A stretch of 63,364 bases of DNA, the filler included, from Diploschistes diacapsis (Eukaryota), in NCBI GenBank assembly GCA_023645945.1. It is 21 parts of 21 records of this genome, joined end to end, with 100 filler letters (N's around TTAATTAATTAA, not from the genome) between each part and the next. Parts side by side here need not be neighbours in the genome. Positions count along the whole stretch, not along the records: positions 33,830 to 35,711 come from JALAIB010002533.1; 20 more parts are not named here. One strand, 5' to 3'. The translations under genes and the position numbers were made by a program. The stretch's first letter is position 1, and every line of letters starts with the position of its first letter. Positions 1 through 63,364 of the stretch are shown piece by piece. Below the pieces are notes generated by a model that was given only the letters and a program-made list of their open reading frames with translations, had not been told where the DNA came from and made no database searches.

Positions 1-146
1 CGGACACGGACACCGTAATTAAAAAATTTAAAACACGGATATTAATACGGATACTGCATTTCCGTGAATCCACGGACACGGACACCGCAGCAAAAAAATC
101 TAAAACACGGACACTGACACTGTCAGTGTCAGTGACGGCCAGCCTA
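1..146 (+). mobile_element. hAT-like MITE family (GACACG-rich), right end
   Basis: ACACGGACAC internal repeats ending in TIR ACGGCCAGCCTA, as in the complete copy at 57809-58053. Confidence 0.8.
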
Positions 147-1482
147 GTTTATAAACGATAATTTTAACGATATAATCGATTTTGTTTCTTATTACGTGGA
201 CGATCTATTAGTGTTCTCGAATAATAAAACGACTTATCGAGAATACGTACGACGGGTGTTATAGCATTTTCGGGAGATAGACCTGAATGTGGATATTTTT
301 AAGATCGAGTTCGATATTATCGAAGTTAAGTATTTCAGTCTGAGTATTATTTCGAGGGGCGTAAAGATGGACTTTAAGAAGATTGAAGTTAAAAAAAATT
401 AACCTCGGTTTAAATTAAGTACAGAAACGAACGTTATACGGAGCTATTTAGGGTTCGTTAACTTCTATCGACGGTTTATCTTTAATTTTTATAAGGTCGT
501 TAAATATTTTTATGATTTAATTAAGATAGACACCACCGGAGTTTAGGGGGAGAAAGAAATAAAAATATTTAATGTTTTAAAGAAGGCCGTGTCTTTTAAA
601 CCCGTAGTAACGTATTTCGATCTTAATAAACGATCTTTAATAGAATATAACGTTAGCGACATTATTATTAGGGATATTTTATCTTAAGAAACCGATAACG
701 GTTGATTATAATTTATCGTTTATCTATTTAAAAATATAGATCCCGCGTAACGTAACTATACGATCTACGATAAAAAACTGTTCGTTATAATTAAATGTTT
801 CGAGAAATAGAAGCCCGTGGAACATCCTGAACGTTTGTGGGTTCAAGGGTTGAACCTTGGTAGGGCTGGTAGGGCTGGCACCCAGTATTTATATGTGCCC
901 TGCTCCCACCTAGATAGTTCCTCCTTCACCTTTTCGAATCTGAACCATTCAGCCTACAGATTGCAGCTACACGTGATCCTTCCAGAGTAGGCTCAGCCCC
1001 TGGTTGTGTAGTATTCCTGTAGGGGCGTTCTAGCCCGAGTTATTAATTTTTTTAATTAATCGGTTTATTTTAGTATTAATCGATTATAAGGTTCTCGAGT
1101 ACTTTATTATAAATAAATAATTAAACCGTAGGTAGGCCCGTTGGGCGGAATTCTTGTCTTAGTTCGACTTTAAGATTTAATATTGCTTCGGAATAAAGAA
1201 CGTAAAAGTCGATTTATTAATTAAAGAATTTAACACGAGCGAAGCCCTTAGAGCTAAGAAGGATCTTTATATATAACAGACGCTGATCAAGCCCGAACAG
1301 TTTTCTGAAAAAATTAAGCGGGATCTGAACATACATGGCTTAAACAAAAAGGATAACGCTTTTAAAACGTTAGAGGCAGCCACGGACGACCCGAATATTA
1401 TTAAAGTATTTATTCTAGTTATCGAAATCATACCCGCGGATAAGATCCCGACGATAATTAAAAAGGTAAAAGACGTTAATCG
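147..1482 (+). mobile_element. RIP-degenerate Ty3/Gypsy pol fragment (RT-RNase H), interrupted by a solo LTR
   Basis: Degenerate YVDDLL RT motif, LGFVNFYRRFI and RNYTIYDKKL motifs, many TAA/TAG stops. Confidence 0.85.
818..1032 (+). mobile_element. Solo LTR (family A) with 5-bp TSD GCCCG
   Basis: TGGAAC...GTTCTA termini; GCCCG at 813-817 and 1033-1037; related copies at 47685-47833 and 48829-49472. Confidence 0.85.
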
Positions 1483-1887
1483 TAGGCTGGCCGTTTCGTG
1501 CCACGGACACTGACACGGACACCGCAGCAAAAATTTTCTCGGCACGGATACTGATACGGATACTACACTACGATAAAAGCACGAACACGGACACCGTAGC
1601 AAAAATTTTTAAAACACGGACATTAACACGGACATTATATTATAATAAATCCATTAACACGGATATTACGATTAAAAATTTTAAAACACGGATATTAATA
1701 CGGACATTATATTATAATAAAAACACGAATACGAACATTATAATTAATAATAAATTTATAAAAATACCGCAGTATAATTTTTTAAAAAAATAAAAGCGTG
1801 AGAAATAAACGTAATAATTCTAAAATTATTAAAATTAAAAAATTATTTAAAAGTGTTTCGGTGAATGCACGGACACGGATATTATAA
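1483..1887 (+). mobile_element. hAT-like MITE family, left part (cut by gap)
   Basis: Starts with TIR TAGGCTGGCCGT followed by GACACGGACAC repeats. Confidence 0.8.
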
Positions 1888-1987
1888 NNNNNNNNNNNNN
1901 NNNNNNNNNNNNNNNNNNNNNNNNNNNNNNNTTAATTAATTAANNNNNNNNNNNNNNNNNNNNNNNNNNNNNNNNNNNNNNNNNNNN
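1888..1987. other. Artificial contig linker (first of 20)
   Basis: 44 N + TTAATTAATTAA (stops in all six frames) + 44 N, repeated identically through the window. Confidence 0.97.
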
Positions 1988-2687
1988 TTCTTCGGAACGT
2001 TTACGTAGCGTGACGGATTTATAGCGTAATTATAAATAAATATAATATATTTATTTTTCGTGTATTATTAGTTATTATAAATTATTTTCGATATTCCGTT
2101 ATAAATAATCTTTAATATTTAAATAAAAATTAAAATCGAAGATATTTCGTGACGTTAGTAACGTGCTCGTTAGATACGGCTCGTTTACGAGTAATATACG
2201 TTTTATATTCCGTTTCGATTGTCGGAGACGTAATTTAAATTTTTAGATTTGTTATTTCCGTAATTAAATTTTGGATTCTTTTTTGTTTTAATAATTTTTC
2301 GCGTTTTTTTTAAGGTGGGAGATACGTTCTTGATTGGATCGCGAAGGGTCTGCGTCCGATAGATATTTTTTTCGGTAATAGAATTTTAAGATTAATTTTT
2401 TTCGTCTGATTTAAAAATTTCGACGGCGACGCGTTTCCTTTCGATGATTTCTTTTTTTCGCGAGACCTTTACGGCTATTAACCGTGGAGATTCCGTTAAT
2501 ATCTCGTTATGTATTAATAATTCCCGTCGGGATGAAATAACGGTATCCGTTAGATCTACGGCTGCTATCGATTTTCTAATATCTCGAAATATAGTCGCGG
2601 TTTTTCGTTTTTTTCTCGTTATTTTATCGGATTACTATTTTATTAAAAAAAGATTAAAATTATAAAGAATAAAATATAATAATATAC
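1988..2687 (-). repeat. RIP-degenerate repeat, probably retroelement 5'/gag region; 2193-2687 recurs at 27881-28380
   Basis: Near-identical sequence in two contigs, differing mainly by C>T/G>A transitions. Confidence 0.6.
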
Positions 2688-2689
2688 CA

Positions 2690-3871
2690 CCTTGGTGGAA
2701 ATGTGTGAGGATAGAAGACTTCGAACAACGGGTATAGGATTTGCGGACGATCTGAATATTATCGCTTACGGCCTAATAACGGAAGGTAACTGTATCGCGC
2801 TCGGGGAACTATACGACCGATTAATCAAAAAAATAAAAAAGCTTGGATTCGCGTTTACCCCTTAAAAATACGAGCTGATCTATTTCGCAAGAAAGAAAAA
2901 ACGCCATAATATAACGGCCACGTTACGGATAAAGGACGATACCTTACCGTTTATAATTTACGTAAGGGTTCTCGAAATTATTATCGATATAAAACTTAAA
3001 TAAAAAGAATATTTATAAAAAACGAAAAATAAGACGAACGAAACGTACTCGACGTTAACGCGGATCGCGGTATCGACGTAAAAAATATTTTTACGGGACG
3101 CGCGTCAAGTATATTACGCAAAAATAAGAACGAATATATTATACGGAAGCGAAATATAGGCGGAACCGTGACGACCTAAACCCGAAAAAAAAAAAAAAAG
3201 CTCGAACGCTTTTAAAATCGCGCGTTTCGTATAATCACGAGGGCGTATAAACCGACCCCGATCGCGAGATTAAAATTCGAGATTTATATATCCCCGACGG
3301 ATCTTTATTTAATCGATATAACGGCGCGTATTTATCGAAAACTCGAAATTAACGGAATAATAACGGAAATTAAAAAACGATGCGTAACGATAACGAAAAG
3401 ATTACAATCAAAACGCGAACGGAAAACGGAAATCAAATTAACATTAATTCAACTTCGGGCGGCATAAATAAACGAAAAAAAAAAAGAAAAAGGAATAAAA
3501 AAATAAATAAAAAAAGAATAAATAAAAAAGATAAAAAAATAAAAAAAAAAGAAAACCAACGGAAGGAACCCGGAAAAAAAGCGAAAAAAAGATATCGTTA
3601 TAGCACCGAAGGGCCGTAAGATTCTCGATTTACACCGAAAATTAAGAAAAATAAAAAATTTAATAGCGATTTAAATAAAAACCGGTATAAACGAATTAAA
3701 TAAATGTTTTAAAAAATAGAACGTCCCCGAAATTGAATTACTAAAATACCGCTATAGCGACGGATTAAAAACGATCCGAAATATAATTATTTTTTACATT
3801 CTATATAATAAAAAAAAATTAAAAAATTAAAAAAAATTAGACTAAAAATGATTAATAATAAACCTATAAAG
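2690..3871 (+). mobile_element. RIP-degenerate LINE (Tad-like) reverse transcriptase fragment
   Basis: GFADDLNI...GFAFTP*KYELIYF motif typical of fungal non-LTR RTs; many stops. Confidence 0.8.
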
Positions 3872-3971
3872 NNNNNNNNNNNNNNNNNNNNNNNNNNNNN
3901 NNNNNNNNNNNNNNNTTAATTAATTAANNNNNNNNNNNNNNNNNNNNNNNNNNNNNNNNNNNNNNNNNNNN

Positions 3972-4079
3972 ATTTATAACTGTTCTATCTTCTTCTCCTG
4001 CCACATTCTTCTTCTAATAGAGACCAAACCTATCTTAATCCTACTCGTGTATATCTTGTATAGATAGAGATCATAACAT
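3972..4079 (+). mobile_element. LTR family B, 3' end
   Basis: Ends AGATAGAGATCATAACA; same end near 41549, 42165, 43087 and 60170, and inverted near 35537. Confidence 0.75.
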
Positions 4080-4278
4080 ATATATTGTCGCGAAAATATT
4101 AAGAATGACGTATTTTATATTACGTAAGCGTTAATATTCGCGGCGTGAGAGCTTTAGCGAATTTTTAACGCTAGTTATCCGGCGCTAAATTAGCGGATTT
4201 TTTAATATTTTTTTCGAAAAAATATTTTTTTTAAAATATTAAAAAAATGCTTTTTAATTTTTTGATTACGTAATAAAA

Positions 4279-4476
4279 ATGATTGGCCTCGCCATCTTCG
4301 CCGGTTTCGCTAGTTTCGCTAGTTTTGCTAGGTTTCGCCAGTTTTGCCAGTTTCGCCAGTTTCGCCCGTTTCGCTATGTTTCGCCAAACGTTTTGGCGAA
4401 AGCTGGCGAAATGGGCGAAACCCGCGAAACAGGCACTTTCGCCAGAAATTTTTTTTTGCTTGAAAAACTTTTCGTG
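4279..4476 (+). repeat. Unclassified repeat with tandem TTTCGCC-like units
   Basis: About 9-bp unit tandem array; homologous inverted copy at 31415-31590; matching end ACTTTTCGTG at 29865-29886. Confidence 0.65.
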
Positions 4477-5989
4477 GTGAACTTTTTATGATTTACATGG
4501 ATGTATCGGAGATAACACGCTTATAACGCAGTATGGCTCGTATATATAATACATATTAATTACTATGGGAACTAGATATGAGCTAAACAGTTTAACAAAC
4601 ACACTATATGTGACCGGGATGGGGAGCAGGTGGTGCTCCCGAATCGCCCTGGGTTGGAGAGATACAAGTAGACTGACTAACGTGATAATGATGTGAATCA
4701 TGTGATATGTTACTGCGCCCACCTTCAACTCCAACTCCCTTCTTCTTCTTCTTCCTCCTTCATCATCCTTCCTTCACTCTTCTCTTCTCCTTCTTTGACC
4801 TCCACATAGCAACAGCAACAGCAACAGTAACGGTGACGGCCCCCATGATTTCATCTTGAAACTGCCTCTGTAAGTGCTGTCATGCAGTCACTGCGGATCA
4901 ACATAAATACAAGCGGTGAACGACCATCCTGCTCGCTATGCCTCGCTACAAACAGTCGTTTAGAAACAATCGCTCTCGCTACGGGAAGGCTTAGCTGTAG
5001 GGATGCAACCTTGGCTGCTCCATGCTCACAACGCTCAGATGGATCGTCTCGCGCTAGATGGGAAGTTGTTCAGGCTAAACATGCATGCAGGTACAGTCGG
5101 CCCCTCTACCCAACGCACTCGATGGGCCATCCCGTTTCATTCATCCATCGACAGTGCTCAACCTGTTGATGGCAAGCGTGGCAGACTCCGAACCCAGCGT
5201 CACATCGCCGCAAATGTTCTGCTGTCACCCTATCTCCTACTACCACAACTGTCTCACTCACTGTCTCACACTCATTCTGCCTTGTCTATTGGTTTCTTTT
5301 CTTTTCGCAAATCAGGTAGAAACATCGTGACTTCGCAGCAAATGCCAATGCTTCCTGGGTTGGCAGCGCCGCTGATTTTAGTCATGTGTATACAAGCGTA
5401 CTTGCCACGCCAAACCCTTCCATGTTTGTTCCATCACTTTGTTCATGAAGCTGGGAGGACAAAGTTGTTGGCCATGCCAATCCACTGTGTTGAGCACCGC
5501 TCCCAGTGTCAGTTGGTACACATACATCAGTCTTATGTATGCATTTATTAAAGTCGTGAACCAAGTGTGACTAAGTAACTGGTCCTTGTTGTACAACGAT
5601 ATAACCGCATACGCTGCTTTGCAATGCACATTGACGAACAATGTCTGCAAGATCTTGAAACATGTTCCGTATCTAATCCATTCCAGGGGCACTCCGGATG
5701 CATTTCTTCGGCATGATACGCATGGTGTGATTTGAGCCTAGTGTCTGCGCATCATTTACAAATTATGGCTACTACCACGCGGCACACCGCCGTGGGTTAC
5801 ATCGCCTACTGAGCTCTTGGCCATGCTCGACTGGCGCAATTCGGGGGGCTTAACCCGTCAAAACGGTCGCTTTCCCCTGGCCTTGTGCATATAACGTTGT
5901 CTGCACACAACTTCCCGAGTTTGCTGAGAGGTTGATAAGTATGCCTGACCGTACGACCGCTCGAGACTTGTAGCTCTCCCAGTGTCATC

Positions 5990-8900
5990 ATGGGCTCGAA
6001 CGGCGATGCGGAGGTTCGGGCGAAGGTCACCTATAACCGTATCCTCAAGAAACTGCCAAAGGACAAGCAGCACTTGCTCGAAGAACCGATCGCGGCTGGC
6101 GACGGTCTCACAGACCAGACATATGCTGACTGGATTATCGACAAGGGCCAGAGGCTCTTTCTGATCCTCGATGACTTGGGATGCCCGGAACGGATATTCG
6201 ACGTTGTCGACAAATTCATCGAGGATACGGATCTTCCGCTTCGTCGGGAAGACGTAGCAAAGCTCGGCTTGACGCACTGTACCCAGGAGGGAAAGTTTTA
6301 TCATCGACAATTCGCCTACGTGGCCGAGAAGCTGGGTCAGGCCAGCGTGGAACAGCAAGCGAAATATCGTTCTCCCGTGAGCGTATCTTCTCGTACAAAG
6401 GGTACCACGGAAACAGCAGACTGTGTCTACGTTGGAGAATGGGAGTTGGCCAGATGGCGAATCCCTTTGAACGGCAACAGTCCGCAGGACAGGAACAATT
6501 TCACAATGCATTACAGGACACTGCAGGATCTTCGGCACCTACATCTTGTCCATATATTTGCAACATCCCTACAGAAAGACAATGGCGCTGTTCTGCTTGC
6601 CCCGTACGAGATGAGCTTGAGGTCATTCCTCAAAGAGCAGTCCAAGGACTTTAAGCAGAAGACGAAGGTTGCCCAGCTTGACCTCCTACTCCAATGGATC
6701 CGATGCCTAATTGGCGTTACGGCCTATCTGCACGAGCAGGGCCTATCTCACCAGGCCATCCGACCCTCCAATATTTTCGTGACAGCAGACAGCAACATCC
6801 TTCTCGGCCCACACGCAGGGCCCCTGACCCCCACGGAAGAATGTCCGTCGATTGCCAAAAATGCATACTTGGCACCGGAACAATGGGCTTCGCGATCGTT
6901 ACCGGTAGATCAAGCGAAAAAGCGTCTGAGCTTGCACCGGAGGTCAAGGTCCGTCCCTCGTCTCGCGCACTCCCGGAGGCCTTCGCATGCTTCCTTTCGA
7001 ACTCTGCCGCCTCATGAGACATTGGCATTCACAACGCCAGCGGCTAGAAACCGTCAGCACTCATCAGATGCCGGTCTCAGCCCGCATCTCCCCGTCAGCC
7101 GCTACCTGAAAGAGTCGAAAAGGGTGTCTGCATCTTGCACAGATAGTTCCAAACCTCTTCCGCCAAGTCCCCAGCAAACCCCTACAAGCCTGCACATTGC
7201 CCAGCAATACTCCCCTGCGTCGGGACACAGGCGGCGAGCCTCCTTTACCAGCTCTACAAGCAGCTTAACATCTCTCCAATCCGACATTTTCTCGTTATCG
7301 GCAGTCATCATCGAGATCCTGTCCCTCTTTGCTTGCATCGCCCGCTCGTCCGCAAAATTCTCTACCGGTTTTCTCCATTCCCACCTAGAAAAGAATCGTG
7401 GCGCCAGCCGCAGAGGAGAAGAACCATCGTTCCAGTCCAGCCTTCCTCAAGTCAGTACCTGGCTGGACAGCTTAGCAGAAATGCCGGCTCCCAGCTCGCG
7501 CAAGAAGCTACCACGGCTCCTGATAGGTATGGGTGGCTCGAGGAGCAATTCAAATGATCTTGACCCTTCCCATTACGTTGGGGTCCTTCCATCTCTGATC
7601 AAGCTTGTCCGTCGAGGCATTGAAAGGAACCCTGATCTTCGGTATTCAGCTCCGGAAATGGGATCCCGAGCAGACGAACTCGTTCACATCTGGGGTATCT
7701 CCTTTGCCTGCGCTTGCTCCGAACCTGTTCCGCCGAAACTCCCTTTTACACCCCATACACCTATTCCGGCTGTCAGCCCCATGTCCACGAGAAGAGAAAC
7801 GCGAGTGATTCACGATGACGACGTGGACCTTCCTTCACCTTTGGAGCCACCGGGTGCTCGGTCAATAACCAGATTAGGCAATACGCTTCCACCTGTGCCT
7901 ACCATTCCCCCATCTTTGCGACCTGGAATCCCTAAAACCACCTGCGACGGATCGTCGCCAACATTCACTGTCACGCCATTGATGCGGGCGGCTAATGCCG
8001 AGCCCACTCTCGCCCGCTGCCCCTATGCAACTGAATGGGCTGAATTTGACTTGGAAACAGATGGTTTGTTGGATCGCAGCAGCCTTGTTTCATCACCGAG
8101 CGATACGCACCTCCCGCAGTTTCCTGATTCTGGCGGTTCCACAATGGCGGTGCCAATACTTTGCTCAAGGCTGAACGTGATACTGCGTCTTGCAGCATCA
8201 ATGCCAGCAGCGCACCTCAAGGAGTCCGATACTTCGCCGCCAAATTTTGAACCGGCCGAGCCGCTATCGGTCCCTACCGCCACTCCTACTATTTCGCCCC
8301 AGCTACATGCAAAAGGCGTTCAACAGCTCCAGCCGCACTCACAATTGCAGGCTCTCGGGCTTCCGCCTGCTGAGAATGACTTACCCTCATGCTCATCTGA
8401 CTCGGTTGCTTCCTCTGCTGAGGATGCTTGCTGGCTGCCACCGACTCCCACATCTACTCTTTTCCATCCAACTGTATACGCAATGGCCGCTGCCGCTTGG
8501 GATGAAGACACTATGGATTCTTCGAGTGTCGATCCGCTCAGTCTCGCTGCGGTCGAGCGGAAAGACAGCGACGTTCCGATCTCTCCCAATTCTGTCCTCC
8601 TGCCAGCGAATTCCGTACACGCATTCGATAATGAAGGAGTTTTCCTGCCCATATATCTACCTCCATCGGATAGCCAAGAGTCGCAAGATCCGTTTCGGCT
8701 CCCGTTTTTCAGCCGTAGTGCCCCTGCTGTTGTCAATGATGCGTCTTCATCGGTCTACTCTGACGATGACGTGCTGTCTATTTACTCCGACGACGAACAA
8801 TCCGTTATTATTGCCCTCGATGCTTACGTACTTCCGAGACCACTTCGTTCTTCCGGCCAATCCGCTGGCTCAATCAATAGTTTGAGGCACATCTCGTCAG

Positions 8901-9277
8901 ACCACAGAGACCGCTCAGCCAAATCATCCAGCCTGCGCAGGTCTCGCACATGGGCTAACATGGGGACCGGGTTGGGGCTCAAGGTTGGCATGGGTGTCGG
9001 GGAAGATATTGGACGGGCAAGGTTCCGCGGTCGTTGGGAGGAACGTCTGGCGAGGAAGGGAACAGTGACCGCCGTGAAGCCACTGGCCCACCGTGAGGGC
9101 GGCCTACCAGCTTCGGGACCCGTAACAGGGCCTGCAGCACTGACCGAAATTCGAGGACAACCAGATAGCCCCACGATTGCGGTGCTGCCAGCTAATCAGG
9201 GACTCGTCTATGATGAAACTTGTGGAGAGAGAGAGATCAGTGAGCGCAGGAAGAGCCGGTGGTGGGGCTATGGATAG
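5990..9277 (+). CDS. Protein kinase-like (probable pseudokinase) with long Ser/Pro-rich tail, 1095 aa
   Basis: Single long ORF with HLHLV, AYLH...HQAIRPSNIF, YLAPEQW and SDIFSLS kinase subdomain remnants. Confidence 0.8.
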   Translation: MGSNGDAEVRAKVTYNRILKKLPKDKQHLLEEPIAAGDGLTDQTYADWIIDKGQRLFLILDDLGCPERIFDVVDKFIEDTDLPLRREDVAKLGLTHCTQEGKFYHRQFAYVAEKLGQASVEQQAKYRSPVSVSSRTKGTTETADCVYVGEWELARWRIPLNGNSPQDRNNFTMHYRTLQDLRHLHLVHIFATSLQKDNGAVLLAPYEMSLRSFLKEQSKDFKQKTKVAQLDLLLQWIRCLIGVTAYLHEQGLSHQAIRPSNIFVTADSNILLGPHAGPLTPTEECPSIAKNAYLAPEQWASRSLPVDQAKKRLSLHRRSRSVPRLAHSRRPSHASFRTLPPHETLAFTTPAARNRQHSSDAGLSPHLPVSRYLKESKRVSASCTDSSKPLPPSPQQTPTSLHIAQQYSPASGHRRRASFTSSTSSLTSLQSDIFSLSAVIIEILSLFACIARSSAKFSTGFLHSHLEKNRGASRRGEEPSFQSSLPQVSTWLDSLAEMPAPSSRKKLPRLLIGMGGSRSNSNDLDPSHYVGVLPSLIKLVRRGIERNPDLRYSAPEMGSRADELVHIWGISFACACSEPVPPKLPFTPHTPIPAVSPMSTRRETRVIHDDDVDLPSPLEPPGARSITRLGNTLPPVPTIPPSLRPGIPKTTCDGSSPTFTVTPLMRAANAEPTLARCPYATEWAEFDLETDGLLDRSSLVSSPSDTHLPQFPDSGGSTMAVPILCSRLNVILRLAASMPAAHLKESDTSPPNFEPAEPLSVPTATPTISPQLHAKGVQQLQPHSQLQALGLPPAENDLPSCSSDSVASSAEDACWLPPTPTSTLFHPTVYAMAAAAWDEDTMDSSSVDPLSLAAVERKDSDVPISPNSVLLPANSVHAFDNEGVFLPIYLPPSDSQESQDPFRLPFFSRSAPAVVNDASSSVYSDDDVLSIYSDDEQSVIIALDAYVLPRPLRSSGQSAGSINSLRHISSDHRDRSAKSSSLRRSRTWANMGTGLGLKVGMGVGEDIGRARFRGRWEERLARKGTVTAVKPLAHREGGLPASGPVTGPAALTEIRGQPDSPTIAVLPANQGLVYDETCGEREISERRKSRWWGYG

Positions 9278-9947
9278 GAAAGGTCATACCGCGAGCCTAC
9301 TGGATTGCAAGGAGCGAAGAGAGTCAGAAGAGAGAGCGGAAGGAGATGGAAAGACTCGGCATGCCTGGATTTGGCAGCACGAGAAGCAAGCCATAACAAG
9401 AGCATACATAGAATCAGTCTTCCAGGGAGCGTAACATCTGTCATGAATAGCATGGTGGACATTATCTATCTATCAAGTCTTTGATAAGGGGTCAGTTTAT
9501 GTCTATACGCCTTTTTTTAATAATTCTCAATTGATTCCACGAACGCAGTTCTGGAAGCTATAAGATACAGCAGACTCTTTCGAAGTAAAGCCTAATTAAT
9601 GGAAATAATTTGATCTAAAGAGCGCTGGTTCATTGCTCATATCTGGGCGAGCAACTTTCTGTAACATCACGATCTTATAAGTGCAGAACAAAATTCGGCT
9701 CTATAGCTGACCAATCAAATCATTATTATCATTATCATATTTATCCTATAACAGTCTTTCTATAAGCTTCTAAATGTTTCGTTCAGAATAGTTGCTCCAG
9801 CAGTAAGACCTAGGGTTGACCAAACTACGCCTCGACAAATTCTAGTAGATTCTTCACATGATTAGCTTTACTTTCGAGGCGAAAAGGAGACTCTTAGAAT
9901 TATACTTGCCTAACGGTAAAAGCATGATATAAGTAGCTCGAGCCACA

Positions 9948-10871
9948 ATGCCAGCATCGTCGAATTCAGCGGCCACCGGCGACTCTTTCACTATGCTACC
10001 CGACAACGACCTTGATTCCATCGGCTCTCATTGCCACTACGAATACTGCAACCAGCTTGATTTTCTCCCGTTTCGGTGTGAGTCGTGCAAGGAAACTTAC
10101 TGCCTCGACCATCGGACGGAAACAGCTCATGCCTGTCCGAATTTGGGCGCATGGGCGGTAGCCCGCCGCGCTGCCGGATCGCAATACTCTTCGACGACAC
10201 CCCTATTCCAGAAGCCCACCGTCGTGACTGGCACACAGTGCTCGCATCCACAGTGCAAATCTCTAATACACACCCACACTTCGGTCGGCGTACAGTGTCC
10301 GACATGCAATCGTTCATACTGTCTCAAGCACCGCCTGAAGGAGGAACACTCGTGCTCGACGCTCACGCCTCTTGGCGCCCGACCCGCCGCTGCTGGTCTC
10401 ACCCAGGCCCAGAAGGCTCTCGAAAGGCTGAGAGCATGGGGCAAGTCCAAGGCCGCTGGGGCTTCGACAGCGACCAACAAGCGCGTCAGTTCCGCTACCG
10501 CGCGCACCTTGGAGCTGAACAACCTCAAAAAAAATGCAAAGGGAGACGCCAAGATACCTTTGGAGAAACGCGTATACTTGCACGTGGAGGCCGAAGCCTC
10601 GACGACCTCGTCCAAGCTTCCCTCGGCTTCCTTCTTCTGCAGCAAAGAATGGAGCATAGGAAGAATGCTGGACGAAGCTGCCAAAGGCCTGCAGGTGGAG
10701 AACGTCAACAATCGCGGAGGCGGAGAAGAGACGAGATTACGCGTCTTTCACGTCGAGGGTGGCCGTCTGATGGAGTTCAGCGAGAAGGTAGGTCAGGGAC
10801 TGCAGGACGGCAACACGGTGGTATTGCTGAGGGGAGTGGGTCCTGCTGTTCCGGATCTTATTCAGTCATGA
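9948..10871 (+). CDS. AN1-type zinc finger protein (Cuz1/ZFAND1-like) with C-terminal ubiquitin-like region
   Basis: CNQLDFLPFRCESC...YCLDHR and a second C..C...YCLKHR finger; WSIGRMLD motif. Confidence 0.9.
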   Translation: MPASSNSAATGDSFTMLPDNDLDSIGSHCHYEYCNQLDFLPFRCESCKETYCLDHRTETAHACPNLGAWAVARRAAGSQYSSTTPLFQKPTVVTGTQCSHPQCKSLIHTHTSVGVQCPTCNRSYCLKHRLKEEHSCSTLTPLGARPAAAGLTQAQKALERLRAWGKSKAAGASTATNKRVSSATARTLELNNLKKNAKGDAKIPLEKRVYLHVEAEASTTSSKLPSASFFCSKEWSIGRMLDEAAKGLQVENVNNRGGGEETRLRVFHVEGGRLMEFSEKVGQGLQDGNTVVLLRGVGPAVPDLIQS

Positions 10872-11166
10872 TCTATGATACACACCCCACTCACGATCCA
10901 TGCCTGCGTTGAAATATTACATTGAACCGTTGGGACAAGGTCTTGTTTGGCATAGCGAGGAGTTTCAGACCTTTTGAAGCGATATTTAACGCGATTTCCG
11001 CAACACGAGATTGGATTCAGTATGGTCTAAAGTATAATAACTGAGACCTGGGTGATTTCAGCGTTTTGTACGAAAGAGCGACTACGTATGTTCCCATGTG
11101 TGTTATGATCCCATTCCGTCTTGATTGAAGTTTTCCCCTTCCCCGCCGTTCTCCTTGATGTCGAAT

Positions 11167-11720
11167 TCACTCGTCGATGATGAGCGTAGCATAACGGCTC
11201 ATGGCTTCAAAAGACTGCTCTTTGGTAATAGGCTTCCCTTCTTCCTGTATTTCCTGAAGGAAGAGGAAGTAATTGCAGTAGAAGGCAGGGGTGAAAGTAT
11301 TGAACATGCGCGCCTCCTCCTCAAAAGGATTGGAAAAGGTGTGCGGTGCTCCGGGAGGCACAACGACATAGTCACCGGCTTTGGCGTCGATATCCCCCTT
11401 GCCGGGAACGTGGAACCTTATAGTCCCTTGAGTGACCAGAAAAGTCTCGTCGTGCATGACATGCCAATGTGGAGGCGGTCCCGCGGACTTCGCGGCGATG
11501 ATGAACTCGGCCGCTCCAACACGGTTGTCTGAATGGCTTTAGTTATCTGATGTGCTGTTCGGGAAAGCTTCCAAGAATCAGTCAGCATACCGGTATTGGA
11601 ACCATCTTCAAGAATTCGCATCTTCGCCGGTCCCAATGGGAGCCATTTGCCACCTTCTTTGGTCACAACCGAGACCGGAACATTGGGGCATTCTTCCAGC
11701 TTGAAGCCTTTAACAGGCAT
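11167..11720 (-). CDS. Cupin-domain protein, 2 exons (11720-11591, 11528-11167), 163 aa
   Basis: GPPPHWH..HDETF and PPGAPHTFSN cupin motifs; a GT-AG intron joins the frames. Confidence 0.88.
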
Positions 11721-12231
11721 ATTGTAAACGACTGGTTCTATGATGTGCTGCTGTTTGATTGTTTGAATACCGAACAGGCTGTAAAGTACTTCTGGCAAAC
11801 AACAAGACTCCAGCTTTGTATATGCAAGCAAGATATGGGGGAATCATAGAGCGTCACCGTGCTTGGGGACCAGAAGGTCCGAGGTTTTGCATCTTCTTCC
11901 GCTGACGTCTGGTGCGTGAAGCTTGGCCAAGCTTGGATATAGATCTTTTCTCGGATCCGGGCTGGTTAGAGCAAGTAACAATTTCCTGAGTATCACTGAA
12001 AGCCGCAGGGTTTCGACCATACATCGGGCATGCTCGTATACCTCGTACCTCCATGGGGACGGGGAGTTTGACGGAGATGGGAAAAAAGCTGCGAGAAAAT
12101 TGGGTTAGATAAGCGGGCGAAAAGCGCATGTAAGACTTGCCATTAACTTGGCCTTACAAAGTTCTTATCCAATAATCAGCAAGATTCATTCTAATGCGTC
12201 AATCAACTTCTTGAAGCATCTTGTATTGTAT

Positions 12232-13090
12232 TTAACCTAATAACGAAGTCATTCCACCTCTCGTTTCTGCGATAGCTAGAGCATCGAAAATGGGGCTAGT
12301 TCCCATCCAAAAGACTCGTCGTATACCCGACCCAGTCAGCGTGACTATGCCTGGATAAGACCGACGTAAAACAGCAATCTCATCGAACCATCGGCCTATA
12401 GGTTCTCCATCTTGAGTACGTAACTGAACGTTTAGATAGTGAATCCAAAGAAGCTCCTCAATCCCGCTTGCGTTGGATACACTCATTAAATCCCTACCGC
12501 CAATGTAGTAGTCTATGTTCCCTAGATTCATAAGATCAGTATCTAGTAACGTCATGACATCAGAGCCGGTATCGTTCATCATCGTAACATTAGTCGTTGA
12601 GCCATCCCCGCCTGCCCATAAGGCAAGTCTGATTGAAGCCAAGAGCTGGAATTGGATGTTAAAAAGAAATAGAAAATGATAAATGAAATCAAGATGAATA
12701 CCTCGTGACTATTTGCGTAAGGTCCGTGTCCGTATGCTGCCTTTGCTGCTAGCTGATAGCGGACTGAGCTGGCATTCTATATATATTAGCAATGTATTGA
12801 TTGATATACATCAAGCTAACCTCAACAAAACAGTGTTTGGTCGAATGCTCAAACTCCTCTTTCTGTACGATAACACCATCACTTATCCAAACCTCTTCGC
12901 CAATTTGGAGCTTTCCTTCCTCGTATAAACGGATTACAGCCTCCACATTCTTCGCCTGTTTAGGAGCATAAAGAAAGTCATTCGGGTCAAGCGTCCGCTT
13001 GAGTCCGCTTATTCTCTCTTCCATGCTGATTGGGCGTCTGGGTATTGGACATGAGGGCCTGAAATAAATCTTCTTGGGTTTTTCATCCAT
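12232..13090 (-). CDS. Retropepsin-like (clan AA) aspartic protease-domain protein, 3 exons (13090-12821, 12776-12702, 12645-12232), about 252 aa
   Basis: Two phase-0 GT-AG introns link two ORFs without stops; MMNDTGS motif and downstream VTLTG motif. Confidence 0.7.
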
Positions 13091-13289
13091 GCCGCCAAGT
13101 TGCTTCTGGTATGATCTGTGTTGATAGTTGATGGTCACGCGATCGTGCTAGGCGTCTTTTGTGAGGCTAGACTCGGTTTTTTGACTTATTTGCAATAACA
13201 AGAACGAAGAACGAAGATGTGAAGATTCTTCGAAGTAAGGTAGTTATTTAACCCGCATCTTGGCGCTGACTAATCCTAAAATCATGACA

Positions 13290-13693
13290 CTTCACACTAC
13301 GAGGGCCCTCAAGCCATCCGCTCGGGTTCGATGTTTGTTGACGGAAAGCCAGACATCCAAACCCCACGGCCAGCGTGGTATATTATGCAGATGAAGAAGG
13401 GGACCTCGGTATCTTCGCTGGTTTCGGACGGTGACTATGACCGCGTTGACGCGACCACCGGGTTTAGCAAGAAATTTCCGCCGACATACTTTCTCCACGG
13501 CACTGCAGACGCCTTTGTTGATCACAAGCTTGCGGTCAAGGCTCATCGGGAGCTAAAGAACCTGGGCGTTGAGACGGAGCTGCTTCTTGGCGAGGGTCTT
13601 GCTCACACATTTGATCTGCAGTTTACGCATCAGGATCCGCTGTTCATCAAGTACGTACTGCCGGGACTCGACTTCCTGCAAAAGCACGTTTGA
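13290..13693 (+). pseudogene. C-terminal fragment of an alpha/beta hydrolase
   Basis: FPPTYFLHGTADAFV and GLAHTFD (Asp/His triad motifs); no GxSxG-bearing N-terminal half seen upstream. Confidence 0.65.
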
Positions 13694-14094
13694 TCCAGGG
13701 ATAAAGGAGTGGTGTACTTTCCAGGTGCAAGTTTCACCTGTGTTGTGGTGAGCAATTGCAAATTGTACGATCTAGCCTCTGGATTTTGTAATGATTTAGT
13801 CATTATCGAACATGAATCCTTGATCTCTATACAATCAAGGCAGTTTTCTTAGCGGGTTTCGCAATGAACATCAGCTCTTGCATTTGTACAGGGACTTATC
13901 CAGGATGGCAGGAACAAAAGACCGAAGGTTACGAATTCGGGAGATCAGCTGCGCATAATGACACCATGAAGGATTACGCAGTATACCAGCGCTCGAAAGA
14001 CTGGAAGATCTAGCTTCACCTGCTGAAAATCATCTGGACACCAGGGACCTGGCTATATAGCCTTCATCTGCAACCAGCATTCAATGTACCTAAG

Positions 14095-15250
14095 TCAAAT
14101 CTCCACAGTCTTGATAACCTTGCGATTCCTATCAATCACCACTCGAAGCTGACGAGGGCCAAAGCCCGAGCCTCTATCAAATTTCAGAGCTCCCTTCCGC
14201 AGCGGTTCTGTGTAAAGCTCGTAGGAGGAGTAATCTGCGTCGATGTTAGCTTGCGCAAGGCATCTGATACGCGTGACAGCGCATACATCCATCCACAAAC
14301 CTGTGCACCTGTTCTTCTGCCATGCCGCTGCCTTTTGCTTTACGCAGGGCAGCTTCTTGCTCTAGTCGCCAATCGTATACATAATACATGTCCTCCGCAT
14401 CTCTAAATTCAACTCAGAAGGCGCTAACAATATCTGAGCGGGCAGCTCACAGATGAATTAAAACATCAAAATAGCTACGCCGTCAGTAGCTTTTGCTCAA
14501 AGGAACTTAGCACCATACCTGTTCAGGCTTTCATACTCTGCCAGTGCCCGGTTGACATGACGGATGTCTTCTAATCTATTCCAGCCCAGGCGGCCACGAT
14601 ACTTGGAGCCATCATCCTTCCGTTGGCGGCAAGCGTGTTCCCACATGGACTGGAGTACGCTATCGGGCAGACTGCGAAACCCAACGCACCAACCTTCAAA
14701 GATGACAACCTTGACCTTGTCTACCTCCGACTCATTGACAGCTTCCCACTCTGTAAGATCAACCCGATCGCCTTGACCGTCAAAACGGCTCTTGTCGTAT
14801 TGCGGTATTCTGGTTGGCTTGAACTTGCTAAGCTGTTCGAAGACATCCCTCCAGAGTTCAACATCGTGCGTTGATGGTTGTCCTCGATGTTGGACCAGAG
14901 GATTGTTAGAATAGCGCTTTGCTAGCTGTAGTTGCGCTTCGTGAGGAAGATAGAAATCATCAATTGAAACCACAACGGTTGAAAGAGAAAGGGGAGGCGA
15001 GCGGAGCTTTTGCGCCAACGCCGTGACCTAACGGGAACTCAGGAAGTTCTTTTGTCTTTAAGAGCATCGGCTTATTCAAGAGTCTCTGCCACCGTATCTG
15101 CCTCTCAGCTTACTGACTTACCAGCGTAGTTTTGCCGGCACCTTGCACGCCATTCAACGCCACAAACAGAGGCTTGGACTGGAAGAGCTCCCCATAGTCA
15201 TGTACGCTGCGGACAACGAAGCTCGATACATGATCGAGCGTCTCAGTCAT
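14095..15250 (-). CDS. TDA10: P-loop kinase, Tda10/D-glycerate-3-kinase-like, 5 exons
   Basis: LNGVQGAGKTTL P-loop, SIDDFYL, RGQPSTHD, FEGWCVGF, WRLEQE; canonical introns. Confidence 0.88.
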
Positions 15251-15615
15251 GACCGGAGATTGCTATTGCGCACATGCACATGCACATGTTCAAACGATCA
15301 TAATACAGTACAGTAGAATAGAATACATGATGGTTGAAGTTGAGATGTAGTTCACATGCCGGGCTTGGGGCAAAATAGGTAGAATAAATAAACATGACGT
15401 TGGAGCCTCGGCCGCAGCTGGAGCTCTCCCCAGACCATCATGCCCATGTGCCGAGGTACGTTGTAGAGTAATCTGCTACGGAGGTACATAGATACTACTC
15501 TACTGCATTTGTCCTTTGCCCATTCTATTTCCCCCCAAGTCTGGTATCATCATAAGTATCCGTTGTATGAGGAGCTTGTGGCAACTCGTTGAATAGCCGT
15601 TGCTTCCTCGTCATC

Positions 15616-18481
15616 ATGTCGGAGTTGCGCTTCGACGGGCAGACTGTGGTCATCACTGGTGCGGGAGGTGGGCTGGGAAAGGCATATGCTGTTTTCTTTG
15701 GATCAAGAGGAGCAAATGTGGTGGTAAACGACCTGGGCGGTTCTTTCAAAGGGGAGGGCCAGTCGACAAAGGTAAGGCCGGGTCTCAAGCTACCCATACC
15801 ACTAATTTTCCAACCCTCACTTAGGCTGCCGATGTCGTCGTTGACGAGATCAAAGCTGCCGGCGGCCAGGCTGCTGCGAATTATGACAGCGTCGAGCATG
15901 GGGAAAAGATCATTGAGACGGCCATCAAGGCTTTTGGGCGGATCGATGTCCTGATCAACAATGCCGGCATCCTTCGGGACGTTAGCTTCAAGAACATGAA
16001 AGATGAGGACTGGGACCTGATCATGAAGGTCCATGTCAAGGGAGCCTATAAATGTGCAAGAGCAGCTTGGCCGCATTTCAGGAAGCAAAAATATGGCAGA
16101 GTCATCAACACTGCCTCAGCTGCTGGCCTATTCGGCAACTTTGGACAGGCCAATTACTCAGGTTTGCAGAATTAGCCCCCTCCAAACCCCAATGCGCATG
16201 GCTGATGGTTACAGCTGCCAAACTTTCTCAGGTTGGCTTCACAGAAACCCTTGCCAAAGAAGGGTTCAAGTACAATATTATCTGCAATGTAATTGCACCC
16301 ATAGCGGCCAGCCGCATGACACAAACGGTAATGCCTCCAGACATGCTGGAACTTCTCCAGCCGGAATGGGTCGTCCCATTGGTCGCTGTTCTTGTCCATT
16401 CTTCAAACAAGCAAGAGACTGGATCGATATTCGAGGTCGGCGGTGGTCACATGGCGAAACTTCGATGGCAACGTGCAAAGGGGGCACTTCTCAAGACCGG
16501 CCAGACCCTAACTCCCGGCGCAATTATTCAGAAATGGAACGATGTGAACGATTTCTCTCAGCCTGACTATCCAAACGGTGCCGCCGATTTCATGGCTCTT
16601 TTAGAAGAAGCGCAGAAACTGCCGGACAATCCACCAGGAATGAATATCGATCTTACCGGTAAAGTTGCCTTAATCACAGGTGCTGGAGCAGGGTAAGCTC
16701 TCCGACTGAACGTCTTGATCTCGATGCTCACTTGGAACAGGCTGGGCCGGGTCTATGCCCTTCTGTTCGCCAAGCACGGTGCTTCAGTCATCGTCAATGA
16801 CCTAGTGGATCCGGATTCAGTTACACAGGAAATACAGAAGCTGGGAGGCGAGGCTGTCGCGAACAAAGCCTCGGCAGAGGATGGTGATGTTGTCGTAAAA
16901 TCCGCGATTGATGCCTTTGGACGTATCGACATTATTGTTAACAACGCGGGTATACTCCGCGATAAGGCATTCCATAACATGGAGGACAAGCAATTTGACC
17001 AGGTATTGGCCGTCCATCTCAAGGGTACCTACAAGGTCACAAAGGCTGCATGGCCCTACATGCTGAAGCAAAAGTATGGCCGGATTGTAAACACGACGAG
17101 CACCAGTGGCATTTATGGGAACTTTGGACAAGCGAACTATGCTGCTGCAAAGCTAGGTATTCTGGGCTTCTCGCGCGCCATAGCTCGCGAAGGCGCAAAG
17201 TACAACATTTTCGTCAACACCATCGCCCCCAACGCTGGCACAAACATGACACGTACAATAATGCCAGAAGAGATGGTACAGGCTTTCAAGCCGGATTACG
17301 TCGCTCCACTGGTTGTTGCATTGTGCTCAGACAAGGTTCCAGACCCGACGGGTGGTCTTTTTGAAGTTGGCAGCGGCTGGCAGGCAAGGACCCGGTGGCA
17401 ACGAACCGGAGGCGCCGGCTTCCCCGTCGACGTCAAACTCACACCAGAGACAGTTCTCCAGCAATGGTCGAAGGTTGTTGACTTTGATGACGGAAGAGCT
17501 GATAATCCTTCCGATAGCAACGACGGTCTCAAAGGCGTCATGGCAAATGCCACCAACAAGAAAGGAGGTAGCAAATCGGGTAAGCTGGAAGGCAAAGTCA
17601 ACCAAGAAATCCTGAACAATATCGAAATGGCCAAGAAAGCGCAAGCGAAAGGTTCGGAATTTTCATACGACGACCGCGACGTCATACTCTACAATCTTGG
17701 ACTCGGAGCTCGACGAACAGAATTGCCCCTTGTATATGAGAACAGTGACTCATTCCAAGTATTGCCAACGTTTGGTGTCATTCCCGCGTTCGGCGTTGCA
17801 ACCCCGTGGAGTATGGACGAAGTGATGCCCAATTTCAATCCCATGATGCTTCTTCATGGGGAACAGTACTTGGAGATCCGAAAGTTTCCTATTCCAACCT
17901 TTGCCAAGTTAGTATCCTACCCAAAGCTCCTCGAGGTTGTGGACAAAGGAAATGCTGCCATTGCGTTCCACGGAACTACCACCAAGGACGCCAACACCGG
18001 AGAAGACATCTTCTATAACGAGTCCGCTGTCTTTGTTAGAGGCTCAGGAGGTTTCGGCGGCCCGTCCAAAGGTCAGGATCGCGGACGCTCGACTGCGGCA
18101 TACAAAGCGCCCCAACGCGCTCCGGATAACGTGATTGAGGAGAAGACCTCGCCCGATCAAGCGGCGCTCTACCGCCTGTCCGGGGATCGTAATCCATTAC
18201 ACATAGATCCAGAATTCTCCAAGGTCGGTGGATTCAAGGATCCGATTCTCCACGGTCTCTGCTTTTTCGGTATCAGTGGCAAGCACATCTACCAGACATA
18301 CGGTCAATTCAAGAACATCAAGGTACGGTTTGCCGGTGTAGTCATTCCGGGCCAAACCTTGCGTACAGAGATGTGGAAGGAGGGAAACATGGTCATCTTC
18401 CAGACCAAGGTCGCAGAGACTGGGAAACTTTGCATTGCAGGTGCCGGTGCGGAGCTTGCCAGCCAGGGCGCCAAGTTATGA
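15616..18481 (+). CDS. FOX2: Peroxisomal multifunctional beta-oxidation enzyme; exons 15616-15771, 15825-16161, 16215-16692, 16741-18481
   Basis: Two SDR domains ([24 protein letters not shown]), MaoC hydratase motif [15 protein letters not shown]-terminal PTS1 AKL. Confidence 0.97.
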
Positions 18482-19239
18482 TCAATGTATGAAGAACTAA
18501 GGACTTTTAGTGGATAAATAGTAGCTATGCCTTGCTGTATGATACATGTACATATGCTCTAGATTCATGTCTGTAGCAAGTTATTTCCAAATATGCACTA
18601 CGACAAACGTGTTCTCCTACCCTAGGGCATCAGTTCTTTTTGCTGCTTTCTTACTTCTAATAGATTTTTTTTCGTCCTTCGCCCTGAGTAGTATGGTAGA
18701 CATCTACATTTCCCTCGTTTATGAATACATAAGCCCTCATAGTTATCAGGAGGTCGTGCCCGAAGGGTTCATAGCAACAGGATGCAGCTGTACAGCACCT
18801 ACACCTAGAATTCCATGGTCAAAAGTCAGCGTAACCTGGGCTCCAAAACTAGCAACTCAATAACATCTCAGGATATGCGAGGGAGCGATAGGGGAGTGGT
18901 GCCGCTCGCGAAGCATGAAATTCAGCTGGAGCGCGAGAGATCGGAAGCACGGTCGAGAATCAAGGGCTCATGAGAACCCTGCACCGTCGGCAGGAGGCTA
19001 GGAAGTTGGCGTGATGCGAGTTCGAGTGCTTTCCCCGATGCATGCATTATAACATGATTTCCCAAACGACCCGTGCTACGCTCGGTCTGCGCAGGTGCAT
19101 GCCTCAATAAAATGCTCTCTCTATATATGCTTCGGCTCCAAAACAAAGACGCTCTCGCTCTCGCTCTCTCTGTGCCCCTTTTTTTTTTCGAAGTCCCTCG
19201 AGCGAGCTTCGAAGCATACCCCTTCCGCCTATTTGACCT

Positions 19240-19920
19240 GGTTCGACAACGGCTCCCCCCTTCGCCAGCCGCTCGAGATTCTTCTCCCGCACGTTCAGCG
19301 CCCCGCGTGGTATACCTCGCATTGATGCCGCTCATGTGCGGCGCCATGATGCAGTTGGGCCGCGGCCCACAGCGGATCGCCCCCGGGGCAGCGGTTCCGG
19401 CGACGCAGCATCGAGCGCAGCGCACCCACCCCCCTCAGCCCCTTCCCGGGCGTCGGGCTCTCGTCGTCGTCCTGGCGCAGCGGCGCCTCGATAAGGTCCG
19501 TCGGTACGATGATCTCCCCGCGCGCGAGCAGCGGTACGAGGCGACGAGGGAGGTAGTGATGATCCATTATTCGCTGATATTGGGGCCGTGGGACGCCGGA
19601 GACGGTGGTTATGGGGACGGAGGTGTGCCTGTAGATGGGGAGATCATCGACGTGGTCTGTGCCGGCGCTGACCACATGTAATACTTCGAGGGTTGGGGGC
19701 TGAGGCCGGACCCGAGGGGAAATTGAAGAAAGAGTGGTGATGATTTTGTGGCATCTTTGTAGATCTCGGGTGAGATTGGTTCGTTGTTCAGCTTTGTATG
19801 TGCACAAGTTTGTTTGTAAAGTCACTTTCAGGTCTGGATATGTTGTTTCTGATGCGCTCGGTGACTTCCTTGGGCTCTGGGAACGGGATCGTAGACAACA
19901 AATGACCCTTGAGATACATT
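19240..19920 (-). pseudogene. Decayed D-isomer-specific 2-hydroxyacid dehydrogenase
   Basis: IPFPEPKE, SAGTDH...PITTVSGV/HGPNISE*, RGEII...DLIEA, DPLW, NCIMAPHMSG spread over shifting frames; NAD-binding GxGxxG segment absent. Confidence 0.75.
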
Positions 19921-20328
19921 GTAGAGAGGTTACCGGACCAAAAGTCGAAAAGTAGTCTGGCGTGTAGAGGCTTTGGCCCTGAGGCTGTGACAGCATAAGA
20001 AGACTGTAAATATAGATAGTGGGAGAAAATAGCACGACCAGCACAAGTACCGATGAGACGGTTCGAGTGCTCTGTGGTCTTACAAAAAGGTTCGATGGCG
20101 TAGAAGGATCATAAAAGCATCAGGAAAAACTCGGGTCTCAGCTATGCGATTAGAAATTTACTCGACACCCATCCAGAAGCCACTCAGCGCCTTGCTAAAA
20201 ATACAAGAACCTTCGTTGTCACCGCTTCACAAAACTTCTAACTCGCAAAGATCCTTTTAATCTTTAGAAAGCAAAGAACGGCAGATCCCAGAATAATCAT
20301 AGCGGCCCAGCCAATGCTTTCCCAATCG

Positions 20329-22059
20329 TTAATGGCTGGTTTTCTTCTTGCTCGCAAGGTTCTTCTCGCTTTTCTTTGCACCCGCGCCTCCATTGCTTGC
20401 AGCTTTCTTGCTCTCAGTTCCCAATCCCCTAACATGTCCAAGTAAGCTGCTTCTTCCTTTATTAGGCTTACCTGCGACCATGTTAGATCCTGCGACCTTG
20501 AGCCGTTTGAGCTCCTTATCAACACGTCCCTTGTGCCTCTTGACTAATCCCATCCTCTCGGTAATCTCACCCTCAAAGGTTTCTGAAGCTTTCCTTTTGT
20601 TGCGACGAAGACTGCTATGAGCCGTGACAATTCCATTCAGATTGTCTGATAGCCATTTCCCACAATACCCGAAATCGTCAAGAGGAAGCGAAGCGAAGAA
20701 TTTAGATCTCAACGTTACTCTATCACCATCGGTTAGGTAATCAGAACTCAAGAGGTACTCCAATTTCTCTTCTAGGGACGTAGAAGCGAGGTCGCTAGGA
20801 AGCACCTGCTCGGGCGGGCCTGGTACGAAATCGAATGACTGCTTTGCAAGGTCAGAATAGGACATTCGCGAAAGCTGTTTGAGACTGTAGTCTAGGTCGT
20901 AATCTCCGTTGGATAGGTCGGATTGTCCACCGGAGAGGCGGTTTTTCGAGGGTGATCGGGGAGCGATAGGTCCGCCACTAAGTCCTTGAGGATTACCAGA
21001 TACTCTGTTTGATTCTGGAATTGCTTGCAAGGGGAACGGGGTTCGCTTCAGAGACTCTCGATGCTCGGCAGTAGGACCATGAACAGAAGGGGGAGCAGGC
21101 AGAGGCTTTTCGCGCACCGTCAATGGAGTGGTGTGATAACAGCTTTGGCTGCTTGGCGGTCGCTGGGGCGTTTCTACCCTATCAAGGGCTTGACGAACAG
21201 TTCGGTTAGTGCTGCAACTCGAAGACGGGAAAAGGAATAGCCTTACTTCCAAATTGCTGTGGTTTCTGCTGCCGAGACAGTACATCAGGCCTAGTGTTTC
21301 TGAAATGACTCATCGAAACGGTTCGCTCCGGTATCTTAACATCTTCCGACTCGGGCTGCGAGCCTACCTCAACGTCCAGTTGACTGACAGATGTTGCAGA
21401 GGTCTCCAGATACCTTTTCCATTCCTGGCTCTCACCCGGTTTGAGGAACGGGATCCCGTGATGCGTGTGTTCGATAGAATCACCTCTGTCCTCTTCCTCG
21501 TATGCTTGATCCTCTGAATATGCTTCTGGATAGATACTACTTGCATTGTCTTCGGCGCCCTTTTGGTCAACTATGGCTGCAGCGTTATTTACGTTCTTTA
21601 AGCTGCGGCTACTTTCCAGCAGCGGGGTTCCTTTTCCAGAATAGTCGCGAGTTCCCAGCTCATCATTGGGTCTATTAGTTTGAATCCGTTCTTTGACGAT
21701 AGAATTTCCAATGCTTTGGGTTGTAGTATCTCCAATGCTTTCCGCATCAGTGTCGAACATATCTTGCAATTTCTTTGCCTCATCCTTGTGAGTAAGTATA
21801 AGAGTCACAAGCTAGACCTTATTCTTACCTTGTTCGTGATCTTGGTAGGAACATCGTTCATGGTCGGTCTAGACTTTGGGCGGACAAAGCCGGAGTTCGG
21901 CAGCGGTATGCGCAAACTGCTGGCTTTGGCCTGCCGATCTGCTGTCTCTGATACATTGGACCGTTTTCCCACTGCATGATCTGATTTAGAATTGAAGTGT
22001 TTGCCTCGAAGACTTGTACTACTTCGACTTATGAAATCGTGCAAACCGCCTGGCGCCAT
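20329..22059 (-). CDS. ECM11-domain protein, at least 3 exons (3' end uncertain)
   Basis: MSYSDLAKQSFD...FFASLPLDDF..CGKWL...FEGEITER resembles the ECM11 C-terminal domain; GT-AG introns link three ORFs. Confidence 0.72.
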
Positions 22060-22545
22060 TCTGTTGAATCCAGGCTGTAAATGTATGAGAAATGGAGATA
22101 GATGTGCAAACAAAGCTACTCATAGCCAAACTCAAACCAGAATGGAACAGAGAGTATACCTGCCCTTCATTACGAGAAGACATATCGCTCGTCATTTCGG
22201 CTTCATATAGGATAATTACGTTCACACAGCAAAATAGTATTGCCGCGGCTGATGTCTCAAGTTTCACATCAAAAGACACAGACTCAGCCTTGAAACATTA
22301 TCGGAATGCAAGTAAGTTCAACAATGATTAGACGTGCAGTTAGAAAATGAAGATTCCAGAGCTAGAGCTTGAGATGCGTAGGGCTGAAAGCTCCACGCGT
22401 CAAAACTTCCGCCAGCAGCATCAACTTGAGCAACCGCTTGTGACTTGGAATTAAGAACCCGATAGCACACTCCTTTACGGTTGGGTAATCTTGATTGACA
22501 TTCGCCTACATCGGCCTTCCATTAACTCAACAACAGCTTGCCAGC

Positions 22546-23586
22546 ATGGCAAGCGGTCCATCAGAGCCGAATCTGTCAAACGAGCAATACGGCAATGGCG
22601 GAGATCTTATAGATCCAGATGATGGTACGAAAGCCGATAGAATTGCGCTTGTAGAGGAATTAACTGATCTGTAGCCACGCTTAACGATCTCGATGATCCG
22701 CTTGAATCAGCGCCCTTGACGGGCAACATACAATCCTCTTCCCGAAGCAATCCTCTACCGCAATCCTACCTCAACGACACAATCCAGGGTGAAGACCGTC
22801 GAGCGCCCATCAACACGATAGATGAGTCCGTATGGGATACGTTATCGCGAGACTTGCTTGCGTCGTGGAAGAAGATGAGACTGGTCCTCTGGCCAAGCCA
22901 CCTGTTTGGAGGGCTACTACAGCGCGATGGAGGCCTGAGCGGCCTTGAGCGAGGAGACGGCGGAACGGCTACTGGCATCGCAGAGGGCTTACGGGGCATC
23001 GCTGGAAGGGTACAGGACACAGATGCACTGCTCCAAAGCACGATGAGCGACGAGCTGCGAGACTGGGATCTCTGGTACCTGGCGTTTTCTTAATCCTCCA
23101 TCCTAGTCGCTAACACCGTACAGGGGACCGCTCGTCTTTTCAATGCTCCTGAGTCTTCTTCTGTCCCTGGTTGCGGCCTCGAACCAAAAGGAGGAGGTCT
23201 TTACCGGCGTCTTCTTTATGGTTTGGGTGGGAACGTTGGTTGTGACGTGGCAGATCCGTCTGCTGGGAGGCAAATTGTAAGTTTCCCGCTACGTTCACAC
23301 TGACAACAGTTGATGTCTTTGCAGGGCGTTCTTTCAAACTGTGTGCATTATCGGCTACACGCTATTCCCGCTGGTCATCGCCGCTGTCCTAAGTGCTTTC
23401 CTAAGTGCTTTCCAACTGGGGCTTATTTTTCGAATACCAATCTATATCGTCCTGCTACTCTGGTCGTTCGCGGCAGGAATTAGCATTCTTGGAGGCTCCG
23501 GAGTTGTAAAGAATCGGGTCGGTCTTGCAGTATACCCATTGTTTGTGTTTTATATCGGTTTAGGGACGTTATGTTTTATTAGCTAG
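22546..23586 (+). CDS. YIP1-family Golgi membrane protein (Yip4/YIPF6-like), multi-exon
   Basis: NTIDESVWDTL.RDL, LRDWDLW/GPL, CIIGYTLFPL, LAVYPLFVFY. Confidence 0.9.
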
Positions 23587-24610
23587 GCGCAATAGCCAAT
23601 CTGTACGGTGCTTTGTCTCGCAGGCCATCTTGATGACTTTAAGATCATAAAGTTGATTTACCATGTATCTTCATGTGGCAAGCTCTCAGAAGAATACAGG
23701 AGTTTTTAGACTGAGTGGTCATTACCCTCTCTTTCTATGCACATACAGTATGGACATTCAAGTCAGAAGAAAATGCTCCAATTGATGCTGATCTGGCATG
23801 AACTGCCTGCACGACTGTCTGTCTCATTGGACCATATGCTTTCTTTCCGCGGCGCAAACACCAAAGGGGGCGGTTAATCATCTGCAGCAAATCGCTGGGT
23901 GATGGGGGAAACTACATATATGTATTCGGGGGAGAAATAGATGGGAACAGGGGTTATTTTTATCTGCTTGTAGAACGTTTCGTGTTTCTGTAGACAGTTG
24001 TAACTTAGACGGGGCACTTGAATGTTCATTAGATGCCCTTAAGCGGGGTGTTCTTGTTACTATATTACTACAATAGTCTAGATACACACAACCCGCAAAC
24101 CCCAAAACCTGCCGTCGTCACCGCACACGCTCCCTCCCTCGCATTCTGTTTATTTAACTTCAACAAACTCTTCTTTTCCTTTCGAGTTTTCCAAATCGAG
24201 ATTACTATTCAAGGGCTTTGCTGACTCGGCCTCTGCACCCATCTTCGCCTGTCTTCTTGAGAAGAAGTTTTCAGCAATCACAACCAAACCATCGCTTGGT
24301 CGTGTGGGCTATCAGCCCAATTCGTACTATTAGAGAATCCCACTATCTGGCCTCAAGCCTCCAATATCTCAAACATTCCATCCCTGTTTTGCACTACTAC
24401 TCCTCTGGCAAGTCTTCTAGACTAGTCCGTTAATGAGTCCACGACCTTCGTTTTCACAAACGTTGACTGCATAACAGCTTGTCTGAGAAAACGATCGGCT
24501 CGCACTCATCAACTCAGCTCTTGGTCACCGTCCTTGCGAAGATATATACGTCTAACAACAGCTCGTGTATTGCCTTTGTTGATACCTCTGGCTCTCGTCA
24601 ACCTAGCACC

Positions 24611-26933
24611 ATGCCACCAACGAGCCGAGACCAGCTGCCAGAAGGAGGGGCTGCAAAGGATGCAGCGAGCCAGGACAAGACGCATCAGCCTACTACTCAG
24701 GAGATTGACTCCGGAAGTGGTAGCGAAAACGGAGAAAAACCTGTACGAGAGAAGCTGAAACAGACAGACCTCGATGAAGCGAGAGAGGGCGTGATAGACC
24801 CACAAAGGCACGCAGAGAGCTCTGAGGACTCTAAGGATAAAGCCCGACAGAAGTCTCCACGAAAGAGGTCTCTGGAAGAGGAAGATGAGCCTCATACACC
24901 AAGTGGAACGCACGTCAGGAAACGTTCTCGAGACGCTGAATATCGAAAACCAGAAGATTCCACTACACAAGTATCCACCGAAGGCATGAGGGAAGATAAC
25001 GGAGCAGCAGCCAAACAACATCTGCACTCGGACGCTATCGACACCCCAGCCTCATCAGAGAACGAGTATCCAGAGGCAACGGGTGCCGAGAAGCGGCCCA
25101 AAAAGAAGCGAAGCCTCGATGACATGGACATGTATTCTGATTCAGATAGAGAACGGAAGCTTGCAGCGACAGAAATGTCTCGAGCAAGGAGATCCTCTTC
25201 AGAGGGTCCAGATGAAAATCCGAATTACGAGCAATTTGCAGCGGAGCTGCGAGACCGAAAGAACGGAACGAAGGACACTGAGGAAGAGTGCACCCCAGGA
25301 GAAGTGAAGAGGGAAGCATTACAAGAAAATGCCATGGAAGATAGGACTGAGCCAGCACGGAAATCCAAAAAGAAACGTAGTCGAGACGCTCTTGATGAAC
25401 AACATGAGCGTGAGCAGAAGAAGTCGTCTTCGGCTCGGCAGCCACACATGACCGATACTTCTTCCGAACCCATAGGGGATCCAGTTCATGCTCCAAGAAT
25501 CCAAACCGATCTCACTGCATCCAGCGCACCGGAAAGCACCGCGAATGAGAAAGGAAGCGAGGAGAAGTCTCGAGCTCGCGCTCCAGTCGATACGGCTATC
25601 CCTCCGAGTAACGCTTCGAAGTCCGTGCTGGGTTCAACCAACGGCCTTGCGCAAGTACAGTCGTCGGCAAAAATGACGCTAGAGGACCTGCCGCAAACAT
25701 CTGCCAAGGCATTTGCAGCATCAGGGTTTGCGACGATGGCGGGCGCTACATCACCCTTTGGCTCGCTCGGAACGCAAGCTGCGTCAGCTTCATCGCCGTT
25801 CGGTACGCTGGGTGCTGGCTCAGAACCCAAATCGCCCCCTTCGGACGTTTTACCGCAAACTTCTTCGTCGGCATTCGCAACCTCGGGCTTCGGCTCAATG
25901 ACCGGGTCGACGTCCCCCTTCGGTGCTGTCGGTGGAAAGTCGGGGAGCAAAGGCTCTACCTTCGGTGTGTCGGGTGGAAATTCCCCAAATCCTACTTCCT
26001 TACTTGGTCCCATCGCGAGCCCGAACCCAAGGTCTACTTCACCCTTTGCCTCAGCTGGTGCTCAATCTGGCTTTAGCTCTCTTGGAAGCAATGCTGTTGG
26101 TGGTGGGTTTGGAGGTGGATTTGGAGGCGGTTCGAAACTAACAAGTTTTGCCGCACCTTTTGGTGATACGAATCTAGGAAGCACTGCCAAAGCAAAGCCA
26201 TTCGGTGCGCCAGCTGAAGACGAAGAGCAAGATGATGAAGAGGCAGATGACAGCGATGATGAAGGCGGGGATCGAGTACATGCTGAGGAGGATACTGCCG
26301 TTGGCGAAAGGCAGGGACACCACGACTCGAACATGACTCAGAACGACCAAAGCCGCAAGTACAAGATTAAAGAAGGTAAGTTCTACGGTTTCTTGCCATT
26401 ATCCATATCCTGCATTCCTCGTTGCTGACCATGGTGCTCTAGTCAACGAGACTGGCGAGGAAGGAGAAGAAAGTGTCTTTCAAGGTCGAGGCAGGCTCTA
26501 CCAATTTGTGGACGGGCAATGGGCTGAAAAAGGCACTGGTGTAATAAAGCTTAACATGGTCTTTGGCTCCATCCAAGGCGAAGCCGACGAAGAAGAAAAC
26601 GACGTTGAGAGTGGTGCCAATTCTGGGGAAATAGCAATGAAAATGCAAGCAGCCCGCTTGATCATGCGAACAGCTGCTACCCACAAGGTTATATTAAATG
26701 CCCGGATCTTTAAGGAGATGAGCATTGGGGATAGCGCCGGAACGGAGCCAAAGAGCAAAAGTCTAATGTTCTCAGTTCCAGTGGATGGCAAGCTGGTGCC
26801 ACACACATTGAAGGTCTGCCCGGCCCACTACTAGACAATACCCCCCTTAGGCTAACAGATATTCCAGATGGGCCAAGACAACGCAACGCAGGAACTTTAC
26901 AGGCATGTAAAGCAACTACAGGCCGAGATGTAA
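24611..26933 (+). CDS. Ran-binding domain protein with F-rich repeats (Yrb2/Nup2-like), 3 exons
   Basis: Basic NLS-like clusters, SPFG/GFG repeats; exon 2 from 26443 reads TGEEGEE..F.GRGRLY...W.EKG.G.IKLN...ARLIMR. Confidence 0.85.
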
Positions 26934-27129
26934 AGGCGCAGCCCTCGGATTTCGACCGCTACCGCACACTTAGCTCTCACCGTTCACACCGTCAACAGAC
27001 TTCGGTTCGAGAGCAAAAGGTATGGAGCTACCTATGATACGATTAACGAGAATCATGGTACACAATGGCCTTAGACAGAAATGGAGTGATAGACGTTTTT
27101 TGACGCATACCTGATGATACCACGACCAA

Positions 27130-27257
27130 GGGCTGGATGGGCTGTAGGTTGCAACCATCGTCCAAGTGCGGTTGACCGGGGCTGGATGGACTGCAGGTTG
27201 CGACCATCGCCCCATGAAGGTCACTCGGGGCTGGATGGATTGCAGATTGCAACCATT
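27130..27257 (+). repeat. 49-bp period tandem array (about 2.6 units) with conserved hairpin core
   Basis: GGGCTGGATGGRYTGYAGRTTGCRACCAT occurs three times. Confidence 0.85.
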
Positions 27258-27492
27258 TCTCAAGCGTGGTTATTAGGGCTGGTTCTACCTCGCTTCTCGA
27301 TCCAGCGTGAAGCACAGCATGAAGTGCAAAGTACATTTAGAACATAGTTGTTAATCAAAAATGCCTGCAAGAAATTCACGTGCTTTCTCCCTTTTTTGCA
27401 TGCTGTACAACAATTCACAAACCTATTAGCACAGATGGCATCCTTTGCCTTGAAATTCTCCTTCCCTTCCTCCATACCTGGGCTGGATCCCC

Positions 27493-27780
27493 TCAAAGGC
27501 CCCCCGCCGGCATCGCACCCTTCCCCATCTCCAAATCCTGTGCCTCCTTCCTCAACACCTCGGCCCTGAACCTCCTAAACGCGTCCTGGATCCGCCTGCG
27601 GCTCTCCGGATCTCTCGTTATGGTCCTGTTCGCGCTCGCACTGCCCGTCAGCAGGCCCAGCTCGCCGCCGAAAAACACGCCGCCGCCAGCGAAGAATGTG
27701 TAGGTCGCAACGTCCCCCAGCGTCGAAGGCCGGAGGAGGGGTGTTATATCCGGGATGGGCTCTGCGGGCAGGGGGTCAGA
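27493..27780 (-). CDS. 3' end of a hypothetical fungal membrane protein (5' part lost in gap)
   Basis: Open GC-rich frame from the gap: PIPDITPLLRPSTLGDVATYTFF.GGG.FFGGELG...RFRAEVLRKEA. Confidence 0.7.
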   Translation of the reverse strand, partial: SDPLPAEPIPDITPLLRPSTLGDVATYTFFAGGGVFFGGELGLLTGSASANRTITRDPESRRRIQDAFRRFRAEVLRKEAQDLEMGKGAMPAGGL

Positions 27781-27880
27781 NNNNNNNNNNNNNNNNNNNN
27801 NNNNNNNNNNNNNNNNNNNNNNNNTTAATTAATTAANNNNNNNNNNNNNNNNNNNNNNNNNNNNNNNNNNNNNNNNNNNN

Positions 27881-28530
27881 AATATACGTTTTATATTCCG
27901 TTTCGATTATCGAAAACGTAGTTTAAATTTCTAGATTCGTTATTTCTATAATTAAATCTTAAATTCTTTTTTATTTTAATAATCTCTCGCGTTTTTTTTT
28001 AAAATGGGAAATGCGTTCTCGATTAGATCGCGAAAGATCTACGTTTAATAAATATTCTTTTTCGATAATAGAATTTTAAGATTAATCTTTTTCGTCTAAT
28101 TTAAGAATTTCGACGACGACGCGTTTTCCTTCGACGATTTCTTTTCTTTACGAGATTTCTGCGGTTACTAACCGTGAAGACTCCGTTAATATCTCGTTAT
28201 ACATTAATAATTCCCGTCGGGATAAAACAACGGTATCCGTTAGATCTACGGTTATTACCGATCTTCTAATATCTCGAAATGCAATCGCGGCTTTTCGCTT
28301 TTCTTTCGTCATTCTACCGGACCACTGCTCTATTAAAAAAAGAAAAATTAAAATTATAAAAGATGAAATACAATAATATAATAATAATAATTATAGTATT
28401 TATAAACTAATTTCTAGAAAAAAAAAGAGGAAATCTCTTTATAAAAACTCCTTTTATGACCTACGGCCTTGGAGCGGCCTTGGCGCGGCGCTAGGACTGA
28501 ATTCCTCCGCTCGCCCGGAGGACTGTCACA
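27881..28530 (-). mobile_element. RIP-degenerate retroelement 5' region (putative LTR starting TGTGACA at 28530)
   Basis: Duplicate of 2193-2687 plus a TG terminus. Confidence 0.5.
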
Positions 28531-28556
28531 GCTATCTGTTACATATTTATACGAGT

Positions 28557-29295
28557 TTGTTTGGCAACGTAATGGATATATTGAAGTTTAGAGGTCTTAT
28601 CTTAGGAAGTAATCCTATTGTGCAGACTTTTATCTTCCAAGGTGCGCGCTAAGCTCTATTGCCCTTGCTACTCCCGAATCGGTTTAACCAGAATCCCAAT
28701 AGGTTCAGGGAAGTTCAGCTGAACTAAACTTCCAGGACTGAACCTTCCGGAATTGGGTCGAGCCTGAAGTTCAGTTCAGGTGAACTTACCGAGGTTTAAT
28801 TTAGTTTAGTTTAGTTGAACCTTTCAAAATCCGATAGAATCTTAACTAAATCGATCCGGTATAATAAAAATAATAAAACTTAATAAGTCTCGTAAAATAT
28901 AAAAGTTTATATAATAAAATTACTTTCTAAATAAGATCTTTAAATTCCAATATATTTATTACGTTACTTAACAGATTATAAGTTCGGGTTTTATATTTAC
29001 TCTACTTAACTACTTCGTATGATTATAAGTTATATTAAGAATAAATCTTTCCGATAATTAGAACGGTTACGAACGCGAGACCGAATACGTTGATTTTAAC
29101 AAGACTTAAATCGAAAAAAGCCGAAAACCTAGGATATAAATTTTAAAACCCTAAAATAAATAGATTTAAAAATAAAAGATATATTACTATAAAAGATCGC
29201 GGTACCTTAATACGCTAACATAAAATGTATTAAAATAAAAAATACTTAACTCACGGATTCATTATTTGTCAAATTAACGAAAAACTTCTGACCTC
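28557..29295. mobile_element. Two Copia (family C) LTRs back-to-back; the right one is followed by a degenerate PBS and gag start
   Basis: Left part is the reverse complement of the family C LTR; right part ends TTAACA then GATTATAAGTTCGGG (RIP form of GGTTATGAGCCCGG). Confidence 0.65.
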
Positions 29296-29712
29296 TGAAA
29301 CGCCAGCGCAGGAATGGGATACTACACTACCGGGGGCTGGGCCTGACCCGGAAGGATTACGTGTAGCTAGGCATCTATAGATAAAAGGTCTCGATTCGAA
29401 AAGCTGAAGAAGAAATTATTTAAATAAAAGAAGGGTATCGTTAAGTAGTATGAATGTTAGACCTATCGGGGTTCGGGAATTACTCGTTTATATAATTATT
29501 TTTTAATTTTATCGTGTTTTAATAAACATTTAAATATTGATTCTGCCGTATTTTAGCAAGTATTTAGATATTGAATTTATCGTGTTTTAATAAATACCTG
29601 GGTATTAACCCTGCCGTGTCTTAAACAAGCACCTGGGCATTGACCCTACCGTGGCTTGGCAAGCCCAGCTTGGCAGGCCCTGCTTAACAGGCCCCTGGGC
29701 TGGGCTGTCTCA
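29296..29712 (-). mobile_element. Gypsy 3' LTR (long family A variant) with internal about 32-bp tandem repeats
   Basis: TGAGACAG...GTTTCA termini preceded by PPT AAGGGGGTAG; copies at about 51916-52284 and 54453-54772. Confidence 0.8.
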
Positions 29713-30272
29713 CTACCCCCTTCTCCAGATGCTTGTGTCTCTTACAAGCGCGATGCTCTTTTTANNNNNNNNNNNNNNNNNNNNNNNNNNNNNNNNNNNN
29801 NNNNNNNNTTAATTAATTAANNNNNNNNNNNNNNNNNNNNNNNNNNNNNNNNNNNNNNNNNNNNCGCCGCCAAAAACTTTTCGTGATGAAATATTAAGAT
29901 AAATATTATATATTCATTATTTTTTTAATAAGTGTAAAGAATAGAATACGACAAAGTGACAAAATGGTTATCCATTGGGCATGATCGTACCGGGACTGAT
30001 TACTAAAGAAGAGGATAGAGTAGGAAAGGTAAAATCCCTTCTGAATATTAACAGGCCAAGACCCTGAACGCAATTTATATAGTTCTTAATAACATAAATA
30101 CGCTTTATTAATTTAACTTATAACTATTTTTCCATTTTGAACTTTATCTTTTAAAACTATATACTATTTCTTTTATCTTCTTTATACTATCTCTAACTTA
30201 TTTGTTCAATTATCTTTTTAATGTTTTAAATTTAAAATTTTTTACTTATCTAACCCTCTAATATCTAACGCT

Positions 30273-30356
30273 GGCGGCATGGTCGAATGGTGAAGACGAC
30301 TGCTAGATGACCATTTCAACGAGAGGTGGTGAGTTCGATGCCCATTGCTGCCACCA
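30273..30356 (+). pseudogene. Degenerate long-variable-arm tRNA (Leu/Ser type) ending in CCA; possible SINE head
   Basis: Acceptor stem GGCGGCA/TGCTGCC, A box TGGTCGAATGG, B box GAGTTCGATG; anticodon stem does not pair. Confidence 0.65.
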
Positions 30357-31206
30357 TCCGACTATTCTTCACTCCAGATTTAGTATCCTGGCCCTTACCT
30401 AGTAACTAGCTACTCTCGGCGCGTACGAACTGTAATCTTTTATACTAAAAACAATGTCATCGACTTGGGTTAGCATATCCGATAAATTGGTGCGGGGTAG
30501 TTATTACTGAGGTTTTCAATGATGTGTCGTAATATTTGAAGTTTTATTTGGGACAAATACTTTGCGTGTAGGCTGGTTCCTTCCGTAGTGGGAATTTTTT
30601 ACAGCCAATAGTTGTGTATAAAGTCTACTCGGATAATATAGCTTCAGGTACCACAGTCAATCATTCATCCTACGTTTAAGATTATATAATTAGTTTAATA
30701 CATATAATTAGCCCCTTAATTTATAAATCTATTAGGTTTTATTAATGCGTCAAATTAACGCCTTTCGTATAAGTCGCGTGCCAATGTTTTTTTATATCTG
30801 TATAAGTACTCTACAATTTATTATTATAATTAATCATAAATATGGATTCATTTTCTTATTAACGGCTATTATTTTTTGGAATTGAATTGTAATTTAATTC
30901 GCGAGCTGAAGCTGGGTTACCCTCATATCCTTTGTACATTAACATTTACCGTAAAACTCTCCTGGGCTTTAGAAGAAAACCACTACATATAATATAAACC
31001 CCCAAAGAAGATTTCAAGCGTTGTCACATAGTTAAGCCAAATTTAATTTCCTATATAACATTGCTCCCATCTATTACTAACTTTTTCTAACTTTTGCGAC
31101 CGTAACTGAAATTTTTTTATCGAATGCCGAGAATATTGAATATTAAAACGGTATTTAGCCGCTTTAGGATTGGGCCAGGTTACAAAGCCTGAAATAAAAA
31201 AATGCG

Positions 31207-31294
31207 AGGTGGCAACTGTGGGTATGAACCTACGACCTTTCGATGAAAATCGGAGGTCTTTCAGCAGTCATGTTCACCATCCGACCATGCTGTC
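31207..31294 (-). pseudogene. Second degenerate tRNA-like copy, inverted relative to 30273-30356
   Basis: GACAGCATGGTCGGATGGTGAAC...ATCGAAAGGTCGTAGGTTCATACCCACAGTTGCCACC. Confidence 0.6.
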
Positions 31295-31414
31295 CACCTT
31301 AAACAATATTGTTTAATATTTAAGATCAATATATCGAATATAAAGAATAATATTTTTTTCGTTTCGTACTTGAATACGAATCCGATAATAAATATTCTTT
31401 AAATCGATTTTTAT

Positions 31415-31590
31415 GTCACGAAAAGTTGTTGGCGGCAAAAGCAGCCGAAAACCTGTAAAGTGCACAAAACTAGCGAAACCGACGAAACCGGCAACAGATA
31501 ATATGTTTAAACAATTCGTCGCATTCGTGAAACTTTTTGAGCCATGGCTAAAACGAGCAAAACCGGCGAAGATAGCGAGGTCAATCAAAT
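31415..31590 (-). repeat. TTTCGCC-unit repeat family, inverted copy
   Basis: Reverse complement TGATTGACCTCGCTATCTTCGCCGGTTT matches 4279 onward. Confidence 0.65.
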
Positions 31591-31628
31591 GTCTACGTAA
31601 GCCATGATTACGTAATTAATAAAATATC

Positions 31629-31660
<32 letters not shown>

Positions 31661-31847
31661 TCCCATTGTCAGCTGAACCTACGCCCAACTTTAGGACCGA
31701 CGCTTTTTCGTGCGTGGCTGTCCAGTTGATCGATGTCGATACGGGGANNNNNNNNNNNNNNNNNNNNNNNNNNNNNNNNNNNNNNNNNNNNTTAATTAAT
31801 TAANNNNNNNNNNNNNNNNNNNNNNNNNNNNNNNNNNNNNNNNNNNN

Positions 31848-33729
31848 GTAATAACGTTATTGTTTAAAAGTTATTATAATGGTTAAAAGTTCTTCGTCGT
31901 GGGTCTCGTAATTTCTTTCCGTAGAGTTTATTTTCTTAAATTAGAACGTTATTAAATGCTATATTTTATTTAAATATAACTGCGACAGAACGGCGGCGAT
32001 TTTAAAGTTTAACGCGTCTATTTCGACCCGAATTCGTAAAACTAGGTCGAAATGTTTCAATATAGGGGCCTATACGAATTTTTTTTTTAAATTACGGAAT
32101 ACTTACTTCTCGCTGACGGTCTAATAAAGCTATCCTGTTTTTTTTGTTTTTTTTAAGAGTTCTATTAACGGATTAATAATTTTTAAATATCTTAAGATAA
32201 ACCTTCGATAAAAATTGTAAAATTCAAAAAAGACTTATATTTCTTTAAACGATTTAAATACCGGTTATTGGTTAATAATTCGCACGCGATTAATATTCAT
32301 TTCGATTCCTATAATAGAAAATAATATATTTTAAGAATTCCAGTCGTTTAATAAAAAAATTCGTATTTCTTGAAATTAACGAATAATTAGAATTTTCGGA
32401 GTTTATTAAAAATAAATCGAAAATATTCCGTATGTTTCTCGGTATTGTTCGAGAATATAAAAATGTCGTCCAAATATATTATATAAATAATAGTAATTAA
32501 TTCTATTAATATACGGTTAATATATATTTAAAAAATTATTAATGCGTTAACTAACCCGAATAATATTATTATATATTTAAAATAACCGTATCGAATACGA
32601 AACGTTGTTTTGTATTTATTTTTTCGTTTAATCCGAATTCTCTAATACGCGTTTTTCAGATCTAATTCTAAATAAATCTTAATTTTATTCCGACGATCGA
32701 GCGTTTCGCTGATAAAGGATAAAAGGTATTTATTTATTTTATTATTTTGTTCAAATCTCGGTAGTTTATACATAATCGTAAGAAACTATTTTCCTTAAAT
32801 ACGAATAAAATAAGAGCCTTTATTAAGTTAGTCGAAGGTTGAATCTAGTTATATAATAATGTATTATTTAGATATTCGCGGAGTTCTCGCAATTCGATCG
32901 CTGAAAAACTATATAATGGGCCGTAAGGTGACTTCGCGTTTACTTTAATTGTATGATCTTAAGGGCCGTTCGCTGATAATTCGTTAGCCAGTCGTTCGTT
33001 AAATATATCTTCGTATTCTATAATAGCCTTAAGAATTTTGATTAAGTTAACATTTCCTATACGAGCCGGCGGCGACTCGTTTACGGTATTCTTATCATCC
33101 GCTTCTTTAGGGGAAGATATTTAATGTTTTTCTCGATTAATATTTTTATAGCTGATGTTCGGGTTATACGTAAACCACGATTATTTTAGGTTACTTTACA
33201 GCGACTGTATAGCGAAACGGATTTTCTTTTCTTCACATTGGAAGTAATTAAAAGACAGCGTAAAGGAATTATTAGCGGTCTAAAACCATTCTTAATATTC
33301 TCGGACAGATTTTTCCTAATAATCTAGAAGTTTTTTAGGCTTAAGATAACGGTTCTTAACATCTTGATGATCTCCGTTCGCTCGTTTCTTACGAATTAAC
33401 GGCGTCGCGCTAATATCGGGATAAATGCTAACGTCGGAAAATTTCTCGTTAATTTTTAATCGTTTAACGTCGTTTTCGATGCGTTTCAGGCGTCTTTTAA
33501 ATTATAATAACTTCTTTTTTGCTTTTAATACTTTTATTCGTTCTTATAGTCGGATATTTTTTAATAGAATTTATTCTAGTTCTATAGGATTAAGAGCTTC
33601 TTCTTTCGGTATTATCTCGCTTATAAGTCGGTTATTAAAAACTTACGATTCGTTAAACTCGTTTTTTAATTCCTACCTATCCTATAATTATAGACGGGTA
33701 TTGCGCTTCGGTCGCGAACTATTTACCAT
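31848..33729 (-). mobile_element. RIP-degenerate Gypsy pol (RT)
   Basis: PYGPLYSF, LCINYRDLN, FRIRYGYFKY, YLDDI-like and FYNFYRRFI remnants. Confidence 0.85.
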
Positions 33730-33829
33730 NNNNNNNNNNNNNNNNNNNNNNNNNNNNNNNNNNNNNNNNNNNNTTAATTAATTAANNNNNNNNNNNNNNN
33801 NNNNNNNNNNNNNNNNNNNNNNNNNNNNN

Positions 33830-33895
33830 ATATGTAGGTGCGTGGCTGTGGCAGCAGGGGGACCTGAACCCCAGGGCGCACCTTTGGGCGTTACA
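33830..33895 (-). mobile_element. LTR family D fragment
   Basis: Reverse complement matches 44989-45057. Confidence 0.7.
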
Positions 33896-35536
33896 TAAAT
33901 TTTAACGGAAGTAAGAAATCCTTTAATATTTTTTTCTTTGATTTATAAGATTCTAGTAAAAAGATATGAAATATTAAATGACTTTTAGAATATCTTTACG
34001 GTAATAATAAGCGATACGTTTGTTTCCCGATAGTATTTAGCACGCGAAACGGTTTAATGTATCTATATAATAACTTTCTGCTAGGTCTCTTTTGTTATAA
34101 ATTTTTGGTTGAAAGCCACATTAAATCTCTTATATTGTAGATTTTTGGCTGTCGATTTTGATTGTAATATTTTTTCTGTTATTCTTGAGCAGCTATTAAA
34201 TTATTAGTTAATAGTTTTCTTGCTTTTCAATTTCTTTCAGCCGTTCCGTTACGGCTGGCACTTCCTTTTCCCTATATTCGTCTTCGAATATCTGTTGCAT
34301 CGTCGGCTCGTAGCTATATAATGCTTTGAAAGGGGTTATTTTTGTATTAGAATTCATGGAGGAATTATACGTAAATTCGGTTAAATGTAATAGTTCTGGC
34401 CAATCCTCTTAATCCGCACCGTAATATATTCGCAGATAATGCTCGATTGTTTGGTTCTAGCGTTCTGTTTATCTATCGGTTTAAAGATGGAAAGCTATAT
34501 TAAATCTATTTTTTATTTTCGTCTAGTAGCAGAAATCCGATCAAAAGGAACTTATAAATACTGTATTTCGATCTAAAACAATTCTTTTTGGGCCCCCGTA
34601 CCTAATATAGACTTCTCGCATAAAAGTTTCTACCAACTCGCTTAAACTTATTGTTTTAAAATATACTAGATACCGTATCATTTTAATATACTTATTGTTG
34701 AACTAAACCACTACGCCAAAAGATGCGCACCTCTTAGCAAGCAGCAGTTCATGTTTATATTCCGACACACCCCCGTAAACATGGCTCTGCGGCTTTTACT
34801 GTTTACCTGTGTTCTTTCCAGCCAGATCAAAATCTGCCGTGAGCGGGACTCGACCTCAGACCTCTGAACTAAACGGGTGGGGATGCAGCGCAGTGCGCTA
34901 CCCGGGCTCATAACCTGTTGAACTAAACCGCTAGACCAAAAGATGCGCACCCTTTAGCAAGCAGCAGTTCATGTTTATATTCCGACACTTATCCATTATT
35001 ACCAGTATTGAGTCCATAACGGCTCCGTTGCTTTTATTCGATAAAACTTCTATAATAAAATCTATTATAATTTCTTACCAAGGTCCTTAAGATACTAATA
35101 ATGACGTTAAATTATTATATAGTTTATATTTATACATCTTAACACTCTAATATATATCGCAGTTATTTACGTACTACTCGATAGCGGCACGTTACCTTTT
35201 TTAATAAAAATGCCTTTATAACAGTTTTAAGGTCCGTTCGGTACCGAAATATCCTACCAATTTATTATTATAATAAATATATAGAAGTTCTGCTCGTATA
35301 GATTTCTCTATCGAGATATAGATTTTATCTTTATATCGCAATAAACTTTTCTTATCGAATCTTTACGACGTATTACCGACGTCTCGTCGTCGGGTCGTTT
35401 ACTTTAAAAAACTTTATTTTTCTTTAACAAATTTATCCTCTCGTTATAAAGTAATAATTATATCTCGCAATTTCTCCGACGGCGATTTATATACCGTTTC
35501 GTTTATTATTACTTCCTAAATAACCAAAAGTAGGAC
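33896..35536 (-). mobile_element. RIP-degenerate Gypsy integrase region, interrupted by a TRIM
   Basis: GYFGTERT, PWxEIIIDF, IMDK/YIKM, AFHLxTDRQTERxNQTIEHYLRIY motifs. Confidence 0.85.
34696..34987 (-). mobile_element. Complete TRIM (miniature non-autonomous LTR retrotransposon), 292 bp
   Basis: 72-bp TG..CA direct repeats (34696-34767, 34916-34987), TSD CTTAT on both sides, PBS GGTTATGAGCCC, G-rich PPT. Confidence 0.9.
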
Positions 35537-37792
35537 TGTTATGATCTTTATCTATACAAGGTATACACGAGTAGAGTCAAGGTGGGTTTGGTTTCTGTTA
35601 GAAGAGGAATATGATAAGAGAAGAAGATAAAATAATTATAGATTTTAAATTATCTTTAAAAAAAAGGTTCTTTAAAAATAAAAATAACGAATATAAATTA
35701 ATCCCGAGTAANNNNNNNNNNNNNNNNNNNNNNNNNNNNNNNNNNNNNNNNNNNNTTAATTAATTAANNNNNNNNNNNNNNNNNNNNNNNNNNNNNNNNN
35801 NNNNNNNNNNNCTCCCCCCCCCATAAAACGTCCTACACATATAATAAGCACAATTGGACACCCCAACCAACATAGCGCCAGGGGACGGACGGGGCCTGGG
35901 CTCTGCTGCATTAGAAACGATGCTAGAAAATAATCAAAGAAGCAACAGGAACAGGAACCAACGATCTGCTAATAGTGGAAATAGACGGTGAACAGAGTCG
36001 TATACAGCAACAGTCAAGGGACATGGGAATGGGGATGGGGTGCACTTATCGTCTGTTACACACTTGCTTGCCTTTGTTCCAACCGAAGCAAACAAGCCAG
36101 AGTGAACCCCGGCCCAACGCTGTCCCTGCAGTAGTGGCACCCGTTGCTACTTACTTTGTACGCAGTAATCCAGTTATACAGATGCTTTAGAACAAAAGTG
36201 CCCTCAAAAAACATAAATTCTCAGAAGAAGCCCCGTACTATCGCCCCTACGGATCAATTCATGCTCTACCCCCCCACACAACGTAGTAGTAGTATTGGAC
36301 ATCACGAAAGCAGATGGATGGTCGCAACCACCCGCAACCACCCGCCCGGGGGCTGTTGCAAGCAATCATCATCCAGCGGCCGGCCAGCCAGCCACCTGGC
36401 GCCTCTAGACCTCGGGAATGTATTGTTTATCGCAGTAAAAAAAGGAATCTAGACCGTGTGCCTGCATGACCACTGACACTGACCAATGACCAATGATCCC
36501 CTTTTCTCTCACCGCCTCCGGAACATCTTTCTCCCCGGATTTCCCAGCCCTTCCCAGCCACAAGCGATCGGCAGAAAAAGCGATCGATAATGCACGGCGC
36601 TCGGGGATCTTGGGGGTAGAAGCTTCTGAAAGAAAAAATTGGAGAGAAAGACAAATATAGATGGTCTAGAATTCCTGAGTTTTTTTAAAATGGGCACGTG
36701 GGCGGACCACAGCTTTCCACCACGTACGTATCGTTCTCCCCAGTGCTCCCCATCTGCTAGAGAAGTCTTGGGAATTGGTACCGGGTTTTCAAGGGCATTA
36801 ATCGAACAACAAAGCAAACTGACTGCATCCTCATGCCGCCGGACCACTTCGGCTCTCTTGTACTCAACAACACCGAACGAACGAACGCCTCTTTCATTAT
36901 GGGCCCCATGAAAAAAAGGAAGCGCTGCGGGGCTTATGGCGCTTTTTTGGCCAAAGCAGATGGATGAAATGGAGTCCATTTTTTCCACACCAGTGGTAGG
37001 CGCTTCATTATTTTCGCCGCTTTATCACACACTGTTCCCCGCCTTACTATGAGAAGAGCGTTAGCGTGCAGTACGCTGTATTAAGTTCTGCTCGGTTCTT
37101 TGTCTGATATTCATCTGGGACAGCTTTTTACGGCCGCATTATATTATTCAAACCAGAGAGACTGCATAGGTTCCAGCCAGAATAGCCCATGACAAGGCCT
37201 CGTCCCGTAAGATCAAGTAGTGAGATGCGTCTTTCCATCTTTAGCCTTTGGCTCTTCCACAGCAAGGAAAACTGCCTTCACTTTCTCCTTCCAAAACGGT
37301 TCGCTGCCCCAGGTAGCCTGTTTAAGGAACCCATCATCCCTCTAGCCTGTGGTCCCCATAACCGGTGTATCCCAGGAATTCTTGAGCGAGACCAGAGTTC
37401 ATTATCACGAAGTTCTGGTTAAGATTATGGTTCAAAGAAAAGGCAAGAAACCAGAATCCAGCAGGAACAGAGCGCCATGTAAGGCGATACGCCAGCCTAC
37501 AGAGCCGAATTCTTCGTTCATCAATCCTAGGTGCGTAGATGGGGTATGTATGTCAGAAGACTGAAAAATACTGCCAATACGAGAAATATCGGGAGCGGTT
37601 ATTGTGATCTATAATTTGAATAAATTATAGACTCTAAACTCAGTTATATCGACAATATAACGCTACTTAAATTTATTATATATATCTTACAGNNNNNNNN
37701 NNNNNNNNNNNNNNNNNNNNNNNNNNNNNNNNNNNNTTAATTAATTAANNNNNNNNNNNNNNNNNNNNNNNNNNNNNNNNNNNNNNNNNNNN

Positions 37793-38810
37793 TATCTATA
37801 CGTAAATTTTCGGTCTATCTTATCTCCCTGTTAATCTATATTAGAATATTTTCGTAACTTTAAAAATTTAGATTCAGGTTTAATCAAAAATTGAACCTTC
37901 GTATCTTTAATCTTTCGAATGTAACGAAGTAGTTTTTTAAGTGCATATAAATGATGGAAATGAAGGTTATTTATATATATTTAAGGGACTATTTCGTTAT
38001 ATTCGAAAGATTAAAGATATAAAAATTTAATTCTTAACTAAATTTAAATCTAAATTTTTAAAGTTACGAAAATATTCTAATATAGATTACGAAAGAGATA
38101 AAATAAACCGAAAGTTTACGTATAAATATATCTTTTAATTATATAGTGATTTAATATTATAAATAAGCAAGAAATAAAGTTTAATTTTTATCTCGATAAT
38201 TAAAGCTGAATATATTAGATTATTATATGCCGCAAAATAGGCCGTATGATGCGCACACTTCTTAAGAGATATTGAATATTCAGAATTTATAGAACCATCT
38301 CTATTTACTATTAAATTATTAGAAAACAGTATTAATTCTTTAGATCTAATAAAGCACGCGAGGATCAACGACAGGTTAAAATATATCGATATTACCTATT
38401 ATTATATACGAGATCTAGTCAAACGAGGCCGTATTAATATTATTTACATACTTACAAACAGGATAATTGCCGACGGATTAACGAAACCACTAAACTACGT
38501 CAAACACGACATATTTATTAAAGGATTTGAACTAATATAAAAAGCATCCAGCTGGACTAGGTGAATATGCCGATGGTTCCGCCCGTAGGGGAATATTGAA
38601 CAGGTAGGCAGAATGTATGGCTGGGAAGTTCAACTGAACCTCAGGTTCAGGTTCAGTTCAGCTGAACCTACTAGGGTTCCTGCTAATCCTAATCGAGAGT
38701 AGTGCAAGTCTATAGGGCTTAGTAGATCCTATTGGTATAAGAGCTTGCATATAGACTCTTCCTTCTAGTTAGAACCCTAGATATCTAGACTTCAATACAT
38801 GCGTTGCCCA
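37793..38810 (+). mobile_element. RIP-degenerate Copia RNase H end, PPT and 3' LTR (family C-related)
   Basis: RLKYIDITYYYIR and IIADGLTKPL motifs; GTAGGGGA then LTR at about 38594. Confidence 0.85.
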
Positions 38811-38819
38811 AAAAAAGAT

Positions 38820-39671
38820 TTAGAATCTTAAAAAAGAATTCTTAATTAAAAAAGAAGGATAAGGTCTATTTATATATAAATAATTTTAGGACACGTAAAC
38901 CCTTTAAGAAGCTAAATTATGTTAAAGTCGGATCTTTTTTTATCGATAAATAACTCGTCATACCGGACGAAACTAAATAAGTTAATTACCGACTCAAATT
39001 ACTAAAGGACGCGAAAGTTTATCCAATGTTTCATTCCCGATATCTCGAACCAGCACATCTAGACACACCGTTACAAGAAACCTTCTATTTTAAACCTGAT
39101 AACGAGAATGAATACGAAGTCGAAAGGATTCTGGATAATAATCCTAAAGGATTCCTTATTAAATAAAAAGGATACCTATCGAAATAGAACACGTGGAAAT
39201 CTTTAGAAAATTTAAGTAACTGTAGGAACAGGATAAGAGAATATCGCAAACTTATTAATTATTAATCAACGAATTAATCAGAGAGGTTAACCGGCTAAGT
39301 AACGGCGTTCTCATTCAACGAAGGTAACTCCCCGGGATCATTAGTAAAGAATGATAGGTTTCCGTTAAGAATCTCCGTTTTAAATATCGATATATTAATC
39401 ATAATACGGCCTAGATCTTTACTTTCCGTAATTAATGATTCCGTTAAATATTCTATTTTTGTATTAACACGGGTTTATGTTTTTTATAAAAGAAGTTTGT
39501 TCCGCTCGATACGACGAGCAAGTTTAAGAAACCGATTAATATCCTTTTATATAAACCGTTTTAATATATCTTATGTCCGCTTTAGGCGAGCCTATAACAT
39601 TTCCACGTAAGGACGATCACGGCGCGTATATTCCGAACATTTTAAAATTTTAGAACTAGATGGTATAACGA
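38820..39671 (+). mobile_element. Chromoviral Gypsy integrase 3' end with chromodomain
   Basis: VYPMFH..YLEP and EYEVERILD...FLIK*KGY...NTW motifs. Confidence 0.8.
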
Positions 39672-39771
39672 NNNNNNNNNNNNNNNNNNNNNNNNNNNNN
39701 NNNNNNNNNNNNNNNTTAATTAATTAANNNNNNNNNNNNNNNNNNNNNNNNNNNNNNNNNNNNNNNNNNNN

Positions 39772-40838
39772 AGAAAGAGCTTCTTCGGAACGATGATAAA
39801 AAAAAAATTATTAAGAAATAAAGAGATTTACGTCTCCTTCGGACGAGAAGAAGGAGGAAGAAGAAGAAAAGGAGGATGAAAAGGATGAAAATGATTTAAA
39901 TTTTAGTTTAAAGGAGATGGAATTTAGGAAGGAGGAAGAGGAAGGGAGCGGGGATAAGTAGGTAGCATGATAAAAAGAAATAAGTATTAAAAGACCCTAG
40001 GGGCCTATGATTATGATAAAAAAAATCTGTTTATTTATATGGCTGTTCGGTTGTTTACTGGCTCCTTAATAAGCTTGCTTTCTTATTTGTCTATTAGGTG
40101 CTTTCTTGCTTACGTGCTTGCTTTTTTATGTGTTAATTTGTTTATCTTGTGCTTTATTGTTTGCTTGATTTTGTGATAGATTTCCTTGCCTGCTTTTTTA
40201 TTTGCTTATCTGTAGTTGATTTCTTGTTAATAATGACGAGACGAGGGAGGGATAGAAGAGAAGAAAGGGAAGGACGAAGAAAGGGGAGGACGTGTTATTA
40301 GTTGTACTTGTCGGGCGGAGTATTTACGGATGATGTAAATACGATCGGAGATAGGGATGTCTTTGGATAAATACCGTTTTTCTGTCTAGTTATCTTTAAG
40401 AAAGTGAAATATAGGGGGATAAATTTAGAAGCACGGTTACGTCGAGGAAGGAATATTAAAGATAATAAGCTTTTAAGTATTTTAGTTGCCGGAGAAATAT
40501 AGGATTATATTAAAGTATAAAGATAAAGGGATGGAGATTTCTTGTTAATAAGATTTATATAGAATTCGTTATGGGACAGCGAATTATTAAAGGGGGGGTC
40601 GTATATAAATATAAAAGTAGGCCGTAGACTTGGTGGGGGTGGTTTTTACAGGGCGGCTCTATTTAAGGAGGCCTGTTAGGTAGCTCTAGACAATTAATGC
40701 ATCCTACACCTCATAAATGTCCTATCTAGGTATGCTGTTGACTACTAGATCACATTACATTCCCCTACTACATCACCTACGACTACCTACCTATTACAGC
40801 AAGGGAAGTCTCCCTAGACAGCGCGCCTTGTGTTTATA
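39772..40838 (-). mobile_element. Terminal part of an unclassified, probably DNA-transposon, repeat; inverted copy from about 55985
   Basis: Shared end TATAAACRCAAGGCGCGCTGTCTAGGGAGACTTCCC and about 1 kb of collinear similarity. Confidence 0.6.
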
Positions 40839-42294
40839 CTATAAATTATTACGGCGCCGATTTAGTGAAGATCACGACGATCTTAAGTAAAGTACGTTAA
40901 CCTTATAATGTTCCGAATATTTTAGAAATCTTAATAAAAAAAGCATTTTACGATAAAGAAGATTAAATAAGATATAATAATCATAAAAAAATTCTTTTAA
41001 TAATCCGTTCTTAAGAAACTTTTTTAATAATCGATATTTTTCTTTTATTTAATCACGAAAACGGGTTTTACGTTAACGACGAAAGGAAATTAAAGAAAAT
41101 ATCGTTAATCTAAGATTTACGATTTCTTTTATTTAATATTTATATTTATCCTTCGGAATTTGTCGGGCCGATAAAACTAAAGAAAAGGGATAATATTACG
41201 ATCTAAATATCGCGGCGTAATTATTTAATTAACAGATTCGCCTATTCGTTGAATAATCTTATTAAACAACGGGATTACGTTCAATAAATAATTAAACCGA
41301 TTGGAATGTTTAACGCCGATCTGGTTATATAAGAACGTCGTTATGACCTTTATAAATTTAAGGCGTGTTTATTTTTATAGATATTTCTAATCATTACTCG
41401 AGATTAATTTATATTCGTTATTTTTATCGTTGAGTATTAACTTTCGAGAACAGTCTGTAATTTTTAATAATTTTATTTCTTTTTCCTTCCTCGACTCTTC
41501 TTCTATACGAGACCAAACTTACCTTGATCAATACCTCGTGTCTACCTTGTAGAGATAGAGATCATAACATGCGCGAACTTACGAAATAGAATCTATAACT
41601 TTTAAAGAAGATATTAATAATTAATATAATGAATTATCATAAGAATTGATNNNNNNNNNNNNNNNNNNNNNNNNNNNNNNNNNNNNNNNNNNNNTTAATT
41701 AATTAANNNNNNNNNNNNNNNNNNNNNNNNNNNNNNNNNNNNNNNNNNNNATATATAGATCAATTACGGGACCGAGGGTTACGTGATACGTTTATTATTC
41801 GCGTTTATTCTCGTAAACGGCGAGTAAGCTTTCGTTACCGCTCGATAGTCACGTTTATTATTATAAACGACGAGCCTCGAGAATATCGTTCGTTGAATTT
41901 ACGATAAACGATGAGCGAACCGATTATATATAAACACGATTTTATTTTTATAAAAAAAGACGTGTTTATTTTTATAGACATCCTTAACGATTGCTCGGGA
42001 TTAATTTATATTCGTTACTTCTATTATTAAAGAGCCTTCTTTCTAGAAATAGTTTAAGATTTATAACTACTCTATCTTTTTTTTCTGTCACACTCCTCTT
42101 CTAACAGAGACCAAACCCACCTTAATCCTACTCGTGTATACCTTATATAGATAGAGATCATAACAATTTAGCGGCAGTATAGCTGAAGGTCGATGATTCA
42201 TAAAGGAATTAAATAGGTTTAATAACGAGAATAGCGATTTGACTGGATTTCGAGGGTTGATAAGATGATTGATAGGGTTTAATATAGTTTAACT

Positions 42295-42633
42295 TAGGCT
42301 GGCCGTTTCGTGCCACGGTTACTGACACGGACACCGCAGCAAAAATTTTCTCGACACGGACACTAACACGGACATTATATTGTAATAAAAGCACGGACAC
42401 GGATACCGTAATAAAAAAATTTTCGATACGAACACTGACACGGACATTACATTATAATAAAAGTACGGACACGGACACTGCAATTAAAAATTTTAAAATA
42501 TTAATATTAATACGCATACTGCATTTCCGTGAATCCACGGACACGGATACCGTAATTAAAAAATATAAAATACGGACATTAACACTGTCAGTGTCCGTGT
42601 CACTGACACGGCCGTGTCAGTGTCAGTGACGGC
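42295..42633 (+). mobile_element. hAT-like MITE with right TIR interrupted by an LTR
   Basis: Left TIR intact; right TIR stops at GACGGC, directly followed by TGTTACGATC. Confidence 0.8.
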
Positions 42634-43629
42634 TGTTACGATCCAAGGTACTGTTCGGTAGTACTTGGCACGCAACAGCTAGTCGGGCATTTCTTAGCCA
42701 TTCCTTGTATATAGTCTAATCAGGGTGACACGGGTTACGTGATGAGTAGAAGGTTTTGGAGATTATTTTATTTAGTCGTGGGTAGAAAGGGAGAACGATA
42801 GTTTTATTTATTTATTTATTTATTTTGTTAAGGGAATTGTTGGTTATATAGGAACGTCGTTATGGCCTTTATGAGTTTAGGGCGTGTTCATTTTTATAGA
42901 TATCTTGAGTTATTGTTCGGGATTAATTTATATTCGTTATTTTTATTATTTTAGAGCTTTTTTATTAGAAATAGTTTAAGATTTGTGATTGTTTTATCTT
43001 TTTTTTCTGTTATATTTCTTTTTTAATAGAGATTAAATCTATCTTGATTTTACTCGTGTATATCTTGTATAGATAAAGATTATAATATTTGAATATTTTT
43101 AAGAATGAATATTATTAATAATATAACCGGGCGATCGTTATCGATGGTTAGATCCGTACTATCTCGCGTATTTAGGGTAGTAACGTTATTAGGTGAAACC
43201 GACGTCTTTATAACGGATATTGCGGAAGTTAAAAGCGACGATTTCGGAAGTAACGATGAATCTGATGAAGATAAATCGTATAGAAAATCTATTATGAAAG
43301 TTGTAAAGTTAATAATGTTTTACGGAGACCGAAAGAAATTAAAATATTAAATACTTTAATTTTTAATATACTTCTATTAAAACGCGTATATTATAGACGA
43401 TTAAGAAAAACGAATAATTTTCGTCGTAGGATTTATACGTGACCGCGTATTAATATGGATGAAACTTTATCTCGACGTATATTTAAGAAATTAAAAAGAT
43501 AGTTACGGAATGTTTAAAAATTTCGTAAAATTTAAAAAATAGGTCCGACTGACCTTCAAAATAACCAACGATAGAAAATATACGATTCGAGTTATTAAAA
43601 TAATTAATTAAAGAAGCTCGGTTTTAGAA
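42634..43629 (+). mobile_element. LTR family B 5' LTR (42634-43087) plus degenerate gag
   Basis: TGTTACGATC...GATTATAATA termini followed by a gag-like frame (FYGDRKKLKY). Confidence 0.75.
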
Positions 43630-43729
43630 NNNNNNNNNNNNNNNNNNNNNNNNNNNNNNNNNNNNNNNNNNNNTTAATTAATTAANNNNNNNNNNNNNNN
43701 NNNNNNNNNNNNNNNNNNNNNNNNNNNNN

Positions 43730-44584
43730 TCCAAGGGGAGAGGAGGTTGTGCTCTGAGCTAAGGTACGAGGGGCCCGAGCTGAGTGTGGAGGAGCGCCCG
43801 AGATTCGAGGTGTCGGCCGAGGGCGGCGGGGGCAGGTTTTGTAGAATGGCGGATGCGGGCAGGACGGTGGCGCGCCAGAGGAAGCATTCGCCTGTGCCAT
43901 AGTAGTGGGTGGAGGGCTGTGGGGGGTCGGTGAGGTAGGCGCCGAAGGTCTATTGTTACCACCGGGCGTGTTAGTCGAGCTTGGAGAAGGCTGATGGTAG
44001 GGCGTCGGAAGAATTTGGAAAGGGGAGGAGGGGCGATTTTGGGTTTCTGTTGGTGGATAGGGGAAAGGGGAACTTACCCCTCCGGCGCTGTCTTTCACCA
44101 CTAGCACGAACCCGTGTCTGTTCCCGGAAAATCTTTCGCACTTGCTATATAGCGTTGCCAGACTAACGCCATCCTGCTCGATACTGTAGGCGAGCGTCCA
44201 GTCTGTCGCAAGCTGCAGCCTGGGCGGTAGCAGTAACCGGATCTCCTCCGCAATCGTCCGAGTGAGCAATTGATACCTTGGATTTCTGTGGCCCCTTAAT
44301 GTTAACCCGGTAAGAGGCGGCGGCGCAAAGGGCGAGGCGGTCCGATGGGGCACGGAGTAAAAGCCGTTTGAGGCAGTGGAGGACTTAGAAAGGGCATGGG
44401 TGGAGTTTGATTGCTGGCGTTTATGTTGCATGGTTGTTGAGGTAGGAGATGGGGGCCCCGGTTCAGTGAGGCGCCGGTAGAGGGCAGAGGCGACGTGCGC
44501 GACTGGGTAGGAGAGGTAGGAGGCTGTAGACACGGAGTGGGGGAGGGGTGCCTGCTCGGAAGGGCGGCGGTTGTGGGATGCCAT
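43730..44584 (-). CDS. OXR1: Oxidation resistance protein 1 (TLDc domain), 5' part, truncated by gap
   Basis: AEEIRLLLPPRLQL..DWTLAYS..QDGVSLATLY, VLVVKD, after intron FGAYLT...YYGTGECFLWR. Confidence 0.9.
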
Positions 44585-44932
44585 GTGCAGGATTGTGTCC
44601 GGAGCGCACAGAAAGAGCAGGGCAGGTAGGGTTTCATACTACTTTACTGCATGCGGCGCCTATGGAGATATATCATTTTCGGCGTCAAATTCCAACGGTT
44701 ATTGATATGACGTTGGTCCAGAGAGGTTGTGACAGCTGCAGGGGCAGAGGGGGTTGCGGCCGTTCCGTCGTGCAGCTATTTTTATCTCGCATGGAGACGC
44801 CAGAAGAAGCCGGTCCCAGCCCTTTCTTTACGTAGATACCTCATGAAAACAAGTAAAGCTTTCTGTAGGCATTGCAGGTGGCAAGTGCTCCCTTCGGGGA
44901 CATGCTAGTATGAAATATTTTGTATTTAAGTT

Positions 44933-45326
44933 TGTTGAGCAGACAGGCAGAAGGCATGGCTGGGAGTTCAACTGAGTTCCAGACGGAGTGTAACACCCGC
45001 AGTGTGCGCACCGGGGTTCAGGTCCCTCTGCTGCCACAGCTGCCCACCTACATATAGTGTAATAGGGAAACAAGTGCTTTCGGGGTTACTGAAAGTATTA
45101 TGGTTAGTCTTTTGGCTCAGTGGGATAGCGCTGCCTATTAGGCACTACCCCCGCTGTTACACGGAGGTTCAGTTCAGCTGAGCCTTCTCGAATCTGACTA
45201 GACCGATTCGGGAATAATGTTAATAATAAGGCTTAGCGGATCCCGTGAAATATAAAAATCTGCGCAGTAAGATATCTTCATAAATAAAACCTCTAGACTT
45301 CAATATATCCATTACGTTGCTCAACA
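44933..45326 (+). mobile_element. Copia family C LTR containing a nested solo LTR
   Basis: TGTTGAGCA...TGCTCAACA termini; further copies near 45444 and 60543. Confidence 0.82.
44989..45161 (+). mobile_element. Solo LTR family D, 173 bp, TSD CGGAG
   Basis: TGTAACA...TGTTACA termini; CGGAG at 44984-44988 and 45162-45166. Confidence 0.88.
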
Positions 45327-46535
45327 GATAATAACGTAATTTTATTTCGATAGGCGCTCAATTTAGGCTATAATAAATATTTAAAAGATTTAAAGATATT
45401 TATAGAATCGAAAAAATCAGCTTCGAGAGACTTATTAAGAATATGTTGAGCAGACAGGCAGAAGGCATGGCTGGGAGTCTAACTAAGTTCCAGAGGGAAG
45501 TTCAGTTCAGCTGAATTTCTTGAAATCCCAACTAAACCGGCTTAGGAATAGTATAGATAGTAAGGCTTAGCGTATTTTATAAAAATAAAAGTTTATAAAG
45601 TAAAATANNNNNNNNNNNNNNNNNNNNNNNNNNNNNNNNNNNNNNNNNNNNTTAATTAATTAANNNNNNNNNNNNNNNNNNNNNNNNNNNNNNNNNNNNN
45701 NNNNNNNCCCCCCACCCGTTGTCGCTGTTGCTCAACTAGCAAATACCAATGATTCTCGCCGTGATCATGTCCAGTGTTCAACTTTTTGATGGCGAGGAAT
45801 CTAGCAGCAGACCATCGAGCCGGAGCCTTGCATGGTGACTATAAAATGCGATGCAAGACAGGTCATAGACTTGCTCTAGACATGCGTCAAAGCGAATGTG
45901 GCATTCAGCCATTGGCCAGCTGTCCATCAATATGAACAGTCGCCTGTCTATCCTGTCTATCGGAGCAGAAGGCTGATATTCGTGAGACTTTAGAGGCGAT
46001 TAGATTATTTGAAGGAGGCAGGTCGAAGGTATCTAGTAGCTAGTGCCAAGGCCAGCATGCGGGACTAACCTGGGCCATTTCTCGTTCCCTTACCGACCCC
46101 AACCTTGGGTTTCTCTTCATGGCGTTCAACACCGACGCGTCTGTAGAGCTGCCAGCAGGTAAAAAAGGAGTCTAATGAGCCAACTGCCATGGCACCAACA
46201 ACTGATCCATCCATCCATCCCTATCAGACCCCATGGGCCTACGTGCTTTTTGGCGCCTGGGCCTACCCTTGGATAGTTCCTTAGCCCTCAATCTGCTTGC
46301 ATCAGCTCATTTTTTCTTGACGGGGGGGCTTATCATCTTCAAGATTGATGCTCCTATCATATTGGTTGGTGCGACCCCGCATCAACAGCTTCCCGTAGCA
46401 TTGTTGTACAAAGCCTAACGTAACGGACTATAAGGAAAAGGTCAAAGCGGGATACTGAACTTCGCAACCACCAATGTTTATATATACCGGGCCCAACGTG
46501 GCTGGTTCTCACAGTAAAGCTTTGGCTCTAACAAC

Positions 46536-47000
46536 ATGCCGTCTAGGAAATCGAACTTCAAGCGACCATGGTCAATGTACCCTGCATTACATGACGATGT
46601 ATCACGCCTGCTAGAAGAAGAAGACTTACATTTCGACTTCTGTAACGACGACAACTCTCATGCTTGTACTGAAGAGTATGATACCAATATCATGGGACGG
46701 TTCCCATGTCACAATCCCGCTTGTGCTTCTGGTGGATGGTCGAGCAAACGGATCGCCATCACTATACGGATGTATCCCGGAGCGAGATACAATGCGAGGG
46801 TGTATTATCAACGATGTAAACAGTGCAATGGACTTAGCAAGCCACGCTTAGATGATTCATATGCAGACAGAGTGGCTTACCGTCTGAAGAAATGGTGTGG
46901 AATACATTTGGAAAGGCGGGTCTTTTCAGGTCAGAGTAAACAGCCTCACCAAAATGAATTATGTGAGGGATGCAAAGATGGTCACTGCTCTCAACAATGA
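46536..47000 (+). CDS. 3CxxC zinc-binding domain protein, 154 aa
   Basis: MGRF.C...C...WSS, VY.QRCK.CN, PH...LCEGCK.GHC pattern. Confidence 0.85.
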   Translation: MPSRKSNFKRPWSMYPALHDDVSRLLEEEDLHFDFCNDDNSHACTEEYDTNIMGRFPCHNPACASGGWSSKRIAITIRMYPGARYNARVYYQRCKQCNGLSKPRLDDSYADRVAYRLKKWCGIHLERRVFSGQSKQPHQNELCEGCKDGHCSQQ

Positions 47001-48084
47001 GGTAAGTAGACTATTCGTTTCCAAAAGCGGATCCGGTATCTGACGGCTATTCCAAGTATCTACTTATCGATTGATCAGTGTGTGACACCTCTGGAATTGG
47101 AGTGTATAGAGACGCGATACATGTTCCTTCGTGAGCTAAGAATCTCCATCTGAGCGCAGAAGTATCAATTTGCTTTGCTTCAAGTTGAATCGGGAGTTCT
47201 TTGTTCGACGTTTCGGTCGACAAAGTATGAAAGCAATTTGTGCTGTGATTGCAGCTTCTAAAGGAAATACGAGTATCAGCTACATTGAATCGTGTATGCA
47301 GCGCTTAACTGTTACCAAGGCCATGAGAGGGGGTTATTCCGTATGTCTCTCACATAATCATTTCTGAGCTTCAAGCCACGTATTCTGATCGAATTATGTA
47401 TATTCCCATCCCAATCCCAGTAATTAATACTCCTCGCTTCGCAAAGCACGATACGCGAGATTTGCCATTCTACTCCGTCGTCCACACCCTACCCGTATCT
47501 CAAATAGCACTAACCATCACTTCCCCCTCCTTTATCGCAAATTCTTTTCCCCTCTTTGTCTCTAAACAACCCCCTTTTCCCCCCNNNNNNNNNNNNNNNN
47601 NNNNNNNNNNNNNNNNNNNNNNNNNNNNTTAATTAATTAANNNNNNNNNNNNNNNNNNNNNNNNNNNNNNNNNNNNNNNNNNNNTTATTTATACTTTCCT
47701 TTTATCTAGATAGTTTTTTCCTTACCTTTTCGAATCTGAACCATTAAGCCTACAGATGCTCAGTTACACGTAATCCTTCCGGATCAGGCTCAGCCCCCGG
47801 TAGTGTAGCACCAATTCCTGTAGGGGCGTTCTAATAATAATTATATTACCGCCAATATTATTCGTTTTTAATATCTAATCGAATTAATATAATAATATCA
47901 TTAACGTATAACTTAATTCTTATCTTCTTTAATCATTCGATGTCGCAATATTTTCGCCGTTAAAAAGCGCGTTAACGCAAGAAACGGATTATGATACTCG
48001 ATTAAATAAATTGCGTATAGCACGCTCGGAATAAATCGAATTATTTTTAATAACTCGAAATCGAGTTATTACGAATCGAAACGT

Positions 48085-48299
48085 TTAAATAAATTTTATA
48101 AATATTATATTATAATAAAAACACGAATACGGATACCGTAACAAAAATTTTCTCGACACGAACATTAACATGGATACTATATTATAATCAAAACACGAAC
48201 ACGGATACCGCAGCTAAAAAATCTAAAACACTAATACTGACACTGCCGGTGTCCGTGACAAGGACACCGGCAGTGTCAGTATCAGTGACGGCTAGCCTA
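48085..48299 (+). mobile_element. hAT-like MITE, right part
   Basis: Ends ACGGCTAGCCTA; left boundary approximate. Confidence 0.7.
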
Positions 48300-48828
48300 A
48301 CAGTAATCGTGATAGTAGATATCGCTTTCGAAAGGCGGCGAAATGAAGGTTTGTTTATCGATAAAATAAAGGTTCGAAAGGTTTAAAAACTTGTGTGGAA
48401 CTTCAAGCTCTTTTATCGTAATTAATTAAATTAAATAGTGGCTTCTGATTCGTCGATTTGCTTGTCGTAGGTTCTTTATAAAAGCTTCTCGTCGCTCTAG
48501 GTGGGTGTGTCGTAGATTTACTACTATTGATTTATTCGTTTAGATAGTGTTTCATCGCGATAGATAAGATTAGATCTAATACATCAACTATGGTCATAAT
48601 TAAATACTAATTATATCGAGGGTTCTGATTAATCGATCTTTTGTTTATCGTAGGAGGTTTTTCGTCGTTTTTAAATGTATATCGCAGATCTTATCTTCAA
48701 AAAACGCGCCAGCCCGCGTAGGCAGTATTAAATAAAATTAGGTCTAGATTCTTTTCGTAAATAGATAGGTAGGTTGAATACTTTAGGTTTTAAGCCGAGC
48801 AGATAGGCCTGAAAGACCTTTTCGAATG

Positions 48829-49472
48829 TAAAACGCCTTTATAGGAATAGATGTTACATTATCGGGGGCTGAGCCTGATCCGGAAGGATTACGTGTAACT
48901 GAACATCTGTAGGCTGAATGGTTCAGATTAGGCTGGCCGTCACTGACACTGACACTGCCGGTGTCAGTGACACGGGCACCGTAGTATCAATATCAGTATT
49001 TTAGATTTTTTTGCTACGGTGTCCGTGTCCGGGGATTCACGGAAATATAGTGTCCGTATTAATGTTCATGTTTTAAATTTTTTAATTACGATATCCGTAT
49101 TCGTGGTTTACGGAAATATAATATCCGTATTGATATCCGTGTTTTAAAATTTTTAATTACGATATCCGTGTTCGTGTATTTACGGAAATATTATGTTCGT
49201 GTTAATATTCGTATTTTAAATTTTTTAATTACGGTGTCCGTGTTTTAAACATTTTAGTTACGGTGTCTATGTTAGTGTCCGTGTTTTAAAATTTTTGTTA
49301 CGGTGTCCGTGTTAGTGTCCCTGGCACGAAACGGCCAGCCTAGTTCAGATTCGAAAAGGTAAGGAAGAAACTATCTAGATGGAAGGAGGGTACAAATAAA
49401 TAGTCTGGGTGCCAGCCCTACCAGCCCTACCAGGGTTCAACCCTTGAGCCCACAAATGTTCAGGATGTTCCA
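48829..49472 (-). mobile_element. LTR family A split by a MITE insertion
   Basis: Both flanks of the MITE match the reverse complement of 818-1032. Confidence 0.8.
48929..49342 (-). mobile_element. Complete hAT-like MITE, 414 bp, 8-bp TSD GTTCAGAT
   Basis: 12-bp TIRs TAGGCTGGCCGT; TSD at 48921-48928 and 49343-49350. Confidence 0.92.
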
Positions 49473-49661
49473 ATTATAATCATTTATAATTAATAAACGA
49501 CGTGTTTCGGGTCGATTCGGTCTAATTAAATATTTAAAAATACGTATAAACTATTAATAACNNNNNNNNNNNNNNNNNNNNNNNNNNNNNNNNNNNNNNN
49601 NNNNNTTAATTAATTAANNNNNNNNNNNNNNNNNNNNNNNNNNNNNNNNNNNNNNNNNNNN

Positions 49662-50855
49662 CGCTTACGCTCTGTTGGCCTGTAGACGGCAATCTCGTCG
49701 AAGTTCAGCTGCTGGGAGTATGGGCCCAGCTGGCTGCGGGGGGATCCGAAGAAGTATTCCCGCGTCTGACTCTCGCGTAGTCGCTGCAGGTACTCGGCGT
49801 CGCGGTCGACGCAGCCGCCGGATTTGTCCAGCTTGACCACCATCACGCCTTCGGCGCCTGCCGTTGTCGGCTTGGAGAAGCGGCGCGACAGGTCGTTGTA
49901 GAGTCTCTCGGAGCCTAGGATGAAGAGGACGTTGACTGCTGCCATTTAAGCAATCACACCATGTCTCGCTGGATTAGCTTCAGTACCTTGGAACTCAGCC
50001 ACGACGTGCTGTATTATATCGTAGTTGCCTTTCCCTTGGCTGATGCTTCCCGGAGTGTCGATGATGCAGCCCGTGTGTCTCGCATCTGCATCGTCTCGCA
50101 AGCGATTGTTGGTAGACAATGCCAGTCGCCTGGCCAGCGGCTTGAACAGATCGGGCTTCGTCTCTGCGTCTTCGAGACCGTAATAGTATACCAGCGGTAG
50201 CTTGACGGGGAGCTGGCTTGGCCCGTTGATCGGACTACTTCCCCATCCCTCGGAAACATCGATGATCGACTCGAAAGCGGCCGCGGATAGCGTGCCCGGA
50301 ACCGTGAGCATGCCCTCCTTCGGGTCGAGGTTCGCGACCACGGGCGTCCTCCCCGAGCGAATGGCATAGCCGGTCAGAAGCTTCACGAGCGAGGTCTTGC
50401 CGGCATTGTCGGGGCCCACGACGAGGACTCGCGGGCCGACGCCGTACGATTCCGCGGCGTTTTCGCGTAGGACTTCGAGAGCGAAGTGAGTGTTGGCGTA
50501 GCTGACCATTGGCGTCTCTTCGGCAACGTACTCCACCTGGCATGTGCCCTTCACCTCTAGCCGGCAGCCGTGCCATGTAAAGATGGCGGCTTTCTTCCCC
50601 TGGAAACTGTACGGCTCGTTCTGGTTCTGGGCGAGCTCCGTGCCGAACAACTCCGCAGTTCCGGACAACAACTGGAGTGGAATCAGGGAGACACTATGGA
50701 TAGAATCTATGATCACTGACCTTGACCTCGATCGTTTGATCAAAGGCAACTTCAAAGCGCCATTCAGTATTCGCTTTCAACTCATGGATGACTGACGTCT
50801 TTTCCTCCTGTAACGGGACGCTCAGGGCATCAAAGTTTAGACCCGGAAGGGCCAT
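49662..50855 (-). CDS. CLP1: mRNA cleavage/polyadenylation factor Clp1, multi-exon, 3' end lost in gap
   Basis: EWRFEV, GTAELFGTEL, IFTWHGC, GPDNAGKTS P-loop, KLDKSGGCVDRD. Confidence 0.95.
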
Positions 50856-51445
50856 GTTCACGATACTCAACGCATCAGCAGCTACAGCAAAGTAATGCAA
50901 TTTCTTGAAGTCCAACTCCCATCAGCCCAGACCCACCGACAGAAAAGGATGTTCAAATAGTACCGCTTTAGGCTAGACTGAGAACAGGGCAGCGACGGGT
51001 TACTTTATGCAAGTAATCAAATCCAAAATAAACAGAGTGATGAACAGCGAGTAATACCAGGAGAAACTGCTCAGTTATTTTTCATTCTACTCTGCTCAAT
51101 CCAGCTCGTGCTTTCTCTGGCACCGTCACGCCCCATCAGTAGAAACTTAAGGCGCGAATCGCATCGCCCCACGAATCTGGCCGAATATCATTCGTCATCA
51201 GCCGAGCCTCCAAACATATATGCAGGACCAGGCTGGCGCTCATCAACTCACTCAGCCGTCTCTCAACAACCTGAACGAACATCTGCAGCACTTTCGAAAA
51301 CCCATCAGCAACCATATTCATCTTTCCTAATCCGTTGTTTACATCTTCGCATCCAGCAGTACTGCGTCCCTTGGCCAGTACACCTTTCGGATCACAGCAC
51401 CTGCCTCGGCTGCCTGGCCACCCAAACACCCAAACACCCAAAACC

Positions 51446-51506
51446 ATGTCCACCTTCGCCGACATCTTCCTCGCTCTACTCGCCATCCTCTTCCCTCCCT
51501 TACCCG
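51446..51506 (+). CDS. First exon of a Pmp3/SNA-family proteolipid (rest lost in gap)
   Basis: MSTFADIFLALLAILFPPLP followed by donor GTAAG. Confidence 0.75.
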
Positions 51507-51636
51507 GTAAGGGCCCCTGTCCGCCCACCACCCAACNNNNNNNNNNNNNNNNNNNNNNNNNNNNNNNNNNNNNNNNNNNNTTAATTAATTAANNNNNNNN
51601 NNNNNNNNNNNNNNNNNNNNNNNNNNNNNNNNNNNN

Positions 51637-52284
51637 GGAACAAACAGTCTACGCCAATAAAAACTATAAACGGAAACGAATTTTTAAAATAAAATAATAT
51701 CGATCATTACGACGATTATATTTTTTTATAGAATTTAAAAACGTATTTAATTAAAAATAACGCTGAAAAAGGTTTAAAGAAACGAAAGTATTTATTATAA
51801 AAGAATAACGGGTATCCTTTTAAATAAATTAAAAAAAGAAATAAAGATTAAGATAAAGATTAATTAAAAAAAATATCGCGTTTATAAGAAATATAAATAT
51901 CTAAAAAAAAAAATAATAAAATAGCCCAGTTTAAGGGCCTATTAAACTAAACTTGCCAAGCCACGGCAGAATTAATGCCCAAATATTTACTAAGCCACGG
52001 CAGAGTTAGTGCTCAAATGCTTGTCAAGTCACGGCAGGGTTAATGCCCAGGTGCTTGTTAAGACACGGCAGGGTTAGAAGGTGGTTGTATAAATGAGTAA
52101 TTCTCGAATCCCGGTAGGTTTAGTATCCATATTACTTAACGGTACCTTCCTCTTATTTAGATAGTTTTTTCTTCAACTTTTCGAATCGAGACCTTTTACC
52201 TGCAGATGCTTAAGCTACATCTAATCCTTCCGGATCAGGTCTAGCCCCCGGTAGAGTAGCATCCTTTCCTGCGCTGGCTTTTCA
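51637..52284 (+). mobile_element. Gypsy 3' region and long family A LTR
   Basis: Collinear with 54170-54772. Confidence 0.78.
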
Positions 52285-52711
52285 CTATTATAATTAAAAT
52301 TTTTAAAATATTAATACTAATACGGATACTACATTTCCGTGAATTTATCGAAATACTACGATAAATCCACCGAAACACCGCGATGAAATTTTTTTAAAAA
52401 AATAAAAACGTAAGAAATAAACGTAATAATTTTAGAATTATTAAAATTAAAAAAATATTTTAAAATATTTCGATAAGTACACTGACACGAATACCGTAAT
52501 AAAAATTTTCTCGATACGAATACTAGCACGGATATTATATTATAATAAAAGCACGGACACGGATACTACAATTAAAAATTTTAAAATATTAATATTAATA
52601 CGAATACTACACTTCCGTAAATCCACGGACACGGACACCGCAGCTAAAAAATCTAAAACACGGACACTGACACTATCAGTATCCGTGTCAGTGTCAGTAA
52701 CGGCCAGCCTA
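52285..52711 (+). mobile_element. hAT-like MITE, right part
   Basis: Ends ACGGCCAGCCTA. Confidence 0.75.
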
Positions 52712-53027
52712 ATCCATCGTATTAATATCTTTTTTTTTAAATCTAAACGAATTTAAATCGTTTCGCGGTTATTAGAACGAGATTAAAGTTTATCAAATCG
52801 ATCTATAATGATCAATCGAGATATTTTAAATACGCGAATAATTTCTCGAATGTTAATATATTATTATAATTTTAGAACCTATAAATAGTCGTTGATTTTA
52901 AATTTTATTAAAATCCAATTATTATTATACGAGGTAGTCATTGTTGAAACAGATCGAATATAAGATAAAAATAGTGATTTGAAGTGGCCGGAATCTGGGG
53001 GTGGCCGGAATCCCCGTGAAACACGTT
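52712..53027. mobile_element. Fot1/pogo-like (Tc1/mariner) terminus; related TIRs near 54961-55004, 55168-55215, 59392-59427, 59950-59996
   Basis: TA+ACGTGTTT termini with doubled CCGGCCACC internal repeats. Confidence 0.65.
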
Positions 53028-53029
53028 AA

Positions 53030-53510
53030 TTAAGATAGAATTAAAAGTTTAAACGCTTTATAAATACACGTTATAATAATAAACGATCGACTATTTAATC
53101 GAAATTAGAAACGTCGCTTTAAACGAAAAGATATTATAGGTTTAAGACCCCGATACCGTACTAATTATTTGAAAAATATATAAAATATAAGATATATAAA
53201 TAACGACGTTATAAATATCGATGTCTTAATTAACAAATCCCGTTCTAATTAGAAGAAAGAGGTTAAGAAATTCAACGAAGGACCTTTAATTAAAAGAAAG
53301 AAATGTTTTAAATGTGACAAGATTAGCCATTTCGTTCGAGATTATAGAAGTAAGAATACGGTTTATAAAGAAGACATTTTCGCCGCGATTATTCTATAAT
53401 TCAACGTAATTACGTTTAATTTTATAGAAAACTATTTAATAGACGGATAGTTCTAAAAAGAAGTTATAATTAAATCGGATAACATAGCTTAATAAAACGA
53501 CACCGACGAA
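53030..53510 (+). mobile_element. Gypsy gag remnant with zinc knuckle
   Basis: KCFKCDKISHFVRDY (RIP-altered CX2CX4HX4C). Confidence 0.7.
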
Positions 53511-53610
53511 NNNNNNNNNNNNNNNNNNNNNNNNNNNNNNNNNNNNNNNNNNNNTTAATTAATTAANNNNNNNNNNNNNNNNNNNNNNNNNNNNNNNNNN
53601 NNNNNNNNNN

Positions 53611-54772
53611 GAAATTATATAAAACAATTAAAACTTCGTTAAAAGACATATAACATTATGTAACAGCGATAAAAGCGATACGCGGACGAATATTAACGCC
53701 CTATTAAAAAGATTAACCCCAACGATTCGGTTTGATTGAATATACGAAATATTAAAATCATCCGAACCTACAAGAAATTAAATAATAAATAAAACGGCTT
53801 TTCTAATATTTTACGAAAAATAAACGATATAAACTTTAAATTAGATTTATTAACGTCGATAAAGTAATTTAAAAACCTTTTATTCGTCTTTACTTTTAAA
53901 AGACCCGCAAGACCCTTTAAAAAAACAGACGCATCCTAGATCATCCTCGATAAAAACAGAGGCCGAAAAAGAATAAGAAATTAAAAAAATCTTCGACGCT
54001 AAAAGAAACCCCGGGCGAAGAATGAACGTTCAATATAGAATACATTAGGTAAAATAGCCGACCGACGATAATTAATATCCCGTCGTTAACTTCAAAAATA
54101 CTTTCGAGATCTTACGAGAGTTTCATTAATTAAATCCCGAAAAAATAAAATTTTCGTGATTAATAATACCCGCGAATAAACAACTTACGTTAACAAAAAT
54201 TATAAACGGGAACGAACATTTAAAAAGAGACGGTATCGATTATCACGATAACCACGTTCTTTTATAAAATCTAAAAGCGTATTTAATTAAAAACGACGCT
54301 AAAAAGGGTTTGAAAAAACAGAAACATTTATTACGAAAGAATAACGGGTATCCTTTTAAATAAATAAAAAAAAAGGATAAAGATCGAAATAAAGATTGAC
54401 TAAAAAGAATATCGCGTTTATAAGAGACACAAGCATCTAGAAAAGGGGGTAATGAGACAGCCCAATTTAGGAATTTATTAAGACACGGCAGGGTCAATGC
54501 CCAGGTGCTTGCCAAGACACGACAGGATTAATGCCCGAATGCTTGCCAAGACACAGCAGGATTAGGGAATGATTGTGTAAATAGGTAATCTCCGAACCCC
54601 GATAGGCCTAGCATTTACATTATTTAACTGTACTTTCCTCCCATCTAGATAGTTTCTTCTTTAGCTTTTCGAATCGAGACCTTTTACCTGCAGATGCCCA
54701 AGCTACATCTAATCCTTCCGGATCAGGCCCAGGCCCCGGTAGAGTAGCATCCTTTCCTGCGCTGGCGTTTCA
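53611..54772 (+). mobile_element. Gypsy integrase/chromodomain end, PPT and 3' LTR (54453-54772)
   Basis: Degenerate chromodomain, PPT AAAAGGGGGTAA, TGAGACAG...GTTTCA. Confidence 0.8.
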
Positions 54773-55984
54773 GATAAAATAATACGTGTTTTCGAGTTAT
54801 TATTTTAATTTCGCTTTAAAAAAATAACTGCTGAAATAACCAATGTCTACTTCTCGGGAATGATAGATGATTGACCTAATAGTAATATTTCGAAAAAAAA
54901 TCAAACATAAGGATTAAATTCGAAGAGTTATTAAAGATTTAATATATTTCTTGGCAAAAGTGGCCGAGATGGGGGGGTGGCCCAGATGACCGTCAAACAC
55001 GTTATTATTAATTTACTGGAATATTTAATTCGGTTAACGTTTTAAACTCTTGTCACTAGTGCGAAAATAAAATAAACTTTTCGAATATAAAACGCTCGCG
55101 TCAAAAAGGATATTATATTATCGAGAACTAGACCTATTCCGGAAAGATTACGTATAACTAATATTTATAACGTGTTTCACGGGGATTCCGGCCACCCCTA
55201 GATACCGGCTATCTTAAATCACTACCGCCAACATTCTACGGTTTTTAGATATAATTTGTTCGTCGTAATTAAAATCTAATCGATCTGAATCGAATTTTTT
55301 TTTATCCTTCTCGATTTTAGAAACGCGATGACGTTTTTTGCGCGTTGTAGGTCGTTTCGAAATTGTTCGATTCGATTTAGTTCAAATTATTATTTAAGCT
55401 TCTTACGGTCTCCGTTATATTTATTAAATCTGTAAATTTTTATTTTAAAAACGTTTTTACTGACCTTATCGTTACTTCCGGGGNNNNNNNNNNNNNNNNN
55501 NNNNNNNNNNNNNNNNNNNNNNNNNNNTTAATTAATTAANNNNNNNNNNNNNNNNNNNNNNNNNNNNNNNNNNNNNNNNNNNNATTTTATATATATAAAA
55601 GTTAAAAATAAAGAATTACGAATTTATATAGAAATATATATTCGAAACCGTGGCAACACGTAACGCTTTATAGATTATTAAACGAACGTTATCGTTAATA
55701 ATTAAGATTTTAGGATATATTAAGAAACTTATTTTCGATTTAGTAAATATGGTTATTTACGAAGTTATCCTCGGAAATCCTTGATTGAATATTTATAATT
55801 TAATGATTAATTTTAAGATACGGATTTTTAAGTTAGACGGATGTATATATATTAATATATCCCGTTTACGCGTAATTATAACGATTACGATAAATAAATA
55901 AAAAATATTATGCGATACTTCCCGAACCGGAATTAAAGAAAACCTTAATCAATAAATTTAATTACGAGAAATAAAGACTCGTAT

Positions 55985-57456
55985 TATAAACGCAAGGCGC
56001 GCTGTCTAGGGAGACTTCCCTTGCTGTAGTAGGTAGATAGTCGTAGGTGGTGTAGTAGGGGAATGTAGTGTGATTTCGTAGTCAACAGCATACCTAGGTA
56101 GGACATTTTTGAGGTGTAGGATGCATTGATTGTCTAGAGCTACCTAGCAGGCCTCCTTAAATGGAGCTGCCCTGTGGGGACCACCTTTATTAAGTTTACG
56201 GCCTATTTTTATGTTTATATACGACCCCCTTTTCAATAATTCGTTATCTCATAACGAATTTTATATAAGTCTTATGAGTAAGAAATCTCTATCCCGTTAT
56301 CTCTATATCCTAATATAATCCTATACCTCTCCGGTAATTAAAATATTTAGAAGCTTATTATCCTTAATGCTCCTTTTTCGACGTAGCCGTATTGTTAGAT
56401 CTATCTTTTTGTATTTCACTGTCTCAAATACAACTAGATAAAAGAACGGTACCTATCTAAAAACATCTTTATTTCCGATCGTATTCATATTATCCGTAAA
56501 TACTCCGCCCGATAAATATAATTAGTAACACGTTCTCCCCTTTTTTCTCTTTTATTTCCTCTTTCGTCACTTCTTTCGAACGGGTAACAGCAAACAAACA
56601 AATCGATATATAAATAATAAACAAATAAGAAAACATTAAGCAAAAAGGTCGATCATATAAAAAATCGCAAGTAAAGAAGTATTAAGTAAGTAGGCAGGAA
56701 AATAAGTTTATTACGAAACCAATAAACAACCGAACAGCCATATAAATAAATAAACTTTATTTTATTATAATTATAGATCTCTAGGGTCTTATAATATCCT
56801 TTTTTTTCTATCATACCACCTACTTATTCCCGCTTTTTTCCTTCTCTTCCCCCTTCTCTTCTTCTTTTTTTTTTCCTTCTCCTCATCCTCGTCCCCTTCC
56901 TCCTTTTCGTCCGGAGGAGGCGCAAATTTCTTTATTTTTTAGTAATTTATCTCTTCTTTTGTTATCGTGTCGAAGAAGCTTTTTTTATAAGGTTATAAAG
57001 CCCCTGTTCCGCTAACCGAATGGTAAAAAAGTGTTGTTTTAATACTAAGATTACCTTTACGATCCATTCCCGTAAATAAATATTTTTAATTTCTAGCCGG
57101 AAAATCTTTATTTATTCTTTTATAATTATCGGATCCGTTTATCTTCTTTTTCCTATCAACGCGTCCGAGATTGTTCTAAATTCGGTAACCTGAATCGCTG
57201 TTTTAAAGAAGTACGATACGCTTTTATGTATGTTATAAAATCCGGACGGCGACGAGAATCTAGATATAAGATCTTTATACGCAGTAGATAGTTATCTCCA
57301 CGTACCAACACCGGCAATGTTTAAAATTTAGTAATTTATTTATATTTTTACGTATTAGAATAGTATTGTCTTACGAATATGTTTAACAGATATAATTCCG
57401 TAAAATAGTTTAGGTTTTGATATACGCACATCTCTCTTTAAGTAAAGTTACGTTAT
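55985..57456 (+). mobile_element. Unclassified repeat (copy of 39772-40838) abutting a Gypsy protease-like remnant
   Basis: About 1 kb of inverted similarity with transitions; upstream ILGNP*L motif. Confidence 0.55.
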
Positions 57457-57808
57457 NNNNNNNNNNNNNNNNNNNNNNNNNNNNNNNNNNNNNNNNNNNN
57501 TTAATTAATTAANNNNNNNNNNNNNNNNNNNNNNNNNNNNNNNNNNNNNNNNNNNNGTCCGTGTCCGTGGATTCACGGAAATGCAGTGTCCGTGTCTGTG
57601 TCCGTGTTTTAAAATTTTTTGCTGCGGTGTCCGTGTCCGTGTCGAAAATTTTTTTACTGTAGTGTCCGTGTCCGTGCATTCACCGAAACACTTTTAAATA
57701 ACTTTTTTATTTTAATATTTCTGGAATTATCACGCTTATTTCTTACGCTTTTATTTTTTTAAATAAATGTTAAGTGTCTATAGCTCGTCCGTCGATATTC
57801 GTCTTAAT

Positions 57809-58053
57809 TAGGCTGGCCGTCACTGACACTGACAGTGTCAGTGTCCGTGTTTTAGATTTTTTAGCTGCGGTGTCCGTATCCGTGTTTTCACTACAGTGCA
57901 GTGTCCGTGTCAGTGTCCGTGTTTTAAAATTTTTTACTGCGGTGTCCGTGTCCGTGCTTTCACCGCAGTACAGTGTCCGTGTCAGTGTCCGTGCTGAGAA
58001 AATTTTTGCTGCAGTGTCCGTGTCAGTGTCCGTGGCACGAAACGGCCAGCCTA
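57809..58053 (-). mobile_element. Complete hAT-like MITE, 245 bp, 8-bp TSD GTCTTAAT
   Basis: Perfect 12-bp TIRs; TSD at 57801-57808 and 58054-58061; another partial copy at 57557-57770. Confidence 0.92.
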
Positions 58054-58061
58054 GTCTTAAT

Positions 58062-59390
58062 AATTCGGATCGAGATAGCACGGCTTTTTTCTTTAATTCG
58101 ATCTTATAATCCTATTAATATCGATACGGAGATAGCTCGTTAACTCTTTCGTAACTAAATACGTCTAAATACTCGTAATAGTCCTTAAATATTAAATCGC
58201 GAAAGTTTTTTGTTATTATTTCTTATCGTTTTTTCTTTTTTAATTATTAATCGATCTCTTTTATCGAGATAATAAATATTTTTATCCCGGTTTGTCGGTT
58301 GACGAAATCGAAGATTATCGTATTAAATCGCGAAGATTCTATTAGAATTATTATTCGTGTAAGCTCGTTTATCGGTCTTACGAGGGGCGAATAAGCAAAT
58401 TAAATCCTTTATATTAATTTTATTACTACTATCTACTATACCACGCGGTAAGATCTTGGTAATTAAAGGTCTACCGGTTCTAATTATTTCGGAATTTAGT
58501 CGAAGGACAGTTAAGGCTTTTTCGACTGTTTTTCGTTTTTTGATAAGGGATAACCCTAGATGGTTATAGTAGTTCGGTTTAAAGGTCACTTCGGAGGTAG
58601 TACAGTTTATTACCGCGTTATATAGGTACAGTCACTTTTTTTTAATAATTATGCGGTGTTTCCCGATCTTAGATAAGATATAAAAGAGAATTATATTACT
58701 AGAATAATTCCCTAAATACAACGATAGATAAAGAACATAAATAATAAGTTTTTAAGGCTTATCGTTAACATAAATGTTATTTATCTTTTTAAATAATTTA
58801 ACCGAGATAAGATTAAATCGTTCCGCGAATTATTCGATAAATTTTTTGTCGATAAAGCATATTCCGTTAATCCCCGTATCGATCAATATTGGGGTACGGA
58901 AGCTTCTATATCTTCTATTTAATACTATATCTGACGTAAGGGCAGGCGCCGTTAAGAACTTTTTTTTTAAAGCTTTTATGATCGTTTAATTATACTACTA
59001 AGGCGATTCGTCGTCGTCATCGCTTATTTATTCGTTAGATCCTTTATCCAGGGCTTATATAAAGGCTATTTTTTTCCCGATTTAGGTTCTCGCTCGGGGC
59101 AGTTATTAGCGAAATATCCCTTCTTATAATAATTATAATAGGTTTCGTTATTAATCTATTTCTTAATAAATATGGTCGGTTTCTCGCTGGTTACTTCAGC
59201 TAAAATCTTAATCTCTTTCTTATTACGATCCTTAAAGGTCTTTCGAGAACGAAAAATATACGAATTATTATTTCGGATATTGATCGCGAAAATAACCGTC
59301 TTAATACGATTCTTTACTTTTAAATAATGGTCGAATAAATATAATTTATTTTTTATCTCCCGTATCGTCTCGGGGTTTTTATTTAAAAAA
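58062..59390 (-). mobile_element. RIP-degenerate Gypsy gag/protease region
   Basis: LIDTGINGICFID protease motif. Confidence 0.7.
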
Positions 59391-60542
59391 ATAACGTGTT
59401 TGACGGTGAGTCCGGCCACCTTAAATCNNNNNNNNNNNNNNNNNNNNNNNNNNNNNNNNNNNNNNNNNNNNTTAATTAATTAANNNNNNNNNNNNNNNNN
59501 NNNNNNNNNNNNNNNNNNNNNNNNNNNGATTAATAAAGAATTTAATTAAGTATTACGAGTCGTTTTAGAATTAATTAATTCGATTCGACGTTATTCGAAT
59601 CGAATAACCCGTATGTTTAAATCGACGTATATTAAGTTTATAACGTTTTATAAAGAAAACCGAAAGTAAAAAGCGTTTTTTAATAATTATAAAAAACGTA
59701 AATTAAATAAACGAATCGAATTAAAAGGTCGTTTTATATTTAATATAAACGAAGTTTTTAAAATAATAGCTCGGGTTAAATCGAGTCGGATAATTTTAAA
59801 ACGACTTATAACGCGTAAAAAACGTCGTCGTATTTTTGAAATCGAGGAAGATAAAAATGAAGAAAATAGATTCGATTTAGATCGATTAGATTCTAATTGC
59901 GACGAATAGGTTGTATTTAAAACCGTAGAATGTTGGCGGTAGTGATTTGAGGTGGCCGGACTCTGGGGGTGGCCGGACTCACCGTCAAACACGTTACTCG
60001 AGATCAATTTATATTCGTTACTTTCTATTATTAAAAAGTAATCTTTTTAAAAATCAGTATAGATTTATAACCGATCTATTTCTTCTCCTTCCATACTCCT
60101 CTTCTACTAGAGACCAAACCCACCTTGATCAATACCTCGTGTCTACGTTGTAGAGATAGAGATCATAACATTTATTTAAGATAATGAATGTTCTGTTTTT
60201 TAAAACCGTAATGATTATAGAAGACTTCGGTGACCGTATAGTGGGAGATGATTTTTTATTAAAAACATTCTGGTCACTAAAGGTCCCTAAGGTCCAGTAC
60301 TGCTCTTGTATTCTTAGTTCTTTTTATCCTACTTTTCCACTATCTTTTCTCCTAACAGGAGTACTTCTTACTTCCGCTGAGGTTGAAGCTTGAAGCGTCG
60401 TAATAAGGAGTTGTTTAGACGACATGTTTAGATCGATAGGTATAATCGAGTAATTAAATATATCTAGATTAGTAGTTCTTAGGTCAATAATATCTGCTTT
60501 TACTTTCCTACTGACCAGATTCGCTTGTTCAACTATCAAGGT

Positions 60543-61396
60543 TGTTGAGCAGACAGGCAGAAGGCATGGCTGGGAATACAACTGAGTTCCAGAAGGAGGT
60601 TCATTTCAGCTGAACCTCCTAGAATTCCAACTAAACCGAATAAGGAATAGTGTAAATAATAGGATTTAACGTATCCCATAAGAATAAAAGTTTATAAAAT
60701 AGGATAACTTCCTAAATAAGATTTTTAAACTTCAAAATATCTATTACGTTAATAAATAGATTATGAGCCCGGATTAATATTTACTTTATTACGTTTAATC
60801 GTTTATTAAAATTACGTCTCCCGATAATTATTACGGTTACGAACGCGGGCACCGATTACGTTACCTAACGCAGGTTAAATCGAAGAGATCCAAAAAAAAA
60901 AACCCAGGATCTGAATCATAAGACCCCAAGGTAAGCTAATTCAAAGATAGAAGTTATACTACTTTAAAAGAACGCGGGACTTTAATACGCTGGCCTAGAA
61001 TAGGTCTAAATAAGAAATAATTGGATCTAGATATCATCTATATAGGCCAACGAAAAACAACCTTCTTCTCTTTCTCGCCAATATCGAAGTTTAGTTAAAC
61101 CACGCTGAACCCTTCGATTACCTTTATTTTTATTATAGAAAATTACCTTCTATATTATTTATTAATCACTTACTAACTATAAGTTATTTATTCAATAAAT
61201 CTTCTTTATTTACGAAAAAATAGCAACAAGATAGACGACATCTTATTTAAAAAGCGGGTTGCTCCCATCCTAAAAAAAAAGAATTAATAGTAATAATTCG
61301 AACTTACACGTATATATCTTGAAAATAAAGAGATAAACTACGTCCTTAATAATCAGCTACTATCGCTTACTACAGTTACCCTAGATAATTCTATAT
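60543..61396 (+). mobile_element. Copia family C 5' LTR, PBS and degenerate gag
   Basis: LTR followed by GATTATGAGCCCGG at about 60759; internal part matches 28976-29290. Confidence 0.8.
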
Positions 61397-61496
61397 NNNN
61401 NNNNNNNNNNNNNNNNNNNNNNNNNNNNNNNNNNNNNNNNTTAATTAATTAANNNNNNNNNNNNNNNNNNNNNNNNNNNNNNNNNNNNNNNNNNNN

Positions 61497-62319
61497 CGGG
61501 AGGCTTGTCGGAAATGTCGGGCCGGGGGATGTGGTTGAGGAGGCCAAGGGCTTGCCGCTCGGCCGAAGTGGTGCGGAACATGCTGGACATTGTTGATGTC
61601 AGGGATTTGGGACTCGTGGGGCGGCCGTTGCGCTCCGAGGGGGAGATGCGCGAGTTTAGACGGCTGGTGGGTCGCACGGGCGCTTGGCCTTGGCCGAGCG
61701 CGCTGTTCCAGGGCTCGGAGGGGGCGCGGCTAGGTGCAGGATCCACGTTCTTCAGGGTTGAGGTTGGGTACTTGGCCGGGCTATGGACATACCCGTAACC
61801 GCCAGCATGATGGGAAGACTGCGGCGTGCCGTCCACTGAAACGGCAGAGTGAAGATTATCTTGCCAACGCATGAGTATTGGGAGGCTCCCGCAGGGTCAT
61901 GATGGCCACTTACCTCCCGGCCCGTTGACTCCAAGTATCGGCTGTATGAGCTCCAGAACGGTGGCTAGCCGTCTCTTGATCTCGGTATTCTCCTCTTCCA
62001 CCAGCTTCTTCTGGTGCAAGACATGCTGTAGCTCCTGGTAGGGCTGTTTAGATTCCAACTCTTTTATCGTTTTCTCTAGGGTTTCGATCTGGTTCTTGGT
62101 CCGTTCGCGTATCGCTCGCTGGGCTTCTCGGTCGTTGGCACGTTTCTTAGCCAGCTGTTCCGGCGTGAGGTTTGCGACGCCACGAGAGCTGACGCCGGCC
62201 TTGCGCTTCCTCTCGCCGGAAGGTGCAGGTCTGTAGTTCGCGGTGGAAGCATTCGAGGAGGGCGAGTGGGGATCGGTGGGACCTGTTGCATCATACGAAT
62301 GCCTCGAGTTTGCAGCCAT
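61497..62319 (-). CDS. bZIP transcription factor, 5' part (2 exons), truncated by gap
   Basis: GVANLTPEQLAKKRANDREAQRAIRERTK plus zipper; GTAAGT intron at about 61912. Confidence 0.9.
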
Positions 62320-63364
62320 AAATAACAAATAACCGGGCGAGGGCGAGCCAATTACTTCGCATTACTCGTGTAGAACAAGTCGTGTTCATTAATCGTACCA
62401 GACGAGCTGACTCGGTGCACGAAGCTGGGATGCAGGCGCGTCAGATCTTCCTGGACTTTGGCTGGGTTTCGAGTCATGTTGCGTTGTTGTGTTTAGTGTT
62501 TACTCAGATCCTCGGCGTTTGTTACATTACGCTAATCCTGATCCGGAAACCGAAGGCGGAAAGTCCCGACTCCTTCTGTCCACTATTCTTTAAAGAGTCA
62601 AGCTTGTACTAGCTTGTTCTCCCTGACCCCATTTAATGTCTTAGCATCAAGCACTCAAGCTGTCACTCAAAAGTCTGCTGGGGTAGCATGATCAATCGCA
62701 TAGGATTACTAAGTGTGAGCACTGACTTCCCCATATCGCATAATCCGAAGCTCGGATTCGAAGCGGGTTTTCAGCGTATATATACGACGGCGGTAGGCTG
62801 TCCCCATCTCCATGTCGTCGGTACAGATAGGTAGCCACCATATTGCATTTTGCACATGCTGTAGTCAGGTTCGTTCCGCTGCTGATTAATCTCTTGGTCG
62901 ACTTCTCAGGAGAAATCTTCAGCCGGGCACGAGAGGCCAGAAGATCCTAAACGATTTAGTGCCCAGATCTTCAGGTTTCCACGTCGATAGCAGGAACTTT
63001 TAACGCCGTCCCTCGAGATCCCTGACGTCAATCGGATGGAGAAGGAGAATGCCGACATCAAAGACCAATATGCAGCGGGGACGTGAGACCGGGACAATGG
63101 CGTATGGCTAAAAGGGGCTATGCTCTCTATCAAGGGTACTAAGATCCAGTTATGCATTTGTCCCCCCACCTACATGCAGCAAAAAGGGAGGCTTAAAAAT
63201 CTCCTCAAGACGGTCAAAAGAGGAAATTAGATACATTCAGACTACACAGATGACCGGAACGTTGCTTGCAGGTATGTATCCCAGCGACAGCTGGAAAAAG
63301 GGCTGTGTATCGTATTGAACCAGTACGAGCAAGCTGACCTTCCCCCTTTACCTCTCTCCCCCCC

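What the first reader, a model, noticed from the sequence alone, without database searches (positions are those of the whole stretch)
34691..34992. Complete 292-bp fungal TRIM sharing the Copia half-tRNA primer site
Seen: 72-bp LTRs differing at a few positions, a 148-bp non-coding core, a perfect TSD CTTAT and little RIP damage. It splits the host integrase at IMDK/YIKM. Its PBS GGTTATGAGCCC matches the RIP-altered PBS of Copia family C at 60759, and GCGCAGTG nearby resembles the initiator tRNA D arm. Established: Ty5 and Drosophila copia prime from the tRNAi-Met anticodon stem-loop, and TRIMs are best known from plants and animals. Inference: a minimal parasite of Copia machinery small enough to evade RIP.
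Basis: partly seen in the sequence, partly recalled or inferred. Interest (0 to 1): 0.75.

Follow-up and report, generated by a model that had tools for sequence, protein, structure and literature searches.

The report
Tiny fungal retrotransposon with split tRNA
A 292-base non-coding jumping element in a fungus borrows the copying machinery of a larger Copia element and carries two halves of a decayed tRNA gene on either side of its primer site, an unusual compact variant of the small tRNA-bearing retrotransposons described in 2024.

Summary
The element is real: window 34696-34987 (minus strand), 72-bp LTRs, 148-bp core, TSD CTTAT, inside a mutated Gypsy integrase. It is a family: 8 complete copies (6 with perfect TSDs), 19 lone LTRs (16 with perfect TSDs), 2 tandem arrays. 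With Copia family A it shares only the half-tRNAi-Met primer site, the polypurine tract and the LTR tips, and 5 loci are TRIM-Copia hybrids, so it is a Copia parasite and not a simple deletion. A TATA box sits at -33, as in host tRNA genes. The LTR halves pair on the sense strand only, which would close the RNA into a 25-bp panhandle. Pol III transcription is inferred, not shown: the B box has one non-consensus base and no RNA data were found. Verdict: new variant of a known kind.

The parts
34988..34992 (.). Target site duplication, 5' side of the element (CTTAT on +)
34916..34987 (-). 5' LTR, 72 bp; begins with the same 10 nt as the Copia A LTR and ends with the same 7 nt
34974..34979 (-). 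TATAAA, starting 33 nt upstream of the tRNA-like first base
   Evidence: sequence; host tRNA genes have TATA[AT] at -30 to -38 in 15 of 19
34927..34946 (-). tRNA-like 5' half (acceptor stem start and D arm) with A box at 34928-34938 and a T4 run at 34938-34941; also the right arm of the LTR's imperfect palindrome
34902..34915 (-). Primer binding site, 14 nt complementary to the anticodon stem-loop of host tRNAi-Met; directly abuts the LTR
34885..34898 (-). Second stretch complementary to the D arm of tRNAi-Met (14 bp here; 20 contiguous pairs in the longer subfamily)
34865..34873 (-). 9-nt repeat of the LTR end (TTTAGTTCA) just before the B-box arm
34843..34865 (-). tRNA-like 3' half (variable loop and T arm) with a B box at 34846-34855 that has one non-consensus base; a T4 run follows at 34829-34832
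34768..34779 (-). Polypurine tract; with the LTR start it matches the Copia A 3' end at 20 of 21 nt
34696..34767 (-). 3' LTR, 72 bp, of the commonest family haplotype; its left (U3) arm can pair with the RNA's 5' end
34691..34695 (.). Target site duplication, 3' side of the element
33830..35711 (-). Host contig (G000:C1706): AT-rich, stop-riddled LTR-retrotransposon pol fragment whose integrase is interrupted by the element
   Evidence: Gypsy assignment from recalled motif

Best explanation
A non-autonomous LTR retrotransposon (TRIM) mobilised in trans by a half-tRNA-primed Copia, most likely family A of this genome, and built on a decayed tRNA-Arg gene that is split by the LTR end and the primer site. 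SHOWN in sequence: repeated integrase-type insertion (5-bp TSDs), lone-LTR formation, primer site/PPT/LTR tips shared with Copia A, hybrids with Copia, and tRNA-Arg similarity in two ordered halves. INFERRED: (1) RNA starts near LTR position 37-42, from a Pol III type 2 promoter whose A box lies in the 5' LTR and whose B box lies in the core, so only a complete 5' end has a promoter and lone LTRs are silent. (2) The RNA's 5' end pairs with its 3' U3 arm (about 25 bp), which holds the ends together for strand transfer across a short R region. (3) The 5' half of tRNAi-Met anneals over up to 34 of its 39 nt and primes reverse transcription inside a Copia particle. (4) Strand transfers between co-packaged RNAs give copies with unlike LTRs and the TRIM-Copia hybrids. 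(5) Short length keeps lone copies mostly below the RIP threshold. My odds: Copia-dependent TRIM about 0.9; tRNA origin of the two halves about 0.8; working Pol III promoter about 0.4.
For: Family and TSDs. Shared cis sites only: (20 of 21 nt PPT plus LTR start; 14 nt PBS). The B-box arm occurs at 18 sites, all TRIM copies. Hybrids: L013, L015, L017, L026, L009; in L009 the Copia part begins at LTR position 298, 35 nt after the Copia TATA at 263, where a cap site is plausible. tRNA-Arg(TCT): joint score 56.5; 0 of 500 and 0 of 400 dinucleotide shuffles reach it taking the best of 32 or 29 tRNA-like genes; 20 real Copia-type 5' ends score 30.5-37; second best is tRNA-Arg(CCT). A related copy in run X3 has one extra base where the tRNA alignment has its gap (one contig). 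TATA at -33 against -30 to -38 in 15 of 19 host tRNA genes. Panhandle: -31.2 kcal/mol sense against -10.8 antisense; LTR fold z -3.0 to -4.7 in 4 of 5 copies on the sense strand and never below -1.0 on the antisense strand. LTR variants at positions 35/36 and 53/54/58 reassort, which fits a U3/U5 join between them. RIP-type changes per 220 bp: 1-5 in 7 lone short copies, 25-55 in 5 units within tandem arrays or Copia hybrids.
Against: The B box departs from the tRNA consensus at one near-invariant base in the genome's copies, whereas Helenus conserves GGTTC (PMC10886601); the X3 variant also departs, at the next base. Rfam finds nothing at E <= 10. The A half alone is weaker (5 of 400 shuffles), and this copy's own 5' LTR type gives a joint score of 46.5 with a different best tRNA. 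Only T4 runs are present, one of them inside the core, so a clean Pol III terminator is lacking. TATA about 30 nt before a start also fits Pol II. The LTR alignment shows no real compensatory change, and one common LTR variant folds weakly (z -1.1). No stop-free full-length Copia RT among 80 hits, so no working partner is seen. RIP contrast is confounded with age: two lone long-variant copies have 17-18 changes and hybrid L013 is unmutated.
Confidence: 0.6

Rival explanations
1. An ordinary Pol II-transcribed TRIM: the LTR TATA drives Pol II, and the tRNA-derived pieces are relics of a Helenus- or SINE-like ancestor, kept for RNA structure and not as a promoter.
For: Degenerate B box; only T4 runs; TATA spacing fits Pol II as well; the A-box half doubles as the pairing arm, which could explain its conservation.
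Against: The TATA lies at the host tRNA-gene distance from the tRNA-like first base; the A-B gap of 72 nt is of intron-bearing tRNA-gene scale (recalled range); both halves are retained in order in a 292-bp element; a 72-bp LTR leaves little room for a Pol II promoter (inference).
Confidence: 0.33
2. The tRNA likeness is chance; the element is a plain TRIM.
For: No Rfam hit; short local alignments; my scoring scheme was chosen after seeing the match.
Against: 0 of 400 shuffles for the B half and for the joint score; 20 real Copia-type controls at 30.5-37 against 56.5; the reverse strand scores 32.5; both halves pick the same isoacceptor family.
Confidence: 0.1
3. An internal deletion derivative of a full Copia with the same 72-bp LTRs, collapsed or missing in this fragmented assembly.
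For: L026 has a TRIM-type LTR directly before an intact Copia gag (PF14223, E 4e-22); the assembly has 4361 contigs and searches give lower bounds.
Against: The L026 LTR ends in 11 nt of Copia LTR sequence, so it is itself a hybrid; none of the 49 LTR-motif sites follows a Copia RNase H end among the loci read; the core shares only PBS and PPT with Copia A; the 4 non-TRIM PPT junctions all lead into the long Copia A LTR.
Confidence: 0.07
4. The hybrids and unlike LTRs arose by DNA-level recombination or gene conversion between integrated copies or free cDNA, not by co-packaging.
For: L009 has only a 4 of 5 target-site match and unlike flanks; L010 has no TSD; L013's TSD is visible for one base only. 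Tandem arrays can form either way (PMC7215508, passages).
Against: Junctions fall at the PBS (14 nt shared), 11 nt into U5, and near the Copia start site, i.e. at reverse-transcription landmarks with too little homology for ordinary recombination (inference). The window copy has unlike LTRs and a perfect TSD.
Confidence: 0.3

Closest known systems
Helenus, fungal families (TRIMp3; Kojima 2024, PMC10886601)
   Same: Non-coding TRIM with tRNA-derived A/B boxes, PBS to the tRNA-iMet anticodon loop abutting the LTR, G-rich PPT, 5-bp TSD, lone LTRs, Copia partner with unrelated LTRs. The core of LTR-1_PGr starts with a similar 20-nt stretch (supplement part 1; by eye).
   Different: Helenus holds both boxes inside each LTR (LTRs 104 bp or longer, elements 311 bp or longer in Table S1); here the LTR is 72 bp with the A box only, and the B box lies past the PBS. 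No Ascomycota in that table. GGTTC of box B is not intact here.
Cassandra (5S-bearing plant TRIM; PMC7215508, PMC10886601)
   Same: Pol III-type promoter in a TRIM, short R region, tandem arrays, predicted end-to-end hairpin of the element RNA.
   Different: 5S (box A/C) promoter wholly within each LTR; plant hosts; primer is the tRNA 3' end.
SMART / FRetro129-type small LTR elements of grasses (as cited in PMC10886601)
   Same: Same length (292 bp), non-coding, Copia-mobilised.
   Different: The SMART core is reported to resemble its Copia partner; here only PBS, PPT and LTR tips are shared. No tRNA-derived boxes are mentioned for SMART in the passage read.
Ascomycete TRIMs such as RLX_TRIM_Sinope of Parastagonospora nodorum (PMC8549362)
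   Same: Short, GC-rich, recently active TRIM in a RIP genome; escape from RIP by compactness proposed there.
   Different: Primer, partner and promoter were not in the passages read; sequence relationship untested.
Ty5 / Drosophila copia half-tRNA priming; Ty1 CYC5-CYC3 cyclisation (PMC10886601 citing; PMC4974528)
   Same: Priming from the tRNAi-Met anticodon stem-loop; pairing of RNA ends that aids reverse transcription.
   Different: Those are autonomous Pol II elements; here the end pairing is encoded by a palindromic LTR and is only predicted.

Membership tests
TRIM | Two short LTRs with TG..CA ends, total under 1 kb, non-coding core | tested here: met
TRIM | PBS next to the 5' LTR and PPT next to the 3' LTR | tested here: met
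TRIM | Multiple independent insertions with TSDs | tested here: met
   6 of 8 complete copies and 16 of 19 lone LTRs have perfect 5-bp TSDs
TRIM | Mobilised in trans by an autonomous LTR element | tested here: inconclusive
   shared cis sites and 5 hybrid loci; no stop-free full-length RT among 80 hits; no functional test
Helenus (fungal) | tRNA-derived sequence with box A and box B inside the LTR | tested here: not met
   box A in the LTR, box B in the core 72 nt downstream
Helenus (fungal) | Box A TRGCY..YGG and box B GGTTC conserved | tested here: not met
   box A close (one departure in TRGCY); box B reads GGTC
Helenus (fungal) | PBS to a tRNA anticodon loop, 5-bp TSD, Copia partner | tested here: met
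Helenus (fungal) | Sequence homology to a listed Helenus family | not tested
   only parts 1, 10 and 11 of 11 of the supplement were read, by eye, plus two term searches; no alignment was run
TRIMp3 (Pol III-driven TRIM) | Transcription by RNA polymerase III | not testable with these tools
   no RNA holder listed; promoter layout only
Deletion derivative of a Copia (SMART-like) | LTR or core homologous to an autonomous element beyond PBS/PPT | tested here: not met
   limited by a fragmented assembly

The most novel reading that the evidence does not exclude
A Pol III-transcribed LTR retroelement whose promoter is assembled only across the 5' LTR-primer junction: the LTR end, primer site and D-arm-binding stretch sit where a tRNA's anticodon arm and intron would be. 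Lone LTRs and the 3' LTR are then silent, the LTR can shrink to 72 bp under RIP, and the RNA closes into a 25-bp panhandle to cope with an R region of perhaps 10-15 nt. It would be a distinct minimal design for TRIMp3 elements and their first case in a RIP-competent ascomycete, with hybrids that record sharing of Copia particles.
Probability: 0.35. Interest if true: 0.72.

Novelty: new variant of a known kind. Interest (0 to 1): 0.52.

Why it matters
How TRIMs are transcribed and which autonomous element carries them is mostly unresolved; PMC10886601 states that only Cassandra is a validated Pol III TRIM and that the basis of partner dependence is not known. Here the partner can be named from shared cis sites and five hybrid loci, and the whole cis machinery fits in 292 bp, so each part (A box, B box, primer extension, panhandle) can be mutated singly. 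If the split promoter works, screens that look for a tRNA inside LTRs would miss such elements. The family also gives an internal contrast for the idea that short elements escape RIP. If the promoter does not work, this is one more ascomycete TRIM with a well-supported partner.

Tried and rejected
Rfam scan of 34600-35100: no match at E <= 10. Site 60759 as the partner: no link to Copia A/B gag by blastn, tblastn or tblastx, so left unverified. Idea that the TRIM core's 3' end derives from a Copia 3' UTR (L014): rejected; the upstream sequence is the start of a Copia B LTR inserted in reverse into a TRIM core. Idea that D-arm pairing is a TRIM invention: rejected; 20 metagenome loci carry PBS plus D-arm complement, several before Copia-like gag frames, and none of them showed a nearby second LTR within the flank held. 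A tighter metagenome pattern found nothing; the viral collection gave 1 unrelated-looking hit. Expression: no RNA holder listed. Insertion polymorphism: run X2 has contigs that skip 297 bp at the site, but the host Gypsy is itself repeated, so this is not locus-specific evidence. Run X4 gave no cover. Dating by LTR divergence: rejected, since differences fall on segregating sites. Covariation in the LTR stem: 1 of 21 pairs flagged, no real compensatory support. Literature: 9 searches listed no TRIM with boxes split by the LTR end, but the library lacks most subscription papers and Repbase/Dfam could not be searched. The primary Ty5 priming paper was not held. The search on RIP length limits for linked repeats returned nothing. 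Earlier-finding look-ups by sequence and by place were empty.

Full report
Observation. The element lies at window 34696-34987 on the minus strand: 72-bp LTRs with TG..CA ends and 5 differences, a 148-bp core, and CTTAT on both sides. It is 50% GC in flanks of 29-33%. Removing it and one TSD restores one reading frame, DSILVIMDK|YIKMIRY, which I recognise from memory as a Gypsy-type integrase; no family scan was possible on the stop-riddled frame. The window is a string of short contigs joined by N spacers, and this element sits on an 1882-bp contig, G000:C1706, so neighbours in the window are not real neighbours. The host looks like a filamentous ascomycete (inference from the gene-rich contig, and the RIP-like damage); the run that holds most of the stretch is labelled lichen metagenome.

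It is a family. A DNA search of the genome gave 43 matches from 39 scored candidates, and an LTR motif occurs at 49 sites against 1 for the control; both are lower bounds. Of 8 copies with both LTRs visible, 6 have perfect 5-bp TSDs, 1 has a 4 of 5 match and 1 has none. Of 19 LTRs with neither PBS nor PPT beside them, 16 have perfect TSDs, 1 a 4 of 5 match and 2 none. Two loci are tandem arrays (L011, L014), 4 are cut by contig ends, and 1 is rearranged. There are two core subfamilies, of 148 and about 155 bp. Related sequence is laid by contigs in 3 of 4 runs tested, from 3 studies; in X2 the summed depth over the LTR far exceeds that over the core, as many lone LTRs would give.

Partner. The junction CAACA-PBS occurs at 17 sites, which include three Copia-type 5' ends besides the TRIM. 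One gag frame scores PF14223 at E 4e-22. Copia A has a 442-bp LTR with 125 first-look candidates. Against its 3' end, LTR and 5' internal part, the TRIM shares 20 of 21 nt across the PPT and LTR start, the 14-nt PBS and the LTR tips, and nothing else above chance. The B-box arm of the core occurs at 18 sites, all TRIM copies. No working partner is visible: of 80 RT hits only 2 short ones lack stops.

Hybrids. L013 is Copia A LTR, TRIM core, TRIM LTR. L015 and L017 are Copia A LTR, TRIM core, TRIM LTR, then Copia A PBS and gag. L026 is a TRIM LTR ending in 11 nt of Copia LTR sequence, followed by Copia B gag. L009 is TRIM LTR, core, then the TRIM LTR start fused to the Copia A LTR from position 298, 35 nt past its TATA. 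The junctions fall at landmarks of reverse transcription, which I read as strand transfer between co-packaged RNAs; DNA-level recombination is not excluded, and TSDs of the hybrids are incomplete. In 4 of 8 complete copies the two LTRs differ at positions 35-36, including transversions, and variants there reassort with those at 53/54/58. The window copy has one haplotype in each LTR and a perfect TSD, so its LTR divergence does not date it. Chimeric TRIMs are reported in plants (bioRxiv 10.64898/2026.03.01.708851, passages).

Primer. The host initiator tRNA (G000:C166) pairs with the PBS over 14 nt ending in the anticodon stem. The long subfamily pairs a further 20 contiguous nt across the D arm (duplex -67.0 kcal/mol); the window's subfamily gives -51.6 and the three Copia 5' ends -37.9 to -42.5. 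This extension is not peculiar to the TRIM: 20 metagenome loci have PBS plus D-arm complement, several before Copia-like gag frames.

Split tRNA. Aligning the element to host tRNA genes showed that the LTR from position 42 matches the 5' end of tRNA-Arg(TCT) (17 of 20) and the core matches its variable loop and T arm. The joint score is 56.5. None of 500 shuffles (32 genes) or 400 shuffles (29 genes under 200 nt, 3 dropped) reached it; 20 real Copia-type 5' ends scored 30.5-37, the reverse strand 32.5, and the next-best gene is tRNA-Arg(CCT). Alone, the B half was reached by 0 of 400 shuffles and the A half by 5 of 400. These scores use the commonest LTR type; this copy's own 5' LTR gives 46.5. 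The tRNA set is incomplete (63 of 1216 candidates scored). One contig of run X3 has an extra base where the alignment has its single gap. The A box is in the LTR and the B box 72 nt further on, with the LTR end, PBS and D-arm stretch between them; a 9-nt repeat flanks that insert. TATAAA starts 33 nt before the tRNA-like first base; 15 of 19 host tRNA genes have TATA[AT] at -30 to -38. Against function: the B box lacks one consensus T, only T4 runs are present, one of them inside the core (3 of 19 host tRNA bodies also hold T4), and Rfam finds nothing.

Panhandle. The LTR is an imperfect palindrome centred at positions 41/42. On the sense strand it folds at z -3.0 to -4.7 in 4 of 5 copies (one at -1.1); on the antisense strand z is -1.0 to +1.4. 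Seven of 24 pairs are G-U, which explains the strand bias and suggests selection at RNA level. In an RNA from position 37 of the 5' LTR to position 50 of the 3' LTR the two ends pair (z -3.2; duplex -26.8 to -31.4 against -7.9 to -10.8 antisense in 4 copies). There is no compensatory covariation among these close copies. End pairing is known for Ty1 (PMC4974528, passages) and predicted for Cassandra (PMC7215508, passages).

RIP. Against real copies as references, C>T plus G>A changes per 220 bp are 1-5 in 7 lone short copies, 17-18 in 2 lone long copies, and 25-55 in 5 units inside tandem arrays or Copia hybrids; CpA, CpT and CpC are hit and CpG mostly spared. This fits protection by shortness but is confounded with age, and hybrid L013 is unmutated.

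What is known. Kojima 2024 (PMC10886601; main text parts 1-4 of 6, supplement parts 1, 10 and 11 of 11 and two term searches) describes fungal TRIMs with tRNA-derived LTRs, mostly primed from the tRNA-iMet anticodon loop, with 5-bp TSDs and Copia partners, in Basidiomycota only. Both boxes lie in the LTR, the shortest LTR listed is 104 bp and the shortest element 311 bp. It cites SMARTs at 292 bp as the shortest reported. Pereira et al. 2021 (PMC8549362, passages) propose that TRIMs under 400 bp escape RIP in an ascomycete. Donnart et al. 2017 (PMC5445492, passages) give other primer sites for the main ascomycete Copia clades; I did not place the partner in a clade. The element therefore works like a Helenus but fails the membership feature of both boxes within the LTR. 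Nine searches listed no paper on a split layout; Repbase and Dfam were not searchable. An earlier AI note on another genome (e1-7574941) reports boxes on either side of an LTR boundary in a basidiomycete TRIM; it is an unchecked lead that the layout may recur.

Verdict. Observation confirmed; interpretation right in outline but largely published. The new content is the split tRNA-Arg-derived layout, the LTR-encoded panhandle and the hybrids that identify the partner. New variant of a known kind; interest 0.52; the Pol III reading has probability about 0.35-0.4 and would deserve about 0.7.

Noticed in passing
whole window: Outside 3972-27780 the window is a chain of roughly 2-kb contigs joined by N44-TTAATTAATTAA-N44 spacers; adjacency across spacers is artificial.
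   Followed up: yes
window 60759-60772: One-mismatch PBS-like site in AT-rich sequence; downstream frames matched none of the Copia gag regions held, so it may be a further damaged family or chance.
   Followed up: partly
L143-L162 (metagenome contigs): Many Copia-type 5' ends carry a second stretch complementary to the tRNAi-Met D arm a few bases after the half-tRNA PBS, suggesting a widespread two-part primer site.
   Followed up: partly
L049 (G000:C3116:1038-1148): A TRIM LTR rearranged into inverted pieces that break at the central palindrome; at a contig end, so it may be a snap-back product or an assembly artefact.
   Followed up: no
L088 (G000:C2269:20547-20618): A second initiator-tRNA-like gene with anticodon CAG in place of CAT and a damaged acceptor stem.
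   Followed up: no
L085 (G000:C731) and L090 (G000:C1017): Two related tRNA-like sequences in AT-rich DNA with intact B boxes, possibly a tRNA-derived SINE family.
   Followed up: no
host tRNA genes, L052-L081: 15 of 19 nuclear tRNA genes have a TATA element at -30 to -38, suggesting TATA-assisted Pol III promoters in this fungus.
   Followed up: partly
L015, L035, L036, L049: A repeat rich in short GC-rich tandem units interrupts several Copia and TRIM loci; not classified.
   Followed up: no
L050 (G000:C705): A third Copia-type family with a short, GC-rich, little-mutated LTR and the same half-tRNA PBS.
   Followed up: no
L028 and L041: Two lone TRIM LTRs share the same upstream flank; only L028 keeps the TSD, suggesting duplication or rearrangement after insertion.
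   Followed up: no
window 16052-18481: ORFs resembling a peroxisomal multifunctional beta-oxidation enzyme in the gene-rich contig (name recalled, not scanned).
   Followed up: no
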